The notes under the pieces were generated by a model. It was not told where the DNA came from and did no database searches. It saw nothing but the letters and a program-made list of their open reading frames with translations. From Acidobacteriota bacterium (lineage in GTDB: Bacteria > Acidobacteriota > UBA890 > WLXD01), in the NCBI GenBank assembly GCA_963666055.2, contig CAXWPH010000015.1, positions 608,001 to 672,000 of the forward strand: a stretch of 64,000 bases of DNA. Direction: 5' to 3'. Numbering within the stretch: position 1 is the first letter of the stretch; each line of letters opens with the position of its first letter. This document shows, one piece after another, positions 1 through 64,000 of this stretch. A program made the position numbers and the translations under genes.

Positions 1-1111
1 GAGCGAAAGGCAGCCATCGAGGGACCCAGGTCGCCGTAGTGCCGAAGGCGTGGTTGTCGATCGAGAAGCCGGGCTGGTCGGTGTTGGCCAGAGCCTGCTG
101 AATCATCTTGTAGTCTTGTGTGCCGATGTCGCGGAAGGGCGTGTACATATAGCCGGCGGCCTCCATCGCAGCGACCATCGCGTCGAGCGACTGCTTGGCG
201 GTCATGCCGACTTTCATGTGGTCGCGCATGATCCACTGGCCGGCAATCGCCTTATCGAAAACCTCCTGTAGGAAATCTGGGACCTGGGTCTCGCCCTCAC
301 GCAGGATGTAGGCGTGGATCTTGGTGTCGACGCCGAAGCCCATGTAGTCGCCGCCGGGGCCACCGCTGCCGCCGACAAACAGGTCACCCGGCTGCAGGAC
401 GTACTCGGGGTTGTGGATAAACCAGCGGACGTCAGGTGGCGAGTTGTCGACCGTCATGTCGGGAGTGTTGACCACCGAGTAGTAAACCCGGGCGTTGATG
501 TCGGCGATGGTCGTCACTCCTGGAACGACCTCGGATAGTCGTTCCTTGGCGCGCTGCCGAGCGAGTGCCAGGACCTCGACCTGCGCGGCGATCTCGCGGA
601 CGGTACGGCGGACGATGAAGTCGCGGATGAGGTTCTCGGCCGAGACGATGCGGGCGCTGTACTCAGGCCCGAGGATACGCTCGAGCTTGAGGTACTCGGA
701 GTGTGAGATACCGTCGGCGACGGGCTCCATCTCGGAGGTGTTGACCGCGATGGTTTGCGGGTCGCGTTGCTCGACAAAACGGGTGATCTCGTCGTAGACG
801 CCGGGCTTGTGATCGTAGCCGGAGATCGCCAGGCCGAGCTCGAGGGAGCCGCGCACGTCGATCTTCTCGACCGCGCCGCCGCGCCCGAACTGCAGCGCCA
901 TCGGATCCGGAGCACCGGAACGGGTGACGTGAATCCACATGTCGACGCCGTTGTCGCGCATAGCTCCCGGCAAGATGAGGTCGAGCTTGTCGTTGCGCAT
1001 CAGGCGGAGCGCTTCGGCGTCGGTATCTGCGATCCGCGCCGGCAGCTGCGCGTTGGCGGTGGGTACGACGATCGATGCAGCAATCACGAACAGCAACAGA
1101 CGGGATTTCAT
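1..1111 (-). CDS. Secreted M24-family (Xaa-Pro) metallopeptidase, runs off the window edge
   Basis: Hand-translated and absent from the ORF track (no stop in window). ATG at 1111 after GAGGAG RBS; MKSRLLLFVIAASIVVPTANA signal peptide; DKLDLILPGAMRDNGVDMWI, GVDYMGFGVDTKIHAYILREGET-like (GGDYMGFGVDTKIHAYILREGET) M24 segments. Confidence 0.75.
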   Translation of the reverse strand, partial: MKSRLLLFVIAASIVVPTANAQLPARIADTDAEALRLMRNDKLDLILPGAMRDNGVDMWIHVTRSGAPDPMALQFGRGGAVEKIDVRGSLELGLAISGYDHKPGVYDEITRFVEQRDPQTIAVNTSEMEPVADGISHSEYLKLERILGPEYSARIVSAENLIRDFIVRRTVREIAAQVEVLALARQRAKERLSEVVPGVTTIADINARVYYSVVNTPDMTVDNSPPDVRWFIHNPEYVLQPGDLFVGGSGGPGGDYMGFGVDTKIHAYILREGETQVPDFLQEVFDKAIAGQWIMRDHMKVGMTAKQSLDAMVAAMEAAGYMYTPFRDIGTQDYKMIQQALANTDQPGFSIDNHAFGTTATWVPRWLPFA

Positions 1112-1164
1112 TTGCTCCTCTCTGAGTTTCCAGCTCTCGGCCCGGGCGCGACGTAACCCTCCGC

Positions 1165-1194
1165 GCCCACCACACTTCCACCTCGGCCTGCTAG
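1165..1194. mobile_element. Solo end of family-A MITE at the Rieske stop codon
   Basis: GCCCACCACACTTCCACCTCGGCCTG-CTAG matches the right end of the 8940-9210 element; nearby CGTAACCCTCC (1152-1162) matches its linker region. Confidence 0.8.
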
Positions 1195-2401
1195 GCCATC
1201 TGTCCCAGGTACCAGCGGATGAAGTCGTTCGTCCACCCTTCGAGGGCCGAATACGGTCCCGGCTGGTAGCGGCGCGAGGCCACACCGCGGCTGTTGGTCT
1301 CGATGATCACGGCGTCCTGCTGCGTCGTGACATCCCACATCCACTTGAGGCGGTCGACGTCGTAGTCCACTCCCTCCTCGGCATCCTCGTGGACGAGCCA
1401 AATCAAACATACCTCGGTGAGATCCGGGTTAATCGGCGAGAACCGAAACATCGTCGCGTAGTCGTTCGGGGCCACGACGAAGCCGAAGTAACCGAACCCC
1501 ATGCTGGTGACGCCGCCATCGTACACGGTGAACTCACCCATGAGCGGCGCCACCGGCCGGCCGTCTTCCGAGCAGCTCTGGAAGCCCTCCCGGATGGGAT
1601 CTCGATAGGCAGCGAAACGCGGCATACCGTTGGCACCATCCGCCCGGATCGCCTCGGTGAGATAGCCGAGCGCCTCGGCCCTTTCGGTCCATTGCTGGCG
1701 GAGCCCACCGAAGGCGCGCGCGGTGTTGGAGTCGGGGGCTCCTCGGCACGTACGTAGGCATTGACCGAGGTGTACTGCGGGTGGCTACTGGTGCAGTGGT
1801 AGCACTCCAGGAAGTTCTCCAGGGTGAGCTTCCAGTTGCCGTGCGTCGGGTAGCGGGCGACGTGGGCGACCTTGCTGCGCGCCGTGCCGTGCAGGCGCAG
1901 GTAGGGGGTCATCGCCTCGAGCGCAGTGTCGAGGTCAGGCGCCGCGTCGCTCAGGCAGACGAAGATCAGGCCTTCCGACACACGCACCTGACAGCGGTGC
2001 AACCCGAACTCCGAGGCGTCGAGGTCGGGGCTGATGTGCCGCCAGGCGACCAGCTCACCGTTCAGGTCGTACGCCCAAGCGTGGTAGTTGCAGACGAGGC
2101 GCTTGTGGTTGCCGCTGGCCTGCTGGCAGATTCGGGAGCCGCGATGCCGGCAGACGTTGAAGAACGCGTTCACCGCGCCCTCCTCGCTTCGAATCACGAT
2201 GATGGATTCGCCGGCGATCTCGAACAGGAGGTAATCTCCGACCTCGGGGATTCGGGAAACGTGATCGACCAGGAGCCATTGGCGCATGAACACACGGTCC
2301 ATCTCGCGCTCGAAGATCTCGGGATCGCGATAGAACGGTTGCTCCAGCGAGAACCCGGGACGCTGTCTTTCAATCAGCTCGGAAAGACTGGGGCGCTCCA
2401 A
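1191..2401 (-). pseudogene. Rieske non-heme iron oxygenase alpha subunit (GbcA/choline monooxygenase-like), frameshifted
   Basis: CRHRG...CNYHAW Rieske motif, NWK...ENFLECYHC; ORFs 1403-2401 and 1191-1625 join if one C is added to the C5 run at 1734-1738; colinear with paralog 3173-4390. Confidence 0.85.
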
Positions 2402-2405
2402 GGGG

Positions 2406-3176
2406 TCAATCCTCTCCGGCTAGCTCGAGCAGAGCGCTGCTGATACCTGCAGTGGTGCCACCGTCGACGGCAATGGCCTGCCCGGTGATATAGCCACAGT
2501 CTCCGGCACACAGAAAGTGGATCGCGGCGGCGATCTCTTCCGGCTTGGCGAGCCGGCCGAGCGGCGCCGTGCGGTAGGCGGCCCGAACAATGTAGGCTAC
2601 ATCCTCCTCGTGCGCCAACGGTGTGTCGACGACGCCGGGACACACGCAGTTGACTCGAATGCCCCTGGGGGCGAGCTCGATCGCAGCGGTCTTGGTCAAT
2701 CCGACCAGGGCCCACTTGGCGGCAGCGTAGGCACCGAGATCGGGGACACCGCGAAGACCCGCGATCGAGGAGGTGTTTACGATCGCTCCACCCTCCTTCA
2801 TCCGCACCGCCGCGTAGCGCATGCCGAGTAGCGCGGTGACCGTGTTGAGTCGGAAGTCATACTCCAGCGCCTCGGTTGTCAAGCTCTCCAGCCCCGCAGG
2901 CGGGGTTCCGCCACCGACGTTGTTCACCATGATATCGAGCCGTTCGTAGCGCTTGAACATGGTATCGATCAACTCGGCAACATCCTGTTCCTGGGTGAGG
3001 TCGGCGCGCACGAACAGCCCCTCGACACGAGCCGCTACCTCGGCTCCATCCTGGATGTCGGCGATCACCACGTCGGCGCCGGCAGCGGCGAGCCTCTCGA
3101 CCGTGGCGAGCCCGATGCCCGAGGCCCCACCGGTGACCACCGCGACCTTGCCGTCTAGATCGAACATCTGCCTCAT
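2406..3176 (-). CDS. Short-chain dehydrogenase/reductase (SDR)
   Basis: TGGASGIG, NNVG, YAAAK, IRVNCVCPG; ATGA overlap with upstream Rieske stop. Confidence 0.92.
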   Translation of the reverse strand: MRQMFDLDGKVAVVTGGASGIGLATVERLAAAGADVVIADIQDGAEVAARVEGLFVRADLTQEQDVAELIDTMFKRYERLDIMVNNVGGGTPPAGLESLTTEALEYDFRLNTVTALLGMRYAAVRMKEGGAIVNTSSIAGLRGVPDLGAYAAAKWALVGLTKTAAIELAPRGIRVNCVCPGVVDTPLAHEEDVAYIVRAAYRTAPLGRLAKPEEIAAAIHFLCAGDCGYITGQAIAVDGGTTAGISSALLELAGED

Positions 3177-4390
3177 CTCATCTGTCGGAGGTACCAGTCG
3201 ACGAACTGCCGCGTGAAGCTCTCGAGCACCGAATAGGGTCCCGGAGAGTACCGAATCGACTCCAGGCCGCGTTGGTTGTTCTCGATGAGAACCTGGTCCT
3301 GGCGCGTGGTTACATCCCACATCCAGCACATGCGCTCGGTGTCCAGATCCTCACCCTCGCGTGCTTCGCGGTCCACGAGCCAAGTGAGGGTCATGTTCGT
3401 CGTGCTCACGTCCTGCGGCTCAAAACTGATCAGGCAGGCGTAGTCGTTGGCAGCGCTCAGCGAGAAGAACGGGCCCACGTGGACCACCGTCTCGCCGCCG
3501 TCAAAGGCGCTGAGCTCACCCATCAGCGGCGCGGCTGGGCGGCCATCCTCGGTGAGCGAATCGAAACCCGTCTGGATCACCTGCCGATACGCCAGATGAA
3601 ACTGGTCGGGCAGCTCGGGCGGCAGCACGGCGCAGTCGACACGGTGCCCCATGGCCTCGGTGCGTTGCCGCCACGCGGCGTCCATCTCCTCGAAGACGCG
3701 CACCTGTTCAGGACGCCCATCGCCAACAGCCCGCACGTAGGCATTGACCTGTCTGTACTCAGGATGAGCAGAGGGGCAGTGGTAGCACTCGTTGAAGTTC
3801 TCAATGACCAGCTTCCAGTTGGCCTCGACCGGATAGTTGCGCCGCGCCGCGACCCTCGCCGAGTCGAAGCGGTGCGGCCTCGTCACCGCCGCAACCTCGG
3901 CGCCAATGGCAGCAAAATCCACCGATGGATCTTCGTCGAGATTCAGAAAGATCAGACCCTCGGCCACCCCCACGTGACACTTGTAGAGACCGTAGTCGGC
4001 TCGCTCGAAGTCGTCGGGCATCTGTCGTGCGGCATTCAACGCGCCGTCCAGCCCGTAGGCCCAGGCATGGTAGGGACAGACGAACGACGCGACCGTGCCG
4101 CTCGCCTCGAGGCAGATGCGCGAGCCGCGGTGACGACACACGTTGAAGAAGGCGCGCACCGCACCGTCGTTGTCCCGGCAGACGATGACGGACTCTCCGC
4201 CGATCCGATGAAGAAAGTAGTCGCCGGGCTCCGGGATCAACGATACGTGGCCAGCGAACAACCACTGGCGCGCGAATATCCGCTGGCGTTCTCGCTCGAA
4301 GATCGCCGGGTCGCCGTAGAACTCGCGCGCCAACGCGAATCCGTCACGTTGGCGCGCCCTCAACAGTCGAAACGCGGCGTCGTCAAGCAT
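3173..4390 (-). CDS. Rieske non-heme iron oxygenase alpha subunit (GbcA-like)
   Basis: CRHRG..CPYHAW, NWK..ENFNECYHC..HPEY, WDVTTRQD; start approximate. Confidence 0.92.
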   Translation of the reverse strand: MLDDAAFRLLRARQRDGFALAREFYGDPAIFERERQRIFARQWLFAGHVSLIPEPGDYFLHRIGGESVIVCRDNDGAVRAFFNVCRHRGSRICLEASGTVASFVCPYHAWAYGLDGALNAARQMPDDFERADYGLYKCHVGVAEGLIFLNLDEDPSVDFAAIGAEVAAVTRPHRFDSARVAARRNYPVEANWKLVIENFNECYHCPSAHPEYRQVNAYVRAVGDGRPEQVRVFEEMDAAWRQRTEAMGHRVDCAVLPPELPDQFHLAYRQVIQTGFDSLTEDGRPAAPLMGELSAFDGGETVVHVGPFFSLSAANDYACLISFEPQDVSTTNMTLTWLVDREAREGEDLDTERMCWMWDVTTRQDQVLIENNQRGLESIRYSPGPYSVLESFTRQFVDWYLRQMR

Positions 4391-4442
4391 GCGGTTGATC
4401 GCGGTCGGTCGGCTGGGGAGGCCTTGACGGCCTGATCGAGCC

Positions 4443-6155
4443 TCAGTCCTCCGAACCGGTATAGACCTCCCCAAACACCTCCGTCCCGGGCGGGTGGAGG
4501 TTCATCTCCCTATCAGTCTTCACACAAACAAGCGCCGCGCCCTCATGTTGTCGCGCCCGCTCGAGCGCCGGGACTAGTTGATCGGCCTGCTCGACATACT
4601 CTCCGTGACACCCCATGCCCTCGGCGATCACGTCCCATCGAGTCGGGCTCATGTAGGTGCTACGATACCGATCCTCCGGCACGTCGGCCTCCAGGTGCAG
4701 CATCTCTTCCATCGACCACGATCCCTCGGCGTTGACCACCACGGTAATTTTCACCCGATCGCGAACCGCAGTCTCGAGCTCCATGATGTTGAATCCGGCG
4801 GCACCGTCGCCGGTGCTACACACGACGTCGCGCTCCGGGTTCGCCAGCTTTGCGCCGATAGCATGGGGAATGCCGGTGCCGAGGTGTCCGAACTCGTAGT
4901 TGCCCACCTGCGTTCGCGGGGTCGAGAAGTCGCGCAGGGCGCGGTTGAACATGCCGGTGTTGCCACCATCGGCGACGTTAATGGCGTCGGTCGGGAACAC
5001 TGACTGCATCGCCAGAATCACCTGTGCCGGATGCACCCGGTCCGCCGCGAAGGAGGCCTCGATGTCACCCATCATTGCCTGCGCGGCGGAATCGCTCATG
5101 GCGCGGAAACGCGCTGCTTCCGAACCGTCCGAGGCGGCAATCCCGGCTTCCTTCACCGCCGCGAGCAGTCTACGCAACGCCGCGCCGGCGTCCGCAACGA
5201 CGCCGCGATGTAGACGCCTATGCAGTCCGATATTTCGCGGGTCGATGTCCACCTGAACGAGCTTCTGGTCGGCGCCGCCCCAGTACTTGTCGAAGGGAAG
5301 ATCGACCTCGCCCAGACACGTCCCGAAGGCGATCACGAGATCCGCCTCCCGCCGGGCGGCCCAGTGGCCTTCGGACCCCGGGCGCAGATGGTTCGGGTGG
5401 TCGTCGGGGAGTGCAGTGTGGCCGTGACCGCTAGTCAGCGCCGGGCAATCGAGCAGCTCCACCAGCTCACGGAACTCGCCCCACCCCTCCGAATTGAGCA
5501 CCCCCACGCCGGCCATGAGTACCGGGCACTTGGCGTCGCGAATGAGATCCACGAGATGTGCGGTCTCGGACAACGTCGGCTCCGCCGGCACGGTGGACCG
5601 GTACTGGGCCGGGTCGAGCACCTCGACGCTGCCGTCGTCGCCAGTGGCGTTCATGATCGTGTCGGTCATGTCGATATGTACCGGGCCCGGTCGCCCGGCC
5701 AGCGCCTCGCGGAAGGCACGCGAGACGATCTCGGGAATTCGCTCCCACTGGTGCACCACGGCGTTCCACTTGGTCACCGGCCGGAACATCTCCTGCTGAT
5801 CCATCGCCTGGAAGATGCCGGGCTTGCTCGGGTAGACGACCTCGGCGCGGCGCTGCGCCGTCACCACGAGCATGGGCACGCCTTCCGCCAGAGCACAGAT
5901 CACACCGGAGAGCACGTTGGCAGTGCCGGGCCCGCCGCCGGCCAGCACCAGGCTCATCGCTCCGGAAGTCTTGAAGATCCCCTGAGCAATATGCGCTGCC
6001 GCCGCTTCGTGCCGCGGCGCGACGTGCCGAAACCCATAGTCGGCGCAATGGTGCTGGATGGTGTGGTAACCCTCGTCGGTGATGCCGATGACGAACTCGA
6101 TACCCTCGCGCTGCACACAGCGCAAGAGCAGCTCGCCGCCCGTGATCTCTGCCAT
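4443..6155 (-). CDS. Thiamine-diphosphate-dependent enzyme (acetolactate synthase / 2-hydroxyacyl-CoA lyase superfamily)
   Basis: RHE motif, GPGTAN, GDGAAGF...N ThDP-binding motif; GGGAGAG RBS. Confidence 0.9.
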   Translation of the reverse strand: MAEITGGELLLRCVQREGIEFVIGITDEGYHTIQHHCADYGFRHVAPRHEAAAAHIAQGIFKTSGAMSLVLAGGGPGTANVLSGVICALAEGVPMLVVTAQRRAEVVYPSKPGIFQAMDQQEMFRPVTKWNAVVHQWERIPEIVSRAFREALAGRPGPVHIDMTDTIMNATGDDGSVEVLDPAQYRSTVPAEPTLSETAHLVDLIRDAKCPVLMAGVGVLNSEGWGEFRELVELLDCPALTSGHGHTALPDDHPNHLRPGSEGHWAARREADLVIAFGTCLGEVDLPFDKYWGGADQKLVQVDIDPRNIGLHRRLHRGVVADAGAALRRLLAAVKEAGIAASDGSEAARFRAMSDSAAQAMMGDIEASFAADRVHPAQVILAMQSVFPTDAINVADGGNTGMFNRALRDFSTPRTQVGNYEFGHLGTGIPHAIGAKLANPERDVVCSTGDGAAGFNIMELETAVRDRVKITVVVNAEGSWSMEEMLHLEADVPEDRYRSTYMSPTRWDVIAEGMGCHGEYVEQADQLVPALERARQHEGAALVCVKTDREMNLHPPGTEVFGEVYTGSED

Positions 6156-6172
6156 GGTCTCTCCCTGACTAG

Positions 6173-6443
6173 TGTCCTGTAACACAGGTTCGTTGCGTAT
6201 TGCTGGGTCGAGATGGGGGCAAGCTCAAGGCGCGATGAGAATGACGATGCCACGCCCATCGTCGACGAATCGCAACGCTGAGATTGCCCCCATATCGACC
6301 CAGCCCTCCGGGTGGCCACGGGACTGGCCACCTCCGGCGTCGGCCCTCCTCTACGATACGCTCAGCATCGCCGTCGTCGAGCCTCCTTGGATTCGACTCA
6401 GTCGCGTGCGCCACAATATGCAACGAACCTGTGTTACAGGGCA
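6173..6443. mobile_element. 271-bp MITE, family B
   Basis: 30-bp TIRs TGTCCTGTAACACAGGTTCGTTGCGTATTG / CAATATGCAACGAACCTGTGTTACAGGGCA (28/30); CTAG at 6169-6172 and CTGT on the right; two 101-nt hairpins joined by CCCTCCGGG. Confidence 0.85.
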
Positions 6444-6542
6444 CTGTATGGTGCGCGGCATTCTCCCTGCCCGAGGGCGTGCCGCACAACCCTTGCAGCG
6501 ACTGAGTGCGACAGTCCAAGCCCGAGAGGTTCAACAATCGTG

Positions 6543-7970
6543 ATGCCCGAGCCCGCGCCACTCACCACGTCTTCTCGCGTGTACTACGCGTCCGGGGGCA
6601 TGGCGACCGGCATCATCAACAACGGCTTCAGCAGCTTTGTGCTGCTCTATTACAGCAACGTTCTGGGCGTCCCCGCCGCTATGGTCGGCAGCGCGCTGGC
6701 CATCGCGCTGGCGTTCGACGCCGTTTCGGATCCCGTCGTCGGCTACTTCTCCGACAACCTGCGCTCGCGCTGGGGCCGCAGACACCCGCTCATCTACTTC
6801 TCGATCCTTCCCGTCACCGTGCTGTTCTACCTGCTCTGGCATCCCCCGCTAGAATCGCCGAGCTCGGACACACTGTTCTGGTATCTGCTGTCTGTCACCA
6901 TCCCCTTGCGGCTCCTGATGACGTTCTACGAGGTGCCCAGCAACGCCCTCGTGCCCGAGCTCACGCCCGACTACGACACGCGTACGCGGCTGCTCAACTC
7001 CCGATGGTCGGTGTATTTCTTCAGCGCCAACGCGATCGCCGTGGCGATGTACGCGTACTGGCTGCGGAATACCGACGAGCACCCCACCGGCTTGCTGAAC
7101 GTCGCCGGCTACCAGGACATGGGCCTGGTGGGGGCGGCGATCATCTTCGCCGCCATGCTCGTGTCGTCGGTCGGCCTGCACCGCTTTATTCCCTTTCTGA
7201 GGTCGCCGCCGCCCAGACGGCGGCGTTCCCCGCGCGCCATCTACCGCGAGATGTACGAGACCTTTGCCGATTGGTCGCTCCTCGCTCTGCTGGCTGCAGG
7301 CACCTTCTACGCCGCCGCTAACGGCACGATCAACGCGCTCTGGGCCTACCTCTACAGCTACTTCTGGGGGCTGTCATCGGTGCAGATGTCGTTCCTGCTG
7401 CTGGCGTACGTAGCTGCCTCACCAGTCGCCTTCGCACTCGTACAGCGACTCTCGCGCAACCGTGACAAGCGCACGGTCGCGCTTGGCGTTGCCGCCGCCA
7501 GCGTGGTGGTTACCTCGGGACCGGTGATGCTGCGTGTGCTCGGCGTGTTTCCTGGCAACGACAGTTCCTGGCTGTACCCGATTCTGGTCGTGCATGGACT
7601 CGTGGAGATGGCGCTCTACGTGATGTTCACCACCATGCTCGCCTCGATGATGGCTGATCTGGTGGAGAAACGGCAGCTGGTCACCGAGGCCCGGCAGGAG
7701 GGGTTGCTTTTCTCCGCACAAACCTTCGTGATCAAGATCACCTCCGGAATCGGGGCGTGGGTCGCGGGGATCGTGCTCTCGGTCGTCGACTTCCCGTCCA
7801 ACGCTCAGGCGGGCGATATTCCCGCCGATACGATCTTCGGGCTCGGGCTGCTGTATGCACCGACGATGATGGTGCTGTTTGGCATCTCCACGTACGCCCT
7901 GACGCGCTTCAAGGACACGCGGGCAGACCACGACGAGCACCTGCAAAGGTTGGAAAACGCGGCGACCTAG
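6543..7970 (+). CDS. MFS transporter, GPH/MelB-like
   Basis: FDAVSDPVVGYFSDNLRSRWGRRHP motif, ELTPDYDTRT, about 12 hydrophobic segments. Confidence 0.9.
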   Translation: MPEPAPLTTSSRVYYASGGMATGIINNGFSSFVLLYYSNVLGVPAAMVGSALAIALAFDAVSDPVVGYFSDNLRSRWGRRHPLIYFSILPVTVLFYLLWHPPLESPSSDTLFWYLLSVTIPLRLLMTFYEVPSNALVPELTPDYDTRTRLLNSRWSVYFFSANAIAVAMYAYWLRNTDEHPTGLLNVAGYQDMGLVGAAIIFAAMLVSSVGLHRFIPFLRSPPPRRRRSPRAIYREMYETFADWSLLALLAAGTFYAAANGTINALWAYLYSYFWGLSSVQMSFLLLAYVAASPVAFALVQRLSRNRDKRTVALGVAAASVVVTSGPVMLRVLGVFPGNDSSWLYPILVVHGLVEMALYVMFTTMLASMMADLVEKRQLVTEARQEGLLFSAQTFVIKITSGIGAWVAGIVLSVVDFPSNAQAGDIPADTIFGLGLLYAPTMMVLFGISTYALTRFKDTRADHDEHLQRLENAAT

Positions 7971-8885
7971 TCAGGCGAACGCGGCCTTCAACGCACGGGT
8001 GTGCGGCACGCCCAACCCACAGCAACCGCCGATAATCTGCGCGCCGCTCGCTACCCAGCCGCGTGTCTCGTGCACCAGATCGTCGGGCTCGATGATGTCG
8101 ACGAACTGCCAGTTGGGCATCACGAAGTAACCAGACTCCGGGTAGACTCCGAGCGGGCCCGACCAATGGCTCTTTACCACCGCGAGCCCCGTCGGAGTGT
8201 CGTCGATCGAGCTGTGCATGACGTTGATCACCCCGACTCCGCATTCCGCGAGCTCGCTCACGAGCTGCTCGAAATCGGCGTGGGGAGGATCGAAGCCGAC
8301 GACGCCACCCGTCTCGACGTCCCGCCGGCAGCTCAAGCCGAGCCATACCGGCAAACCGGTGGCCACCGCTGCCTCGGCGATAAGCCGCGAGGAGACCGGA
8401 TGCGAGCACATCTCCAAAGCGATGAGCTCGACGCCCGCCGCCGCCAACAGATCGGCCTGCACGCGAAACCCCTCCGAGAGACGCTCGGCGTCGGGCAGTT
8501 CCTCGTTCATACCCACCCATGGACACATCGAGCCGGCGATCGCCACGGGGCTCTGCGCCGTTTCGTCGCGAGCCTGCCGGGCCACTTCTACCGCAGCCTT
8601 GTTGATGCCCGCCATCTCGTCCCCAAGCCCCGCCTGCTCGAGCAGATAAGGGCCGGCCGCAAACGTGTTGGTGATGATCACCTCGGCGCCGGCCGAGATG
8701 TAGTCGGCGTGGGCGGCACGCACCACCTCGGGATCGGACAGCACTGCCGCACCGCTCCACGCTTTCTCGTTCATGGCCACGCCGCGAGCCTCGAGCTCGG
8801 TGCCCATCGCACCGTCGATTACCACCAGGTCGCCGGCGGCGATCTTGTCATGGAGCCAATCGGGCCCATAGCGAACATCTGTCAT
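7971..8885 (-). CDS. Homocysteine S-methyltransferase family protein
   Basis: DGAMGTELE, HADYISAGAEVIITNTF, IGGCCG. Confidence 0.92.
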   Translation of the reverse strand: MTDVRYGPDWLHDKIAAGDLVVIDGAMGTELEARGVAMNEKAWSGAAVLSDPEVVRAAHADYISAGAEVIITNTFAAGPYLLEQAGLGDEMAGINKAAVEVARQARDETAQSPVAIAGSMCPWVGMNEELPDAERLSEGFRVQADLLAAAGVELIALEMCSHPVSSRLIAEAAVATGLPVWLGLSCRRDVETGGVVGFDPPHADFEQLVSELAECGVGVINVMHSSIDDTPTGLAVVKSHWSGPLGVYPESGYFVMPNWQFVDIIEPDDLVHETRGWVASGAQIIGGCCGLGVPHTRALKAAFA

Positions 8886-8918
8886 GACCGCTCTCCTCAG
8901 AAGCAGTTTTTCATCTAG

Positions 8919-8935
8919 TGTCCTGAGTCAGGACA
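8919..8935. mobile_element. Collapsed 17-bp family-B-like scar flanked by CTAG
   Basis: CTAG-TGTCCTGA-G-TCAGGACA-CTAG palindrome; TGTCCTG equals the family-B terminus. Confidence 0.7.
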
Positions 8936-8939
8936 CTAG

Positions 8940-9210
8940 CAGGCCGTGGTGGAAGTGTGGCGGGCCTGGCGACAGGGTCTTGCGAGGTGGAGGCAAGGAG
9001 AGAGGAGGAGGCGATGGCTGCCCCATCGTTGACGACGAGCGACGCAGCATACGCGCGCAACCCCCTATCGCCCGGAGGGTTACGGCGATTTGGGGTCATC
9101 TGCGGCGTTGGCCCTCCTGGACGATGGCTGGAGCATCGCCGGCGTCAGGCCGCCTTCCATCTGACCCCAACTCGCCGTAATCAGGCCCGCCACACTTCCA
9201 CCACGGCCTG
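8940..9210. mobile_element. 271-bp MITE, family A
   Basis: Perfect 29-bp TIRs CAGGCCGTGGTGGAAGTGTGGCGGGCCTG; CTAG on both sides (8936-8939, 9211-9214); second copy at 36631-36895. Confidence 0.92.
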
Positions 9211-9214
9211 CTAG

Positions 9215-9234
9215 CCGGGTGCTGAAGAACTCTG
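9215..9234. mobile_element. 20-bp family-C mini element
   Basis: CCGGGTGCTGAAGAACTCTG between CTAG and CTAA; 19/20 identical to the reverse complement of 42871-42890. Confidence 0.75.
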
Positions 9235-9295
9235 CTAATACCATGAGGCGACTGACAATGCTGGTGCTACGAGCACCTGCAGCAGCCGAAGGAGC

Positions 9296-10654
9296 GTGCC
9301 AGAAATGACGATCGCAGCGCTGACTCCCCGAACCGGCGGGTGGATATGGTCCCGTCCCTTGCTCGCCGCCACCCTCGTCCTGCTGGCCGGCTGGGATCCG
9401 GCCGCGGCAGCAGCGAGCCCGCAAACGGCGACCACCGCCGTGATTGCCGGCTCTCTGATCGACGGCACCGGGGCAGAGCCACAGGGCCGAACGGTCATCC
9501 TCATTGAAGGCGGGCGAATACAGGCGGTCGGCCCAGCGTTGGATGTTCCGGCCTCGGCCCGGATCATCGATCTGTCCGAAATGACGGTATTGCCGGGGTT
9601 CATCGACCTGCACAGTCATCTCACCTATCCGGCAATGACCGATGCGGGCTTCGAGCTTGCCTTCGTGCAGCAGAGCGCCGCCGACTTCGCCTTGCTGGGC
9701 GCTCGCAACGCCAAGCTGGCGCTGATGACTGGCTATACCAGCGCCCGCGAGCTTGGAGCCTTCGGTTTCGCCGATGTCGCTCTGCGCGACGCCATCGATG
9801 CAGGCTGGGTGCCTGGACCGCGACTGCAGGTGGCCGCCTACGCGCTCAGCATCACCGGCGGCCACTGCGACAACAACGGCTTCTTGCCCGGCCTGTTCGG
9901 TGCCGAGCCGGGTATCGAGCAGGGCATCGCCAACGGCCCCCGGGAAGTTCGGGCGGCTGTTCGCTACCAGGTCAAGTACGGGGCCGACCCGATCAAGATA
10001 TGCGCCACCGGCGGTGTAATGTCGTTCGGCGACTCGGTCGGGGCGCAACAGTTCAACGCCGCCGAGCTGGAAGCAGCGGTACAGAGTGCCCACCAGCTGG
10101 AGCGCCGGGTGGCCGCACACGCTCATGGATTGGAAGGGATCAAGGCTGCCGTTCGTGCGGGGGTCGACTCGATCGAGCATGGCACGTTCATCGATGACGA
10201 AGCGGCACGCATGATGGCCGAGAGCGGAACGGTTCTGGTGACCACGCTCCTGGCAGGCGACGCGATACAGCAGCTGGCCCGAGCTGGTCGGCTGCCGCAG
10301 GAGCTCGCCGCCAAGGCTCGCTTGGTCGAGGGGGTCAAGGAGGGGGCGATCCGCCGAGCCGCCGCAGCGGGGGTAAAGATCGGTCTAGGTACCGACAACG
10401 TCTTCGGGCTTCCAAGCGAGAACGGGCGCGAGTTTCGTTTCATGACCGAGGCTGGGCTGGAGCCCATGCAGGCAATCATGGGCGGAACCAGCATCGCCGC
10501 CGAGCTCATGGGCTGGGAGGACGACGTCGGTACTATCTTGCCAGGACGCTACGCCGACCTGGTGGCCGTGCGCGGCGATCCGCTGCAGAACATCGAGTTA
10601 CTGGAGAACGTGCACTTCGTGATGCAGGGCGGCAACGTAATCAAGCAGGAGTGA
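9296..10654 (+). CDS. Secreted metal-dependent amidohydrolase (Xaa-Pro dipeptidase-like)
   Basis: PGFIDLHSH, IKICATGG, AAHAHG, SIEHG, GTD, GRYADLV. Confidence 0.9.
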   Translation: MPEMTIAALTPRTGGWIWSRPLLAATLVLLAGWDPAAAAASPQTATTAVIAGSLIDGTGAEPQGRTVILIEGGRIQAVGPALDVPASARIIDLSEMTVLPGFIDLHSHLTYPAMTDAGFELAFVQQSAADFALLGARNAKLALMTGYTSARELGAFGFADVALRDAIDAGWVPGPRLQVAAYALSITGGHCDNNGFLPGLFGAEPGIEQGIANGPREVRAAVRYQVKYGADPIKICATGGVMSFGDSVGAQQFNAAELEAAVQSAHQLERRVAAHAHGLEGIKAAVRAGVDSIEHGTFIDDEAARMMAESGTVLVTTLLAGDAIQQLARAGRLPQELAAKARLVEGVKEGAIRRAAAAGVKIGLGTDNVFGLPSENGREFRFMTEAGLEPMQAIMGGTSIAAELMGWEDDVGTILPGRYADLVAVRGDPLQNIELLENVHFVMQGGNVIKQE

Positions 10655-10689
10655 GCTGACGTCTGGCCCCCCGTTCAGAGTGAGGACCC

Positions 10690-11808
10690 ATGAAGCGACT
10701 GTTGGCGCACGTCGTTGTAGCGACGCTGGCTAGCGGCTGCACTGAGCTAGGCGCCCAGTCGGTTGGCTTCGACCCGGGTTCGGTACAGTCCTCCTTGGAT
10801 AGCGGCCATGCCGGAGCCGCTCCGCCGGGGCTCGGCGAGTGGACAAGCTATCGTCCGGCGCTGCCGAGCCCGGTCGCCAACAACGCGGTAGCGGCCGTTC
10901 AGACTGGCAGCGATTGCTGGCTGATGAGCGCTCTGGGCATCGGCTCGGGTCTCGACCACACTGCCCTCACCACCTCGGTCTACGTGCATCGGGTGGGCGA
11001 CTCGGCGTGGACCGACGTGGGACCGCCGCCGCGCGCCGCGGCCCGAGTAGCGGCCTCCGCCGTCGGGGTTGCCGACAGGCTCTACTTGCTGGGCGGATAC
11101 TCGCTGGTGCCCAACGGCGCCGAGATGAGCTTTGCCAACGTCGATATCTACGATCCGGTGGCCGGCGCGTGGTCGACGGGCGCACCGCTACCGGTGCCGA
11201 TCGACGATGCCGTCGCGCTGGCCTGGCGAGATCGCCATGTCGTGGTAGTCAGCGGTTGGTCGAACACCGACAACGTCGCTGCTGTGCAGATCTACGACAG
11301 TCGGCGCGACACCTGGAGCCCGGCGACGCCGTTTCCGGGCAAACCGGTGTTCGGGCACGCCGGAGCCATCGTCGGCGACGAGCTCGTGGTCATCGATGGC
11401 GTCGAGAGAGGTCCCCGGGGTTATCGCCTCGTCAATCAGGCCTGGCGGGGAAAGCTGGATCCGACAAACCCCGCCACCATCGTCTGGACCGATCTCGGTG
11501 GCCATCCGGGGTTGGCCCGCTACCGTGCGGCGGGCGGTGCCACCGAGGCCGGCCAGCTATGGTTTCACGGCGGCACCAATATCCCGTACAACTTCAACGG
11601 CCTCGCCTATTCGGGCGGCGCGCCGGCCCCACCCAGCGGTTCGACCCTGGTGTACGACGGCCTGTTTACCGACCGCCTTGCGGGCCAGCCGACCGCCACA
11701 ATGGACCACCGCAGTCTCGCCAGCTGCGGTGCGACTCTGTTCCTCATCGGGGGAATGACGGCCGGCCCGACCGTGACCTCCGGGGTCTGGTCGATTACGA
11801 CTCAATAG
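10690..11808 (+). CDS. Kelch-repeat lipoprotein
   Basis: LASGC lipobox; repeated LYLLGG/GW...YD...W Kelch blades. Confidence 0.8.
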   Translation: MKRLLAHVVVATLASGCTELGAQSVGFDPGSVQSSLDSGHAGAAPPGLGEWTSYRPALPSPVANNAVAAVQTGSDCWLMSALGIGSGLDHTALTTSVYVHRVGDSAWTDVGPPPRAAARVAASAVGVADRLYLLGGYSLVPNGAEMSFANVDIYDPVAGAWSTGAPLPVPIDDAVALAWRDRHVVVVSGWSNTDNVAAVQIYDSRRDTWSPATPFPGKPVFGHAGAIVGDELVVIDGVERGPRGYRLVNQAWRGKLDPTNPATIVWTDLGGHPGLARYRAAGGATEAGQLWFHGGTNIPYNFNGLAYSGGAPAPPSGSTLVYDGLFTDRLAGQPTATMDHRSLASCGATLFLIGGMTAGPTVTSGVWSITTQ

Positions 11809-11842
11809 CCGGGTGCGGTGTGCCCGGTCTCGCGACTACGCC

Positions 11843-12676
11843 TCAGTAGCTCAGGCAGCGCGCATCCTCGCCGCTTATCCACGCGGCCAACATCTGCCAC
11901 TCAGGATCGTCCCGGGAAAACCAGCGGCGTCCGCCTCCGTGAAAGTGATCGCCCCCGGCTTCGGGCGCCAGCGGGTGCGTGAGGAAGCGGCTGCGCAAAG
12001 GGTAGCCGGGCTCGATGTAGCGGCTGAGCACGGCAAAGTTGTCGCGCGACTCGTCCTGATTCCAGTAGTCGCGACCCTCGGGCACCGGTTGCGCAAAGCC
12101 GCGAATTCCGGCGTCGTGGCAATTCACACACTCCATGAGCCCCTCCTTCTTGTCGAGGAAGACCCTCTGCACGCAGGTGCGGAAAAACTCGAAGTCCAGC
12201 GCCGCTGAAACAACCTCACTGGCGTCGGAGGTCGCGGCAGCACGAACCCACCCGGCCATCGCCTGCCATTCAGGGTCCGACTGCGAGTAGAAGAACTTGC
12301 CGCCCACGTGAAAGGAGGCTCCTCCCGCGGGCACCACCAGCGCCTTTCGCAGCAGCCGGCTTTGCTCCGGCTGGCCGGGAACGACGAGGCGCGAGACAAC
12401 CTCGAAGTTCTGCCGCGACTGGGCCTCGGACCAGAAGACGGTGCCGTCGTCATCCTCTTGAAGCGGCTGGAGCTTGAGCGGCGTTCCCTGCTTGGCGTGA
12501 CACGTCACGCACGGCGACCGCCCGGGACCGAACCCGCCGCGCGCCGCGAGGAAGATCGGCTCGACTACCTCGAGGTAGCGGTCAAAGCTCAGCGTCTGAG
12601 CGAAGCCGGCGGCAGTACCGCCGACCAGCAAGCCGACCGCGATCGCCACCACCACCGCCATCCGGCGAGCTCTCAT
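11843..12676 (-). CDS. Secreted di-heme c-type cytochrome with tandem duplicated domain
   Basis: Signal peptide; CVTCH and CVNCH, each followed by W..S..NF...PG.P..SR.L...AGG..FHxGG...DPEWQ. Confidence 0.8.
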   Translation of the reverse strand: MRARRMAVVVAIAVGLLVGGTAAGFAQTLSFDRYLEVVEPIFLAARGGFGPGRSPCVTCHAKQGTPLKLQPLQEDDDGTVFWSEAQSRQNFEVVSRLVVPGQPEQSRLLRKALVVPAGGASFHVGGKFFYSQSDPEWQAMAGWVRAAATSDASEVVSAALDFEFFRTCVQRVFLDKKEGLMECVNCHDAGIRGFAQPVPEGRDYWNQDESRDNFAVLSRYIEPGYPLRSRFLTHPLAPEAGGDHFHGGGRRWFSRDDPEWQMLAAWISGEDARCLSY

Positions 12677-13725
12677 TGGATCACCGCCGTGTGGTTGCGC
12701 TTCGGCGTCTGTCCGACCTTGATGCGAGCAATCTCTACCAGCTCGTGCGTATCGATAACCGACACGTCGTTGGATCCGGCGTTGGCGGAATAGAGGTACC
12801 GGCCATCGGGCGTCATGGTGAGCCAGTCGGGGTGGTGGCCCACCGGCACGCCGCCGAGAAACTCCAGGTCAGGTAGGGACCAGCCATAGACATGATCGTG
12901 CGGCTTGCTGGTCGACCACAGCTGGGTGCCGTCCGCCGACACGGCAAGGCCGTGGCCCGGTGAGCCCTGTAAGCCATCGCTCGACACCCGCGAGATCGGC
13001 AGCGTCGGCATCTCTACCCTCTGCACCACTGCCCGCTTCTCGAAGTCGACCACGTAGAAGCCATGGAAATTGGAGAGTTGAACGAAGATTCGCTTCGTCG
13101 AGCCGTCGCGGTTGGCCTCGAAAGCCATCGGACGGACACCGCCGTCGGCGTACCCGCCGGTCGTGAGGCCGCTGAAATGAAGCGACCACACCGGCTCATC
13201 GGTCTCGGTGTCGATGATCGTCAAGGTGCGCGCTCCGATCATGCCGGCGGCGATATGTCGTCCATCGGGCGTGATGAATACGTTGTGCACACCCCCCAGC
13301 GTGGGGATCGCCTTGACTACCTCGCCCGCTTGCAGATCGATCACGTCGACGAACGCGTCGGCACGCGTGATCGCCACATAGACCTTTCGTCCATCGGGTG
13401 TGATGGCGATGTTGTTGGGTCGACCGGAGAGCGGGATCTGCTTGCTCACCTGGAGCGTCTTCGTCGGGACGACATCCAGCGTGTGGTCGATCTCGTTGCT
13501 GAAATACAGCGTGCTCCCGTCGGGAGCCGAGGTCACCCCATGCGCCATCGGGATGCCGCGGATGATGTCGACGACCTCGTTCGTGACCGGGTCGATGAGG
13601 TGGACGTTGTCGCCGGCAGCGTTCGTCTGGATGATGCGGACCGTCCCTGTCTGGGCGCCTACGCTGCCTGCAAGGGAAGCTATCGCCAGCGCCAGAACGA
13701 GAGATCGTGGGGGCACGTAGCTCAT
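12673..13725 (-). CDS. YncE/YVTN (cytochrome cd1-like) beta-propeller protein
   Basis: Repeated P..I.ITPDGR.VYV blades, signal peptide, ATGA coupling to the cytochrome gene. Confidence 0.85.
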   Translation of the reverse strand: MSYVPPRSLVLALAIASLAGSVGAQTGTVRIIQTNAAGDNVHLIDPVTNEVVDIIRGIPMAHGVTSAPDGSTLYFSNEIDHTLDVVPTKTLQVSKQIPLSGRPNNIAITPDGRKVYVAITRADAFVDVIDLQAGEVVKAIPTLGGVHNVFITPDGRHIAAGMIGARTLTIIDTETDEPVWSLHFSGLTTGGYADGGVRPMAFEANRDGSTKRIFVQLSNFHGFYVVDFEKRAVVQRVEMPTLPISRVSSDGLQGSPGHGLAVSADGTQLWSTSKPHDHVYGWSLPDLEFLGGVPVGHHPDWLTMTPDGRYLYSANAGSNDVSVIDTHELVEIARIKVGQTPKRNHTAVIQ

Positions 13726-13928
13726 TTTCCGCCTCCTGCCGGGATCCGGGTCCCCGAACGGACGGCACGTGCGGCATCGACTCCGGCAAGTGTAGGCGGA
13801 CCGCAAGTGCTGGGGCGGCCAACATGGGTCCGCGGGTAATCCGCAGAAGACCGCGATAACCTGATTGGCCGAGGTAGCGACGATACGCGCTGCCACGACC
13901 GCTTGTCGACACCGCAGGAGAGCTTCCC

Positions 13929-14777
13929 ATGAAGACACGGTTCCTCGCCTCGATCACGCTGCTTGCATGCCTGAGCCTTGCGGCGCCGCTCCATGCGCAG
14001 CAGGGCGACCAGAAGGACATGATGACGTTCGAGCGCCCCGTCGCGATGCCCGACAATGTCTGGATCGAAGAGCTGACGATGCTCGAGATACGTGACCTGT
14101 TGCGCTCCGGGACCAACACCGCGCTCATCCTCACCGGCGGCATCGAGGAGAACGGCCCTTATCTCACCACCGGCAAGCACAACCACGTCCTGCGGGTGAT
14201 GGGCGACGCCATCGCGCGCAAGCTGGGCAATACGCTGGTGGCTCCGATCGTCACCATCGAGCCCGGAAACCCGGAGACCGCCAGCTCTCCCGGCGGCATC
14301 CGCTACTCGCAAGAGACCTATCGCGCCGTGCTGCGCGACTACGCCACCAGCCTGAAGGCACAGGGCTTCACGAAGATCTTCATGTTGGGCGACAGCGGCG
14401 GCAATAGGCGCGGCCTGGCTGCTGTTGCCGAGGAGCTGTCCACTGCTTGGGAGAGAGAAGAAATGCTCGTGGCACACATTCCCGAGTACTACAACTACAG
14501 CGACGTCCACGCGTACCAGCGCGACGTTCTCGGCGTCGACGAGGACCCCCGGTTGGAGGGTCTGCACGACGACTACTACATTACGACAATCATCATGAAC
14601 GATGATCCACAGTTCGTTCGTTTCGAGCAGCGTCTGCAGGCCGACAAGGCGTCGATCAACGGCATCGATATCACCCCGATCGGCAAGGCGCTGAAGCACG
14701 GTCGGCGACTCATCGAGTTTCGCGCCGAGGCTACGGTGGAGGCCATCCATCGAGTGATCGCTGCGCACCACCGCTGA
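13929..14777 (+). CDS. Secreted creatininase-family protein (divergent)
   Basis: WIEELTMLEIRD, TGGIEENGPYL, DSGGN; signal peptide. Confidence 0.8.
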   Translation: MKTRFLASITLLACLSLAAPLHAQQGDQKDMMTFERPVAMPDNVWIEELTMLEIRDLLRSGTNTALILTGGIEENGPYLTTGKHNHVLRVMGDAIARKLGNTLVAPIVTIEPGNPETASSPGGIRYSQETYRAVLRDYATSLKAQGFTKIFMLGDSGGNRRGLAAVAEELSTAWEREEMLVAHIPEYYNYSDVHAYQRDVLGVDEDPRLEGLHDDYYITTIIMNDDPQFVRFEQRLQADKASINGIDITPIGKALKHGRRLIEFRAEATVEAIHRVIAAHHR

Positions 14778-14850
14778 GTTGACAGATACGCAGCTCTCTT
14801 ACCACCCTCAGAGGACCCCCGACTCACGCTACCGTGGAGACTCGCTCACC

Positions 14851-17352
14851 ATGCGCCAGATCCGCTTGCCCCGTATCGACCTCCTGCCTCATTCCGCCTA
14901 CCTTGCGGCACTGCTGCTGGCCGGCTTCGCCGCCACCGCCATGGCGCAGCCGCAGATGTCGACCGCCGCCCGCTACCAGACGCCGTCGCCGGAGCTCGTC
15001 GCACTCGCCGACGCCCCGAACACGCCGCTGGTATCGGTCAGCCCGGGCGGTGATCAAATCGTGCTCATGGAGCTCCCGTCGCTAGGGACGATCGCCGACC
15101 TGGCGCAACCTGAGCTGCGCATCGCCGGTTTGCGCATCAACCCGCGCACCAACGGCCCGAGTCGCGACCGCTACTACACCGGCCTGACGATCCACCGACT
15201 GTCGGACGGCACCGCGATGCCGGTAGCCGGCCTGCCGTCAGCCCCTCATCTGGGCAACCTGTCCTGGTCTCCTGACGGCGCCTGGATCGCGTTTACGCAC
15301 CAGGTCGACGACGGCATCGAGCTCTGGGTCGTCGAGGCGGAGCAGGCAACCGCACGTCGCCTTGTCGGTCCACGTATCAACAGCGCGTACGGCCGGCCCT
15401 TCGTCTGGAACACCGACAGCACCACTATGGTTGCGCGGCTGGTACCCGTCGACCGTGGCCCGGCACCCGAGCGCTCGCCCGTTCCGACCGGCCCGGTGAT
15501 CCAACAGAGCGTCGGGCGGGAAGCACAGGCACGCACCTACCAGGACCTTCTCGCGGACGCTCACGACGAAGCGCTGTTCGAGCACCATCTGAGCGCGCGC
15601 GTCGCCATCGTCGGGCTCGACGGCAGCCTCGCGGAGATCGGTGCCAGCGGCTTGATCAGCCGCGCCGAGCCCTCGCCTGACGGCGAGTTCCTGCTGGTAG
15701 AGACGCTCCACCGGCCATTCTCGTACACCGTGCCGGTGCGGCGGTTCCCGCGCCGTATCGAAGTGTGGGCAAGAGACGGAACCGGCGTGAAGACGATCGC
15801 CGACCTACCGCTGGGCAACGAGATTCCGCCGGGGTTCGACTCGGTGGCCGCCGGCCCACGCGCCGTCGGCTGGCGCTACGGGACCGACGCAACGCTGCAT
15901 TGGGTGGAAGCGAAGGACGGCGGCGATGCGCGAGCGGACAGCGCGGTTCGCGATCGCTTGCTGCTGCTGGCGGCCCCGTTCGAGGGCGAGCCGCGCCCGG
16001 TAGCCGATCTCGGCGCGCGCTTCCGGGATGTGCAATGGGGCGCGGGCAACCTCGCGTTGGTGAGCGAGTACTGGCGGCGCGACCGCCAGACGCGAACCTG
16101 GGTGATACGACCCGACTCCATCGCCGCCAGCCCCGAACTACTGTGGAGCCGGTCGTCCGAGGATCGTTACAGCGACCCGGGCCGACCGGTAACCAACCAC
16201 ACTGACCGTGGCTCCGTCCTGGCCACCTCCGACGACGGCGCGGTGCTCTTCCTGATCGGACGGGGCGCTTCGCCCGAAGGCAACCGGCCATTCGTCGACA
16301 AGCTCGACCTGCGCAGCGGCGACAGCACGCGTCTGTGGCGCTCCCAAGCCCCCTACTACGAGATGCCCGTCGCGCTACTGGACGCGGAGGGCAAGCGCTT
16401 GCTAACGCGGCGCGAGTCGGTAGACGAGCCACCTAACTACTTCGTGCGCGACCTCGTCGATGACAGCCTGCAGCGCATCACCAGCTTCCCGCACCCGACG
16501 CCGCAGCTCGCCGGCGCCACCAAGCAGCTGGTGCACTATGAGCGCGCCGACGGCGTGCAGCTCACCGGCACTCTCTACCTTCCCCCCGGGCACGGCGAGG
16601 GCGACGGCCCCTTGCCGATGTTGATGTGGGCCTACCCCATCGAGTTCAAGGACGCCAGCTTCGCCGGGCAGGTCTCCGATTCGCCCTACGAGTTCACCCG
16701 CATGAGCTACTGGGGCGCCTTGCCGATGCTTACGCAGGGGTGGGCGGTCTTCGACGATCCGAAGCTGCCAATCATCGGCGAAGGCGACCAGGAGCCCAAC
16801 GACGGCTACCGCGAACAGCTGGTCGCGGGCGCCGCGGCGGCGGTGAAGACGATGGTCGATCGCGGCGTCGCCGACGCCGATCGAATCGCTATCGGCGGCC
16901 ACTCCTACGGGGCGTTCATGACCGCGAACCTGCTGGCGCACTCCGACTTGTTCCGCGCTGGGATCGCACGCTCGGGCGCCTACAACCGCACCCTGACGCC
17001 ATTCGGGTTTCAGTCGGAAGAGCGCACGTTCTGGAAGGCGCCAGAGGTGTATTTCGCCATGTCACCCTTCATGCACGCCGACAAGGTCAACGAGCCGATC
17101 TTGATGATTCATGGCGTCGCCGACAACAACTCCGGCACATTCCCGGTCCAGAGCGAGCGGTTTTTCGCGGCGCTGCAGGGGCACGGTGCAACCGCACGCC
17201 TGGTGATGCTGCCGCACGAGAGCCACGGCTATCGTGCCCGCGAGTCAATCCTCCATATGCTCTGGGAGCAGACTGAGTTCCTGGCGCGCTACGTCGAGCA
17301 GGGGCTGCCTCGGGGCGAGATAACCGAAGGCTCCACCGACGCGGGACAGTAG
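14851..17352 (+). CDS. S9 peptidase (glutamyl endopeptidase S9D-like)
   Basis: GGHSYGAFMTANLLAH, RSGAYNRTLTPFGFQ, DNNSGT, ESHGY. Confidence 0.92.
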   Translation: MRQIRLPRIDLLPHSAYLAALLLAGFAATAMAQPQMSTAARYQTPSPELVALADAPNTPLVSVSPGGDQIVLMELPSLGTIADLAQPELRIAGLRINPRTNGPSRDRYYTGLTIHRLSDGTAMPVAGLPSAPHLGNLSWSPDGAWIAFTHQVDDGIELWVVEAEQATARRLVGPRINSAYGRPFVWNTDSTTMVARLVPVDRGPAPERSPVPTGPVIQQSVGREAQARTYQDLLADAHDEALFEHHLSARVAIVGLDGSLAEIGASGLISRAEPSPDGEFLLVETLHRPFSYTVPVRRFPRRIEVWARDGTGVKTIADLPLGNEIPPGFDSVAAGPRAVGWRYGTDATLHWVEAKDGGDARADSAVRDRLLLLAAPFEGEPRPVADLGARFRDVQWGAGNLALVSEYWRRDRQTRTWVIRPDSIAASPELLWSRSSEDRYSDPGRPVTNHTDRGSVLATSDDGAVLFLIGRGASPEGNRPFVDKLDLRSGDSTRLWRSQAPYYEMPVALLDAEGKRLLTRRESVDEPPNYFVRDLVDDSLQRITSFPHPTPQLAGATKQLVHYERADGVQLTGTLYLPPGHGEGDGPLPMLMWAYPIEFKDASFAGQVSDSPYEFTRMSYWGALPMLTQGWAVFDDPKLPIIGEGDQEPNDGYREQLVAGAAAAVKTMVDRGVADADRIAIGGHSYGAFMTANLLAHSDLFRAGIARSGAYNRTLTPFGFQSEERTFWKAPEVYFAMSPFMHADKVNEPILMIHGVADNNSGTFPVQSERFFAALQGHGATARLVMLPHESHGYRARESILHMLWEQTEFLARYVEQGLPRGEITEGSTDAGQ

Positions 17353-17357
17353 CAATT

Positions 17358-17406
17358 CAGAGAGGAGCACGTTGGAGAGCGTACGCGCCGACCAACGCAG
17401 CTCTCT
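17358..17406 (+). terminator. Hairpin after the S9 gene, possible terminator
   Basis: AGAGAG..GC.CGTTGG / CCAACG..GCTCTCT inverted repeat just after the stop; no U-tract. Confidence 0.35.
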
Positions 17407-17541
17407 TGCGATCAAACCATGGACTGCCTTCTGTTGCGGCGACATCGAGAAACCCCGGGATCCGGCTTGAATTCGCCTGCGATGGCGTGGGGTACGACAA
17501 GGGCCAGAAATACCAAGGCTGAACCGATTCGAAATCGCCCG

Positions 17542-18711
17542 CTAGTCTGATTCCGACAACGCCAGCACAGCGAAGGCGGTCGCCAGATCGGACATGAACA
17601 GCCTGCGGACGGCCTCGCCCTTCTCGCCGCCGTGCTCGCGGTCGAAGTTGAGCGAATGCGTCCGCCACGCGAGTGGCGTTTGATCGTTGACCTTCACCGC
17701 CTCCTGGCTAGCGCGCAGCCATTTCAGCCCTCGGTCAACCGCGGGTTGGCTCGTTGGCTCGCCGGCTTCCCGGAGCACATGCACGACCAACCCGGTGGCG
17801 TAACCGTCTGACTTCGCCAGCAGCGTGTCGTCGAGCTCGCCCGGGGACTTGAACGGTGCCTCCGACCCGCTCCACCGCCATTCGCCGAGCGACCAGAGCG
17901 ACCAGCCGCCGTCGTCCTGCTGGCGTTGCTGGAGCTCCTCGATCAGAGCCTCCTGTTGCACCGTTGTCAGCAGACCCTCGAGCTGCGTCGACGCCAACAG
18001 CACCCACGTACGGTTGTAGAGATTGCGCGTCGCATAGCTCGCCCTCAGATAGGCGCGAAGTCCCTCGACACCGGCCGCAGCCTGGAGCTGCGTGCTGGCG
18101 GCGGCCGCTCCCGCCCTGCCGATCGCCAGCGCGGCAAGCGTCGAGCCATGATAGACGGCTTCGACCGTCTCGAAGGGCTCCAGGCCGAACTGGAGCCAAT
18201 CCCAGGCACCGTCCGGACGCTGAGTCTCCCACAGCCGCCGCAGCGCTCGCTGCGTCACCTCGTCAGACGCGTCGGCGGCGGCGGCGATCAGGATCAGCGC
18301 GTTGAGGACCGCCTCTGTGCCGCGCGACTCGACCTTCTTCGTCTCGCTGAACTCGTAGAGAAGCTCGTGATCGGGGTACGTTTCGACGCGCTCGATGACC
18401 TGCGCGAGCAGCCGGCGCTCCTGAGGTGTCGGAGCCTCGACGCCCATCTCCTGCCTGAGCACCGGACGCGACAGCGCATAGGGAAGGGTCGTGTGGCAGG
18501 AGACACAGTTCGTGGTGCCGCTCCCGGTGCGTAGGGGCGTGCCCTCGGCCAGCCAGATCTCCATACGCGCGTCGAGATAGCTGGCGGCGCCTGTCGGATC
18601 CCATTCGCCGTCCTCGGCCGGGCGCTCCGACGGAGCCACCGCGTGAGCCGTGACTCCGGCGAGCACAGCGGCCAATGCAAGACTGATCGCGAGCCCCCTG
18701 ACGGGTCTCAT
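17542..18711 (-). CDS. Secreted prenyltransferase/squalene-hopene-cyclase-fold protein with CxxCH
   Basis: QRPDGAW and QQDDGGW QW-like motifs, SDGYATG, CVSCH; signal peptide. Confidence 0.75.
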   Translation of the reverse strand: MRPVRGLAISLALAAVLAGVTAHAVAPSERPAEDGEWDPTGAASYLDARMEIWLAEGTPLRTGSGTTNCVSCHTTLPYALSRPVLRQEMGVEAPTPQERRLLAQVIERVETYPDHELLYEFSETKKVESRGTEAVLNALILIAAAADASDEVTQRALRRLWETQRPDGAWDWLQFGLEPFETVEAVYHGSTLAALAIGRAGAAAASTQLQAAAGVEGLRAYLRASYATRNLYNRTWVLLASTQLEGLLTTVQQEALIEELQQRQQDDGGWSLWSLGEWRWSGSEAPFKSPGELDDTLLAKSDGYATGLVVHVLREAGEPTSQPAVDRGLKWLRASQEAVKVNDQTPLAWRTHSLNFDREHGGEKGEAVRRLFMSDLATAFAVLALSESD

Positions 18712-18770
18712 TCGGTACCTCTCTGGCTGACCGGGACGCTCTCGAGCTGCGGGAGACGCTACCACCCTAG

Positions 18771-18799
18771 CAGGCCGTGGTGGGAGTGTGGCGGGCCTG
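18771..18799. mobile_element. Collapsed 29-bp family-A scar
   Basis: CTAG-CAGGCCGTGGTGGGAGTGTGGCGGGCCTG-CTAG: a single TIR length between two CTAGs. Confidence 0.85.
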
Positions 18800-18803
18800 C
18801 TAG

Positions 18804-19787
18804 CTACGCTTCCTTCGACCCGCGCCACGCCGCAAGGGCATCCTCGGCGTAGTGACACGCGACCTCGTGGCCCGGCGTCAGCTCTCGAAGAATCGGCCGC
18901 TCGTTGCGGCAGCGCTCCTGCACCAGCGGGCACCGGGGGTGGAAAGCGCACCCCGGCGGTGGGGCGCTCGGACTCGGCGGGCTCCCATACAGCACCACCG
19001 GCACCCGACGGTGGCGTTGATGGAGCTGCGGCACTGCCGAGCGCAGCGCCTGGGAATAGGGGTGCGCCGGAGCGTCGAGCAGATTCGCCGTCGCCCCCTG
19101 CTCGATGATACGCCCCAGGTACAGCACGGCCGTCTCTTCGCACAGCTTGGCGATCAACGCCAGGTTGTGGGAGATCAGCAAGTAGGCCAAGCGTCGCTCC
19201 CGGCGCAGGTTCCCGATAAGCGCCAGAATCCGTGCCTGCACGGTCACATCGACAGCGCTTGTCGGCTCGTCCAGCACCAGCACCCGGGGGCGCACGGCGA
19301 GCGCGCGGGCCAGCACGACGCGCTGCCGCTGACCACCCGACAGCTGATGCGGGTAACGGTCGGCGTGCTGAGGCTCGAGCTCTACCTCGGCAAGATGCTG
19401 CTGCACGCGCTCGGACATCTCGTCGCGGGCAACGATATCGTGTGCGATCAACGCTTCGCGCACCGCCTCGCCGACCTTCATTCGTGGATCGAGGCTGGAA
19501 TCGGTGTCTTGGAAGACGATCTGCACCGCCCTTCGAAAAGCCTTCAGCGACCGCCCTCGGAGCGCTTGTACCTCTTCCCCATCGAGCCGGATCGTACCCG
19601 CCGAAAGCGGCACCAGCCGAGTCACGGCGCGCGCCAGCGTCGTCTTCCCGGAGCCACTCTCGCCAACCAGACCCAGGCCGAACGGTCCCGCTGGCAGCTC
19701 GAAAGAGACACCGTCGACAGCGCGGACGTTGCCGAAGCGCACCTGCACGTCCTGCACACTCAGCAACGAGGGCAACGGCTCGTTCAT
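18804..19787 (-). CDS. Oligopeptide/dipeptide ABC ATPase (OppF/DppF-like)
   Basis: GESGSGKT, LSGGQRQR, LDEPT, HPY...GCAFHPRCP. Confidence 0.93.
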   Translation of the reverse strand: MNEPLPSLLSVQDVQVRFGNVRAVDGVSFELPAGPFGLGLVGESGSGKTTLARAVTRLVPLSAGTIRLDGEEVQALRGRSLKAFRRAVQIVFQDTDSSLDPRMKVGEAVREALIAHDIVARDEMSERVQQHLAEVELEPQHADRYPHQLSGGQRQRVVLARALAVRPRVLVLDEPTSAVDVTVQARILALIGNLRRERRLAYLLISHNLALIAKLCEETAVLYLGRIIEQGATANLLDAPAHPYSQALRSAVPQLHQRHRRVPVVLYGSPPSPSAPPPGCAFHPRCPLVQERCRNERPILRELTPGHEVACHYAEDALAAWRGSKEA

Positions 19788-20602
19788 AGGGCCCCTTCCT
19801 CGACCGTCAGCGTGGGCACCGCGTCCAGGAGCTCACGGGTATAGGGCTCGCGAGGATCCGAAAGCGTCCACCCGGTCGGGCCGACCTCGACGAGCTTCCC
19901 GCCCCGCATCACGGCAACGCGATCGCACAGCTCGGCAAGCACGGACAGGTCGTGGCTGATGAAGAGCACCGACACCGAGCGCTCATCCCGCAGCTGGCGC
20001 AGCAGCTGCAGAATCTCGGCCTGCACGGTGACATCCAACGAGCTCGTGGGCTCGTCAGCCACCAGCAGGCGCGTGCCGAGCGCTAACGCCAGCGCAATCG
20101 CAACGCGCTGCGCCTGGCCGCCGGAGAGCTGATGCGGATAGCGATGCAGCAGCTCGGGATCGAGTAAGACGCCGCGCATGGCTTCGGCGGCGCGACGATG
20201 CGACGCGGCGCGCGAAAGTCCGTGCAGTCGCAGCGCGCGCCGCACGACATCACCTACTCGGAACACCGGATTGAACGCCGCCACCGGATTCTGAAAGACC
20301 ATCGCGATCCGCCGCCCGCGAATCCCGCGGAGCCAGGCTTCGGAGCGCCCCACAAGCTGTTCGCCCTCGAGAAGGATACTGCCCGAGACCTGCGCTCCGA
20401 GCTTGGTCGCCAGACCGAGGACGGCGTACGCGGTGAGCGACTTGCCCGCTCCACTCTCGCCGGCCAGTCCGAGGATCTCCCCCTCGAACAGGTCCAGCGT
20501 CTCGAGCTCGACAACGCGGTGGTCTCCAAAGCGGATCACCAGGTCGCGGATCTGCAATCGGGCGTCCATCCCAGCCGAGCCGGGCGACGCAGCGGCGCTC
20601 AT
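19784..20602 (-). CDS. Oligopeptide/dipeptide ABC ATPase (OppD/DppD-like)
   Basis: GESGAGKS, LSGGQAQR, ADEPT, ISHD. Confidence 0.92.
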   Translation of the reverse strand: MSAAASPGSAGMDARLQIRDLVIRFGDHRVVELETLDLFEGEILGLAGESGAGKSLTAYAVLGLATKLGAQVSGSILLEGEQLVGRSEAWLRGIRGRRIAMVFQNPVAAFNPVFRVGDVVRRALRLHGLSRAASHRRAAEAMRGVLLDPELLHRYPHQLSGGQAQRVAIALALALGTRLLVADEPTSSLDVTVQAEILQLLRQLRDERSVSVLFISHDLSVLAELCDRVAVMRGGKLVEVGPTGWTLSDPREPYTRELLDAVPTLTVEEGAL

Positions 20603-21483
20603 GAGGACACCGCCATGCGCTTCGGATCGAGGACCTCTCGCAGACCATCACCGATCAAGTTGAACGCCATCGCGGCGAGCAGGATCGCGGCGCCCGGGAA
20701 CGTCACTACCCACCAATGGGTGGTGAAGTAGGAGCGCCCCTGGCTCACCATCAAGCCCCACTCCGGTACCGGGTCCTGTGCGCCGAGCCCGAGGAACGAC
20801 ATCGCGGCCGATACCAGGATGACCCCGCCGAGGTCGAGCGAGACCTGCACGACGATCGGCGTTACCGCGTTCGGGAGCACGTGCCGGAAGACGATGCGGG
20901 TGTCGCTCAACCCCAGGGCACGACAGCTCTCGACCAGCTGCCGCCCAGCCACCGACGAGGCCTGGCCGCGCGCCAAGCGCGCGTACCAAGGCCACCAGGC
21001 AACCGCCAGCGCGATCGTCGCCGAGGCGATGCTGGGCGTCAGCACCGCCACCAGCGCCAGCGCCAGCAACAACGGTGGAAACGCCAGGAAGACATCGACC
21101 AACCGCATGATCAAGTCGTCGACGCGGCCACCGAAGTAGCCCGCCGCAATGCCGAGCGGCACGCCCACGAGACAGGCGAGCGTCAGAACGAGCGCGGCGA
21201 TCGACAACGAGACGCGGGCGCCGTACAGGACACGGGTCAGGAGATCGCGCCCCAGCTGATCCGTTCCGAACGGATGGCTCCACGATGGCGGCTGTAGAGT
21301 GTCCTCCAGATGCACGGTGGTGTCGGCATCCGATGGCGCCGGCGAGAGCAGCGGCGCACCCAGCGCCATCAGCAACAGCACGAGCCCGAGGGTCGACCCC
21401 ATGGCGAGCAGCGGATTGTCCCGCCACCACGCAACCGCAACTGCCGAGGACGACGGCTGGCTTTCGGCGTGGGCGCGACTCAT
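20599..21483 (-). CDS. Peptide ABC permease (DppC-like)
   Basis: HPFGTDQLGRD, RHVLPN, FLGLG..PEWG. Confidence 0.93.
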   Translation of the reverse strand: MSRAHAESQPSSSAVAVAWWRDNPLLAMGSTLGLVLLLMALGAPLLSPAPSDADTTVHLEDTLQPPSWSHPFGTDQLGRDLLTRVLYGARVSLSIAALVLTLACLVGVPLGIAAGYFGGRVDDLIMRLVDVFLAFPPLLLALALVAVLTPSIASATIALAVAWWPWYARLARGQASSVAGRQLVESCRALGLSDTRIVFRHVLPNAVTPIVVQVSLDLGGVILVSAAMSFLGLGAQDPVPEWGLMVSQGRSYFTTHWWVVTFPGAAILLAAMAFNLIGDGLREVLDPKRMAVSS

Positions 21484-22517
21484 TGCAGGCGGATCCGCGG
21501 GTCGATGGCGGCCTGCAACAGGTCGACGGCGAGGTTGCCCAACACGTACGCCAACGCAACGACGAGCGTGATGCCGACGATCGCCGGCGTGTCCAGCGAC
21601 TGCACGGCCAAGGCCGCGTAGAGCCCGAGCCCCGGCCAGTTGAAGATCGCCTCGACCAGGAATGTGTTCGCCAGCGAGTAGGCGAAGATCAGCGCCGTCA
21701 CCGTGATCACCGGGTTCAGGGCCGGCTTTAGCGCGAAGCGGCCGAAGACGGCCGCCTCGGAGAATCCGAGCGAGCGGACCATCTGGATGTGGGTGTCGCC
21801 AAGGGTCTCGAGCACCGAGGCACGAACCATGCGAGCGACGACACCCATCGGGTAGGCGGCCAGCACGAGCGCTGGCATGACCAGGTGGGCCAGCGAGCTG
21901 CGCAGTACCGGCCCGTTGAGCCCGATCAGCGCATCGAGCACCGTCATGCCGGTGTAGCTGACGAGTCGGCTGGTGTAGTAGAGGGCAGGATCGTAACGGC
22001 CCGCGACGGGCAACAGCTCGAGCTTTTCGAAAAAGACCAGCTGCAGGATCGGCGCTAGCCAGAATACCGGCATGGAGACGCCGATCACCGAAACCAGCCT
22101 CACGAGCACATCGGGCGCGCCACCCTTCCAGCGCGCGGCGACCAAGCCCAGGGGGTTTCCCACTATCAGCCCCAACAGCAAAGCCGTTCCAACGAGCTCG
22201 ATCGAGGCCGGCAGCCCGACGGCGATGTCGGTAAGCACGGGCCGTCGGGTGCGCAGCGACACTCCCCAGTCACCGATCGCCACGCCGCGCAGGTAGTCCC
22301 ACAGCTGGACTCGCAACGGGCGATCGAATCCGAGGTCCTGACGCGCCTGCTCCAGCACCTCGACGGGCACGTGGCCACCGACCCACGCGGCTGCGGGATC
22401 GCTCGGGATCACCCGCGAGATGACGAACGTCAGCACCACGACCCCGATGACCACCAGCAGCCCGGTGGCGATACGGCGGCCGATGTAACGAACTAGGGAT
22501 GCCGTCTCTGGTCGCAC
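21480..22517 (-). CDS. Peptide ABC permease (DppB-like)
   Basis: PSDPA, GDWGVS, VEAIFNWPGLG, DPRIR; GTG start approximate. Confidence 0.9.
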   Translation of the reverse strand: MRPETASLVRYIGRRIATGLLVVIGVVVLTFVISRVIPSDPAAAWVGGHVPVEVLEQARQDLGFDRPLRVQLWDYLRGVAIGDWGVSLRTRRPVLTDIAVGLPASIELVGTALLLGLIVGNPLGLVAARWKGGAPDVLVRLVSVIGVSMPVFWLAPILQLVFFEKLELLPVAGRYDPALYYTSRLVSYTGMTVLDALIGLNGPVLRSSLAHLVMPALVLAAYPMGVVARMVRASVLETLGDTHIQMVRSLGFSEAAVFGRFALKPALNPVITVTALIFAYSLANTFLVEAIFNWPGLGLYAALAVQSLDTPAIVGITLVVALAYVLGNLAVDLLQAAIDPRIRLQ

Positions 22518-22584
22518 GACATGGCGTTTCCCACAGCTGGCCGCCGACGTCAACTTCGCCGGCGATCGCGGCCTCCACGCACCG

Positions 22585-22593
22585 TGCTAGGAT
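22585..22593 (+). promoter_or_regulatory. Putative extended -10 promoter for the hydantoinase A gene, now separated by IS5
   Basis: TG-C-TAGGAT followed by GGTGGGAG RBS-like sequence just left of the IS. Confidence 0.35.
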
Positions 22594-22628
22594 CGCCGCT
22601 TCCTGGTGGGAGTCAGTGTCCTGTTTAA

Positions 22629-23797
22629 GGAAGGTCTGATCAATTGGCCGTCAGTCAGGATGGAGCCTGATTGGAGGAACTGGTCGGCATGAGGGTGGGA
22701 ATGCAGTCGCCCTCCGAGCTGCTGCCGACGGGTTCAACCGCGACGGCGGCCTCTCAGGGTGCCTGTTTCAGGTGTGCGCGAGCAGCACCTTGCGTGCCAT
22801 GAATAGGTTGGCCAACGCGCAGGTCACGAAGAGCCGGTGCGCGTTCTTGTGGAGCCCTCGGTATCGGACCTTTCTGAAGCCGAAGATGCGCTTGATCACC
22901 AGCATCGGGTGCTCGACTTTGGCCCGCACCTTCGACTTGGTGCGGTTTCGAGCTCGGTCTCGCTCGGTCAGTGGCCGGTGACGGTGCCCTTTCTTGTTGG
23001 TGAAGTCCTTGGCACCGGGAGCACACCGGACAATGACCTCCCGTCGGCCCGTATAAGCGCTGTCTCCCCACACCCGCGTCTCCTGCCCATGCAGCAGATC
23101 CTCTAGCACCTGGCTGTCATGGACATTGGCGGCGGTGGCCACGACCGAGTGAATGAGCTTGGATTTGCTGTCCACACCGAAGTGTCCCTTCATCCCGAAG
23201 TACCATTGGTTGCCCTTCTTGGTCGAGCGCATCTCCGGATCCCGCTGCTTGGCCTTGTTCTTGGTCGATGACGGGGCGGTGATGATCGTCGCGTCGACGA
23301 TGGTGCCCGTGCTGACCTTCAGCCCCCGCCCCTGCAGGTGCTCGGCAACGATGTGGAACACCTGCACGCCCAGCTCGTGGGTCTCCAGAAGGTGCCGGAA
23401 CTTGCACACCGTCGTCTCGTCCGGCGCCGGCTCCCGTCCCAGATCGATCCCCACGAAGGCACGCATCGCCCGCGAGTCGTACAGCGCCTCCTCCACCCCC
23501 GGGTCCGACAGGTTGAACCACTGCTGCATGAAGTAGATGCGCAGCATCCTCTCCAGCCCGACTGGGCGCCGTCCCGCTCCCTTCGGCTTCGGATACACCG
23601 GCTCGATCAAAGCGCACAGCTGGGCCCACGGCACCACCTGATCCATCTCTGCCAGGAACCGCTCCCGGCGGGTCACCTTCCGGTACTGCTCAAAGGACCC
23701 TTCGGCAAGCGTCTGCTGGCGCATTCCCTTCTCCCTCTGGCGGCGTGATCGGATCCGCGTGCATTATCCCATCGAACCCGAATTGATCAGAGGTTCC
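22629..23797 (-). mobile_element. Complete IS5-family insertion sequence (1169 bp)
   Basis: TIRs GGAAGGTCTGATCAATT / AATTGATCAGAGGTTCC (15/17); TTAA target duplication at 22625-22628 and 23798-23801. Confidence 0.95.
22768..23724 (-). CDS. IS5-family DDE transposase
   Basis: TRRERFLAEM, QQWFNLSD, VDATII, KKGNQWYFGMKGH, GDSAY, RAKVEHP. Confidence 0.96.
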   Translation of the reverse strand: MRQQTLAEGSFEQYRKVTRRERFLAEMDQVVPWAQLCALIEPVYPKPKGAGRRPVGLERMLRIYFMQQWFNLSDPGVEEALYDSRAMRAFVGIDLGREPAPDETTVCKFRHLLETHELGVQVFHIVAEHLQGRGLKVSTGTIVDATIITAPSSTKNKAKQRDPEMRSTKKGNQWYFGMKGHFGVDSKSKLIHSVVATAANVHDSQVLEDLLHGQETRVWGDSAYTGRREVIVRCAPGAKDFTNKKGHRHRPLTERDRARNRTKSKVRAKVEHPMLVIKRIFGFRKVRYRGLHKNAHRLFVTCALANLFMARKVLLAHT

Positions 23798-23813
23798 TTA
23801 ACTCAGTAGCGGC

Positions 23814-25812
23814 ATGCCGGACATGCGTCTCGGGATCGACGTAGGCGGGACGTTCGTTGACTTCGTGCTGCTCGAGGAGCAGTCCGGACGAACCCGTATC
23901 GAGAAGGTCCACGCCGCGGGCCCGCTGCAGGAGCGCTGTTTCGAGGGCTTCGAGAGGCTCGATCTAGAGCTGCGAGACCTGGCAATGCTGATCCACGGCT
24001 CGACCTTGGTAATCAACACCATCGTGCAGGAATCCGGCGCTCGCGTCGGTTTGATCACCACCTCGGGCTTTCGCGACGTCCTCGAGCTCGGCCGCGGCAA
24101 TCGGGCAGATATCTACGACCTGTTCTACAAGCCGCCGCCGCCCCTCGTGCCGCGCCAGCGAAGGCACGAGGTAGGCGAGCGCATGAGCCATCGCGGCGAG
24201 GTGCTGGAGCCCCTCGACGAGGAAGGGGCCGCCGCCACGCTGGCGCTGCTGAGCGATCAACAGGTCGAGGGGGTCGCTATCTGTTTCTTGCACGCCTACG
24301 CGAACTCCACTCATGAGCAGCGCATGGCCGAGATCGTTCGCGCCGCCATGCCGAACGTCACGGTGAGCGTCTCTTCCGACCTGGTACGGGAGCACAGGGA
24401 GTTCGAGCGCACCTCGACGACGGTGCTCAATGCCTACGTGCAGCCGCGAATGGGCGCGTACCTCTCGAGCCTCGACCGCGGCCTGCGACAGCGCCACTAC
24501 CAGGGGCCGTTCACCATCATGCAATCATCCGGCGGTATGACGTTCGTGGACGGCGCGATGAAGGCGCCGATTCGAACGGTTCAGTCGGGCCCGGCCGGGG
24601 GCGTCATCGCCGCCACGGCGTTGGGCGCCGAGCTCGGCTACGCCAAGCTGGTCTCCGCAGATGTCGGTGGGACAACGTTCGACGTCGCGCTGGTAGTGGA
24701 CGGCAAACCCCTCGAGAAGGGCGAGACTACGATCGGGCGTCGGCCGGTGCTGCAGCCAACAATCGATATCGTCTCGATCGGAGCCGGCGGCGGCAGCATT
24801 GCCTGGATCGACGGCGAGGAGGGCCTGCAAGTCGGGCCGCGCAGCGCCGAAGCGCATCCGGGACCCGCCTGCTTCGGCCTGGGAGGCGAAGAGCCGACGG
24901 TGACGGATGCCCAGGTCGTGTTGGGGTACCTGGACCCGGACTTCTACCTCGGAAGTCGCATGGAGCTGGATCCGGCGGCTGCTCGGAACGCCATCGAGTC
25001 ACACATCGCCGGGCCGCTGAACATGGAGCTGAGCGCTGCCGCCAGCGGCATCATTCAGCTCACCAACATGAACATGACGCACGCGATCCGCCGAATCACC
25101 ATCGAGCGCGGGCACGATCCGCGCGAGTTCAGCCTGTTGTGCCACGGCGGCGGCGGCGGGCTGTTCGCCGGCGCCCTGATGCGGGAGCTGGAGCTACAGC
25201 GCGCCATCATCCCCGTTGACCCGGCTACGTTCTCGGCCTGGGGATTGCTAACCGCCGCCTATCGTGAGGATTCAGTGCGAACGCTCGTGCGCTCGCTGGA
25301 CGAGCTCGCCGGCGGCGAGCTGGCGGACCTGCTGGCCGACCTCACCGGCGATGCCCTGGGCAAGCTGCGGGCAGGGGGAATCGAAACCGAGGAGGCGCGA
25401 CTGCACCACTACGGCGACATGCGCTACAGCGGCCAGGAGCACACCGTTAGAGTCCCCATCCTCGAGGAGGACCTTGCCGAAGGCGACCTAGTTGCCCTCC
25501 GGGGCCGCTTCGATGCGCTGCATGAGCAGGCCTACGCGCACGCGCTACCCGATCACGCCGTCGAGCTGGTGAACTTGCGCGCGCTGGCGGAGTTGCCGAC
25601 CTTGTCCCCTCGGATCGGCGCACTCTCGGAGCGTGAGGGGCCACTGGAGCCAAAGGGGTTGCGGCAGATCTGGTTGGCGAGCGCCGACTCCCCGCTCGAC
25701 TGCCCGCTCGACTGCCCGATCTACGATCGCCACCGGCTCGGTCCCGGAGATCGTCTGCCAGGCCCGACCATCGTGGAGGAGTGGACGTCGACGACGCTGG
25801 TGGGCAGCGACC
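23814..25812 (+). pseudogene. Hydantoinase/oxoprolinase subunit A, 3'-truncated
   Basis: GIDVGGTFVD, DVGGTTFD, GAGGGSIA; homology ends at GPTIVEEWTSTTLV and the frame runs into the antisense SBP remnant. Confidence 0.8.
25691..25718 (+). repeat. 12-bp tandem duplication (PLDC-PLDC)
   Basis: CCCGCTCGACTG x2 plus CCCG. Confidence 0.8.
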
Positions 25813-25814
25813 GG

Positions 25815-26756
25815 CCACCAGGCCGTCGTAGTCGATGCCGTGCGAGATCGCCTGGCGGACGCGCTTGTCTGCCAGGGCGCCACGCCGGATGTTCAGCAGC
25901 ATGAGCATGTTCTGAAAGGAGGCGGACGAGGTGGTGTGGAATTCCGGGTCGTCGGTGAACGACGCCCAAAGCTGAGGGGTCAGCTTTTCGACGAAGCTCA
26001 GCTGCCGGGCCTTCAACAGCTGCGCCGCGGTGTTGGGCTCCCGCACGACACGGATGTTCACACCACGTTGCGGTAGTGATGCGGCTCCCACCCACGCCAG
26101 TAGCCGTCGTGCGCTTTCAGCCGCAGCTCAACCTCCTGTCCGCGGTGCCAGGCATCAACGGTGTAGGGCCCGGTACCGGCGTCGCGGCCCTCCGAAAACC
26201 AGTCTCCCAGCTCGTCGGCGAGGGCAGCCCGCACATCGTAGATCTCCCCCTGGTAAGCGGCCGCGGCGATCAAATCGATCGGCGCCGGGTAGCGGAGATG
26301 AAACACGAGGGTGAGCGGGTCCGGTGCCGCGATCCTCTCGACCGAGCTCCAGATATAGGCGGATCCGAGCCCCAGCGCGATGGTGCGGTCGAGGGCTTCC
26401 TTGGCAGCTTGCGCCGTCAGCCGTCTGCCGGTGTGGAAGGTGACGCCCTCCCGTAGCCTGAAGGTCCACTGCATGCCGTCCGGCGCGGCGGAGAAGCTCT
26501 CCGCCAGCAGCGGCTGTACGGTATCGGTGGCCGGGTCGTAGCGTGTCAGCCCCTCGTACATCAGCGGCATCGCCTTGACCTCGTTGGAGGCATGCGTGGC
26601 CGGATCCCAGCCGATCATCACCTCGACGGTTGACGCGATGTTGAACACCGTCGGGTCGAGGAGCCTTGTACCCTCGACGGGAGAGGTGCACGCCTGGAGG
26701 AGTAGCTGCAACCCGACGACGGCCGTCAGGGCGCAAACGGTGCGAGCTCTGCTCAC
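25815..26756 (-). pseudogene. Family-5 ABC substrate-binding lipoprotein, frameshifted and 3'-truncated
   Basis: LQAC lipobox, YEGLT, WTFRLREGVTFH, GTGPY; 2-nt GT excess near 26058-26063; homology ends at RQAISHGIDYDGLV. Confidence 0.85.
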
Positions 26757-26854
26757 CTACGCGATCCTTCGCTTGACCTGAGACCCACTGAACGCTTAGC
26801 AATAGCGGTGCGCCACCTTAGCAGCAAACTCCGAGGATCTCACGCGAGGCTTCA

Positions 26855-28552
26855 GTGAAAGCAGATCTCGACCCGATCACCGTGCAGGTCATCCGTGGCG
26901 CCATCAAGGCCGTCGCCGACGAGATGATGGTGAGCCTGATCAAGACAGCCCACAACCCGCTCATCTACGAGGTGCAGGACTTCGGGGTCGGGCTCAGCTC
27001 ACGCCACGGCCATCTGCTCGCCGATGGCTCGGGCCTACCGGGATTCATCGGCTGTCTGCCACGCACCGTGCGCAGCGGTCTCGAGGTTATCGGTGCCGAC
27101 GACTTCGCCGATGGAGACATTCTGCTGAGCAACGAGCCGTACGACACCGGCACCCACATAAGCGACACCGTGGTCTACATGCCGATCTTCCATGACGGCC
27201 GACTGGAGGCGTTCTCGGCCATCATGGCCCACTGGGCCGACATCGGCGGCATCACCCCGGGCGGCTGGTGCCCTGACTCCACCGACGTCCACCAGGAAGG
27301 GCTGCTATTCCCACACCTGAAGCTCTACGACGCCGGCAGCCTAAACCGGGAGCTGCACCGCCTGATCCTCGCCAACGTGCGCTTCCCCGGCATCGTGGAG
27401 GGCGACCTCAACGCCATGATCGCGGCATGTCGCACCGGGGCCCGTCGCTACCAGGCGCTGTGCGACCGTCACGGCGCCGACCGGTTGCGCAATGCGATGG
27501 AGACCGTGTTCGACCAGTCGGAGCGCCGCATGCGGCGTGAGATCACCGCCATCCCCGACGGTGAATACAAGGCCGAGACGATCATGGACCACGACGGTGT
27601 GGAGACCGACAAGCCGTTCGCCATGCGGGTCAAGGTGATCGTCGATGGCGACGAGCTGCGAATCGACTGGGAGGGCACCGATCCGGTGACCAAGGGGCCG
27701 GTCAATCACCCCGGACCCGGCACCGAGGCGCTCGGCGAGGTGGCGATCAAGTCACTGCTCATGCCGATGGAGCCGATGAACCATGGGCACCTGCGACCGA
27801 TCAGCGTCAGCGCACCGGAGGATACGGTGGTCAATCCCTCATACCCGGCACCTACCGACTCCTACGGCTATGTCGGGGAGATGGTCCTTCATCTGGTGGT
27901 GCGGGCGCTGGCGGTCGCGATTCCGGATCTTTGTCCCGCCTGCTCGTATCAGATGTGCGGCGCCAGCTTCTACCGCATGGACCCCAGGCTCGGCAAGCCG
28001 TTTATCCTCACCGAGCCGGTTGACGGCGGCGGCGGCGCGCTGCCCCACGATGACGGACCCAGCGGTACGATCTTCGTTGGCGACGGAGATGCACCCAATA
28101 CCCCGGTCGAGGTGATCGAAGGTCGCTATCCCATCCTCATGCGACGCTACGCGTTCAACTCGGAGGGCGCCGGCGCCGGAAAGTACCGCGGCGGCTTCGG
28201 CGTCATCCGCGATTACGAGATGCTCGAGGACGACATCCTGGTGCAGACCAGCAACGAAAACAGTCTCCATCCGCCGTGGGGGCTATTCGGCGGCGGTCCC
28301 GCCGGCGTCAGCACCGTCGTCCTGTGGGAGGGCAGCGACCGCGAGCAGGTAACCACCGGTCGCTTCGCCCGGCTCGGCCCCTTCAACCGCGGCGATCGCA
28401 TCAGCGTACGCACAGCGGGTGGAGGCGGCTGGGGCGACCCGAAGGATCGCGATCCGGGGCGCGTGCGTGACGATGTTCAGAACGGCTTCATGAGCGCCGC
28501 AGAGGCCGAATTGGTTTACGGTGTGACTTTCGACGGAGAGGAAAATGGCTAG
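26855..28552 (+). CDS. Hydantoinase B/oxoprolinase family protein
   Basis: DPIT, NEPYDTGTHISD, HWADIGG..PGG, GAGKYRGG, GGGGWGDP. Confidence 0.92.
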   Translation: MKADLDPITVQVIRGAIKAVADEMMVSLIKTAHNPLIYEVQDFGVGLSSRHGHLLADGSGLPGFIGCLPRTVRSGLEVIGADDFADGDILLSNEPYDTGTHISDTVVYMPIFHDGRLEAFSAIMAHWADIGGITPGGWCPDSTDVHQEGLLFPHLKLYDAGSLNRELHRLILANVRFPGIVEGDLNAMIAACRTGARRYQALCDRHGADRLRNAMETVFDQSERRMRREITAIPDGEYKAETIMDHDGVETDKPFAMRVKVIVDGDELRIDWEGTDPVTKGPVNHPGPGTEALGEVAIKSLLMPMEPMNHGHLRPISVSAPEDTVVNPSYPAPTDSYGYVGEMVLHLVVRALAVAIPDLCPACSYQMCGASFYRMDPRLGKPFILTEPVDGGGGALPHDDGPSGTIFVGDGDAPNTPVEVIEGRYPILMRRYAFNSEGAGAGKYRGGFGVIRDYEMLEDDILVQTSNENSLHPPWGLFGGGPAGVSTVVLWEGSDREQVTTGRFARLGPFNRGDRISVRTAGGGGWGDPKDRDPGRVRDDVQNGFMSAAEAELVYGVTFDGEENG

Positions 28553-30077
28553 TCGTTCGCTGGTGATGCTCGCCGCAGCCGTCCTGGCGACGAGCTCGAC
28601 GGCCCAGGAACCCGTCGACGAGGGCGTCGTCGCTCGAATCAAGGAGGAAGCGTTTCAGCACTCTCAGGTGCTCGACACGTTGATCTATCTGAGCGACGTC
28701 TACGGCCCACGGCTTACCGGGAATCCGGCGTACTACGAGGCGGCCGTGTGGGCCAAGGAGAAGCTGGAGTCATGGGACCTCGACAACGTCCACTTCGATC
28801 CCTACAGGGACGACCTGCGCGGTTGGGACATCGAGTCATACTCCGTGGAGATGGTCGAGCCGCGCTACATGAACATCACAGCGCTACCCGATGCCTGGAC
28901 GCGGGGCACGGACGGAGAGGTCATCGGCGAGCCGCTGCTGGTGGACTACACGTCGCTGGATGCTCTACGGGCGCTCCGCGGTCAGCTACGCGGCCGAATC
29001 TTGCTGTCTCCGGAAGTACGCACGCAGGGCAAGCGGCGCGAGGGCGTGTTCACCGACGAGCAACTGGCCCACGCCGAGAGCCACCTTGTTCCCGATAACG
29101 ACGACAACCTGGACAATGCCGACCTGGAACCCTCGCCGGGTCGCAGAAGGGGAAGCGCTGCGGAGATGCTCGAACGTCAGCAGCTGCTTCTGGATGAAGG
29201 GGTGGCCGCAGTCATCCGCGGCAGCGACAAGAGACCCGGCGTGCTCGACGCCAACCAGCAGCGCTACACGCGCCAGGGCGACCTCAAGCCGGTGCCGCAC
29301 TTCGCCATCAGCAGGGAACAGCACGGGCGCATGCTACGGATGATCGAGCGCGGCGCCACGATCAAGTTGAGGCTCCATCTGAACGTCAGCTTCTACACCG
29401 ACCCGACCTACCACACGAACATCATCGCCGAGATTCCCGGCACCGATCTCAGCCACGAGTTGGTATTGGTCGGCGGTCACTTCGATTCCTACCACAGTGG
29501 TACGGGCGCGGCGGACAACGGCGCCGGCTCCGCCACCACCATGGAGGTCATGCGCATCCTCGAGACCCTCGGTGTGGAGCCCCGCCGAACGATCCGGCTG
29601 GTGCTCTGGGGCAGCGAGGAACAGGGGCATCTGGGCTCTCGCGGGTACCTCGCCAAGTACGTAGCCGACCCGGACACCGGCGCCGATCTCGGCGAGCTGA
29701 ACCGGATCTCCGTCTACTTCAACCACGACAACAACGGCCACAACATCCGCGGCATCCATGGCCAAGGCAACGAGGCTATTCGCCCGATATTCGAGCGCTA
29801 CCTGGAGCCCTTCCATGCGATGGGCGCCGAGACCGCCAGCGTGGAAAACGCCGGCGGCACCGATCACCTGGGCTTCAACGCAGTCAACATCCCGGCGTTC
29901 GAGTGGATCCAGGATCCGCTCCAGTACCACACTACGCAGATTCACTCGAACATGGACGTGCTGGACTACGTCACCGAAGCAGCCCTGAAGCGCAACGCCG
30001 CGATCATCGCGACGTTCGTCTACCACGCCGCGATGCGCGACGAGATGATGCCGCGCAAGAGGCTCGGCGACGGTTAG
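28545..30077 (+). CDS. Secreted M28 peptidase (carboxypeptidase Q-like)
   Basis: LSDVYGPRLTG, GGHFDS, GAADNG, SEEQG, GGTDH, HSNMD. Confidence 0.9.
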   Translation: MASRSLVMLAAAVLATSSTAQEPVDEGVVARIKEEAFQHSQVLDTLIYLSDVYGPRLTGNPAYYEAAVWAKEKLESWDLDNVHFDPYRDDLRGWDIESYSVEMVEPRYMNITALPDAWTRGTDGEVIGEPLLVDYTSLDALRALRGQLRGRILLSPEVRTQGKRREGVFTDEQLAHAESHLVPDNDDNLDNADLEPSPGRRRGSAAEMLERQQLLLDEGVAAVIRGSDKRPGVLDANQQRYTRQGDLKPVPHFAISREQHGRMLRMIERGATIKLRLHLNVSFYTDPTYHTNIIAEIPGTDLSHELVLVGGHFDSYHSGTGAADNGAGSATTMEVMRILETLGVEPRRTIRLVLWGSEEQGHLGSRGYLAKYVADPDTGADLGELNRISVYFNHDNNGHNIRGIHGQGNEAIRPIFERYLEPFHAMGAETASVENAGGTDHLGFNAVNIPAFEWIQDPLQYHTTQIHSNMDVLDYVTEAALKRNAAIIATFVYHAAMRDEMMPRKRLGDG

Positions 30078-30095
30078 CAGGGTGCTGAAGAACTC
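30078..30095. mobile_element. Family-C element end at a stop codon
   Basis: TTAG-CAGGGTGCTGAAGAACTC. Confidence 0.7.
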
Positions 30096-30133
30096 CGGTG
30101 GGTCTGGTAACGGCGGCGTGAGGGTTGCTGGCG

Positions 30134-30961
30134 CTACTCGTGGTGCGTGTACGCCTCTATCTCGAGCTTCATGCCCGCGTACTTACCGTCCGGCGCCACG
30201 GACGGGAAGCGGTACTCCGGATTGCTGAGGATGGCGAACACGGCGGTGTCGCCCAGCCTCAGCATCTCCCTCGTGTTGAGCCGCCATTCCTGGCCGATCT
30301 GATCGAGGCGCCCCGGGAGATCCTGCGCACCGAGGACCGAAGTGAACGCCCAGTAGATGTACTCCGAGACCATGCAATCGTAGTCGCATGTCTCGTCGTA
30401 GTACGAATACCAAGCGCCATCCGGATACTCGTCGGGAACCCCGAGGAACCGCCTGCCGCGTGCCAGATCCATCGCGTTGGCGATCTCGGTACCTGGCACG
30501 CGACCGAACACCGAGGGGTAGGCGCCGCCCCATCCATAGTCCGACACCATGTGCAGGATCTCTTCCAGGGCAGTATCAAACACACCTCGGGCTCTCGCGC
30601 CCGGTCGGGTCTCTTCGTCGTAGAGGCCCTGGCCACGCGGGCGCTCGCTCCGCGGCATGCCCCTGGTCTCGCCCTGAGTCTTGGTCATGGCGATGGCCCC
30701 ACCCTGGTCGAGCAACGCCTGCATGATCTTCGGGTTGTCGGGCACACCGTCTTCATCGTTGTCGATGTACTGCGCCAACACCCCCGCCGCGTGCAGAAGC
30801 TTGTCGTCGCCGGTGGTGTTGGTGGCGTAGATCGGTACGCCGAAAACATCGACCTTCTTGGTAAAGGCCACCTTGCCCGATTGCCGAGCTAGCAGTGCGG
30901 AAGCAAACAGCAACGCGACACCGATACCGAACCCAAACGAGGACAGCTTACGCAGGTTCAT
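30134..30961 (-). CDS. Secreted hypothetical protein, possible zincin-like
   Basis: Signal peptide; YIDNDEDGVPDN, LEEILH, CDYDCMVSEYIYW; GGAAGG RBS. Confidence 0.7.
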   Translation of the reverse strand: MNLRKLSSFGFGIGVALLFASALLARQSGKVAFTKKVDVFGVPIYATNTTGDDKLLHAAGVLAQYIDNDEDGVPDNPKIMQALLDQGGAIAMTKTQGETRGMPRSERPRGQGLYDEETRPGARARGVFDTALEEILHMVSDYGWGGAYPSVFGRVPGTEIANAMDLARGRRFLGVPDEYPDGAWYSYYDETCDYDCMVSEYIYWAFTSVLGAQDLPGRLDQIGQEWRLNTREMLRLGDTAVFAILSNPEYRFPSVAPDGKYAGMKLEIEAYTHHE

Positions 30962-31011
30962 GTGGCTTCCTTCCGACCGCGCTTATCGGTTTCCGAGTCG
31001 ACGAGCGCACC

Positions 31012-32334
31012 TCAGTTGTTGTCGACGAACTGTGCCAAGGGTTGCTGCAGGGTCGGCATGCCGAGCTCTTGCAGCTCGTAGGTCACCCGTAGGGCCGGGA
31101 CGTTGATCTCCACCAGGTGGCGCAGATCGATCGGCGTCGCAATCAACACCAGGTCACAGGGCGTGGCATTGATCGTCTCCTGCAGCTCGTTGATCTGCTC
31201 GGCGCCATAGCCCATTGCCGGCAGACACATCTCGGTCTGGTCATACTTGGCGAATGTCTCGGCGATGCTGCCGACGGCGAACGGACGCGGGTCGACGAGC
31301 TCGGCGGCGCCGTACTTCATCGCTGCGAGGACCCCGGCGCCGTATTCCATCTCACCGTGGGTAAGCGTCGGTCCGTCCTCGATGACTAGCACACGCTTGC
31401 CGGCGATCTCCTCCGCACCATCGACAAACTGCGGCGAGGCGGCATCGATCACCAGCGCACCGGGGTTGCACGCGGCGATGTTCTCGCGCACCTCCTGGAT
31501 GTTCTCCGGCGCTGCACTATCCATCTTGTTGATCACCACGATATCCGCACGACGCAGATTCGCCTCGCCCGGGTAGTAGCTGACCTCATGGCCCGGCCGA
31601 TGCGGGTCGACGACGACGATCTCGAGGTCAGGGGCGATCAGCGGCAGGTCGTTGTTGCCGCCGTCCCAAACGATGATCTCGGCCTCCTTTTCGGCCTCCG
31701 CAACGATGGCGCCATAGTCGACCCCGGCGTAGACGATGGCGCCGCAGCGCACATGCGGCTCGTACTCCTCGCGCTCCTCGATGGTGCATTCGTGCTTGTC
31801 CATGTCCTCGAGCGTCTCGAAGCGCTGCACGCGTTGTTTCACGAGGTCACCGTAGGGCATCGGATGGCGGATGACGACGACCTTCTTGCCCAGCTCTTGA
31901 AGTACCTCCACAACGCGGCGGGTCGTCTGGCTCTTGCCGCAACCCGTACGCACGGCGCAGATCGACACCACTGGAACCGCGGCACTCACCGTGCCGGTCT
32001 TCATGCCCATCAGCCGGAAGTCGGCGCCCGCGGCGGTGGTGCGCGACGCCAAGTGCATCAAGTACTCGTGTGAGACATCGCTGTAGGCGAACACGGCCTC
32101 GTCGATGTCGTGCTCGCGGATCAGCGCCTCGAACTCGTCCTCGGCGCGAATCGGAATCCCCTCGGGGTAAAGATCGCCAGCCAATTCGGCCGGGTAGGTG
32201 CGGCCATCGATATCGGGGATCTGGGTGGCTGTGAACGCCACGACTTCGTAGCCGTCGTTGCCGCGAAAGTAGGTGTTGAAGTTGTGAAAATCGCGGCCGG
32301 CGGCACCCAGAATGATGACGCGCTTGCGAGACAT
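31012..32334 (-). CDS. COG2403 P-loop NTPase, arginine synthetase (ArcE)/cDPG-synthetase-like
   Basis: ILGAAGRDFHNFN, AVRTGCGKSQT, RHPMPYGDL, DGGNND, EDGPTLTHG, LPAMGY. Confidence 0.88.
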   Translation of the reverse strand: MSRKRVIILGAAGRDFHNFNTYFRGNDGYEVVAFTATQIPDIDGRTYPAELAGDLYPEGIPIRAEDEFEALIREHDIDEAVFAYSDVSHEYLMHLASRTTAAGADFRLMGMKTGTVSAAVPVVSICAVRTGCGKSQTTRRVVEVLQELGKKVVVIRHPMPYGDLVKQRVQRFETLEDMDKHECTIEEREEYEPHVRCGAIVYAGVDYGAIVAEAEKEAEIIVWDGGNNDLPLIAPDLEIVVVDPHRPGHEVSYYPGEANLRRADIVVINKMDSAAPENIQEVRENIAACNPGALVIDAASPQFVDGAEEIAGKRVLVIEDGPTLTHGEMEYGAGVLAAMKYGAAELVDPRPFAVGSIAETFAKYDQTEMCLPAMGYGAEQINELQETINATPCDLVLIATPIDLRHLVEINVPALRVTYELQELGMPTLQQPLAQFVDNN

Positions 32335-32444
32335 ACGGCTCTCCTCAGATGTCGTGCTTGGAAGACCGAAAGACGAAGAGCGGCAAGGCTATCCGGCCGA
32401 CGTCGGGGAGGCAAATCCAACCCCGGCCCGTACCCGAGGCGGAG

Positions 32445-33596
32445 CTATCCAGTCACCAGGTCCATCGGCAGTCGGCCGAAACGCTCATTGCCAGCCTCGG
32501 TTACCAGGAACGTCTCGCCCAGGGTCATCGCCTGCCCCTTGTCGCTGTCCATCAGGATCATGTGTATGAAGAACACCTGCCCCGGGGCGACCACCACCTG
32601 ATTGCCGCGATACAACATCGGCCAGTCCATCCAGTTCGGCGCGAAAGTCGTACCCAACGAATACCCGCAGGCGTTGAGTCGTGCGTGCCCGTAGCCTCGT
32701 TCGTCCATGACGCGAGCATGGGCATCGAACACTTCGCCGAGCGTGCTGCCCGGCACCAACACGTCGACACAGGCCGCTAGCGCCTCCGCGCACACGCCAT
32801 GCATCGCCACATGCTGCGGCAGTGCCCTTCCGATCGGGATCGTGCGCATCAACGCCGAGTGGTAATGGCGGTACACGCCAGCGAACTCCAAGGTGAGCTG
32901 ATCCTCGGAATCGAGCTTCCGCCGGCCTGAGAAATACCGACAGAGCAATGCATCCCGACCCGAGCCGATGATGAAGTCGTTGGCGGGATAGTCGCCGCCG
33001 CCGCGGAACACCGCCCCCTGCATGGCGGCGAGAATCTCCGCCTCATCGGCCCCGGGATGGGCCAGTTCCCATGCCGCTTCTAGTGCGTCGTCGGCTAGCG
33101 CGGCCGCCCTCCGGACGTGCTCGATCTCCGCCGGAGACTTCACGAGCCGCAGCTCCGACACGATCTCGGAACAGTCGTCCAGCGAGGCGAAGCCCTGCAG
33201 CGCCGAGTTGAGCCGCAGCGCGTTACGCCCGGTGAGCCCGTAGGCTTCGTACTCCACCCCGAGAAGAGTCCCGGCGAGGCCGAGCTCGTCTAGCAGGTCG
33301 CGCAGCGCATCCGCCGGGCTGGCCTCGTCACGATCCACCCAGATCCTGATGTCCTCGATGTTCGAGGTGTTCTGCGCCTGGCGAAGGTCGGGCGCTCGGG
33401 TGATCAACGCTACGCGGCCGTCAGCGGTGAGCGCGAGACATTGAAAGAACACGTAGCCGAACGTGTCGTAGCCGGTGAGCCAGAACATCGACTCCTGGCG
33501 GAACATCAGCAGCCCATCCAGGCCAACGTCCTGCATCCGCCCGGTCAACGCCGCGCGGCGGGTCTCGAGCTCCGCGGTCGTGAAGTGCAGTGCCAT
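32445..33596 (-). CDS. M24 Xaa-Pro peptidase / ectoine-hydrolase(DoeA)-like
   Basis: WLTGYD, LRLVKSPAEI, GGGDYPA, GYSLG. Confidence 0.85.
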   Translation of the reverse strand: MALHFTTAELETRRAALTGRMQDVGLDGLLMFRQESMFWLTGYDTFGYVFFQCLALTADGRVALITRAPDLRQAQNTSNIEDIRIWVDRDEASPADALRDLLDELGLAGTLLGVEYEAYGLTGRNALRLNSALQGFASLDDCSEIVSELRLVKSPAEIEHVRRAAALADDALEAAWELAHPGADEAEILAAMQGAVFRGGGDYPANDFIIGSGRDALLCRYFSGRRKLDSEDQLTLEFAGVYRHYHSALMRTIPIGRALPQHVAMHGVCAEALAACVDVLVPGSTLGEVFDAHARVMDERGYGHARLNACGYSLGTTFAPNWMDWPMLYRGNQVVVAPGQVFFIHMILMDSDKGQAMTLGETFLVTEAGNERFGRLPMDLVTG

Positions 33597-33643
33597 GATC
33601 AGTCAGTCGGCAGCTGCGCGGCGTGTCGCCAACAAGGCAACCA

Positions 33644-36067
33644 CTACGACTGCGGCCGCCGGATCTCGAATCCCCCCGGCGGCTCCTGGCCCAGCAAGTG
33701 CTCCACGAAATAATCCCAGGTGCGCCGAATCACGTAAGGCTCGCTGGCATAGCCGTGATTGCGGTTCGGCATCACCAGCATGTCGAAGTCCTTGTTGTGC
33801 TTGATGAGCTCATCTACCAGCAGCAACGTCGCGTTGGGGTGCACGTTGTCGTCGAGAGAGCCATAGGTGAGCAGCAGCTTGCCTTCCAGCTTCTCGGCCA
33901 TCAGGTGGTTGGCCTGAGCGTCGAAATTGTCGCCGCCGCCGGGAAGCTCCTCCAGCAGGCCGTGATACTTCTCTCCCCAACCCCAGGAGTAGCTTCGCTG
34001 GTCGTGGTTGCCGGCACCCGAAACCGCAACCTTGTAGAAGTCGGGGAATCGCAGGATGGCGTCGGTAGAGGAGAATCCGCCGCCGGAGTGACCATAGATG
34101 CCCACCCGGTCGAGATCGATCTGTGGGTGCCGCACGGCGAGCTGTTTGATCGCTTCTATGTGGTCGGGCAGCCCATTGTCGCGCATGTCGCCGTAGTAGG
34201 CATCGTGGAACGACTTGGAGCGGAACGGTGTGCCAGTGGCGTCGATCTGAAAGACGATGAATCCGACTTCGGCGAGAGCTTGGGCGAAGCCGCGCGGATT
34301 GGCGGTGAAGCCGCGCTCTCCGACGGCGCCAATCTGCGGGCCCGGATAGATGTAGTCGATGAGCGCGTAGCTCGCCTCGGCGTCGAAGTCGGAAGGAAAG
34401 TAGAGAAAGCCGTACAGGTCGGTCACGTTGTCGCGTGCTTTCACTTTGAAGGGCACCGCCGGGTGCCAGCCGGTTGCTTCGAGCGCCGTTATATCTGCCT
34501 CTTCCAGGGTACGCAGGACCTGCCCGTCGGCACGCCGCAGCACGGTTACCGGCGCAGTGTTGCGCATCGAGTAGGTGTCGACCACGAAGTTGCCCGACTT
34601 TGGCATGCCGATGGCGTGGTGCGCGTCCTCGGCGGTGATGCGCTGTAGCTGCGACCCGTCGATCTGGGCTCGGTACAGCTGCGCAGCGTACGGGTAGAGA
34701 CCTGGCTCTTTGCCGTAGGCTTCGAAGTACAGCCACCCGTCGTCGGCCAGGTGGTGGATTCGCGCCGCTACCCAAGCACCGCTAGTGACCTGGTTGATCA
34801 GCCCTTCACCGGAGCCATCGAACCGGTACATATGACCCCAACCGCTTCGCTGCGACCACCACACCACCTGCTCGCCGTTGCCCACCACGCGCCAATCGCC
34901 GCCGTCGGGACTGAACGAGATATTGAGGTCGACGAACGTATCGGCGGTCTCCTCGAGCACCACGCGGCTGGCCCCCGTTGCCGGATCGGCGCCATACAGC
35001 GTGATTCGCTGATGGCCGCGGTGCTCGCGCGGGAAGAAGACCTTGCTGCTATCCGCCGCCCAGCGCATCTCCACCTCACGGGGCCAGTGCTCCTCGATGG
35101 GTGGGCTTTCCAGCTCCACGCCAATACGCGAGACCACATCAAATACCCATGCTCGGTAGGTCGGGACAATCTCGTCTCCAGGAAGCGCGTAGCGATAACT
35201 GTGCAGGATGGGTCGCCCCAGATGCGTCTCGATCAGGTGCATCTGACCGACATCGCGCTCGTCGAGTCGCGTGGTGGCGATCCTGGTGGAGTCAGGCGAC
35301 CAAAACACCACCGGAGGTAGCTTCGTCGCGCGTCGACGGGAGGTGATCTCCGAGCAACAGCCCTCGGCAATCTGACCATAGCCGTAGTGCGGTTCGCCGT
35401 CCTCGCTGAGCTGGGTCTCCGCGCCCGACTCCAGCTCGCGCACCCACAGGTTCTCGTCGCGCGTGAAGGCGGCCCAGCGTTTGTCGGGCGAACGAACCTC
35501 GTCTTCGGGGTCGGCCGCAACGTCCTCCGGGCCGGAACACTCGTAGCTCGTCAGGTCACAGGTCCAGCGGCGCTCCGGAGGACTCGTGTCGGCACCCTCC
35601 GCGGTCGCCTCGTCGCCGATCCCGCTATCGGACGCTTCTTCCCCTTCCGGCCGCTCGAGCACCTCCCAGAAGCGCAGCATCCGGGCGTCGTCGAGCAGCT
35701 CGATGCTTTCGAACGGCAGTTGATAGGGATCGTACGCGTGTCCGGAGTTCGCCGAGAGGGTGGCGGCCAACCGCACATGGTCAAAGGCGGAGCGCTGTTG
35801 GTTGGCCCCTGGATCGACGTAGACAAACTGGTCGCCGCTCGGTATCTGTTTGCGGTACCAGAAGCGGTCGGTGTCGTCGATCCACTGGGGCGACACCGGG
35901 TAGTTGTAGACGAGCTTCGTGGCGTTCCAGCCCAGCATACGCTCGGCGCGCGCATAGTCCGCACGGGTGACCGAGTCGGCGGCTCCCTGTCCGGCACCCA
36001 GAAGCACGGCCAGCATGACCAGGGCGATTGCCTTCCGACCTGCGCCCTCCGCGCATCGTGGGCTCAT
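33644..36067 (-). CDS. Secreted S9B dipeptidyl-peptidase IV-like protein
   Basis: FWSPDS, YPGPQ, GHSGGG, DDNVHP, HGY; start approximate. Confidence 0.92.
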   Translation of the reverse strand: MSPRCAEGAGRKAIALVMLAVLLGAGQGAADSVTRADYARAERMLGWNATKLVYNYPVSPQWIDDTDRFWYRKQIPSGDQFVYVDPGANQQRSAFDHVRLAATLSANSGHAYDPYQLPFESIELLDDARMLRFWEVLERPEGEEASDSGIGDEATAEGADTSPPERRWTCDLTSYECSGPEDVAADPEDEVRSPDKRWAAFTRDENLWVRELESGAETQLSEDGEPHYGYGQIAEGCCSEITSRRRATKLPPVVFWSPDSTRIATTRLDERDVGQMHLIETHLGRPILHSYRYALPGDEIVPTYRAWVFDVVSRIGVELESPPIEEHWPREVEMRWAADSSKVFFPREHRGHQRITLYGADPATGASRVVLEETADTFVDLNISFSPDGGDWRVVGNGEQVVWWSQRSGWGHMYRFDGSGEGLINQVTSGAWVAARIHHLADDGWLYFEAYGKEPGLYPYAAQLYRAQIDGSQLQRITAEDAHHAIGMPKSGNFVVDTYSMRNTAPVTVLRRADGQVLRTLEEADITALEATGWHPAVPFKVKARDNVTDLYGFLYFPSDFDAEASYALIDYIYPGPQIGAVGERGFTANPRGFAQALAEVGFIVFQIDATGTPFRSKSFHDAYYGDMRDNGLPDHIEAIKQLAVRHPQIDLDRVGIYGHSGGGFSSTDAILRFPDFYKVAVSGAGNHDQRSYSWGWGEKYHGLLEELPGGGDNFDAQANHLMAEKLEGKLLLTYGSLDDNVHPNATLLLVDELIKHNKDFDMLVMPNRNHGYASEPYVIRRTWDYFVEHLLGQEPPGGFEIRRPQS

Positions 36068-36186
36068 CACCGCCTCCAGGTTGGTTGCCAGACGGGGTCT
36101 GGGTGATCGGGGCGCTCGCCGCGGGCGCGGCAGGAGCATCCGGGTGCGTGGTGCCGTACTTTATGTGAATGGCATGGTGCGCGCCA

Positions 36187-36213
36187 TGTCCTATTCAGCC
36201 GGCGCTAACCGTC
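36187..36213 (+). promoter_or_regulatory. Putative ECF42-type promoter of the YciI gene
   Basis: TGTCCT-17 nt-CGTC about 50 nt upstream of the YciI ATG. Confidence 0.55.
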
Positions 36214-36264
36214 ATCCAAGTATGAGATCAGATCCCACCGGATCGACACCGAAGGAGGTCAGGA

Positions 36265-36630
36265 ATGGCTGACTACTTGTTGCTCTACCAAGGCGGCGAC
36301 CCCAACTGGCGGGACCAGCGAACAGCGGAGCAGATGCAGGCGGTGATGCAGGAATGGGGCGCCTGGTTCAAGGAGCTGGAGGCCTCTGGGCAGCTGCGTA
36401 ATCCGGGGGCGCCGCTGCTGCCGGAAGGCATCGCCCTGAGGCGCGACGGCGATGGGTTCGCCACCGACACCACGATGGCCGAGGTGAAGGAGCTGATCGG
36501 CGGCTACTCGGTCATCACCGCCAACTCCCTCGAGGAGGCCTCCTCGTTGGCCCAGGGCTGCCCGTTCCTCAACTACCATCCCGAAGGCGCCGTGCTGGTC
36601 AGGCCGGTAATGTCGATACCCGAGGGCTAG
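36265..36630 (+). CDS. YciI/DGPF-family protein
   Basis: YLLLY, WGAWFKEL, EVKELIGGY..I.A.SLEEA...CP; AAGGAGG RBS. Confidence 0.88.
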   Translation: MADYLLLYQGGDPNWRDQRTAEQMQAVMQEWGAWFKELEASGQLRNPGAPLLPEGIALRRDGDGFATDTTMAEVKELIGGYSVITANSLEEASSLAQGCPFLNYHPEGAVLVRPVMSIPEG

Positions 36631-36895
36631 CAGGCCGTAGTGTGGCGGGCCTGGATACGGCGAGCTGGGGCCGGATACAAGGCGGCCTGACACAGGCGAT
36701 GCCCTAGCCATCGTCGAAGAAGGCCAACGCCGCAGATGGCCCCAAATCGCCGTAACCCTTCGGGCGACAGGGGGTTGCGCGCCTATGCTGCGTCGTTCCT
36801 CGTCAACGATGGGGGTTCCATCGCCTTCTCCTCTCTCCTTGCCTCCCCCTCGCAAGACCCTGTCGCCAGACCCACCATACTTTCACCACGGCCTG
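36631..36895. mobile_element. Family-A MITE, inverted copy (265 bp; 6-bp deletion in one TIR)
   Basis: Aligns end-to-end with the reverse complement of 8940-9210; CTAG at 36627-36630 and 36896-36899. Confidence 0.92.
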
Positions 36896-38179
36896 CTAGT
36901 CTCCACTGCCGGCGCGTCGCACCTGCTGGGCGATGAACTCGCGCTCGTGCTCGGTGCGCGCCTGCGACAACGCCTGGTCCAAGAACGCGTCGGCCGGCTG
37001 CTGGTAGCCGGCTCGCGCGTACAGGTTGGCGAGAACGGCGGCAACCGCATGGCTATGCGTCAACTTGCCTTCCTCGCGAATAGAGTCGACCAGCGGAATC
37101 GCTGCCTCTGGCCCGTCTCGGTACGAGATCGCCACCGCCCGGTTCAGCTCCACCACCGGCGATGGCGCAGCCTCCCGCAACCGGTCGTACAAACGACAGA
37201 TCGACTTCCAGTCGGTCTCTGCGAACGTTGGCGCCGAGCAATGGCGTGCCGCGACCGCCGCTTCGAGATGAAAGCGGCTGGCAGCAACCGCTTCCATGGC
37301 CGAGGCTCGGGCGAGATCGTCATATCCGAGGCGAATCAACTCCTGGTCCCACAGCGATCGGTCCTGCTGATCCAGTGGAACCAGGCGTCCAGCCTCATCG
37401 AGCCGCGATCGCAGCCGAGCCGTGTTGAACCGCATGATCGCAAGAAGAGCGATTGTGTCGCTGCTGGCGAGCCCAGGAGTCTCCGCTAGCAGGAGCGTCA
37501 GCTCCAGCGCGTCGTGACAAAGCTCCTTGAGAATCGGCTGATCGCTGGTCGACAGGTACCCCTCGTTGAACAGCAGATACAGCGAGGTGTGGACGGTGGC
37601 CAGCGCCCCTGCCCGGTCTTTCTCTGTTGGAATGACGAACTCCAGGCTTCGTACCTGACGCCGCGTTCGGTACAGACGCTTGTTGATGGTCGACTCGGTG
37701 GTGAGCGGGGCGCGCGCGATCGCCGGGACGCTCAGCCCGCACAGAGTCTTGAGGATGAGCGTGGTGCGGTTCTCGGGGGTTAGCGACTGATGACAGCACA
37801 TGAAGATCATGCGCAGCTGGTCATCGCGAATGCCTTGCTCTTCGAAGGCCTCGTCGACCGTTGGCGACAGCGTCCACTCGCTGTCGAGGTAGACGGCCAG
37901 GTCGTTGGCGAAGGTGCGCCGCGTGCGCTCGCGTCGAATCACGTCGATGGCGCGATTACGAGCGGTCGTCAACAACCAGGCACTCGGGTTGTCCGGAATT
38001 CCCTTGCGCGCCCAGCTGTCCATGGCGCGCACGAACGACTCCTGAACGACATCCTCTGCCAGATCGAGGTTGTGCGAGCCGAGGATGCGCGTCAGCACCG
38101 AAATCAGGCGGCGCGACTCGCGCCGGAACAGCATCTCGATCTCGTCATTCGGTGCCGCGCTAGTATCTGGTGCTTCCAT
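36896..38179 (-). CDS. ECF sigma factor with C-terminal TPR extension (ECF42-type)
   Basis: LAEDVVQE, WLLTTARNRAIDVIRR, DDQLRMIFMCCH, LYLLFNEGY, LDQQDRSLWD, VVELNRAVA. Confidence 0.92.
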   Translation of the reverse strand: MEAPDTSAAPNDEIEMLFRRESRRLISVLTRILGSHNLDLAEDVVQESFVRAMDSWARKGIPDNPSAWLLTTARNRAIDVIRRERTRRTFANDLAVYLDSEWTLSPTVDEAFEEQGIRDDQLRMIFMCCHQSLTPENRTTLILKTLCGLSVPAIARAPLTTESTINKRLYRTRRQVRSLEFVIPTEKDRAGALATVHTSLYLLFNEGYLSTSDQPILKELCHDALELTLLLAETPGLASSDTIALLAIMRFNTARLRSRLDEAGRLVPLDQQDRSLWDQELIRLGYDDLARASAMEAVAASRFHLEAAVAARHCSAPTFAETDWKSICRLYDRLREAAPSPVVELNRAVAISYRDGPEAAIPLVDSIREEGKLTHSHAVAAVLANLYARAGYQQPADAFLDQALSQARTEHEREFIAQQVRRAGSGD

Positions 38180-38281
38180 AACCTCTCAGACTCTGCGATC
38201 GGCACGCGCGTGTCTAACGAGCCGACATGGAGTTGATGCTGTGAAACACACTCGACCGGGCGCGCCAGGGTACGGCCTTCA

Positions 38282-38935
38282 ATGACCAGTGGCCTTCCGC
38301 TGCACGAGTCACTGTGGCAGCAGAACCTCGACCTCGCTCGAGCGTGTCGCAGCCATCCGTTCATTCGCGGCCTCGCCGATGGCACGCTCGACCCCCAAGT
38401 CTTCCGGCGCTACGTTGCCCAGGACGCGTTCTTTCTGCGCGCCTTCATGGGTGCCTACGCACTCGCGGCCGCCAAGTGCTCACACCAGCTCGAGCTCGTG
38501 CGCCGCTTCCATCGCCTCATGGGCGGGGTCCTCGACGAGCTAGAGTTGCACGCCAGCTTCGCCGAGGCACTCAGCATCGACCTTGATGCTGTGGAGCCAT
38601 CGCCCGCGGCCTCAGCGTACACGGATTTTCTGACGCGCACCGCATGGACCGACGCGGTGGACGAGATCGTCGCCGCGATGACGCCCTGCATGCGCCTCTA
38701 CCGCTACCTGGGTCAGGAGATGGCAGGCGCCGACCACGCCAACAACCCGTATCGAGATTGGGTGGAGACCTACTCCAGCACCGGGTTCGGCGAGCTGGTC
38801 AAAGACCTGGAGGCGATCGTCGACGAGCTCGGCGTCGACAACAACGCGGTCCGACGCAACTATCGGTACGCGATGAGGTGCGAGCTGGATTTCTTTTCCG
38901 ACCCGCTCCGGGCCGCCACCGACGAGGGCACCTGA
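38282..38935 (+). CDS. tenA: TenA thiaminase II / aminopyrimidine aminohydrolase
   Basis: HPFIRGLADGTL, YVAQDAFFL, ELELH, YTDFL, MTPCMRLY, YRDWVETYS. Confidence 0.9.
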   Translation: MTSGLPLHESLWQQNLDLARACRSHPFIRGLADGTLDPQVFRRYVAQDAFFLRAFMGAYALAAAKCSHQLELVRRFHRLMGGVLDELELHASFAEALSIDLDAVEPSPAASAYTDFLTRTAWTDAVDEIVAAMTPCMRLYRYLGQEMAGADHANNPYRDWVETYSSTGFGELVKDLEAIVDELGVDNNAVRRNYRYAMRCELDFFSDPLRAATDEGT

Positions 38936-38970
38936 CAGCAACATACCTGCTGGGGCCATCGCTCGTGCGG

Positions 38971-40152
38971 CTATTCTTCGACAGGCTCCAACCGGTACAC
39001 CGGAGTCAGGTCGTCCCTTTCCTCGCCGTCGATGGCGACGTAAATATAGCCATCCGGCCCCTGGCGAACGTCGCGGACGCGACCCATCCCGAACATCAGC
39101 GTCTCCTCGAGATCGATGCTCTGGCCGTTCAGTGTCAACCGTGCCAGTTGCTCCCCCGACAGACCGCCGGCGAACATGCTGCCGCGCCAGTCCGGAAACC
39201 GGTCACCGGTGTAGATCATCTGGCCTGACGCCCCGATCGACGGAACCCAGACATGCGCCGGGTGTTGTACCCCTTCTCGCATCGTCCCCTCGTGGATCGC
39301 CAGGCCGCTCCCGTAGTTCACGCCGTAGCCGACCACCGGCCATCCGTAGTTCTCTCCCGGAAGCACGAGGTTGACCTCGTCGCCACCCTGCGGTCCGTGC
39401 TCAGTGATCCACACGTCGCCGGTGTCCGGGTCGATCACCAGGCCCTGGGGGTTGCGATGCCCGTAGCTCCAGATCTCCGGCCTCGCCCCCTCCTGGCCGA
39501 CGAACGGGTTGTTGTCGGGCACGCGGCCATCGTCGTGGAGCCGGTTCGTCGTCCCATGGTTGTTGGAGATGTCCTGGGCGGGGTGAGCCTCGAGGTCGCC
39601 GGTCGATGGAACCTGGCGATCGCCGACGGTGATGAAGAGGTAGCCGCCCGCATCGAATGCCAGGCGGCAACCATAATGGCCCCGGCCTCTGGTGTCGGCC
39701 TCGAAGATCTCCTCGACGTCGGTGAGGCGGTCGTTCTCGAAGCGGCCGCGAACCACGGCGCTGGTGGCCTCCGAGCCATCACCGATCGGCTTGGAGTAAC
39801 TCAAGTACAGCAGTCGGTTGGAGGCGAAGTCGGGATGCGGCACGACGTCCATTAGGCCGCCCTGCCCCTCGTAGTGGACCTCCGGGACACCGGCTACCGG
39901 GTCGGCGACGAGCGCTCCATCGCGGACGATGCGCAGGCGGCCAGCCTGCTCGGTGACCAGCATGTCGCCACCGGGGAGGAAGGCAATCGACCAGGGGTGC
40001 TCGAGCGCCTCGACTACGGTCACCACTCGGTAATCGTGGTAGGCGGACCGCATTACCGGCGACTCACCGGATGCCTGCGGTGGATTGGCGACAAGCGGCC
40101 CCCAAACCGAAAGCACCAACGCGGCGGCTACCGCGACGCGAATACGGACCAT
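38971..40152 (-). CDS. PQQ-dependent sugar (aldose) dehydrogenase, YliI/GSDH-like
   Basis: LEHPWSIAFLP, GQGGLMDV, SYGHRNPQG, EHGPQGGDE, RVRDVRQGPDG. Confidence 0.92.
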   Translation of the reverse strand: MVRIRVAVAAALVLSVWGPLVANPPQASGESPVMRSAYHDYRVVTVVEALEHPWSIAFLPGGDMLVTEQAGRLRIVRDGALVADPVAGVPEVHYEGQGGLMDVVPHPDFASNRLLYLSYSKPIGDGSEATSAVVRGRFENDRLTDVEEIFEADTRGRGHYGCRLAFDAGGYLFITVGDRQVPSTGDLEAHPAQDISNNHGTTNRLHDDGRVPDNNPFVGQEGARPEIWSYGHRNPQGLVIDPDTGDVWITEHGPQGGDEVNLVLPGENYGWPVVGYGVNYGSGLAIHEGTMREGVQHPAHVWVPSIGASGQMIYTGDRFPDWRGSMFAGGLSGEQLARLTLNGQSIDLEETLMFGMGRVRDVRQGPDGYIYVAIDGEERDDLTPVYRLEPVEE

Positions 40153-40378
40153 CTCAGTTCTCCTCAATCGAGAGTGTCATGCTGCGATACCGAAAGGACC
40201 GTCGCGGCGAGTCGGCTCGACTCACCCAGAGGGTTGCCTGTCTCTTCTAACCCTAGAGGGTTCCGTAGAAGCCTGCTGCCTTCTATGGGAGATTCTCGTA
40301 GTCGCATCGGAAAATCGAGACAATCGGAGTTTGCATGTTGCACGAGACAAGGGTGATCTGATCTCCGGGAGCGTGGTC

Positions 40379-40502
40379 ATGAGCAAACCGGTACGGCAGT
40401 TCAACGGCAGGCGCACACACCCGCGCGTTGCAGCCGCGATCCGAATCGAGGTGGTTCCGGACCGCTCTTCAGAGATCATTCGCGGCGTTACCCTGAACCT
40501 AG
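40379..40502 (+). pseudogene. PilZ-domain gene remnant ending at a family-A-like element end
   Basis: MSKPVRQFNGRRTHPR (RxxxR)...GVTLNL, then CTAG-CAGGCCG where the NxSxxG motif should finish. Confidence 0.55.
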
Positions 40503-40662
40503 CAGGCCGCAAGGGCGTTCGCTTAGGATCCCCGGTCAGACGGTGCACGGGCGCGTGACGCGTGTGTTGGAGCGGCTCACCGCGGCGGTAGAGTTCGCCA
40601 GCTTGCTCATCGTCATCGACCAGTCGCGCGAGCCCCTGCCGCGCCGACCCTCGCGGACACGC

Positions 40663-41781
40663 TCAGACCTTGGCCGCTGGCGGCCAGTAGGTGCGAAACT
40701 CGGCGCCGTGGCCCGGCCCCGCGGAACGTCCCTGTACGCGTCCCCCGGACGACAGCATCAGAGCGCGCACGATGTGGAGTCCGAGACCGGCCCCGCGTCC
40801 GGAGCGGCGCAGCTCGTCGCCCGGCCGGTAGAACTTGTCGAACAAACGTTCGGTGGCGCTCGGTTCAAATCCACGACCGTTGTCGACGACCTCCACGACA
40901 ACCTCGCCGGCTGCGGTGGTCGCCGACAGGCTCACCCTCGCGTCCACCGGTGTATCGCGAACCGCTTCGAAGGCGTTCTCGAGCAGGTTACGAACTACCG
41001 TCCGCAGCGCCGTCTCATCCGCCAAGATGGCGAGCGACTCTGGAATCTGCACCGCGAACGCGATCCCGCGGGCGGCAGCTCTCTCGGCGAACCCCGGCAG
41101 GAGCGGATCGAGAGCGAGCCTGACCGACAGCTGGGTCCGGTAGAACGTCAGTGCCCCCTCTTCGATTCGGGCACTCTCGAGCAGGTTGTCGACCATCGCC
41201 TGCAGTCGTTCCAATCCTCGTAGGACGCGCTCGACATGCCGCTGGCGGCCCTGGTGATCCAGGTCACGAAGTGCCAGTGTGTCGGCCGCCACCCTCGCGG
41301 CCGCAAGCGGGCTCTTGAACTCGTGGCTGACCGCGGCCAGAAAGTTGTCCTGTCGGCGGCGCAGCCGGGCTTCCTGGCGCAGCACCCGCGCGATCATCGA
41401 CAGCGCCGCCAGCAGAACCGCGAGGAAGAACCCGCCCTCCCAGAGGTAACGATTCAGGCGGCTTCGGCGCTGCGTCTCCAGGCGCGGCAGGACGGTCGCG
41501 TCGAGCTCCGCAACACCATCACGAACACCAACGTCATCGATCAGGCGCTCGACCTCGGCGGCAGGAACGCCGGCCTCGAGCAGGGCTTCGGCGATCGCCA
41601 GCCGCTCCTCATACAACCTGGAAAGCTGCGCGCGCACCTCGTCGGTGAACCACACCTGGTCCAGCATCCACCAGCCCAGCTGCGCGACGCTGATCACCAA
41701 CAACGCGGCGAATCCCCAGCGCACGAACAGCAGTCGCCGATCCACCTCGCCTCCCCGATTCACGGGCCGGCGCACAGGCAC
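40663..41781 (-). CDS. Sensor histidine kinase
   Basis: Two TM helices, VSHEFKSPL, NLLENA, DNGRGF, GAGLGL; start approximate. Confidence 0.92.
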   Translation of the reverse strand: MPVRRPVNRGGEVDRRLLFVRWGFAALLVISVAQLGWWMLDQVWFTDEVRAQLSRLYEERLAIAEALLEAGVPAAEVERLIDDVGVRDGVAELDATVLPRLETQRRSRLNRYLWEGGFFLAVLLAALSMIARVLRQEARLRRRQDNFLAAVSHEFKSPLAAARVAADTLALRDLDHQGRQRHVERVLRGLERLQAMVDNLLESARIEEGALTFYRTQLSVRLALDPLLPGFAERAAARGIAFAVQIPESLAILADETALRTVVRNLLENAFEAVRDTPVDARVSLSATTAAGEVVVEVVDNGRGFEPSATERLFDKFYRPGDELRRSGRGAGLGLHIVRALMLSSGGRVQGRSAGPGHGAEFRTYWPPAAKV

Positions 41782-41862
41782 GGCCCGAAACGGTCATTCT
41801 AGCGACCCAATGCTGGAATCGGTTGCATCGCCCGCCGAGCCGGCCCGTACGAGTAACGAGGA

Positions 41863-42624
41863 TCAGGCGGCTGATGCCGTCCGTCGGTACCGGAGGGACG
41901 CGTAGGTCAACCAAGCGAGTGGCATGGCCACCAGCATGTATGTGATGTACCGACCGTAGCGCCCGTCAGGGCCGTAGGGCTCGGTCGCCCAGTGCAACGG
42001 CTCGCTGTAAGGCAGGACGTTGGCTTCCGTGAGCTCATGGAACCCGTAGATCAACAGCTGCGCGACGAACACCAGCAGGAAGACGGCGGTAACCTGGAAG
42101 AAGAGCGCCAGGTTGACTCGATGACCGTAGCGCGACCACAGCCAGGCGATGCTCGCAGCAGTCAGGATGCCGCCGATGGCTCCAACGATGAGCGGGATCG
42201 ATTGGATCTGACGGAACAGCACGTTCATCAACAGCGCCGTCTCCATGCCCTCGCGCGTGATCATGAACAGCGTGAAGATGAACACGCCGAAGAGCGCTCC
42301 GCGCCCGTGGCTGCGCGCTGCGTCGCTCAGGTGCTGCTCGATGTTGCCCTTCAGATGCTTCGCCGCGCGCCACATGTGGACCGTCAACGAGCCCACCATG
42401 ACGGCCGCCACCAGCGCCAGGATTCCTTCCCAGAGTGCCTGGTTCGCCGCCCGGGCGAAGAACACGCCGGCGATGATGCTTACCACCACCGACACAGCAA
42501 CGCCCCAGTAGATCGCCGGCACCAACTGCGCGCGACCGCTCTTGCGGAGGTACGCAAGGCTGATGGCGATGATGAGGAAAGCCTCGAGACCCTCCCTCAG
42601 TGTGATGATGTAGGAACTCAGCAT
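41863..42624 (-). CDS. FTR1/EfeU-family iron permease
   Basis: Two RExxE motifs (LREGLE, TREGME), multiple TM helices. Confidence 0.92.
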   Translation of the reverse strand: MLSSYIITLREGLEAFLIIAISLAYLRKSGRAQLVPAIYWGVAVSVVVSIIAGVFFARAANQALWEGILALVAAVMVGSLTVHMWRAAKHLKGNIEQHLSDAARSHGRGALFGVFIFTLFMITREGMETALLMNVLFRQIQSIPLIVGAIGGILTAASIAWLWSRYGHRVNLALFFQVTAVFLLVFVAQLLIYGFHELTEANVLPYSEPLHWATEPYGPDGRYGRYITYMLVAMPLAWLTYASLRYRRTASAA

Positions 42625-42714
42625 CCGATTGCCGCCCCAAGCCGCGGCTACGCGGCCACTAAAATCTGCCCGAGCATTGGGTGATGAAGACAGTGCCAGC
42701 GAGATCAACTCGCT

Positions 42715-42733
42715 ATTGAGATCGCGTCTCAGT
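42715..42733. promoter_or_regulatory. Fur-like operator upstream of the iron permease
   Basis: 19-bp ATTGAGA-TCGCG-TCTCAGT palindrome. Confidence 0.55.
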
Positions 42734-42870
42734 AGCAGAGTACGGCCGGCAATCCCTGCCCGTCAAGACCCCGCCAGCGGCGACTCGCCCGACGGTCTTG
42801 TGTATGGTCAACCCCGACGCTCCCCCGAGCCATATCGTGCTGCCGGTGATGCCGCGCTAGGGCCTTCTAG

Positions 42871-42890
42871 CAGAGTTCTTCAGCACCCTG
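42871..42890. mobile_element. 20-bp family-C mini element with CTAG duplication
   Basis: CTAG-CAGAGTTCTTCAGCACCCTG-CTAG inside the palindromic site GCCTT-CTAG-AAGGC. Confidence 0.8.
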
Positions 42891-44621
42891 CTAGAAGGCG
42901 CTGTCGGCCAGCGTGATGACGCGGCCAGGAAGCGCCCCGGTCAGGCGGCCTTCCTCGACGACAGCCTCGCCCCCGACCAGCACCCACTCGACGCCCTCGG
43001 CAAACTGGTGCGGCTCGCTGAACGTCGCCCGGTCGCGAATCCTCTCGAGATCGAAGACCACGAGGTCCGCCACCAGGCCCTCACGTACCAGGCCCCGGTC
43101 GTTGAGCCGTAGCACCTGCGCCGGTAGCGATGTCGACGTGCGCACCGCCTGTGCGACGCTGAGCGCCCCCAGCTCGATCGCGTAGCGCCGAATCTTGCGT
43201 GGAAAAGTCCCGTAGTAGCGAGCGTGAACCGGAAGCTCATCCTCGACTACCGCGACGCCGGCGTCGGAAGCGGTCAGCGTGTAAGGCTCGGCCGCCAGAG
43301 CCTCGACGTCGACCTCGGCGAGCGAGAATCCGCGCAGGCGAGCGCCACCCGGGCGCGTCGTGAACCCCTCGAGCTGAAGAAGGATCGCCGCCTCGATGGG
43401 TTCGACCCCACGATCGCGGGCGAGCTGAGCGAGCGACTTGCCGACTTGTGTCGGGTCCGAGTACTCGAAGATGAAGATCTGCTCGGCCCCACCGCGGCGA
43501 TCGATCTCACGGCGGACGTCGCGCCCCAGGTCGGCACGGAGGGCGTCGTCGTCGAGGACATGGCGCAAAGTGGCGGCGTAATCGGGGTCGGCGGCTTCCT
43601 CGTCGCCACTCTCGCCCCAACGATCGTAGCCCAGCGCCCATGGCGGGATCAGCACTGTGTTGCCGTCGCTTCCCGTAGTCGTGTACGGGTACTGGTCTAA
43701 CCAGATCTCGACGCCGCGGGCGCGCGCCGTCCGCATCAAGTTGATGATGGCGCCGCTAGAGCCCCAGTAGTCGGCACCTTTCACCTTGATGTGGGTGGCC
43801 ACCGTGGGGACACGCGTGGACTCGGCGATAAGAATCGTCTCGACGATGTTGTCGAGCATTGTCGGCGGCCCGGGCTCATGCCGGCTCGGCAGATACCACA
43901 TGGGGTCGGCGCCCGAGGCACGCTCGTGCACGATGTACACGCCACCGGTATCGGTGAGCGTCGATACCAAACTGAGCACCTCGGAGGTATCGCTCCATCG
44001 CCCCGGTACGTATTCGAGCCCCGCGGACAGGCCGTAGGCGCCCTCGGCGATGCCCTGGCGCACCATGGCGGCCATGCGCCGCACCTCATCGTCGGTCGCC
44101 AGACGTCGAAAGTCGGGCCCGAGCACCTCGCGGCGAATGCTGTTGTGGCCCACCAGCAGAATGGTGTTGGGGCCGGTACCGAGGTCTTCCAGGGTGGCCC
44201 GTTGCCGGGCGATCGACAGCGGGCTGCCGCCGTCCTGATTGACCACCACCGTGGTGATGCCCTGGCTGACCAGGTTCGGTGCGCTGCGCTTGTGTGGATC
44301 CGGTGCACGCAGCCCGCTGCGTTCTCCGTCGGGACCATCGGCGTGCGAGTGCATGTCGATGAAGCCGGGGGCGACGATCTTACCAGCGACGTCGATCACG
44401 CGGTCGGCGGGCGCCCCACTCAGCCGCCCGACGGCAGCGATGCGCCCGTCCTTGATGCCAACGTCGGCGTAGCGCCATGGATTGCCCGTGCCGTCGAGTA
44501 CCCGGCCGCCGACGAGCAACAGGTCGTAGCCGTCGGCCGCGAGGGTCGAGCCACCGGTGGCGACGGCGAGCAACATCGTCAGTGCCAGCGCCCCGCCGTG
44601 GCCAACAATTCGCTCGTTCAT
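42891..44621 (-). CDS. Secreted N-acyl-D-amino-acid deacylase family amidohydrolase
   Basis: DGTGNPW, PGFIDMHSH, GLEYVPG, DQYPY, RYYGTFPR, ADLVVFD. Confidence 0.9.
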   Translation of the reverse strand: MNERIVGHGGALALTMLLAVATGGSTLAADGYDLLLVGGRVLDGTGNPWRYADVGIKDGRIAAVGRLSGAPADRVIDVAGKIVAPGFIDMHSHADGPDGERSGLRAPDPHKRSAPNLVSQGITTVVVNQDGGSPLSIARQRATLEDLGTGPNTILLVGHNSIRREVLGPDFRRLATDDEVRRMAAMVRQGIAEGAYGLSAGLEYVPGRWSDTSEVLSLVSTLTDTGGVYIVHERASGADPMWYLPSRHEPGPPTMLDNIVETILIAESTRVPTVATHIKVKGADYWGSSGAIINLMRTARARGVEIWLDQYPYTTTGSDGNTVLIPPWALGYDRWGESGDEEAADPDYAATLRHVLDDDALRADLGRDVRREIDRRGGAEQIFIFEYSDPTQVGKSLAQLARDRGVEPIEAAILLQLEGFTTRPGGARLRGFSLAEVDVEALAAEPYTLTASDAGVAVVEDELPVHARYYGTFPRKIRRYAIELGALSVAQAVRTSTSLPAQVLRLNDRGLVREGLVADLVVFDLERIRDRATFSEPHQFAEGVEWVLVGGEAVVEEGRLTGALPGRVITLADSAF

Positions 44622-47119
44622 GAGCCGCTCGTCAGCCTCTTGATCTCGTCGTCGTAACCGGTCATCTCCCAGCGCGTCAACGAGATCGGGATGAGACCCG
44701 CGGCCAGGAACTCGTCGATGAACTCGCGCAGATTGAATTCCGTCCCCAGCTGCATGGCGCGATCGCGGAACAGCTTCATGAAGTGCGCCTTGCCGAGGAC
44801 CACACCCGTGTGGAACGCCGGGAACCGCAGGTTGGACTCCATCTCGAACCAGACCATGGGTTCGTCTTCGTGCGACCAGCCATACGGCATGATCTCGGCA
44901 CAATAACGTCGCGCCTCGGCGAGCGTCATCTCGTTGCTGTGCATCTTGAAGTCCGGTAGCGACAGGCTCATGTGCGAGGCATTCATCAGATACTCGATCT
45001 CACGACCTCGCTGCGGTCGCTCGTCGAGCACGCCGGCCACCATCAGCAGCTCTTCGAGCGCCACTGCCCAGCCCTCGGTGCGCACCCAGTCCATGTTGTA
45101 TTGGCGCTCGACGCCACGAATCGGACGGTTGTCGAGCTCGGCTCGCTGGTAGTCGAACATGTGGCCGATGAACTCGTGTGTCTCGCCCGGCAGCACCTCA
45201 CGCTCGCGCGCCTTGTGGTCGATGCTGGGATTCTCCGGCAGCGGACCTCGCTCCTCGGATGGATCGCTGTAGTCGGTGGGGTCGAGCCAGTCCGGTACCG
45301 TGAGGATCTCTTCGTCGCGAAGAAACTCGACGACGTACGCGAGCGCCTCATCCAGCCGCTGATAGTACTTCTCTGCCGTGTCGGCGACCTCGAGAGGCGG
45401 TAGCTTGCGGTTGCGGTGCTCTTCGAGCTTCAGGAACGTGATGATGCGACTGTATTCGTGCTGCACGATGCCTTGCGCCTCTTCCCAGGTGTACGGGACC
45501 AGGTGCACGTTCTTCAGCCACCAGTTGTAGTTGTCGATCCCGATACCGGCTGGGCCGGTCATGCGGCTCTTGTTCAGCTCGATCCAGTGCCCGTATTCCT
45601 CGACCGCGTTGCGGGCGCGCTCGGCATCCTCGACCAGGTCTGGATGGTGCTCTCGCAAGCCAGCCGCGAGCCTCCCGTAGACCGACGCCTCGCGCTCGTA
45701 ATAGTGCAGCGCCAGCAACGCCAGATCCTCGGGCACGTCGACGAGGTTGCCCTGCGCTTGTTCGTACAGGCGCGGTACCGCACGCAACGAGGCGGTGAAC
45801 TCGGCCAGCCGATCAGTCGACAACGGAAACCGGGCTCGCCGCAACGCCGTGAACCCCGCCATCGCCGGTCCGCCACCGCCTTGCGTGGGCAGGTAGAAGA
45901 CCGGATCTCGCGACCAGGGCCGTAGCACGCGGTGATAGAAGTCCAGCCCGTTCATCTCCCCCCGCACCAGGTGGTAGTCGACCTTCTGCGAGACCGGCCA
46001 GGAGGCGATATCGAGCGCCGCCAACCGACGCTGGTACTCGCCGAGCTGGCGATGCTGGCGCGACATCGTCGCGGCGGTGTAGTCGGGCATGCCATCGATC
46101 ATCTCGGGCCCCTGAGAGGCACGGAACTCTTCGAACAGCGCCACCAGGTCCTCGTAGCGGCTGCCCACCGATGCCGTCTCGCCGCCGACGGCGAAGGGCG
46201 CGAAGTGCTCCTGCAGCAATTCGTTGAGCGCCTCTGCGGCCTGTTCCGGCACCCAGTGGCCCACCCCCTCGAGAATCTCGAATCGGTACGGCCCCTCGAC
46301 GAAGCTTGCGGTGAGCTCGGCACCCTCACGCCCCAACGCGACGTCGTCGGTGCTCCATACGTACATGGTCGGCATGGCGATGGGCGTGACCTGGCCGGCG
46401 CCGGTCTGCAGATTCATGGCCCGATACCAGTTCAACGCCGCACCGAGAGCTTCGCGGGTGCCGAGCAAGTCGACGTATTCCTGTATCTCGCTCGGGCTCA
46501 GCCCGGCGCCGCCGTAAATCCCCCGCAGCATCGCCGCATCGTTGGCCAGGAAGAGATCCTCCGACCCGTCTGCGCGGAATACGTCCATGTACCCGGACAT
46601 CTGCGCCTGCTGTCCTTCCGGGTCGGCTAGCGCCTGGCCGAACGCGTACGGGTGCGGAACGGAGATCGGCACCAGCGAGAGCACGCGATCCGGGTGCATG
46701 AGACCCACGAACCACGCCACGGCCGCGCCCCAGTCATGACCGACGATGTGGAAGGTGTCTGCACCCACCGCGTCGGCCATGCCGATGATGTCCGCGACCA
46801 GGTTAGGAATGGTGTAGGCCTCGACACCTTGTGGACGCGCCCCGGGCGAGTAGCCACGCTGGTTGGGTGCTATCACCCGGAAACCCATCGAGGCGAGCTT
46901 GGGAAGCTGATGGCGCCACTCGAAGGAGGCCTGAGGAAAGCCATGCAGCATGAACACCACCGGCCCGTCTTCCGGCCCGGCTACCAAGGCATCGAAGACG
47001 AGCTCGCCGACTTCGATTTTCACTTTGTCGGCCATCGAGAACCCGGCCGTTGGAGACACCACGGTCAGCAACAACGCCACGATCGTTAACACCGCAGCAC
47101 GACAAGCAACTCTGTTCAT
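44618..47119 (-). CDS. Secreted fusion: epoxide-hydrolase-like alpha/beta hydrolase plus DUF885-like domain
   Basis: HGFPQ, GHDWGA, NWYRA, GHW then VDYHLVRGEM...RPWSRDP, ETHEFIGH, RTEGWA, G.IPISLTRWEM. Confidence 0.8.
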   Translation of the reverse strand: MNRVACRAAVLTIVALLLTVVSPTAGFSMADKVKIEVGELVFDALVAGPEDGPVVFMLHGFPQASFEWRHQLPKLASMGFRVIAPNQRGYSPGARPQGVEAYTIPNLVADIIGMADAVGADTFHIVGHDWGAAVAWFVGLMHPDRVLSLVPISVPHPYAFGQALADPEGQQAQMSGYMDVFRADGSEDLFLANDAAMLRGIYGGAGLSPSEIQEYVDLLGTREALGAALNWYRAMNLQTGAGQVTPIAMPTMYVWSTDDVALGREGAELTASFVEGPYRFEILEGVGHWVPEQAAEALNELLQEHFAPFAVGGETASVGSRYEDLVALFEEFRASQGPEMIDGMPDYTAATMSRQHRQLGEYQRRLAALDIASWPVSQKVDYHLVRGEMNGLDFYHRVLRPWSRDPVFYLPTQGGGGPAMAGFTALRRARFPLSTDRLAEFTASLRAVPRLYEQAQGNLVDVPEDLALLALHYYEREASVYGRLAAGLREHHPDLVEDAERARNAVEEYGHWIELNKSRMTGPAGIGIDNYNWWLKNVHLVPYTWEEAQGIVQHEYSRIITFLKLEEHRNRKLPPLEVADTAEKYYQRLDEALAYVVEFLRDEEILTVPDWLDPTDYSDPSEERGPLPENPSIDHKAREREVLPGETHEFIGHMFDYQRAELDNRPIRGVERQYNMDWVRTEGWAVALEELLMVAGVLDERPQRGREIEYLMNASHMSLSLPDFKMHSNEMTLAEARRYCAEIMPYGWSHEDEPMVWFEMESNLRFPAFHTGVVLGKAHFMKLFRDRAMQLGTEFNLREFIDEFLAAGLIPISLTRWEMTGYDDEIKRLTSGS

Positions 47120-47323
47120 GGGTTCGTCCTCGAGTAGCGGAGCATCGCTCACAACCGAGTCTGCCAGAATTCGGCGCGGACGGCGAAGGTGGTCGCTGGA
47201 CGCGGCGCGGACCGACGTCACGCTCTCGGGCCGGTGACTTTCTTGCTCCGCGCGGGTAGCCTTTCGTCGCGAAACGGGTTGCAGGCAGCGGCCCTCCGAC
47301 AAGACAACCGATGAGGAACCTCG

Positions 47324-48664
47324 ATGACAGCAGCGATCGGCCGGATTCGGCGGTCCTCGGCGTTGCGCCTTGGCGTTGCCTGCGGCGCGTCTATGCTGGG
47401 GCTCGTGTCCGCTTCCGCACAATGGACGCCGCTGGCCCGTGGCAGCGACAACATCCAAGTCGTGTCGCACCTGCCGCTCGGGCCACGGATCAGCGTCGCC
47501 GACATCGAGCTCGAGCAGGAGCTGTCGCGCCCGTACGTATATGTGGCCCGCATGGTGTACGGCGACGTCGGCGAGAAGGGCACCGACATCATCAGCATCG
47601 AGGACCCGGAGCACCCGAGGGTCATCTACCGCTGGCGAATTGAGGACCAGGACCTGCACCTGGATACCGGCGGCATGGACGTGAAGTACTTCAAATGGAG
47701 CGACCGCTACTACGTCGTGCAGTCGTTGCAGTTCGGCCAGGGCGGCCCCAACACGGACCTCGGTGCCGTTGTCCTCGACGTAACCGAGCTTCCCGATGCC
47801 GACGCGGTCAGCGAGGTGGCGCGTATCCGGGCGCCCGACCAGCCGCGCGGCTTCCACAACATCTTCATCTACAAGCACTCCAACGGTCGGGTGTTGCTGT
47901 TCGCCACCACCGAGGGCTCGTCGGTGCATGTGTACGACCTCGGCCACGTGGTCGAGGGCAAGATGAACGACGCGTTGGTGGCCAAGGTGCAGGCTGGGCC
48001 GTCGCCGGGTCCCTTTTCCAGCTATCACGACATGTACGTCGGCTACCACGTCGACAGCCAGCAGGATCGCTTCTACGGCGCCGGTACCGGTGGCTACTAC
48101 GTGTACGACGTCACCGATCTGGAGAACCCCGCACTCCTGGTATCGCTCTCTGGAATCGAGGGGGTGACCGCCGGCCACACCTTCACGCCCACCCCTGACG
48201 GTCGCTACGTGGTCGCCGAGAGCGAGTACCGCTACGCGCCCTTACGCATCTTCGACCTCAAGCCGGGGCTGGACGGCGACGTTGCCAACATCTCGGTGCC
48301 GATCTCGGCATGGACCGCCAACTGGCAGTACCTGGTGCACAACCACGAAATTCGCTGGCCGTTCGTCTTCGTCTCCGGCTACATGGACGGGCTGCAAGTG
48401 TTCAGCATCATGGATCCGTCCAACCCGGTCACCGTCGGTTACTACGCCACCTATGTCGGGCCGGAAAATCCCGATGTGTATCCGACCGACAATGGTGCGT
48501 TCGGGGTCGATGTTCGCAACGCCGACGGGCTGATCGTGATCAGCGACATGACCACCGGCTTCTGGGCCTTCCGCATGGAGGGTTTCCAAGGCTGGAACGG
48601 CGCCGACTGGGGCATGCCCAACATCTCGAGCGTGCAGGACTGGAGCGCCGGTCCGCAGCCATAG
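47324..48664 (+). CDS. LVIVD-repeat / choice-of-anchor-B-like secreted beta-propeller
   Basis: GFHNIF, YHDMY, LVHNHE, GLQVF...PVTVGYY, SDMTTGFW. Confidence 0.75.
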   Translation: MTAAIGRIRRSSALRLGVACGASMLGLVSASAQWTPLARGSDNIQVVSHLPLGPRISVADIELEQELSRPYVYVARMVYGDVGEKGTDIISIEDPEHPRVIYRWRIEDQDLHLDTGGMDVKYFKWSDRYYVVQSLQFGQGGPNTDLGAVVLDVTELPDADAVSEVARIRAPDQPRGFHNIFIYKHSNGRVLLFATTEGSSVHVYDLGHVVEGKMNDALVAKVQAGPSPGPFSSYHDMYVGYHVDSQQDRFYGAGTGGYYVYDVTDLENPALLVSLSGIEGVTAGHTFTPTPDGRYVVAESEYRYAPLRIFDLKPGLDGDVANISVPISAWTANWQYLVHNHEIRWPFVFVSGYMDGLQVFSIMDPSNPVTVGYYATYVGPENPDVYPTDNGAFGVDVRNADGLIVISDMTTGFWAFRMEGFQGWNGADWGMPNISSVQDWSAGPQP

Positions 48665-48672
48665 GCTCCCTC

Positions 48673-49056
48673 ATGCAAAATACACGGCTCTACCGTCTCG
48701 GCCTCGGGGTAATGGCAACAGTGTTCGTGTTATCAGCAGCAGTGCAATACAACGATCCGGATCCTCTCGCCTGGGTGGCGATCTATCTGGCGGCAGCGGC
48801 CGTGTCGATGGCCGCGCTCGGCGCCATCCCGGTCGCTCGTGTGGCGATGGCCGTGGGCGCCGCGGCGACAATTTGGGCCGCCACATTGCTGCCGGTCGTC
48901 GCACGCTCTTCGCTTCCCGCCTTGTTCGAGTCGTGGGAAATGATGAGCGCCGACGTTGAAGAGGGGCGGGAGATCGGTGGCCTCCTGTTGGTTGGCGGGT
49001 GGATGGCGTTCGTTGCCTACCGTGGCTACGGGCGACCCGGGAGCACCAAATCGTGA
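48673..49056 (+). CDS. Transmembrane-220 family protein
   Basis: QYNDPDPLAWVAIY, VEEGREIGGL. Confidence 0.85.
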   Translation: MQNTRLYRLGLGVMATVFVLSAAVQYNDPDPLAWVAIYLAAAAVSMAALGAIPVARVAMAVGAAATIWAATLLPVVARSSLPALFESWEMMSADVEEGREIGGLLLVGGWMAFVAYRGYGRPGSTKS

Positions 49057-50492
49057 GCTTGGGAGTCGTCGATCTGGCCATCCTATTGCTGTACTTCGTG
49101 GTCGTTATCGCCCTGGGCTACACGGCGATGCGCAAGACGAAACGGTTCGACGACTACGCCGTTGCCGGCCGACGCCTGCCGGTGGTGTTCCTGTTCGCCA
49201 CCATGGCAGCAACCGCGACCGGCGGCGCGGCGACCGTGGGCCGAGCCTCTCAGGCGTATCAGGCCGGCATCGTGATCTTTGCCGCCACCATGGGATTCGT
49301 CCTGAATCAGCTGTTGTCGGGCCTGTTTCTGGCGCCGCGCATTCGCGCAATCGGCAAGCTCTATACGGTCGGCGACGTCATGGGCTTCTATTACGGTCGC
49401 GCCGCGCGGGCGCTTACCGGCCTCTTATCGTTCCTCTACAGCGTCACCCTGTTCGGCGTTCAACTGCTGGCGATGGGACGGATCCTGCAAACCATCACCG
49501 GTCTCCCGCTGGTGCCGTTGACGATTGCGGGGTCGATCGTCACCGTGATCTACACCGGACTCGGCGGCATCTGGGCGGTGATTTACACGGATCTGCTGCA
49601 GTTTCTCGTCCTCGCCTTCGGCATCACGACGGCAGCGGTGGTCGCGGTTCACGCGGCGGGCGGCGTCGATGCGCTGGTGAGTGGACTCGACCCGGTGTTG
49701 TTGAGCCCAGCGGGCACCTGGCCAACCTCGCAGATCGTGGCAGTCTTCGTGGCATTTCTGCTCGGCGAAGCGCTCGCCCCGTACTTCGTGCAGCGTTACG
49801 CGGCTACCAAGAGCCCGTCGGACACTCGCTGGGGGGTGACGCTCTTCGGCGCCTACTACGGCTTCTACACCATCGTCGTGATCGCCCTGGGCTTGGCCGG
49901 CGCGATGCTTCTGAGCGACACCGAGCCCGATCTGGTGCTGACCACCATCGTGCGCGATTTCCTGCCGCTCGGTCTCAAGGGCCTGGTATTCGCGGCGCTG
50001 CTTGCCGCCGTGATGTCGACCGGGGACTCGATCCTCAACAACGCCTCGGTGATCTTCACGCGCGACATCTACCGGATGTTTCTCCGCCACGAGGCCAGCG
50101 ACGCACGCATGCTCCTTTGGGCTCGTATCAGCACCTTGGCCATTGGCGCCGCCGGGGTGGCCGCTGCGCTGAGCCTGCCGGACGTGTTTCAGCTACTCAT
50201 TTACACGTACACGTTGTGGGCACCGTCGATTGTTCCACCTCTCGTGGTGGCACTGCTCTGGGGTGGGGCCCGGCAGCGACGCGTGGCGCCGCGCGCGGCG
50301 GTACCGGCGATCGTAGCGGGGATGACGACGACGTTTCTCTGGGGAACGCCTTTGCTCGGCGAGCCACTGGGCATCCCACCCGTCGTCGCAGGAGTGTTCG
50401 CCAACCTGCTGGTGCTCTACCTGGCACACACGGCGACGCGCAACATGGCGCCGACCGGGATCTTCCGCGCCGAGGAGGTTGAAGCAGGATGA
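49053..50492 (+). CDS. Sodium:solute symporter family protein
   Basis: DYAVAGR, YTGLGGIWAVIYTD, QRYAA, AAVMSTGDS; GTGA overlap. Confidence 0.92.
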   Translation: MSLGVVDLAILLLYFVVVIALGYTAMRKTKRFDDYAVAGRRLPVVFLFATMAATATGGAATVGRASQAYQAGIVIFAATMGFVLNQLLSGLFLAPRIRAIGKLYTVGDVMGFYYGRAARALTGLLSFLYSVTLFGVQLLAMGRILQTITGLPLVPLTIAGSIVTVIYTGLGGIWAVIYTDLLQFLVLAFGITTAAVVAVHAAGGVDALVSGLDPVLLSPAGTWPTSQIVAVFVAFLLGEALAPYFVQRYAATKSPSDTRWGVTLFGAYYGFYTIVVIALGLAGAMLLSDTEPDLVLTTIVRDFLPLGLKGLVFAALLAAVMSTGDSILNNASVIFTRDIYRMFLRHEASDARMLLWARISTLAIGAAGVAAALSLPDVFQLLIYTYTLWAPSIVPPLVVALLWGGARQRRVAPRAAVPAIVAGMTTTFLWGTPLLGEPLGIPPVVAGVFANLLVLYLAHTATRNMAPTGIFRAEEVEAG

Positions 50493-50602
50493 GCTTCTGG
50501 GGGCTCCTGTTCTACGTCTCGACAGCGGTCGTCTACATTGCGGTCGGAGCGACTGTCGTGGGCTGGATCCGGTCGCTACGCTCCGACCCGCCGCACCGCT
50601 AG
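50489..50602 (+). CDS. 37-aa single-TM small protein coupled to the symporter
   Basis: MSFWGLLFYVSTAVVYIAVGATVVGWIRSLRSDPPHR; GAGGAGG RBS, ATGA overlap. Confidence 0.65.
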   Translation: MSFWGLLFYVSTAVVYIAVGATVVGWIRSLRSDPPHR

Positions 50603-50628
50603 CAGGCCGTTGCTACGCGACGCGCAGG

Positions 50629-52275
50629 TCATCTTCGCTCGTAGACGACCTTGCCATCCACGATCGTGATGTCTGCCTTGATCGACATGAGCTGATCGGG
50701 CGGCACGCTCAGCGGATCATCGCTCAGCACCACCATGTCGGCGAGCTTCCCTACTTCGAGGCTGCCCTTGATGTCTTCCTCGAACCCCGAGTACGCCGCC
50801 CAGATGGTGTGCATCTTGATGGCATCCATTACCGAGATCGCCTCGTCCGGATCGACCTCGGTACCGAACTTGCTGGTGCGCAGTACAGCACGCGTGAACG
50901 AGAACATCGGGTTAATCGAGAACGGCTGGGTACCAACCGAATCGGCGTTGCCAGGTGGGCGGAAGCCTCGATCGATGAGCGTCTTGAGAACGTAGAGGCG
51001 CGGCCGCCCCGGCTGCTGCAACAGTTCGTTGGTGGTGCGCCAGATGAAGGATGCTTGTGGCACCGGAATGACGTTGAGCTGCTCCATGCGGTCGAGAATC
51101 TTGTCGTCGACCAGGAAATTTCCGAAGTGCTCGATGCGGTGGCGGTGGTCCTCGCGTGGGTATTTTTCGAGAGCTGCCTCGAAAGCGTCGAGGGCGAGAT
51201 TCTGGGCCCGGTCGCCGTTGCAGTGGATCCAGACCTGCCAGCCGGCGGCGTGCGCTTTCTCCACTTCCTCGCGTAGCTGCTCAGGCGAGCGGCTCAGGTT
51301 GCCGAAGTTGTCGGTGGTTCCATAAGCCGGTGCGGAGGTGGCCGCGGTGGTTCCCCAGACGCCATCGAGCAGGATCTTGATGCCACCGATCTTCAGCCAG
51401 TCATCGCCGAAGCCGGTGCGCAGCCCGGTGCTAAGAAGGGCGTCGAGGTCAAAGCTGCGTAGGAAAAACGAGATCGACAGCCTGACGGGTGGCAGCTCGC
51501 CAGCGTCACGAAGTTCCTGGTAGGCACGTATCCCGTCGAGGCTGTCCATCGTGTACACGCTGGTCACGCCCTGCTCGAGCCACAGCTTCGTCAGTGTCGG
51601 CGGAATCACTCGCAGCGTGTCCTCGTAGGTCGGGATCGGAGTGTGGAGCAACTGCCGCGCGTCGCGGAAGATCCCGGTGGGCTCTCCGTCTGCGTCCCTC
51701 TCGATCACGCCGCCAGGTGGGGCGACCGTGTTGCGCGTTATGCCCGAGACCTCCATCGCCATGCGATTGGCGACCACATCGTGGGCGCTCCAGCGAATCA
51801 CCACAGGGTGATCGGGAACCGCCACATCGAGCTGTTCGCGGCTGGGCATCGGCTGGTAGTAGGTACCCTGCCCCTCGATCCAGGCGCCCGGCGGCAGCTC
51901 GGCCGCCCGCGCTTTCACCGCCTCGAGCACGTCTTGTGCGGTCTCGAGCGGCGGGATCGCAACCGGCAGGCGAAACGCGTCGCCCTGGGAGCTGCCCTCG
52001 ACATGGTTGTGAGCGTCGATGAACCCGGGAAGCAAGACGCGGCCACCCAGCTCGATGACCTGCGTGTGCGCGCCTACCAACGCGTCGATCGCCACATTAG
52101 ATCCGACCGCAACGATTCGGTTCCCCGCGACCGCCACCGCCTCGGCGATCGTCCCCGCTTCATCGACGGCGACGACCTTGCCGCCGCGCAGAATCAGGTC
52201 GGCCGAAGTCTGAGAGGCTGGCTGGGTGAACCCCAACCCGGCGACGAGGATCAACAGCAGCGCGACGTTCTGCAC
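50629..52275 (-). CDS. YtcJ-like amidohydrolase (family 3), secreted
   Basis: PGFIDAHNH, IKILLDG, HCNGDRA, HRIEH, GSLEVGKLAD. Confidence 0.92.
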   Translation of the reverse strand: MQNVALLLILVAGLGFTQPASQTSADLILRGGKVVAVDEAGTIAEAVAVAGNRIVAVGSNVAIDALVGAHTQVIELGGRVLLPGFIDAHNHVEGSSQGDAFRLPVAIPPLETAQDVLEAVKARAAELPPGAWIEGQGTYYQPMPSREQLDVAVPDHPVVIRWSAHDVVANRMAMEVSGITRNTVAPPGGVIERDADGEPTGIFRDARQLLHTPIPTYEDTLRVIPPTLTKLWLEQGVTSVYTMDSLDGIRAYQELRDAGELPPVRLSISFFLRSFDLDALLSTGLRTGFGDDWLKIGGIKILLDGVWGTTAATSAPAYGTTDNFGNLSRSPEQLREEVEKAHAAGWQVWIHCNGDRAQNLALDAFEAALEKYPREDHRHRIEHFGNFLVDDKILDRMEQLNVIPVPQASFIWRTTNELLQQPGRPRLYVLKTLIDRGFRPPGNADSVGTQPFSINPMFSFTRAVLRTSKFGTEVDPDEAISVMDAIKMHTIWAAYSGFEEDIKGSLEVGKLADMVVLSDDPLSVPPDQLMSIKADITIVDGKVVYERR

Positions 52276-52489
52276 GTGGTTCGCACCCGGTCAGTGGGCG
52301 GCTGGCAGGCTGCCGATCCGCCCGTAATGGAGGAATAGGTTCCGGGATCGGCGACAACGAGCGTCACGGCCCCCGACATTGGGCTCGTTGTACCCCCGGG
52401 ACGTCGAGCAACGCAACCTCCGCGACGCTAGTTGGCGCGTAGGCTGCGGACAGGATCCTGCGCCGTGGCGCGGCGAGCGGGAACCAGGC

Positions 52490-52950
52490 AAGCGACTCAT
52501 CCACGGGGATCTCCGGAGCGACGGCCCAGACCGCCTGACGAACCTCGGCAGCGACTTGCAATCCCGGCTCGACCCGCACGGCGAAGTAGTAGCGGCCAAA
52601 GTAAACGCTCCACTCATCCAACAGAATGTAGACCAGGGGGCCCGGCTCCTCACTTTGCCCCCAATGATGGACGTCCTCGAGCACCCCGCCGATCTCGACG
52701 TCAATGTCGGGCGACAGGTCGCCCGTGATAACAAACGGCAGGGTCGTTCCCAGGCCCGCCTGGCGAACGCCCGGTATGGCGCGCAGGCGCTGCAACATGT
52801 TGCGGACCGCGACCGTGCGCGCCTCGCCGTCGTACCGCTCGACGGGAACGCGGAAGGTGATCAAGTCCTCGGTATCGAAGCCGGGCTCGACCGCAGTAAG
52901 ACGCAAGCAGCTGTGAAACAGCAGCCCGGCGCCGACCAACAGCACGACGC
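52490..52950 (-). pseudogene. Internal fragment of an ADOP/MacB-type ABC permease
   Basis: VLLVGAGLL..S..RL..V.PGFD, GV..DV...G...P..Y, VRQAVWAVAPEIPV; no start or end, internal deletion. Confidence 0.75.
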
Positions 52951-52967
52951 CTTGATCTTGCGGCCCG

Positions 52968-54677
52968 CTAGCGAGGGCGCTGCCGCTCCAGCACCACGCC
53001 CGGGAGCTCCATGGTCGGTTCTCCCCCGTCGACCACGAAGCTACCGTTCGCCAGCACCCAGGTCATCCCTTCCTGGTAGACGTAGGGGTTCAGGTAGGTA
53101 GCCTCGCTGCGCACCGTGTCGGGGTTAAACACTACGAGGTCGGCCTTCTGGCCAACCGCAACCCGACCGCGATCGGTGAGGCCCAGGATCTGCGCCGACA
53201 GGCCGGTCATCGAGCGGATCGCATGCGGCAGCGTGATCGTGCCGCGATTGAAGACGAACTCGCGCAGCAGCCGCCCCGAGGTGCCGTACTCCCCCGGGTG
53301 GGTCGACTTGCTGGTGCGGCTGCCGTCGTCGGACCCGCGGTCGAGCGACACGGCGGTGTAGTCCTGCCGCATCCATTCCTCGATGTCGATCATGCCGACG
53401 GCCTTGGCCATCCAGAGCACCCCGCCGGGCTGATCCAGACCGTTCATTTGTAGCCAGATAATGGTGCCGAAGAGGTCGCCGCCACGCTCATCCACCACTT
53501 CAGCGAGCGTTTTGCCCACCAAGGCCGGATCAGGAAAGTCGACGATGATCAGGTTGTCGGCGCCGCCCTGACGGATCATCTCGTACTCGGCGTCGGTGCG
53601 AATCATCTCGCGCAGCTCGGGATCGAGCAGTCGTTCCTCGAGGTTGCCCAGCATGTCGGTGTAGTCGGCCGGCGGAAAGTCGTCGGAGGCACTCTGGCCT
53701 GGCACCTCCTCGCGCACCAGCGCCCAGCGCGGCACCAGCGTCACGTAGGCGGAGTAGCCCTCGTAGGAGTGCATGTTGATGTAGACCTGGTGACCGTCCC
53801 GCCACGCCCCGTCGATCAGCTGCGTCGTCGCCCTGCTGAGCCCCCACTCGCGCGGCCCCTTGGGGTGGATGTGGTCGAGCATGACCGGCAGTCCCGCCAC
53901 CCTCCCCACGTTGATTACTTCCATGATGGCGTCGAGCCAGTCCACGTGTCGCTGGGTCGGATGATCCATGTGGCTCGGGAGCAGCCACTTCGAGTAGCGC
54001 CCCTGGCTGCGCATGTGGGCCTGGAAGTGCCCGCCGTACTCGGCCACGACCTTGGCCAGCTCCTGCAGCTCCTCCTCGGCGCTGTAGCGCATCGGGTTGT
54101 ACTCCAGCCCGGTGCTGAGGCCAAAGGCGCCGTCTTCCATACCTTCTCGAACCAGCGCCCTCATGCGCTCGATCTCCTCGTCGGTAGCATGGCGCATGAC
54201 CTCGTGGGGCTCCTCGCCCATCACCAGCCGGCGCACAACACCATGCCCCACCAACGGCACCAGGTTGGGCGCGTGTCCGATCCTCTCGAACGCCTCGCGT
54301 TGCTCACGCAGTGGCCAGATACCGCCGAACAGGCCGTCCGCGTTGATCACCAACGTGGTGAACCCTTGTGTCGTGTAGTTGGTTACCCGATTGTGGCCTG
54401 CCAAGATGTCGCGATCGACGTGCTCGTGCAGGCCGATGAAGCCAGGCGTCACGTAGTGACCGGCAGCATTGACGACGCGCGTGGCGGTGGCCCCATCGAG
54501 GTCCCCCAGCGCCACGATCTCGTCGCCGCGAATGCCAACGTCAGCATAAAAGAACGGATTGCCCGACCCGTCGAGAACCCGACCGTTGCGGATGATCGTG
54601 TCGAACTCCTGCGCCGGCGCCGCGCCCCAAGCCGCGGCGAGCGCCAGGGCGACAACGGGTACGCCGAATCTCTTCAT
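52968..54677 (-). CDS. Secreted N-acyl-D-amino-acid deacylase-like amidohydrolase
   Basis: MKRFG signal, DGSGNPF, PGFIGLHEH, GLSTGLEY, HPGEYGT, ADLVVFN. Confidence 0.88.
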   Translation of the reverse strand: MKRFGVPVVALALAAAWGAAPAQEFDTIIRNGRVLDGSGNPFFYADVGIRGDEIVALGDLDGATATRVVNAAGHYVTPGFIGLHEHVDRDILAGHNRVTNYTTQGFTTLVINADGLFGGIWPLREQREAFERIGHAPNLVPLVGHGVVRRLVMGEEPHEVMRHATDEEIERMRALVREGMEDGAFGLSTGLEYNPMRYSAEEELQELAKVVAEYGGHFQAHMRSQGRYSKWLLPSHMDHPTQRHVDWLDAIMEVINVGRVAGLPVMLDHIHPKGPREWGLSRATTQLIDGAWRDGHQVYINMHSYEGYSAYVTLVPRWALVREEVPGQSASDDFPPADYTDMLGNLEERLLDPELREMIRTDAEYEMIRQGGADNLIIVDFPDPALVGKTLAEVVDERGGDLFGTIIWLQMNGLDQPGGVLWMAKAVGMIDIEEWMRQDYTAVSLDRGSDDGSRTSKSTHPGEYGTSGRLLREFVFNRGTITLPHAIRSMTGLSAQILGLTDRGRVAVGQKADLVVFNPDTVRSEATYLNPYVYQEGMTWVLANGSFVVDGGEPTMELPGVVLERQRPR

Positions 54678-54682
54678 TATCG

Positions 54683-56551
54683 TCACTCCAGAGATGCTCT
54701 TCGGGTGGCTGGTACGACGGGCAACAGCAGGTAGGAAGGCCGCCGCACATCGTGGAACACGCTCTGCTCCGCCGTCCGCAGCTCTGCATCGACGCCGAAC
54801 GTGGCTCCGGTATTGAGATTGCGGTCGAAGCGCGGGAAGTTGCTGCTGGAGATCTCCAGGCGGATCCGATGGCCCTTCTGGAACACGTTGCTGGTGGCTA
54901 GAAGATCGATCCTCAGCTCCACCGGCACGCCCGGTGCGAGCAGCTCGGGGCTCATCTTTCCGTTGCGGTAGCGGGTCCGCAAGATCCCGTCGGTGAGCGT
55001 GCGGGCGGAACCGTCCGATGCGACATCGATGAGCTTGCCGGTGAAGTCGGTGTCCGGCGCCGAGGACGCTACCCACAAGACCAGCTCGATATAGCCCGTG
55101 ACCTCGAGGTCGGCGGGCATCGCCTCGCTGCTGTAGACGAGTACATCGGAGCGCGTCTCGACGTGCGAGGGATCCGCTGGCGCGCGTGAGTAGCCGCTCA
55201 TGGCGCCGGTGGCGACCGGATCCGCAGGGTCGTAGATATAGCGATCCGGCGCTTCGTGGGCCGGAGCCACGACACTCAGGAATCCATCGCCGCCCACAGT
55301 GTTGGCGTGGCCGCCGCTGTGCAGGTAGTAGCGTACCGGCTGCGCGCGCGACAGCGGCCACTGGCGCTCGTCGCGCCACCGGTTCGCGCCCATCACGAAT
55401 ATCCGCACGGGCGCGGAATCCATCACCGACGCGTCACCACCGCGAAGCCAGAAGTCGTACCAACGGAGGAGCAAGTCCTCGTAATCGAGTCCGGCGTCCG
55501 GACCGAAATCGATGTCACCGATGCTCGTGCTCGCCAGCGTAGGGCCGGAATGCGTCCATGGGCCGACGATGAGCCGCTGCCCCCGGCGAGCTTCCCCCGT
55601 GCCGGCACCGGCTCGCAGGCCGCTGAAGTTCTCCAGAGTGCCCCGCAGCAGGGTGTCGTACCAACCGGTGACGTGCAGCGCTGGGGTCTCGAAGCTACCG
55701 TGGCGACTGGCGATGTCGAAAGTCTGCCAGAACTCGTCGTCGCTCGGGTGAGCCAGCATCTGGAAGTAACCGGGCGCAAGGCTGCGTATGTCGAGCGTAT
55801 CCATCGCCGTCAGCGGCAACTGCCAGAGCAGCTCGTCACGTACCAGAACGCGCTGCGCAGGGGTAAGCCCGATGGGGCCATCGCGATCCTCGAAGGGTGT
55901 CCCTGCCCGCCGCCGACGGACGTCGGCCGCTTGCCCCAGGTTCCAGTACAACCCGTCCGACAGGTAGAAGACACCACCTTGGAAGACCATGTCGTAGCGG
56001 CTCGAGTACGACGAGCTCGGGGCGATTGCCACCAGGTGCGGTGGCGCCAGTGATGCCGCCATGAGCTGCGTGGTGGCGAGGTAGCTGCCGCCGTACATGC
56101 CGACCTTGCCGTCGACGTAGGGGAGCGACGCCACCCACTCGACCGTGTCGAATCCGTCCGACGCCTCGTCGTGCGGCACCGCCATACCGTCGGAGGTATA
56201 GCGACCGCGGGTATCCTGCACCACGACCACGTAGCCATGTGAGCTCAGCCGGCGAAATCGCTCCGCAGAGTTGCCGCTGCTCTTGGAGTACGGCGTGCGG
56301 CGCAACAACGCTGGATAGCGCCCCGGAGCGTCTGGCCGGTAAACATCGGCGCGCAGCACGACACCGTCTCGCATGCTGGCGGCGACGTTCTTGTCGACCA
56401 CGACCTCGTACGGCTGCGACGCGTGGGTGGAACCCGCCACCGCGCCGACGACGACGCATGCCATCACCGATATGAAGCGGTTGCCTCGAAGCCGCCGGGG
56501 GGGCCGCAAGGCGTCGACTGGCAACATTGGCGCTGGTCTCCGTTGGCTCAT
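54683..56551 (-). CDS. CocE/NonD family hydrolase
   Basis: MRDGVVLRADVYRP, RTPY, QDTRGRY, GGSYLA, GWYD, GPWTH, SSSNFPRFDRN; start uncertain. Confidence 0.92.
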   Translation of the reverse strand: MSQRRPAPMLPVDALRPPRRLRGNRFISVMACVVVGAVAGSTHASQPYEVVVDKNVAASMRDGVVLRADVYRPDAPGRYPALLRRTPYSKSSGNSAERFRRLSSHGYVVVVQDTRGRYTSDGMAVPHDEASDGFDTVEWVASLPYVDGKVGMYGGSYLATTQLMAASLAPPHLVAIAPSSSYSSRYDMVFQGGVFYLSDGLYWNLGQAADVRRRRAGTPFEDRDGPIGLTPAQRVLVRDELLWQLPLTAMDTLDIRSLAPGYFQMLAHPSDDEFWQTFDIASRHGSFETPALHVTGWYDTLLRGTLENFSGLRAGAGTGEARRGQRLIVGPWTHSGPTLASTSIGDIDFGPDAGLDYEDLLLRWYDFWLRGGDASVMDSAPVRIFVMGANRWRDERQWPLSRAQPVRYYLHSGGHANTVGGDGFLSVVAPAHEAPDRYIYDPADPVATGAMSGYSRAPADPSHVETRSDVLVYSSEAMPADLEVTGYIELVLWVASSAPDTDFTGKLIDVASDGSARTLTDGILRTRYRNGKMSPELLAPGVPVELRIDLLATSNVFQKGHRIRLEISSSNFPRFDRNLNTGATFGVDAELRTAEQSVFHDVRRPSYLLLPVVPATRRASLE

Positions 56552-56663
56552 ACGATAGGCTCGCCGGAGTTGACGCTACCATCCCTCCCCGCAGTCATCG
56601 GTGGCCGGGCCGTAGCGCGCGCGCCGACCGGCAACATGGGACCGCAGCAAGGGAGACATTCGC

Positions 56664-57572
56664 GTGAGTGAGCCGATCGAGTACATAACACGCATCGGAG
56701 AAAAATACGCGTCGCTCGGCTACGGCATCTACCAATGGGCCCACGTCGAGGAGCCGCCACCCTGGCTGCCGCTGCAGAAACCGCTGTCGGAGTGTCGCCT
56801 CGGATTGATCGCCTCCGGCGGCGTCTACATCGCCGGGCAGCAGGCATTCCACTACAAGGACGACACCTCGCTGCGCGTCATTCCGAGGGACGTCAACACC
56901 GCGGATCTCCGCGCTACTCACTTCGCCTACGACCTCACCGACGCCCGCCATGATCCGAACGTGGTGTTCCCGATCGATACGCTGCGTGGCCTACAGCGCG
57001 ACGGCGTCATCGGATCGCTCGCCGAACACGCCTACACGTTCATGGGCGGGATCTACTCGTCGCGCCGCGCCCGTGAGGAGCTGGCGCCCGAGCTGGCGCG
57101 ACGGCTGTTGGCGGATCAGGTTGACGTGGCGTTGCTGGTGCCAGTTTGACCCATTTGCCATCAGTCCGTCGGACTGATCGCCAGGGACCTGGAGGAAGCG
57201 GGGATCTCCACGTTCTGCATGGCAAGCGCGCTGGACATCATGCAGGCGGCCAACCCGCCACGCATCGCTTTCCTCGACTACCCGCTCGGGCACACGGCGG
57301 GGAAACCGGATGAACCCGAGCTTCAGCGCGACATTCTCGAGCGCGTGTTCGACGGCCTGACGGCGCTGACCGCGCCCGGCACGGTCATGTTGCCGTTCAA
57401 GTGGACCGAAGACGAGGCCTGGAAGGAAACCGCCGAGCGCGGAGCGGACAAGCGGCTGCCCCGCCACGACTCACCGCAATACCAGAGCGAGGAAGATCGC
57501 CTTCTCGCCGAGGCCAATGATCCGTCATGCGCCGAATACACCCAGCAGCCGACGGCACCAACCTCGGGCTAA
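56664..57572 (+). CDS. GrdB/PrdB-like selenoprotein (Sec at UGA 57147-57149, UxxC)
   Basis: ORFs 56664-57149 and 57219-57572 are in frame; VDVALLVPV-U-PICHQSVGLIARDLEEAGIST; KPLSECRLGLIASGG, DPNVVFPI, YPLGH. Confidence 0.85.
57160..57178 (+). promoter_or_regulatory. Bacterial SECIS-like hairpin
   Basis: ATCAGTCC-GTC-GGACTGAT; apical G lies 18 nt after the UGA. Confidence 0.75.
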
Positions 57573-57580
57573 TGCGAGCG

Positions 57581-58768
57581 TTAGGCCGGTATTTCCGGAA
57601 TGCTCTGATCCAGGCCGCGCGGAATCTGCTTGTCGCCGTCGTAGAAGGGCAACGACACGATCTCGCCGGCGTGGGTCATGCCCTCGGGATCCTGCACCTC
57701 GACCTGCTTGCCTAGCCACTCACCAGGCCCGTCGAACAGCGCGAATCCAATGCCGTGTTGCAGGTACGGCGACCAGGCGCCGACCGTGACCCGGCCGACC
57801 CGTTGGCCATCGAGCATCACCTGCCCGTACGGCGCCGCCTTCAGGCTCTTGATGCCGTACAGCCGCACCCGCCTATCGGCGCTCTCGAGCGCCTGCTTGC
57901 CGATGAAGTCGGCCTTATCCATGTCGACGAACTTACCCAGGCCGGCCTGGAAGGGATTCTCCGCCGGCGTCATGTCGTTGCCGTTGCTGAGGATGCCGGC
58001 CTCGATGCGACGGCTCTCCATCGAGTCCATCGCTGTACCGACCATATCGAACGTACTCCCAGCCTCGAGAATGTGATTCCACAGCGCCGGACCATCGACG
58101 TCTTTTTGCGTCGTGTACACCTCGAAGCCAAGCTCCCCCGTCCAGCCGGTGCGCGACAGCACCAGGGGCTGCCCACCCATCGTGCACTCGGTGACGGCGA
58201 AGAAGGAGAACGGGTCGGGTGCGCCGCCGTCACAGGCGGCATCGAGAACCTCAAACGATCGTGGGCCTTGCACCTGCAACACCCACGAGTCCGGGTCGCT
58301 GACGATCACCTCCATCTCGAGACCTAGCGCCATCACCCAGCTGAAAAACTCGCCGCTCGCCAGCACATACCAGAAGCGGTCGTGGGCGAGCCGCATGAGC
58401 ACGCCGTCCATCATGATGCCGCCATCGGGGTAGCAGGCGATGGCGTATTGGGCGCGCCCGGGCTTCAGCTTCGATATGTCACGCACAAACACACGGTTCA
58501 GCAGACGCTCTGCGTCGGGTCCCGAGATCTCGATCGGGTGCTCCGGCACGTCGTAGAGCACTGCCTCGCGCCGCAGCTTCCAATAGTTGGCAACCGGGTC
58601 GTCGCCCATCGCCTCGACGGCGACCCGCCCCGCATACACGCTGTACACGGTCTCCGGCGTATATGTGCACGGAAAGAACGGCGTCCGGGCGAACCCCCAT
58701 TCCATCAGCTTGATATCGGCGTCGAGATGCTGCGGATTCGCTGGCGTGACGCGGTCTTGGGTACTCAT
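57581..58768 (-). CDS. GcvT-family aminomethyltransferase (DmdA/demethylase-like)
   Basis: LYDVP, ISGPDA, LQVQGP, RTGWTGELGFE, RRIEAG, FIGK. Confidence 0.9.
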   Translation of the reverse strand: MSTQDRVTPANPQHLDADIKLMEWGFARTPFFPCTYTPETVYSVYAGRVAVEAMGDDPVANYWKLRREAVLYDVPEHPIEISGPDAERLLNRVFVRDISKLKPGRAQYAIACYPDGGIMMDGVLMRLAHDRFWYVLASGEFFSWVMALGLEMEVIVSDPDSWVLQVQGPRSFEVLDAACDGGAPDPFSFFAVTECTMGGQPLVLSRTGWTGELGFEVYTTQKDVDGPALWNHILEAGSTFDMVGTAMDSMESRRIEAGILSNGNDMTPAENPFQAGLGKFVDMDKADFIGKQALESADRRVRLYGIKSLKAAPYGQVMLDGQRVGRVTVGAWSPYLQHGIGFALFDGPGEWLGKQVEVQDPEGMTHAGEIVSLPFYDGDKQIPRGLDQSIPEIPA

Positions 58769-58918
58769 GATCCCTCGGTGTGTGCGAGGCCCGAGGCGTT
58801 CGGACGGCTGATGCGTGCGCCGTTCGACACGGCGGGCATTCTTATCATGGGGTGACCGTGGCGAGAGACGATACACGCCTTCGTCGGTTGCAGTGACCCG
58901 GCGCCGATCAAGCCGACG

Positions 58919-59988
58919 TCAGCCGCCGATCGCCACCAGGTGGCGATCGGTACGGATGAAGATCCGGCCGTTCGAGATAGCCGGGGAAGCGATAACGCGC
59001 TCGTCCAGCGGGTTGCGAGACAGCACACGCGGCGAATCACCCGCCGCCACCACGACGGTCTCGCCAGTCTCGCTCACGAAGTAGACCTTGCCGTCGCCCG
59101 CCACCGGCGAGGCGGAAAAGACCCCGCCGACGCGCTCCTGCCAGACGCGCTCGCCAGTCACTGCCTTCACCGCGCTGATGATGCCGCTGCCGTTGGACAT
59201 GTAGATGTTTCCTCGATACAGCACCACCGATGAGACATACGGAGCACCGGTAGGGACGCGCCAGAGAACGTGGCTATCGGTGACGTCACCGCGGCCACCC
59301 ATACGGATCGCCATGTAGGGGCCACTCCGATGCCCACGGCTGGTGTACAGCACGCCCGCCTCATAGGTCGGTACCCCGATCGGGAATTGGTTGTTCTCGC
59401 CGGTGTGCCAGAGAAGCTCGCCGGTGCCTGGGTCGTAGGCTTCGAGTCGCTGGCTGGCGTTGACGATCAGCTCATCGCCGCCCGGCCCCGGCACGACGGT
59501 CGGCGTGCTGTACGAGGTCGTCGAGCTCGGGCGGTCGACGCGCCGCTGTTCCTCGCCGGTGCGCGCGTCAAGCCACAGAAGGTACGCGCCGGGGCCATGA
59601 TCGCACTGTAGGATGAGCGCGTCGCCGTAAAGCGTCGGCGAGCTCGCGTGCCCCCACGCGATGTTGAAGCTCTTCTCGCCCTCATCGAGCTGCCGCTGCC
59701 ATACGGCTTCGCCGCCCATGTCGACAGCGATGACCTGCCCGGTTCCGAACCACGCGTACACTCGCTCGCCGTCGGTCACCGGGCTCGGGCTGGCGAGGTT
59801 GTGCTTGTCGTGGACCGGGAACAGCCGGCCGGCGGCCTCGATCTCATGTTCCCAAAGCAGTCGCCCATCCTGCCGATCAAACGATGCTACGACGAACGCG
59901 ACACTACGATCGGTCGCTCCGGACGCATCGCCTAGCAGCCGCTCGCCCGAGTCCTTCGGGCTCGCGAAGCTCCTGGCCCCCGACGAAC
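58919..59988 (-). pseudogene. PQQ-binding-like (BamB-like) beta-propeller, 5' part missing
   Basis: HNLASPSPVTDGE, WGHASSP, FSASPV; frame open to about 59988 with no start or signal peptide. Confidence 0.7.
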
Positions 59989-60073
59989 CTCAGCAGGCTA
60001 CGTAGATGCTGACAGGTGCGATCACCAGCGAGGGCACGGCCTTCGTTCAACCGCCGTATGCGGATCTCCACCG

Positions 60074-60883
60074 GTGAACTCGGACGACGGCGTGAGGTCG
60101 CTTGAAGCGGCCAGGTCGGAAGGCGTCAGAGATGACCCTAGTCCGCTTGTCACAATCATTGTGCCCGTCTACAACGAGGTGGGAACGATTCAGGAGATTC
60201 TTCGACGAATTCTCCGATCGCCGATAAGAAAAGAAGTTGTCGTTGTTGATGACGGATCGACAGACGGAACACGCGAGCTGCTGATCGATCTACAGTCGAG
60301 GCAGGACAGCAACACGAGTGATTCACCGCCCGACGGCAGTTGCTCCTTATCGAACGAGAACATCCAGATCTTGTTTCACGAGCACAACAGGGGGAAAGGT
60401 GCCGCCCTACGTACTGGGTTCGGTGCGGCAGTCGGAGACATCATTCTCATTCAGGAGGCCGACCTGGAATACGATCCGAGTGACTACCCTGTTCTATTGG
60501 CTCCAATAAGGGCCGGCTTGGCGGACGTTGTATACGGATCGAGATTTCTGGGTGGCCCGCACCGGGTTCTCTATTTCTGGCATTCTGTGGCCAACGGGAT
60601 GCTTACATTGCTTTCGAACATTCTGACGGACCTCAATCTGACGGATGCGTGGACTTGCTACAAGGCCTTCCGAAGAGAGGTTCTACAGAAGATTCGACTC
60701 GAGGAGGATCGCTTCGGCTTCGAAGTAGAGTTCACAGCTGAAGTGGCGCGCGCCGGACTCTCGATCTACGAGGTGCCGGTTTCCTACCATGGAAGAACCT
60801 ATGCTGAGGGCAAGAAGATCACCTGGCGAGACGGCCTGAAGGGATTGTGGCAGACCGTAAGACACGGTCTATTCAAGCGATAG
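60074..60883 (+). CDS. GT2 glycosyltransferase (DPM1-like)
   Basis: IIVPVYNE, VDDGSTDGT, NRGKGAA, QEADLEYDP, YGSRF, EGKKITWRDG. Confidence 0.9.
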   Translation: MNSDDGVRSLEAARSEGVRDDPSPLVTIIVPVYNEVGTIQEILRRILRSPIRKEVVVVDDGSTDGTRELLIDLQSRQDSNTSDSPPDGSCSLSNENIQILFHEHNRGKGAALRTGFGAAVGDIILIQEADLEYDPSDYPVLLAPIRAGLADVVYGSRFLGGPHRVLYFWHSVANGMLTLLSNILTDLNLTDAWTCYKAFRREVLQKIRLEEDRFGFEVEFTAEVARAGLSIYEVPVSYHGRTYAEGKKITWRDGLKGLWQTVRHGLFKR

Positions 60884-60950
60884 CAAAGACCCTCAGCGGT
60901 GAGGGTCGTCACCGTTTCCGGAGTCGTTCGCGCTAGTACGAGAGCTGGGA

Positions 60951-61322
60951 TCAACGTGCCCGCAGCGCCAGGACGAGAGCCTCTCGGCCGGACGGCACGG
61001 CGACGCGCGTCGGAGGCCCGGCCAGCTTAGCCGGCACCGACAGTTGCTGCAGGGCCGCGCCGGTTTCGACATCGAGAAACTCCCCCGTCATCGACCGGGG
61101 CAACTTCAGTAAGAGCTCTGAAGCCAGCGTGGTTTCTTCCATATACACGATGACCTGGTCTCGGCCGAACAGGCCGAATGTCGGTCCGGGTGACCTGGCT
61201 CCACGGAAGTACTCGGAGCCGGGCGGCATTCGGATGAAGATGACATCCTCCCACGCCAGGTTGCCCAACAGTGCGCTGAGCCTTCCCGGTGTCGCCTGGA
61301 GGATCCGATACAGGTGGTCTAG
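60951..61322 (-). pseudogene. C-terminal fragment of an unknown gene cut at a family-A end
   Basis: Coding-like frame begins exactly at CTAG 61319-61322. Confidence 0.45.
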
Positions 61323-61352
61323 CAGGCCGTGGTGAAAGTGTGGTGGTTCTGG
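61323..61352. mobile_element. Family-A element end
   Basis: CTAG-CAGGCCGTGGTGAAAGTGTGGTGGTTCTG; another CTAG at 61373-61376. Confidence 0.8.
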
Positions 61353-61509
61353 ATGATAGAGGATCGCGATGTCTAGCGGCCCGCCCTCTCCGGCGATCAC
61401 CCAGTAGCGTGTCCGCGGCGGTATCGTCAGCAGAAAATCGGCGTCGACGCAGTGCACTGCGTTGTCCGGCAACGCCTACCGAGTCAGCCGGACGTCCGCC
61501 CGCGCCGGT

Positions 61510-64000
61510 TCACTCGCGTGGCTTGCGCCCGATCAGTCGTATGTGTCGTAGCGATACCTGCCGGCGATGGCCGGCCTCACCTACGAGCACGTCGGCCCGT
61601 CCGTGGCCGACGTGCTCCGCGGCGGTACCTGGTGTGAGGCCTGGCGCCCCGATCAAAGCGTACCTCCGCACCGTCTCCCCGGCCCGCAGCGACGCGCCCA
61701 AACGACGCAGCGCCGCTGCCACCGGTGGTGACACTCGCAGCCCTTCCGGGTAGCGAATGCCGAGTGCCACCACGTCGGTTTCGGGCACCGAGTCGAGGAA
61801 GGCGATGAGCTCGCCTTGCTGAAATCCGTCCGCAGGAAACATCGCCTGATAGCGGATGCGATCGCCGCGGCGTCCGAGGTTGTACACCTGGATGCCGAAG
61901 TTGTTCATGGCGTCGCGCCATGCGTCGTTGATTGCCAGCAACACCCCGATTCCCTGCGCGTCGATCAAGAGATCAACTCCCAGATGCCGCCCGCTCGAGC
62001 CTATCTCGGGGCCAGGGACGGAAGCGTCGAGAACGTAGCCGCTGTTCAACGACAGGGTCGCCGTGCCGTCCGGGTCGAATGCGCCCGCCTCCGGGACCGG
62101 CACTTCGAACCGACGCCAATCAAGCCCCAACTCGAGATCCTCGGGCGGCGCACCGCCCCACGCGACCTTCAGCACCGGCCGCCGGGCCGTGGATGTCGCT
62201 GCCACACGTGCTTGAAAGACAACGCCGCTTGCCGCCCGTAGCTGTGACCCGGTGAACCGGCGTGACATGTCAAGGCCGGAGTCGAGGTCGCGTCGCACTT
62301 CGAACACCAGCACGTCGCCGAGACGCTTCACCAGCGACAGCCTGCGCCGATCGGCAAGCAGTTGTCGTGAGAGCACGCGATCGAAGTCGTCCCCGTACTC
62401 ACTGCCGTGAACGATCAGGTAGTCCACCGGAAAGCGCCGCCGCAGCGTGTCCAGGAACTCGTCGCCGAGATCTCGCGTCCTCAGCAACGCTAGCCAGGAG
62501 CTCGGGACGAAACCACTGTAACCGTTCACCAGCGGCAGGAAGTGTAGGGTCGAGCCGAGCATGTAACGCACGTTTCCGCGGATCACATCGCCACCCGGCG
62601 CCAATGGCGTGTGCACGATCGAGGTGTGCTTCGGCTGCTCCGCCAACCACACGTCGACCTCTGATTCCGATGGCGAGACCCCTACTGCGGGGAGCGGCCA
62701 TACTCGGTACTCGAACAGCAGCGTCGCCGCGAGCAGGGCGACGGCGGCGACGCGCACGCGACGCCAGCCGACGGCAGCCAGCCGGGTGCGCGCCAGCTGC
62801 CGTACCGCCGCCACACTGAAGCCCACCATGGCAGCAAAGAACAGCATCCAGAAGAGGCCGAAACGCCCCACTGCGCGCATGCTCCGGTACGGCTGCACGA
62901 GCTCGTGCAGGACGCGGAATGGCCCCACGCCCAGATCGGTGCCCGAACCCACGACACCCGGCCCGAAGGCCAGCAGGTAGCTGATCAACAGCATGAGCCC
63001 GAGGATCGCGTAGTGGGCGGCCCGGGTTGGCAGAGCTCGCCGCGACCGCAACCATAGCCACATCGCCAGTGTAGCGGCTACGCCGAGCCATAACGATGGG
63101 TGAATCGTCTGACAGAGCGCGATCAGTGGCTCGACAACTGGCGGGCGTCCTGCCCACCCCGCCACCAGGAAGCCGGCCACATGTAGCAGCCCAAACAGCA
63201 CGCTGGCGGCGATCGATGCCCGCAATACCCAAAGCTCGCGCCCCTTCCTCGGACCGACCGTGGCATCCACGCGAACCGCGGCGGCCCCAGGCCAGCGCTG
63301 ACCCACCAGCGCCGGCAGCAACACGACGGCACCGGCGATGAACAACAGCCAGGGCAGGACGCCGGGAAAGAAATTGGACTCGGATCGGTAGTAGGCTGCG
63401 GCAAGCAGGCGCATGTGGGGCGCCTTGTTGAGCAAACTCGGCGACACGTAAGCTTGTAATTGTGCCCCGCCGACATCACGCAGGCCGCGTTCGAACCCCT
63501 CGGCTTCATTCACCCACATATACGGCAGGCTGATCGGCACGACGAGGACCGCCGCGACAACCACGGCAACGGCGGCATCGCCCACCAGACGGCGGCCGGC
63601 GACCACCTGCCCCGCGGCCCGATGGTGAACGAGCAGCAACCCCGTGTAGATCAACACGAACGGCAAGAACATGAGCCCGAGGTAAATCCCCGACAGGTAC
63701 TGCAGACCGAACAGGCCGCCGGCCGCTACGGCGTAGCGTCGTTGGCCGCTGTCGAAGTACAGCGCGATGGCGAGAAGCGTGAAGGGGATCCACTGGCCTG
63801 TGAGCAGCTGCAGGTGCGCCAGGTGGTCGAACTTTACCGGCGCGAAGGCCCAGATGAAGCCAGCCACGAGCCCGCCGAACAGGCTGCCCGAGATCACCCG
63901 AACCCATAGGGCCGTCGCCATGCCGGAGAGCACGAACGACGCGAACAGCACGACGTTGTAGGCCAGCACCGGCTCGCCCCACCAGTTCAGCGGCGCCACG
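61510..64000 (-). CDS. Large membrane protein, YfhO/GT-C glycosyltransferase-like, 5' end outside window
   Basis: AYN.V...LSG, HLAHLQL, PYRSMRAVGRF, STLHFLPLVNGYSGFVP; many TM helices. Confidence 0.75.
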   Translation of the reverse strand, partial: VAPLNWWGEPVLAYNVVLFASFVLSGMATALWVRVISGSLFGGLVAGFIWAFAPVKFDHLAHLQLLTGQWIPFTLLAIALYFDSGQRRYAVAAGGLFGLQYLSGIYLGLMFLPFVLIYTGLLLVHHRAAGQVVAGRRLVGDAAVAVVVAAVLVVPISLPYMWVNEAEGFERGLRDVGGAQLQAYVSPSLLNKAPHMRLLAAAYYRSESNFFPGVLPWLLFIAGAVVLLPALVGQRWPGAAAVRVDATVGPRKGRELWVLRASIAASVLFGLLHVAGFLVAGWAGRPPVVEPLIALCQTIHPSLWLGVAATLAMWLWLRSRRALPTRAAHYAILGLMLLISYLLAFGPGVVGSGTDLGVGPFRVLHELVQPYRSMRAVGRFGLFWMLFFAAMVGFSVAAVRQLARTRLAAVGWRRVRVAAVALLAATLLFEYRVWPLPAVGVSPSESEVDVWLAEQPKHTSIVHTPLAPGGDVIRGNVRYMLGSTLHFLPLVNGYSGFVPSSWLALLRTRDLGDEFLDTLRRRFPVDYLIVHGSEYGDDFDRVLSRQLLADRRRLSLVKRLGDVLVFEVRRDLDSGLDMSRRFTGSQLRAASGVVFQARVAATSTARRPVLKVAWGGAPPEDLELGLDWRRFEVPVPEAGAFDPDGTATLSLNSGYVLDASVPGPEIGSSGRHLGVDLLIDAQGIGVLLAINDAWRDAMNNFGIQVYNLGRRGDRIRYQAMFPADGFQQGELIAFLDSVPETDVVALGIRYPEGLRVSPPVAAALRRLGASLRAGETVRRYALIGAPGLTPGTAAEHVGHGRADVLVGEAGHRRQVSLRHIRLIGRKPRE

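Follow-up and report, generated by a model that had tools for sequence, protein, structure and literature searches.

A G·A-centred hairpin unit between the ends of unrelated transposons in MITEs of an Acidobacteriota genome

The closest described systems are bacterial MITEs that are mobilised in trans by IS630 (such as RUP and ERIC) or by transposases of the IS5/IS1182 types, and they share with the elements analysed here terminal inverted repeats (TIRs) matching an autonomous IS, a TA-centred target, a non-coding sequence in many copies, end-to-end folding and frequent landing on stop codons. In contrast to those MITEs, the interior reported here is no remnant of the partner IS and is common to the ends of unrelated transposase families. 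ERIC is listed as MITEEc1_IS630 (PMC11602168) and the MITE cores of Neisseria, E. coli and Anabaena are said to have no mutual similarity (PMC3184786). ERIC, or IRU, of the Enterobacteriaceae (127 bp) is likewise a long imperfect hairpin, along which the basal motif of our unit can tentatively be aligned in register, but it is a single hairpin with an apex ~20 nt longer and short TIRs, lacking the twin arrangement and the linker of the 271-bp elements. As far as the available description goes, the CIR repeats of Caulobacter and Brucella span ~110 bp, with two arms and a linker, no TIRs and a tie to GANTC (PMC2229807); by that description they resemble our elements in the two hairpin arms, the linker and a conserved predicted structure, and are set apart from them by the 271-bp length and 30-bp TIRs found here. 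As for REP/REPIN-RAYT, the ends of our elements match DDE transposons instead. In the plant MITE Stowaway, internal sequence reportedly affects the transposition of the non-autonomous element. In mPing, internal sequences tune transposition (PMC9921582), and the interior of these plant MITEs would be comparable to ours in its influence on transposition frequency; the plant enhancers are family-specific and double-stranded, whereas ours is a folded, strand-specific module found across transposase families and phyla. No published description of the core was found in a literature search, and MITE catalogues (e.g., the supplements of PMC11602168) may contain its sequences. We regard the elements as a new MITE variant carrying an unexplained, ancient structured cargo.

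The window, meaning the whole 64,000-nucleotide stretch of DNA that was analysed, contains one family B and two family A elements (Table 1). The initial annotation had described two 271-bp elements plus a family A copy lacking 6 bp of TIR, and their coordinates and lengths were reproduced, together with the landmarks occupying identical positions in A and B (linker at 132, CGATG at 73, CATCG at 85 and ACGC at 103). Both are laid out as a 30-bp end, a hairpin unit of ~101 nt, a 9-nt linker, a second unit of ~101 nt head to head with the first, and another 30-bp end, and the flanks read CTAG as proposed, except to the right of B. The symmetry of the twin holds for its geometry and not for its sequence: its two units are related but distinct and lie inverted to each other, the nearest relative of a unit being its own partner in 0/44 cases. 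The shared interior turned out to be homologous rather than identical, with 44/101 and 26/101 ungapped identities, B1 being nearer to A2 (61/101) than to A1. Folded whole, elements A and B were far more stable than shuffled sequences (z -9.9 and -11.5); of the units folded alone as DNA, A1 and B2 were weak (z -1.0 to -2.0) and A2 and B1 strong. A scan of 6100-9400 revealed no promoter or terminator inside the elements. The TAGs flanking the second family A copy are the stop codons of convergent genes for a YCII-domain protein and a sigma-70 factor.

Table 1. Features of the MITEs and adjoining transposon ends in the window
Feature	Position	Strand	Remarks
CTAG target left of element B	6169..6172		right-hand counterpart decayed to CTGT, 6444-6447
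Family B MITE, 271 bp	6173..6443	+	flanked by divergent TPP-enzyme gene and MFS transporter gene
B left TIR, IS630-type	6173..6202	+	23/29 to IS630 right end (relative G007), 14/18 to own-genome IS630
Hairpin unit B1	6203..6303	+	G·A ladder on + strand
B linker, 9 nt	6304..6312		3-bp mini-hairpin predicted
Hairpin unit B2	6313..6413	-	G·A ladder on - strand; stem weaker
B right TIR	6414..6443	-
17-bp palindrome, two fused IS630 ends	8915..8939		between two CTAG sites, adjoins element A; 6 near-identical genome copies
Family A MITE, 271 bp (273 if TA alone duplicated)	8940..9210	+	flanked by divergent homocysteine S-methyltransferase gene and amidohydrolase gene
A left TIR	8940..8969	+	outer 17 bp match ends of IS1182-like DUF772 element, relative G011 (16/17 for this copy)
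Hairpin unit A1	8970..9070	+
A linker, 9 nt	9071..9079
Hairpin unit A2	9080..9180	-
A right TIR	9181..9210	-	followed by CTAG at 9211-9214
Family E (IS5-type) end remnant	9215..9237	+	adjoins element A
Second family A copy, 265 bp	36631..36895	-	reversed; 6 bp absent from one TIR

That this architecture is not due to chance was borne out by the whole genome, where 101 of 172 unit clusters are +/- twins with at least four end types and 99 of the 102 two-unit clusters keep a gap of 8-10 nt. Family A numbers 81 copies of 265-275 bp, and complete family B copies amount to only two. The length of 271 bp, taken at first as fixed, is a mode and not a constant: 58 of 129 paired A ends lie exactly 271 bp apart and 82 of them 269-272 bp apart, family C measures 270 bp, and 57 of 62 twins from other loci span 264-277 bp. 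Typical hallmarks of MITEs are present, with inverted ends (TIRs of 29-30 bp), target duplication and empty sites, a short length, multiple copies and no transposase gene. Insertion occurs at CTAG, where the duplication leans towards TA rather than CTAG (10 changes at the outer versus 2 at the inner position, 162 ends). Movement has been very recent: none of the seven comparable orthologous sites is filled in both G000 and G002, and comparison of filled and empty sites gave, in line with the expectation of empty CTAG sites, two clean and one approximate case, each with a single CTAG. No empty orthologous site for the elements at 6173 and 8940 was found among five relatives, nor any further clean empty site in the DNA contigs of four sequencing runs. 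Elements abutting at a shared CTAG were not enriched (15 observed against ~15.6 expected, under lenient end-calling).

The ends of families A and B are alike at only 7/18 positions, and a search for autonomous ISs carrying each TIR found them in relatives. The outer 17 bp of A correspond to the ends of a transposon encoding a 472-aa DUF772 protein, sampled at four loci in relative G011, at 17/17 positions for the majority variant and 16/17 for the copy at 8940; we call this element IS1182-like, its best NCBIfam model being IS1182 with 158.6 bits, under the cut-off of 270. The inner 13 bp of the A left TIR are MITE-specific and common to family E, whose ends match two IS5 elements at 17/18 positions. 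The B ends match IS630 elements at 16/18 and 23/29. In their own genome (95.7% complete) neither an IS1182-like nor an IS5 element carrying the A or E ends turned up, the only candidate partner being an IS630 with 14/18 to B; the IS5 in the window (22625-23801, TTAA target) reaches just 3-8/18 with the MITE ends. Since no hairpin unit lies inside the IS630 and DUF772 elements examined (30 and 24 loci), the interior does not come from the partner IS and the deletion-derivative model fails, which upholds the original view of a structure-constrained non-coding interior between unrelated ends. The accompanying proposal of a separate mobile RNA/ssDNA system gained no support: nothing indicates an enzyme of its own, and ordinary DDE transposition is the likely route of movement, because selection sifts the outer 17 bp as it would genuine binding sites of a transposase. 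Recruitment of different ends fared better in part, for the ends are indeed unrelated; a single swap, rather than repeated recruitment across superfamilies, may have been enough, since the five twins with IS630 ends all fall, with weak support (39/91), on one side of the tree. This tree (22 rows; L020, L130 and L120 excluded) is mostly unresolved.

A close-up view of the unit shows strong covariation in the outer stems, which enclose a ladder of tandem G·A pairs that hardly varies, in agreement with the initial statement that the outer stems vary yet pair. Changes on both sides were counted in 32 of 35 pairs (94 hits; matched by 0/500 shuffles), although these pair counts lean towards the model because alignment A4 was fitted to it and the structure was drawn up manually after folding alignment A2, one row of which is chimeric. 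The covariation score is 0.59, against a maximum of 0.10 with slid partners, and the top mutual-information pairs among 64 non-redundant units are nested pairs, joined by one non-Watson-Crick pair that alternates between C·A (38) and A·G (22). Of 16 units compared, 15, 15, 15, 12, 14 and 16 retain the six G·A/A·G oppositions. The unit likely folds on one strand only. G·T outnumbers A·C (40 versus 20, p=0.013), the sense strand gives the better RNA fold in 14/16 units, and each twin carries one sense copy of the unit per strand. The linker loop reads GNA on one strand in 13/19 end groups, with a closing pair changed from C-G to T-A in some families; a GNA loop with a T-A closing pair would presumably suit a DNA mini-hairpin, and the commonest loop on the other strand is what we take to be an RNA UNCG tetraloop, so that the linker leaves the choice of DNA or RNA undecided. 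A check against Rfam 15 gave no match in the window at the gathering threshold, and only four chance matches in nine loci (E 0.65-1.9).

Such a structure could be there for its shape alone, the tandem G·A interrupting a long palindrome and letting it escape hairpin nucleases, RNase III or deletion with no specific partner. Tandem G·A pairs are stable in DNA and RNA alike, and any paired sequence is tolerated in the stems; for that purpose, however, any mismatch would do, whereas 29 columns reach 85% identity or more in a set of 64 units drawn from several phyla, where they keep a fixed spacing and include Watson-Crick pairs that do not swap, and the hairpins still undergo deletions, all of which makes this explanation improbable. 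A pair of stem-loops whose internal loops are large, carried by a mobile element, also recalls a bridge-RNA-like guide that specifies target and donor for a recombinase. In the bridge RNA of IS110/IS1111, variable unpaired loops match target and donor. Here the internal loops are invariant and the variable positions paired, the reverse of a programmable guide; moreover, the ends belong to DDE transposases and the single IS110 gene of the genome has no A or B end listed nearby, and we give such a guide hardly any credence.

What the core does may be read from how it mutates. In a strict test on 79 A copies, rare changes per site were about as frequent in the core as elsewhere (0.54 versus 0.68, p=0.30), but alleles present in at least four copies were scarcer in it (0.07 versus 0.24, p=0.01), the outer TIR giving a similar 0.06; this test was designed after a looser one without a significant outcome (p=0.40; 72 core sites, all 81 copies, alleles shared by three or more of them), compares 4 with 43 alleles and drops two divergent copies. 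The core of family A thus mutates freely after insertion and rarely in the variants that spread, which points to selection at copying, although a similar signal might arise from hot spots of mutation or from gene conversion. We consider it about an even bet that the elements are MITEs with three end types around two inverted copies of an ancient G·A-centred hairpin unit of ~105 nt, which raises the chance that a copy transposes.

The orientation of the elements bears on another reading, in which the unit folds in read-through transcripts and controls their termination or decay, so that copies with a good core would be cheaper to the host and persist, as has been suggested for ERIC in Yersinia. 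Between co-directional genes, as called by a simple codon-score script, A1 is the first unit encountered by the transcript in 38 of 47 cases (38:9, p=2.5e-5); all nine opposite cases lie at least 102 nt from the next gene, and 18 of the 38 favoured ones less than 100 nt. In addition, a long ORF has its stop codon directly at the element in 49 of 92 full copies, compared with 1133 of the remaining 4939 CTAG sites. The better RNA fold of the sense strand also agrees with this reading, and so does the C·A/A·G exchange, these being isosteric sheared pairs in RNA. There is a precedent as well in the reported effect of ERIC on mRNA stability (PMC2229807, PMC3184786). Against it stand the rare mutations of inserted copies, which are not depleted in the core, and the complete turnover of sites between close genomes; besides, the antisense of A1 is rich in C (C minus G = +17 per 40 nt) and might load Rho, which would produce the bias independently of the core. 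Altogether we regard regulation at the RNA level as unlikely. The 38:9 bias shows that the interior is of consequence for the host or for the choice of target too, something that a transposition-promoting cargo does not explain on its own.

On a wider scale, 37 of the 121 Acidobacteriota genomes and 10 of the 41 from Myxococcota contain the unit, the G-A-rich centre being conserved over several bacterial phyla. Single-unit rods and tail-to-tail twins are present in other phyla, and what is conserved is thus the unit of ~105 nt and not, as had been supposed, the whole twin of 271 bp. Within the elements studied, the twin appears to be inherited as a block. In 15 of 23 short A copies the deletion begins 2-6 nt into unit 2, at its linker side, and ends within the TIR, as would be expected if a hairpin forms in single-stranded DNA; the polarity of deletions relative to GC skew was not significant (16:8, p=0.15). 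Copies reduced to one unit look like separate losses without spread, because they carry different haplotypes despite intact outer TIRs.

Some of these observations would suit a second-tier mobile element, a single-stranded hairpin recognised by a putative enzyme and dropped between end-to-end transposon remnants. Units have many unrelated termini, and at loci L113, L140 and L264 they neighbour tmRNA or tRNA genes and lack transposon-like ends, while at L260 the unit lies in frame within a repeated gene; empty end-to-end remnants exist (8915-8939), and the deletions have one fixed end in common. Nevertheless, the units of G000 are located within TIR-bounded elements or fragments of them, the twin seems to pass on as a block, the loci read showed no gene that accompanies the unit, and viral contigs, phages and plasmids gave no match to the exact pattern or to the family A query, leaving this scenario with a slim chance.

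The resemblance to ERIC was followed by running the model, with filters off, on 13 ERIC loci, where the four best of six matches were ERIC copies (best E=0.016), and a two-block profile ranked 7 of 13 ERICs above the rest of their own 3-kb locus, the copies not being independent in either case; with strict filters, the whole E. coli K-12 chromosome gave no model match. A link between the unit and E. coli ERIC is suggestive only. A broader proposal includes it: the ladder unit would be an ancient, transposase-independent cis element whose single-strand fold is recognised by a conserved host factor, enabling gene-less elements with ends of the IS630, IS5 or IS1182 type to amplify across many phyla, forming also the base of E. 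coli ERIC, and present in the Acidobacteriota twin as one active copy per strand around a four-way junction. We hold this tentatively, as somewhat short of an even chance.

Returning to MITEs whose cargo favours transposition, families A and E would be moved by IS1182-like and IS5 transposases and families B and C by IS630, the cassette being passed on as a block as its ends were swapped. End replacement would probably proceed through other elements landing in the flanking CTAG sites; the A copy at 8940 sits between an IS630 end and an IS5 end. Selection would act on the centre when copies are made, not on resident chromosomal copies. Least certain of all, a putative conserved host protein may bind the folded single strand and aid the pairing of the ends or the repair of the donor site, that strand being either DNA exposed by replication or transcription, or a transcript.

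The unit is an abundant structured motif missing from Rfam. MITE interiors are usually deemed leftovers, and here the interior outlasts the ends and, in the within-family test, acts like the tips bound by transposase. Should the core promote copying, this would account for the excess of gene-less elements over their helpers (81 full A copies, against no matching helper found in their own genome), and it could bear on the old question of what keeps ERIC conserved. The idea is directly testable, since partner transposases and targets have both been identified and covariation shows which bases to change.

As the initial annotation had described, the B element and the neighbouring A element share one length and one layout (inverted ends of 30 bp, a 9-nt linker that begins at position 132, and a 101-nt unit on either side of it), and a second A copy lies further along. 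Both whole elements fold well beyond shuffled controls (z of -9.9 and -11.5), and the linker is able to form a 3-bp hairpin that would complete a predicted four-way junction; folded alone, A1 and B2 are weak. The idea of a shared symmetric cassette held for the geometry, but the units of a twin are inverted relatives instead of copies, and the A and B interiors differ, with 44/101 and 26/101 positions in common between their units in an ungapped comparison, where B1 is nearest to A2 (61/101).

Coordinates of the elements and of related features, with copy numbers in the genome of the window (G000)
Feature	Position	Length	Copies in G000	Remarks
Family A	window 8940-9210	271 bp	81 full	
Second A copy	window 36631-36895			reversed; one TIR short by 6 bp
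Family B	window 6173-6443	271 bp	2 full	
Family C		270 bp	8	
Family E		271-272 bp	4	
Two further terminal types			fragments	
Fused IS630-end palindrome	window 8915-8939			
E-end remnant	window 9215-9237			
Lone A and E end remnants	window 1155-1194, 18767-18803, 42867-42894, 61319-61352			every one at CTAG
IS5-family element	window 22625-23801		8 near-identical	complete; 318-aa transposase; TTAA target
Addition in a contig of run X8	window 7970	21 bases		at the CTAG ending an MFS gene
A copies within unit 2 of another copy	G000 C1:107444, C11:160030-160410, others			in the CTAG of the apical loop
A-ended element	G000 C15:1397704	162 bp		interior unrelated to unit (43% to reference)
Chimera L006	G000 C15:2034350-2034830			E-type left end; second unit half B1, half E1; B-type right end
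Units adjoining tmRNA-like or tRNA-like genes	L113:1501-1605, L140:1476-1580, L264, L272			judged by eye
Unit with short inverted ends (G141)	L260:2100-14330			inside a gene segment present as four repeats

The covariation test of the unit came out strong: both sides change in 22 of 35 pairs among 17 hand-picked units and in 32 of 35 among 94 model matches, counts that favour a structure itself derived from the same sequences. The model matches scored 0.59 for covariation; slid partners reached no more than 0.10, and the count for shuffles was 0 of 500. Moreover, mutual information over 64 non-redundant units, with the pairing not supplied, recovered the nested pairs and revealed one non-standard pair that switches between C·A (38) and A·G (22). 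A ladder made up of single pairs plus tandem G·A oppositions forms the centre and is retained in 12-16 of 16 units; above it we find a 7-bp stem with a free loop of 7-8 nt. An excess of G·T over A·C (40 vs 20), together with better folding of the sense strand (14/16 units as RNA, 11/16 as DNA), indicates that the predicted fold is likely strand-specific; a twin has one sense copy of the unit per strand.

Across the 5.73 Mb of G000, the unit profile gave 294 matches at E<0.001. Of the 172 clusters that they form, 101 are head-to-head twins; the gap measures 8-10 nt in 99 of 102 two-unit clusters. CTAG occurs there 5391 times vs ~18,800 expected, and a stop codon adjoins 49 of the 92 full copies. 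Insertions of A into the unit 2 loop number 12 vs a rough expectation of ~3.7 (four of them form one tandem array with 83-bp halves), most of them lacking the remainder of the host copy. The L006 chimera likely arose by recombination inside the shared core.

Within the same order, 19 of 25 genomes matched the A element; outside it, 0 of 5 did. The model search detected the unit in 37/121 genomes of the host phylum Acidobacteriota and in 10/41 from the phylum to which a record titled Myxococcota belongs. It also occurs in records whose titles name Gemmatimonadota, Bradymonadales and delta proteobacterium; by title, 16 of ~22 distinct motif-carrying records are Acidobacteriota. Twins bounded by TIRs occupy 62 of 110 loci, with ~17 end types, and 57 of these 62, many drawn from few genomes, measure 264-277 bp. 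Length is not fixed at 271 bp and is a consequence of the component parts. Outside Acidobacteriota the unit is mainly single in ~165-bp rods, in tail-to-tail twins without linker, or with a longer apex: the conserved entity is the unit and not the twin. None of 44 units had its own twin partner as closest relative, so the twin is a pairing of long standing that has been passed on as one block. A second twin design was seen in G137 (L262, L263), ~270 bp long with IS630-like ends and tail-to-tail units without the 9-nt linker. At L264 the gene has one unit on either side, and at L260, where the repeated segment is presumably Rhs-like, an open frame runs out of the unit.

Autonomous partners were found for each type of end, IS1182-like for A, IS5 for E and IS630 for B. 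The outer 17 bp of A recur without mismatch at the end of a 1.5-kb element of the relative G011, an element that encodes a 472-aa DUF772 transposase whose nearest model, IS1182, scores under cut-off. For E, the ends agree at 17/18 with two IS5 elements of G007; those of B agree at 16/18 and 23/29 with an IS630 right end from G007, vs 14/18 for the IS630 of G000 itself; A and B ends have 7/18 in common. No unit was found inside the partner elements examined, the matches in their loci being adjacent MITEs, which means that deletion within these helpers did not produce the interior, in line with the initial annotation. Its suggestion that ends of different transposons had been recruited stood in that unrelated ends surround a related interior, but a single swap between superfamilies suffices, since the five IS630-ended twins fall on one side of a tree of 22 twins, with weak support (39/91). 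A and E are separated by a further swap, which involved just the outer 17-18 bp. The A copy at 8940-9210 is flanked by the fused palindrome and the E-end remnant, which could illustrate a route of end swapping. The X8 addition, from a related strain (~93% alike), resembles the same kind of palindrome. In G007, with 146 DUF772 matches, one IS630 type is found next to A-type MITE ends at no fewer than 7 of the 9 loci shown (L041-L062), and a second type in 0 of 6. The IS5-family element of the window is unrelated to the MITE ends.

In 800 kb of G002, none of seven comparable orthologous sites was filled in both genomes, and the empty CTAG sites sought in relatives appeared as two clean cases there, each with one CTAG. 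The 36631 site holds other end remnants in G002 and none in G003 and G004. Over 162 ends the outer C of CTAG changed in 10 and the inner G in 2, leaning towards duplication of TA alone, which would make the true length 273; movement is probably ordinary.

Among 79 A copies, rare changes reach 0.54 per site at 57 strict core sites vs 0.68 elsewhere (p=0.30), and alleles common to at least four copies 0.07 vs 0.24 (p=0.01; outer TIR, 0.06). An earlier version, in which the core was defined more loosely, gave no significant result (p=0.40), so the evidence for selection on the core is moderate. One-unit derivatives retain both outer TIRs, and four with an identical junction still differ in haplotype, suggesting that units were lost repeatedly and that these forms did not spread. 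Unit 2 was lost in 15 of 23 short A copies, where the break falls 2-6 nt into the unit from the linker side and the sequence resumes within the TIR; B, C and E offer comparable cases. Such a pattern, for which no correspondence with GC skew was seen, would be compatible with slippage where single-stranded DNA folds into a hairpin. Favouring copying is the likeliest role of the folded module, at about even chances.

The main rival, a role in the host at the RNA level, seems unlikely to us, and the orientation of A copies bears on it both ways. With elements masked and genes from our own caller, A1 is the first unit that the transcript meets in 38 of 47 co-directional gene pairs (p=2.5e-5), whichever replication strand is considered. 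This bias, arising despite similar ends, supports an RNA-level effect; yet the C-rich antisense of A1 could account for it without the core. Between convergent genes, 20 of 24 copies have A1 pointing towards whichever gene lies on the G-rich strand (p=0.0015), divergent pairs split 3 to 7, and the remaining families have too few copies. No copy in the rarer orientation comes closer than 100 nt to the next gene, a sign that this orientation may be polar.

As for known relatives, an Rfam search found no described family for the interior, nor was any account of the unit core found in the papers searched. The basal motif of the unit and E. coli ERIC align in register; against 13 ERIC loci the unit model reached a best E=0.016, with ERIC copies as the top 4 of 6 matches, profile comparison was positive for 7/13, and a genome-wide model search of E. 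coli gave none. These suggestive results make kinship of the two likely, if unproven. CIR elements, as described in PMC2229807, resemble the twin in having two arms and a linker, but are set apart by their 110 bp and lack of TIRs. Altogether, a real and new MITE variant is well supported, whose unusual trait is an ancient folded module persisting longer than its ends.

Follow-up and report, generated by a model that had tools for sequence, protein, structure and literature searches.

The window analysed here, a stretch of 64,000 nucleotides from the genome of an Acidobacteriota bacterium, carries at 8936-9214 a complete MITE of 279 bp, including CTAG at both ends. The element was assigned to family A, is flanked by a divergent homocysteine S-methyltransferase gene and an amidohydrolase gene, and was delimited from its sequence, its BLAST copies and empty orthologous sites, which hold a single CTAG. 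Its left terminal inverted repeat (8939-8968, + strand), the outer part of which resembles the ends of an IS1182-like insertion sequence (IS), and its right one (9182-9211, - strand) form perfect inverted repeats of 33 nt, 100% complementary and starting with the CTAG. The stretch 8969-9180 is the interior of the element. Hairpin arm 1 (8969-9071) folds with a core on the + strand and hairpin arm 2 (9079-9181) with a core on the - strand, as determined by folding and with a covariance model; the central linker (9072-9078, +) reads CC-GGA-GG, which on one strand makes a purine triloop closed by a 2-bp stem. Folding z-scores of the two strands of 8936-9214 were -10.0 and -11.0 against shuffled sequences, for a structure of an end stem, two arms and the 7-nt linker. 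No open reading frame of at least 100 aa was found within 8936-9214, and a scan of the element for promoters and terminators found none.

Two further core-bearing elements lie in the window, a family-B element with unrelated ends at 6169-6447 and a second family-A copy at 36627-36899 (- strand), one end of which has a short deletion. The element at 8936-9214 is bordered by a collapsed palindromic relic of a B-type element (8915-8939), with which it has its left CTAG in common, and by a collapsed relic of a C-type element (9211-9238, +), with which it has its right CTAG in common. Three families are stacked at 8915-9238 with shared CTAG words; every insertion recreates CTAG targets. The pattern of the B-type relic has 10 strand-matches in the genome, where palindromes can count twice. 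Relics consisting of ends only were seen in the window at 1162-1194, 18767-18803, 42867-42894 and 61319-61351, probably the products of deletions between short repeats that lie within the terminal repeats; matches to family-A ends (410) are far more numerous than intact elements.

Copies, empty sites and partner insertion sequences

BLAST searches found 89 near-full family-A copies in the genome and family-A matches in 22 of the 41 genomes searched, most of them from the same order. A genome-wide profile search gave 285 cores in 165 loci (100 with two cores, 57 with one and 8 nested), with at least four types of ends. When 30 copies from a congeneric genome were mapped to this genome, five mapped with a gap of exactly -4, leaving one CTAG-like site; two of these five map to the same site, and 14 of the 30 were without matching flanks. 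The outermost letters vary (NTAG on the left, CTAN on the right), which fits a duplication of TA. The element at 8936-9214 is thus a MITE, being short, non-coding and multicopy, with inverted repeats, empty sites and an autonomous partner that has the same ends.

This partner (L031) is a 1.5-kb IS in a relative, with the ends of family A. The best of six profiles for its transposase was IS1182 with 158.6 bits, below the NF033551 cut-off of 270, and it is accordingly called IS1182-like only. In other relatives, IS5-family elements match other end types, and C-type ends match the IS5 family. A cognate transposase for family-A ends was not found in this genome. The core was found in none of the seven autonomous DUF772-type IS loci tested, some of which have matching ends; since it is also common to several end families, the MITE interior does not come from the partner IS and is not a remnant of IS deletion. 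In genome G007, which has 106 DUF772 matches, an IS at two loci (L019 and L028) carries C-type ends, making this genome a candidate for a currently active transposase-MITE pair. The IS5-family transposase encoded in the window at 22768-23724 (- strand) belongs to an IS with a TTAA target, GGAACC ends and eight near-identical copies in the genome; it was considered as a partner and rejected, as it does not match families A-D. One core-bearing MITE (L274) has GGAACCTCTG ends similar to those of this IS.

Several copies in genome G000 are rearranged. Nested insertions into the CTAG of the apical loop of family-A core 2 were observed at C15 2213917-2214280, C1 107440-107801 and C3 136961-137514. 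The apical loop was also considered as a guide to the target and rejected, as CTAG is confined to the core-2 loop of family A, where it draws nested insertions. A tandem run of family-A right-end fragments of ~83 bp at C11 160026-160413 probably arose from repeated nested insertion or slippage. A hybrid at C15 429323-429601 has a left half from family A and a right half from family C, from which it follows that arms and ends recombine.

Fold, distribution and spacing of the core

A preliminary description had reported a strand-asymmetric motif present once on each strand of every element, in six copies over three elements of the window. The covariance model built in this analysis found these six as significant cores, one per strand in each element: 6212-6294 (+) and 6321-6404 (-) in family B, 8979-9061 (+) and 9089-9171 (-) in the element at 8936-9214, and 36664-36746 (+) and 36774-36856 (-) in the second family-A copy. 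They score 49.7-82.7 bits with a model whose training set included two of the window cores and close relatives of the remaining four, and the next best match in the window reached 18.9 bits. The best core (82.7 bits) scores 14.9 bits on its opposite strand. Loop variation and the change of a stem from GGGGTC/GACCCC to GGGGCC/GGCCCC were present in the sequence as had been described. One core per strand is true of the three window elements and not of the genome as a whole, where 57 of the 165 core loci carry one core.

Core 1 (8994-9047, + strand; 63.4 bits) begins 55 nt inside the left TA and consists of CAAGGA, a degenerate 5-bp P2, GA-G-GA, P3 GGCGATG, the loop, CATCGTT, GA-C-GA and GACGC, with CAAGG at 8994-8998, the apical loop GCTGCCC at 9017-9023 and ACGC at 9042-9045; the stem between its two loops has just two of five standard pairs. 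Core 2 (9103-9157, - strand; 78.6 bits) begins 54 nt inside the right TA and consists of AAGGC, P2 GGCCT/AGGCC, GA-C-G, P3, the loop CTCCAGC and AACGC, with AAGG at 9156-9153 and ACGC at 9108-9105; its closing C-G is replaced by G.G.

The general layout was derived from 48 diverse cores. An outer stem (P1) is followed inwards by an internal loop with AA opposite GCN, a G-C pair, a tandem of G.A and M.R, a 5-bp P2, a GA/GA tandem, a single C-G or G-C pair, either a further GA tandem or a 1-nt bulge, a 7-bp P3 and a variable loop. Each core has three to four tandem G.A sites, one of them preceded by AAG. In these sequences 89.2% of cells were paired, compared with 71.5% after shuffling (the 48 are related, so that the shuffle figure is not a probability) and 30-51% in slid registers, and 18 of the 26 pairs had changed on both sides. 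The case for the motif had been made to depend on internal-loop nucleotides being better conserved than their flanks; column conservation was 0.97-1.00 for loops and tandems against 0.61 in P2, 0.68 in the outer stem and 0.51 in the apical loop. All 48 cores have GA in column pair 33.65 and AG in 34.64, which would form tandem G.A and A.G pairs. A further non-canonical pair switches between C.A (44) and A.G (33), with four other combinations, and a G.U in P3 is retained in 38/48 cores. The excess of G.T over A.C in the helices of the core strand (95:26 and 44:9) indicates that only one strand folds well, and the core strand was predicted to be the more stable in 91% (RNA parameters) and 87% (DNA parameters) of 169 cores. 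The motif is a conserved, strand-specific, covarying hairpin core, and the tandem G.A fold proposed for it is borne out by column conservation and covariation.

Within the phylum, the covariance model matches 44 of 151 genomes. A descriptor fixing the loop letters only, applied to one genome per species, gave at least 115 stretches, and 77 of the 80 matches listed were accepted by the model. Complementarity of the one pair separating the GA tandems was not demanded by the descriptor and was likewise seen in 77 of the 80 matches listed, where the C.A/A.G pair was CA in 59, AG in 18 and otherwise in three. In the cross-phylum set (87 distinct sequences, in an alignment fitted to the model), 89.7% were paired compared with 57.0% after shuffling. 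Ten descriptor matches on viral contigs were not significant by the model (best E 0.036) and provide a control, as the descriptor letters alone do not pass. A plasmid search with a Pseudomonas copy as query gave no match.

Accepted loci among the matches listed came from Acidobacteriota, Planctomycetota, Pseudomonadota, Gemmatimonadota, Desulfobacterota and Myxococcota, and further from Bacillota, Actinomycetota, Spirochaetota, Verrucomicrobiota, Bdellovibrionota and Saccharibacteria; they are mostly from metagenome bins, some of them possibly misbinned. On these matches, transposon ends of unrelated kinds accompany the core in at least about 12 groups of phylum rank. P3 is free to vary across the cross-phylum loci, which makes the G(G/A)CGATG/CATCG stem, part of the motif as first described and present in the window elements, a local, lineage-specific form.

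At least 10 unrelated end types carry the core, and element lengths are ~165 bp with one core or ~278 bp with two despite the unrelated ends. Measured inwards from the TA, the core begins at 53.8 ± 0.8 nt in the 19 single-core elements with a readable TA end (of 33 symmetric ones, among the matches listed). In two-core elements it begins at 54-55 nt for 21 of the 24 ends, the other three ends being unmatched by the script. Two cores are unnecessary, as a single genome contains at least 53 model matches to a family with one core; almost all of them have one or the other of two scores.

Mutation patterns and candidate roles

Mutations were compared in 177 copies from five genomes, leaving out 4/89 hybrid or truncated copies; in genomes G004 and G007 one of the two cores was labelled and the other counted as background. 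Private mutations were found at 31/112 invariant core sites and 284/1106 stem and end sites, a ratio of 1.08 (95% CI 0.72-1.56, p 0.70) that allows up to 28% depletion and that assembly errors would push towards the null. Alleles present in at least three copies occurred at 20/57 apical-loop sites compared with 107/1106 stem and end sites (p 4e-6), and at 8/112 core sites. Sense and non-sense cores, with gene orientation taken from a simple codon model, had 16/2610 and 13/2150 mutations. Since the resident core mutates at the background rate and propagated variants gather in the loops, selection would act when copies spread and not on resident transcripts; the core thus appears to matter when a copy founds new copies, not while it resides in the genome.

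From these mutation patterns and the geometry of the elements, we infer that the core is probably a cis-acting enhancer of mobilisation, whichever polymer it is read on. That it is read on folded single-stranded DNA has close to an even chance, and among the functions first put forward for the motif recognition of single-stranded DNA fits best. One strand would fold back as a cruciform or as lagging-strand or transcription-displaced DNA, its two terminal repeats pairing into a duplex resembling a transposon end and its purine-rich core adopting a defined internal loop and a stack of sheared G.A pairs. Core and end, separated by about five helical turns, could then be contacted jointly by a widespread host protein or a borrowed IS5/IS1182-type transposase. 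New bursts would start from copies whose core is intact, and the two-core form would put a core behind each 5' end.

DNA is favoured because the movers are DNA transposases, because same-copy double changes in the paired arms are in excess, because GNRA and UNCG tetraloops are missing from the apical loops (0/40, with ~2 expected by chance and so not significant alone, a weak point), because of the linker triloop, mostly GAA, GGA, AAA or AGA on one strand, and because integron attC sites offer a precedent. A 2-bp stem with a purine triloop is a stable DNA mini-hairpin; the complement of the linker can also be read as UNCG. Against the DNA version, switches from C.A to A.G are isosteric exchanges of the kind found in RNA, and the ends on which DDE transposases normally act are double-stranded. 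Three further observations count against the enhancer: autonomous ISs move without the core, the enterobacterial repeat ERIC has the same loop at ~22 nt from the end, a different spacing, and the elements show no clear preference for one replication strand, GC skew being weak and the counts going in both directions.

Mobilisation could instead proceed through RNA, which is rather less likely. A read-through transcript would fold into a long rod, and the transposase, the ribosome making it or a reverse transcriptase would be drawn to the core of this rod, so that the enzyme is brought to the template copy or a new copy is made. The result on the stage of selection would be equally expected, and the C.A/A.G switch and the frequent G.U pairs are in keeping with RNA. 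Many copies are placed at TAG stop codons (21/36 in the commonest context) and are therefore probably transcribed. The predicted difference between core and opposite strand is larger with RNA parameters (-39.9 vs -32.8 kcal/mol) than with DNA parameters (-19.6 vs -17.6), and nearest-neighbour DNA folding did not recover the core. The missing tetraloops of RNA type and the want of a promoter-like site in the element speak against RNA, as do ends and a TA/CTAG target that match DDE ISs; Rfam at the gathering threshold gave no match in the window, and none at E <= 5 over 8936-9214.

The preliminary description had also considered a signal for the processing or stability of transcripts. With the core as a nuclease site, stabiliser or anti-polarity signal in mRNA, the host would tolerate insertions or profit from them, as is reported for ERIC in Yersinia; ERIC acts on upstream mRNA via RNase E (as cited in the available parts of PMC3184786 and PMC10969869). 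Two-core elements between co-directional genes do show an orientation bias of 42:11, stronger when a downstream gene follows (21:3 vs 4:8, p 0.002). The bias is not general, being 33:7 and 13:2 in two genomes and 7:4, 7:7 and 1:5 in three others, and single-core elements have none (18:19 relative to transcription). For family A, we infer that it is due to a polar effect of the reverse of arm 1, which is rich in pyrimidines. A signal benefiting the host is at odds with resident cores that gather private mutations at the background rate, on the transcribed strand or not, and the fixed distance to the transposon end would be unexpected; an mRNA signal is improbable. Either orientation of a two-core element presents one core, and this had been seen as the point of having one copy per strand; the unbiased insertion of single-core elements and the abundance of the one-core family in one genome contradict it.

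Still less probable is an inert core, with covariation produced by arm-to-arm template switching in the palindrome and conservation by common descent. Same-copy double changes between the arms are indeed in excess, 15 compared with ~2.4 expected (the count includes alleles seen twice, possibly inherited), and in some copies the palindrome has become locally perfect (L062, L105). Mismatches would be expected to vanish under template switching; instead, it is the mismatched positions that show the highest conservation, and they are kept across the phylum-level groups among the matches listed, where stems and ends have completely turned over, with the spacing held to ± 1 nt.

The tandem G.A sites, the AAG before one of them and the invariant loop nucleotides would suit a protein site like a kink-turn or a small ribozyme that cleaves itself. 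Either is scarcely credible: in a kink-turn the bulged strand keeps an adenine at the second tandem pair, a position that is C in 21/48 cores and in 61 of the 80 cross-phylum matches listed, and the Rfam search, which included ribozyme and kink-turn-bearing families, gave no match. The core is not a kink-turn, in which one strand has a 3-nt bulge and its partner runs on unbroken into a canonical stem (according to the part of PMC5435971 available): at the AAG site of the core four further nucleotides (CGCN) lie on the opposite strand, G25-C73 is complementary in 47/48 and column 21 covaries with 78, not 75; the other tandems are one pair apart with a bulge of 0-1 nt.

Comparison with known systems

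Bacterial MITEs are usually taken as IS remnants with arbitrary interiors. Here the interior is conserved and the ends are exchangeable, in many phyla, and the structure itself, a MITE with an exchangeable shell around a conserved folded core, is real and well supported. If the core drives mobilisation, this would explain how non-coding elements come to outnumber their parent ISs, bear on the long-standing problem of how ERIC-type repeats are maintained, and point to an unrecognised nucleic-acid fold with a binding partner; transposon tools might also gain a portable enhancer. Should it prove to be inert or no more than an mRNA signal, it is still an uncatalogued structured family that merits an Rfam-style model. 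The available parts of the reviews and of a census (PMC3184786, PMC10969869, PMC11602168, PMC2759123) treat MITE interiors as family-specific or omit a shared core, and no description of a core common to unrelated MITEs was found in the literature searched, most subscription papers lying outside the search.

ISs and MITEs of the IS5/IS1182 families resemble families A and C in their matching ends and TA/CTAG target; the ISs differ from family A in having an interior without the core. In the Yersinia repeat YPAL (Table 1b of PMC2759123, a source available in part), the ends are like the IS5-type ends found here and the interior is different, which suggests a second superfamily with a shared core. 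Rice Stowaway Ost35/14T32 provides a case in which the interior of a MITE enhances transposition by a borrowed transposase; it belongs to a eukaryotic Tc1/mariner system, and the available part of PMC3660474 describes no folded core across families. Integron attC sites are single-stranded DNA hairpins whose active strand has a purine and G:T skew and a GAA tip (PMC5027507, as far as available). Like the core, they are mobile-DNA hairpins read on one strand with the same skew. attC sites have a tyrosine integrase as their recombinase, with R and L boxes and extrahelical bases as their hallmarks; the element at 8936-9214 differs in having DDE-type ends and target duplications.

The Geobacter metallireducens elements Gmet_R1001-R1024 are, like the core-bearing elements, multicopy intergenic hairpins (PMC2700814, Fig. 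S1). On the printed strand GCCTTG occurs in 9/24 and CGTTG in 5/24, corresponding to CAAGGC and CAACG on the other strand, and the tip stem resembles a P3 variant of the core; unlike the core, they have a longer, ERIC-like spacer, and the comparison was made by eye. They were described as 'predicted short RNA elements' with a role as regulatory RNAs, and the part of PMC2700814 available notes no shared core, ends or mobility.

The closest parallel is ERIC/IRU of enterobacteria (127 bp), a TA-flanked, end-to-end hairpin MITE like family A. The element at 8936-9214 was considered as an ERIC/IRU copy and rejected, having 279 bp against the 127-bp consensus and other ends. The consensus of 15 copies from E. 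coli K-12 has AAGGCGGC facing GCCAACGC and, before the tip stem, a GGAG/TGAC tandem-GA step as in the core, and AAGGCG stands at the same position in 12 of the 15 copies. ERIC differs from the core by an extra internal loop of ~12 x 12 nt and a 6-bp stem between the two sub-motifs, by one GA tandem instead of two, by the position of the loop ~22 nt from the end and by its ends. The covariance model gave no hit on the whole E. coli K-12 chromosome; when it was applied to ERIC loci, two of nine scored on the expected strand, with non-significant values of 15.7 and 12.6 bits (E 0.13 and 0.9). Two loci (L095, 1454-1738, and L230) are possible bridges to ERIC, with longer-spaced variants of the core and a TATA-flanked shell, similar to that of ERIC, round a standard core.

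It is possible, if somewhat doubtful, that the core is one 'mobilisation aptamer' found throughout bacteria, with ERIC as a diverged member, and a transferable module that turns almost any TA-targeting IS ends into a high-copy MITE. One folded strand, of DNA or RNA, would be the substrate of transposition, and a conserved host factor would measure the 54 nt from core to end. If so, DDE elements would spread through a single-stranded intermediate, of which no description was found. What ERIC and the core have in common, an AAGGC/AACGC loop and tandem GA on one strand, suggests that they are built on the same plan from shared sub-motifs.
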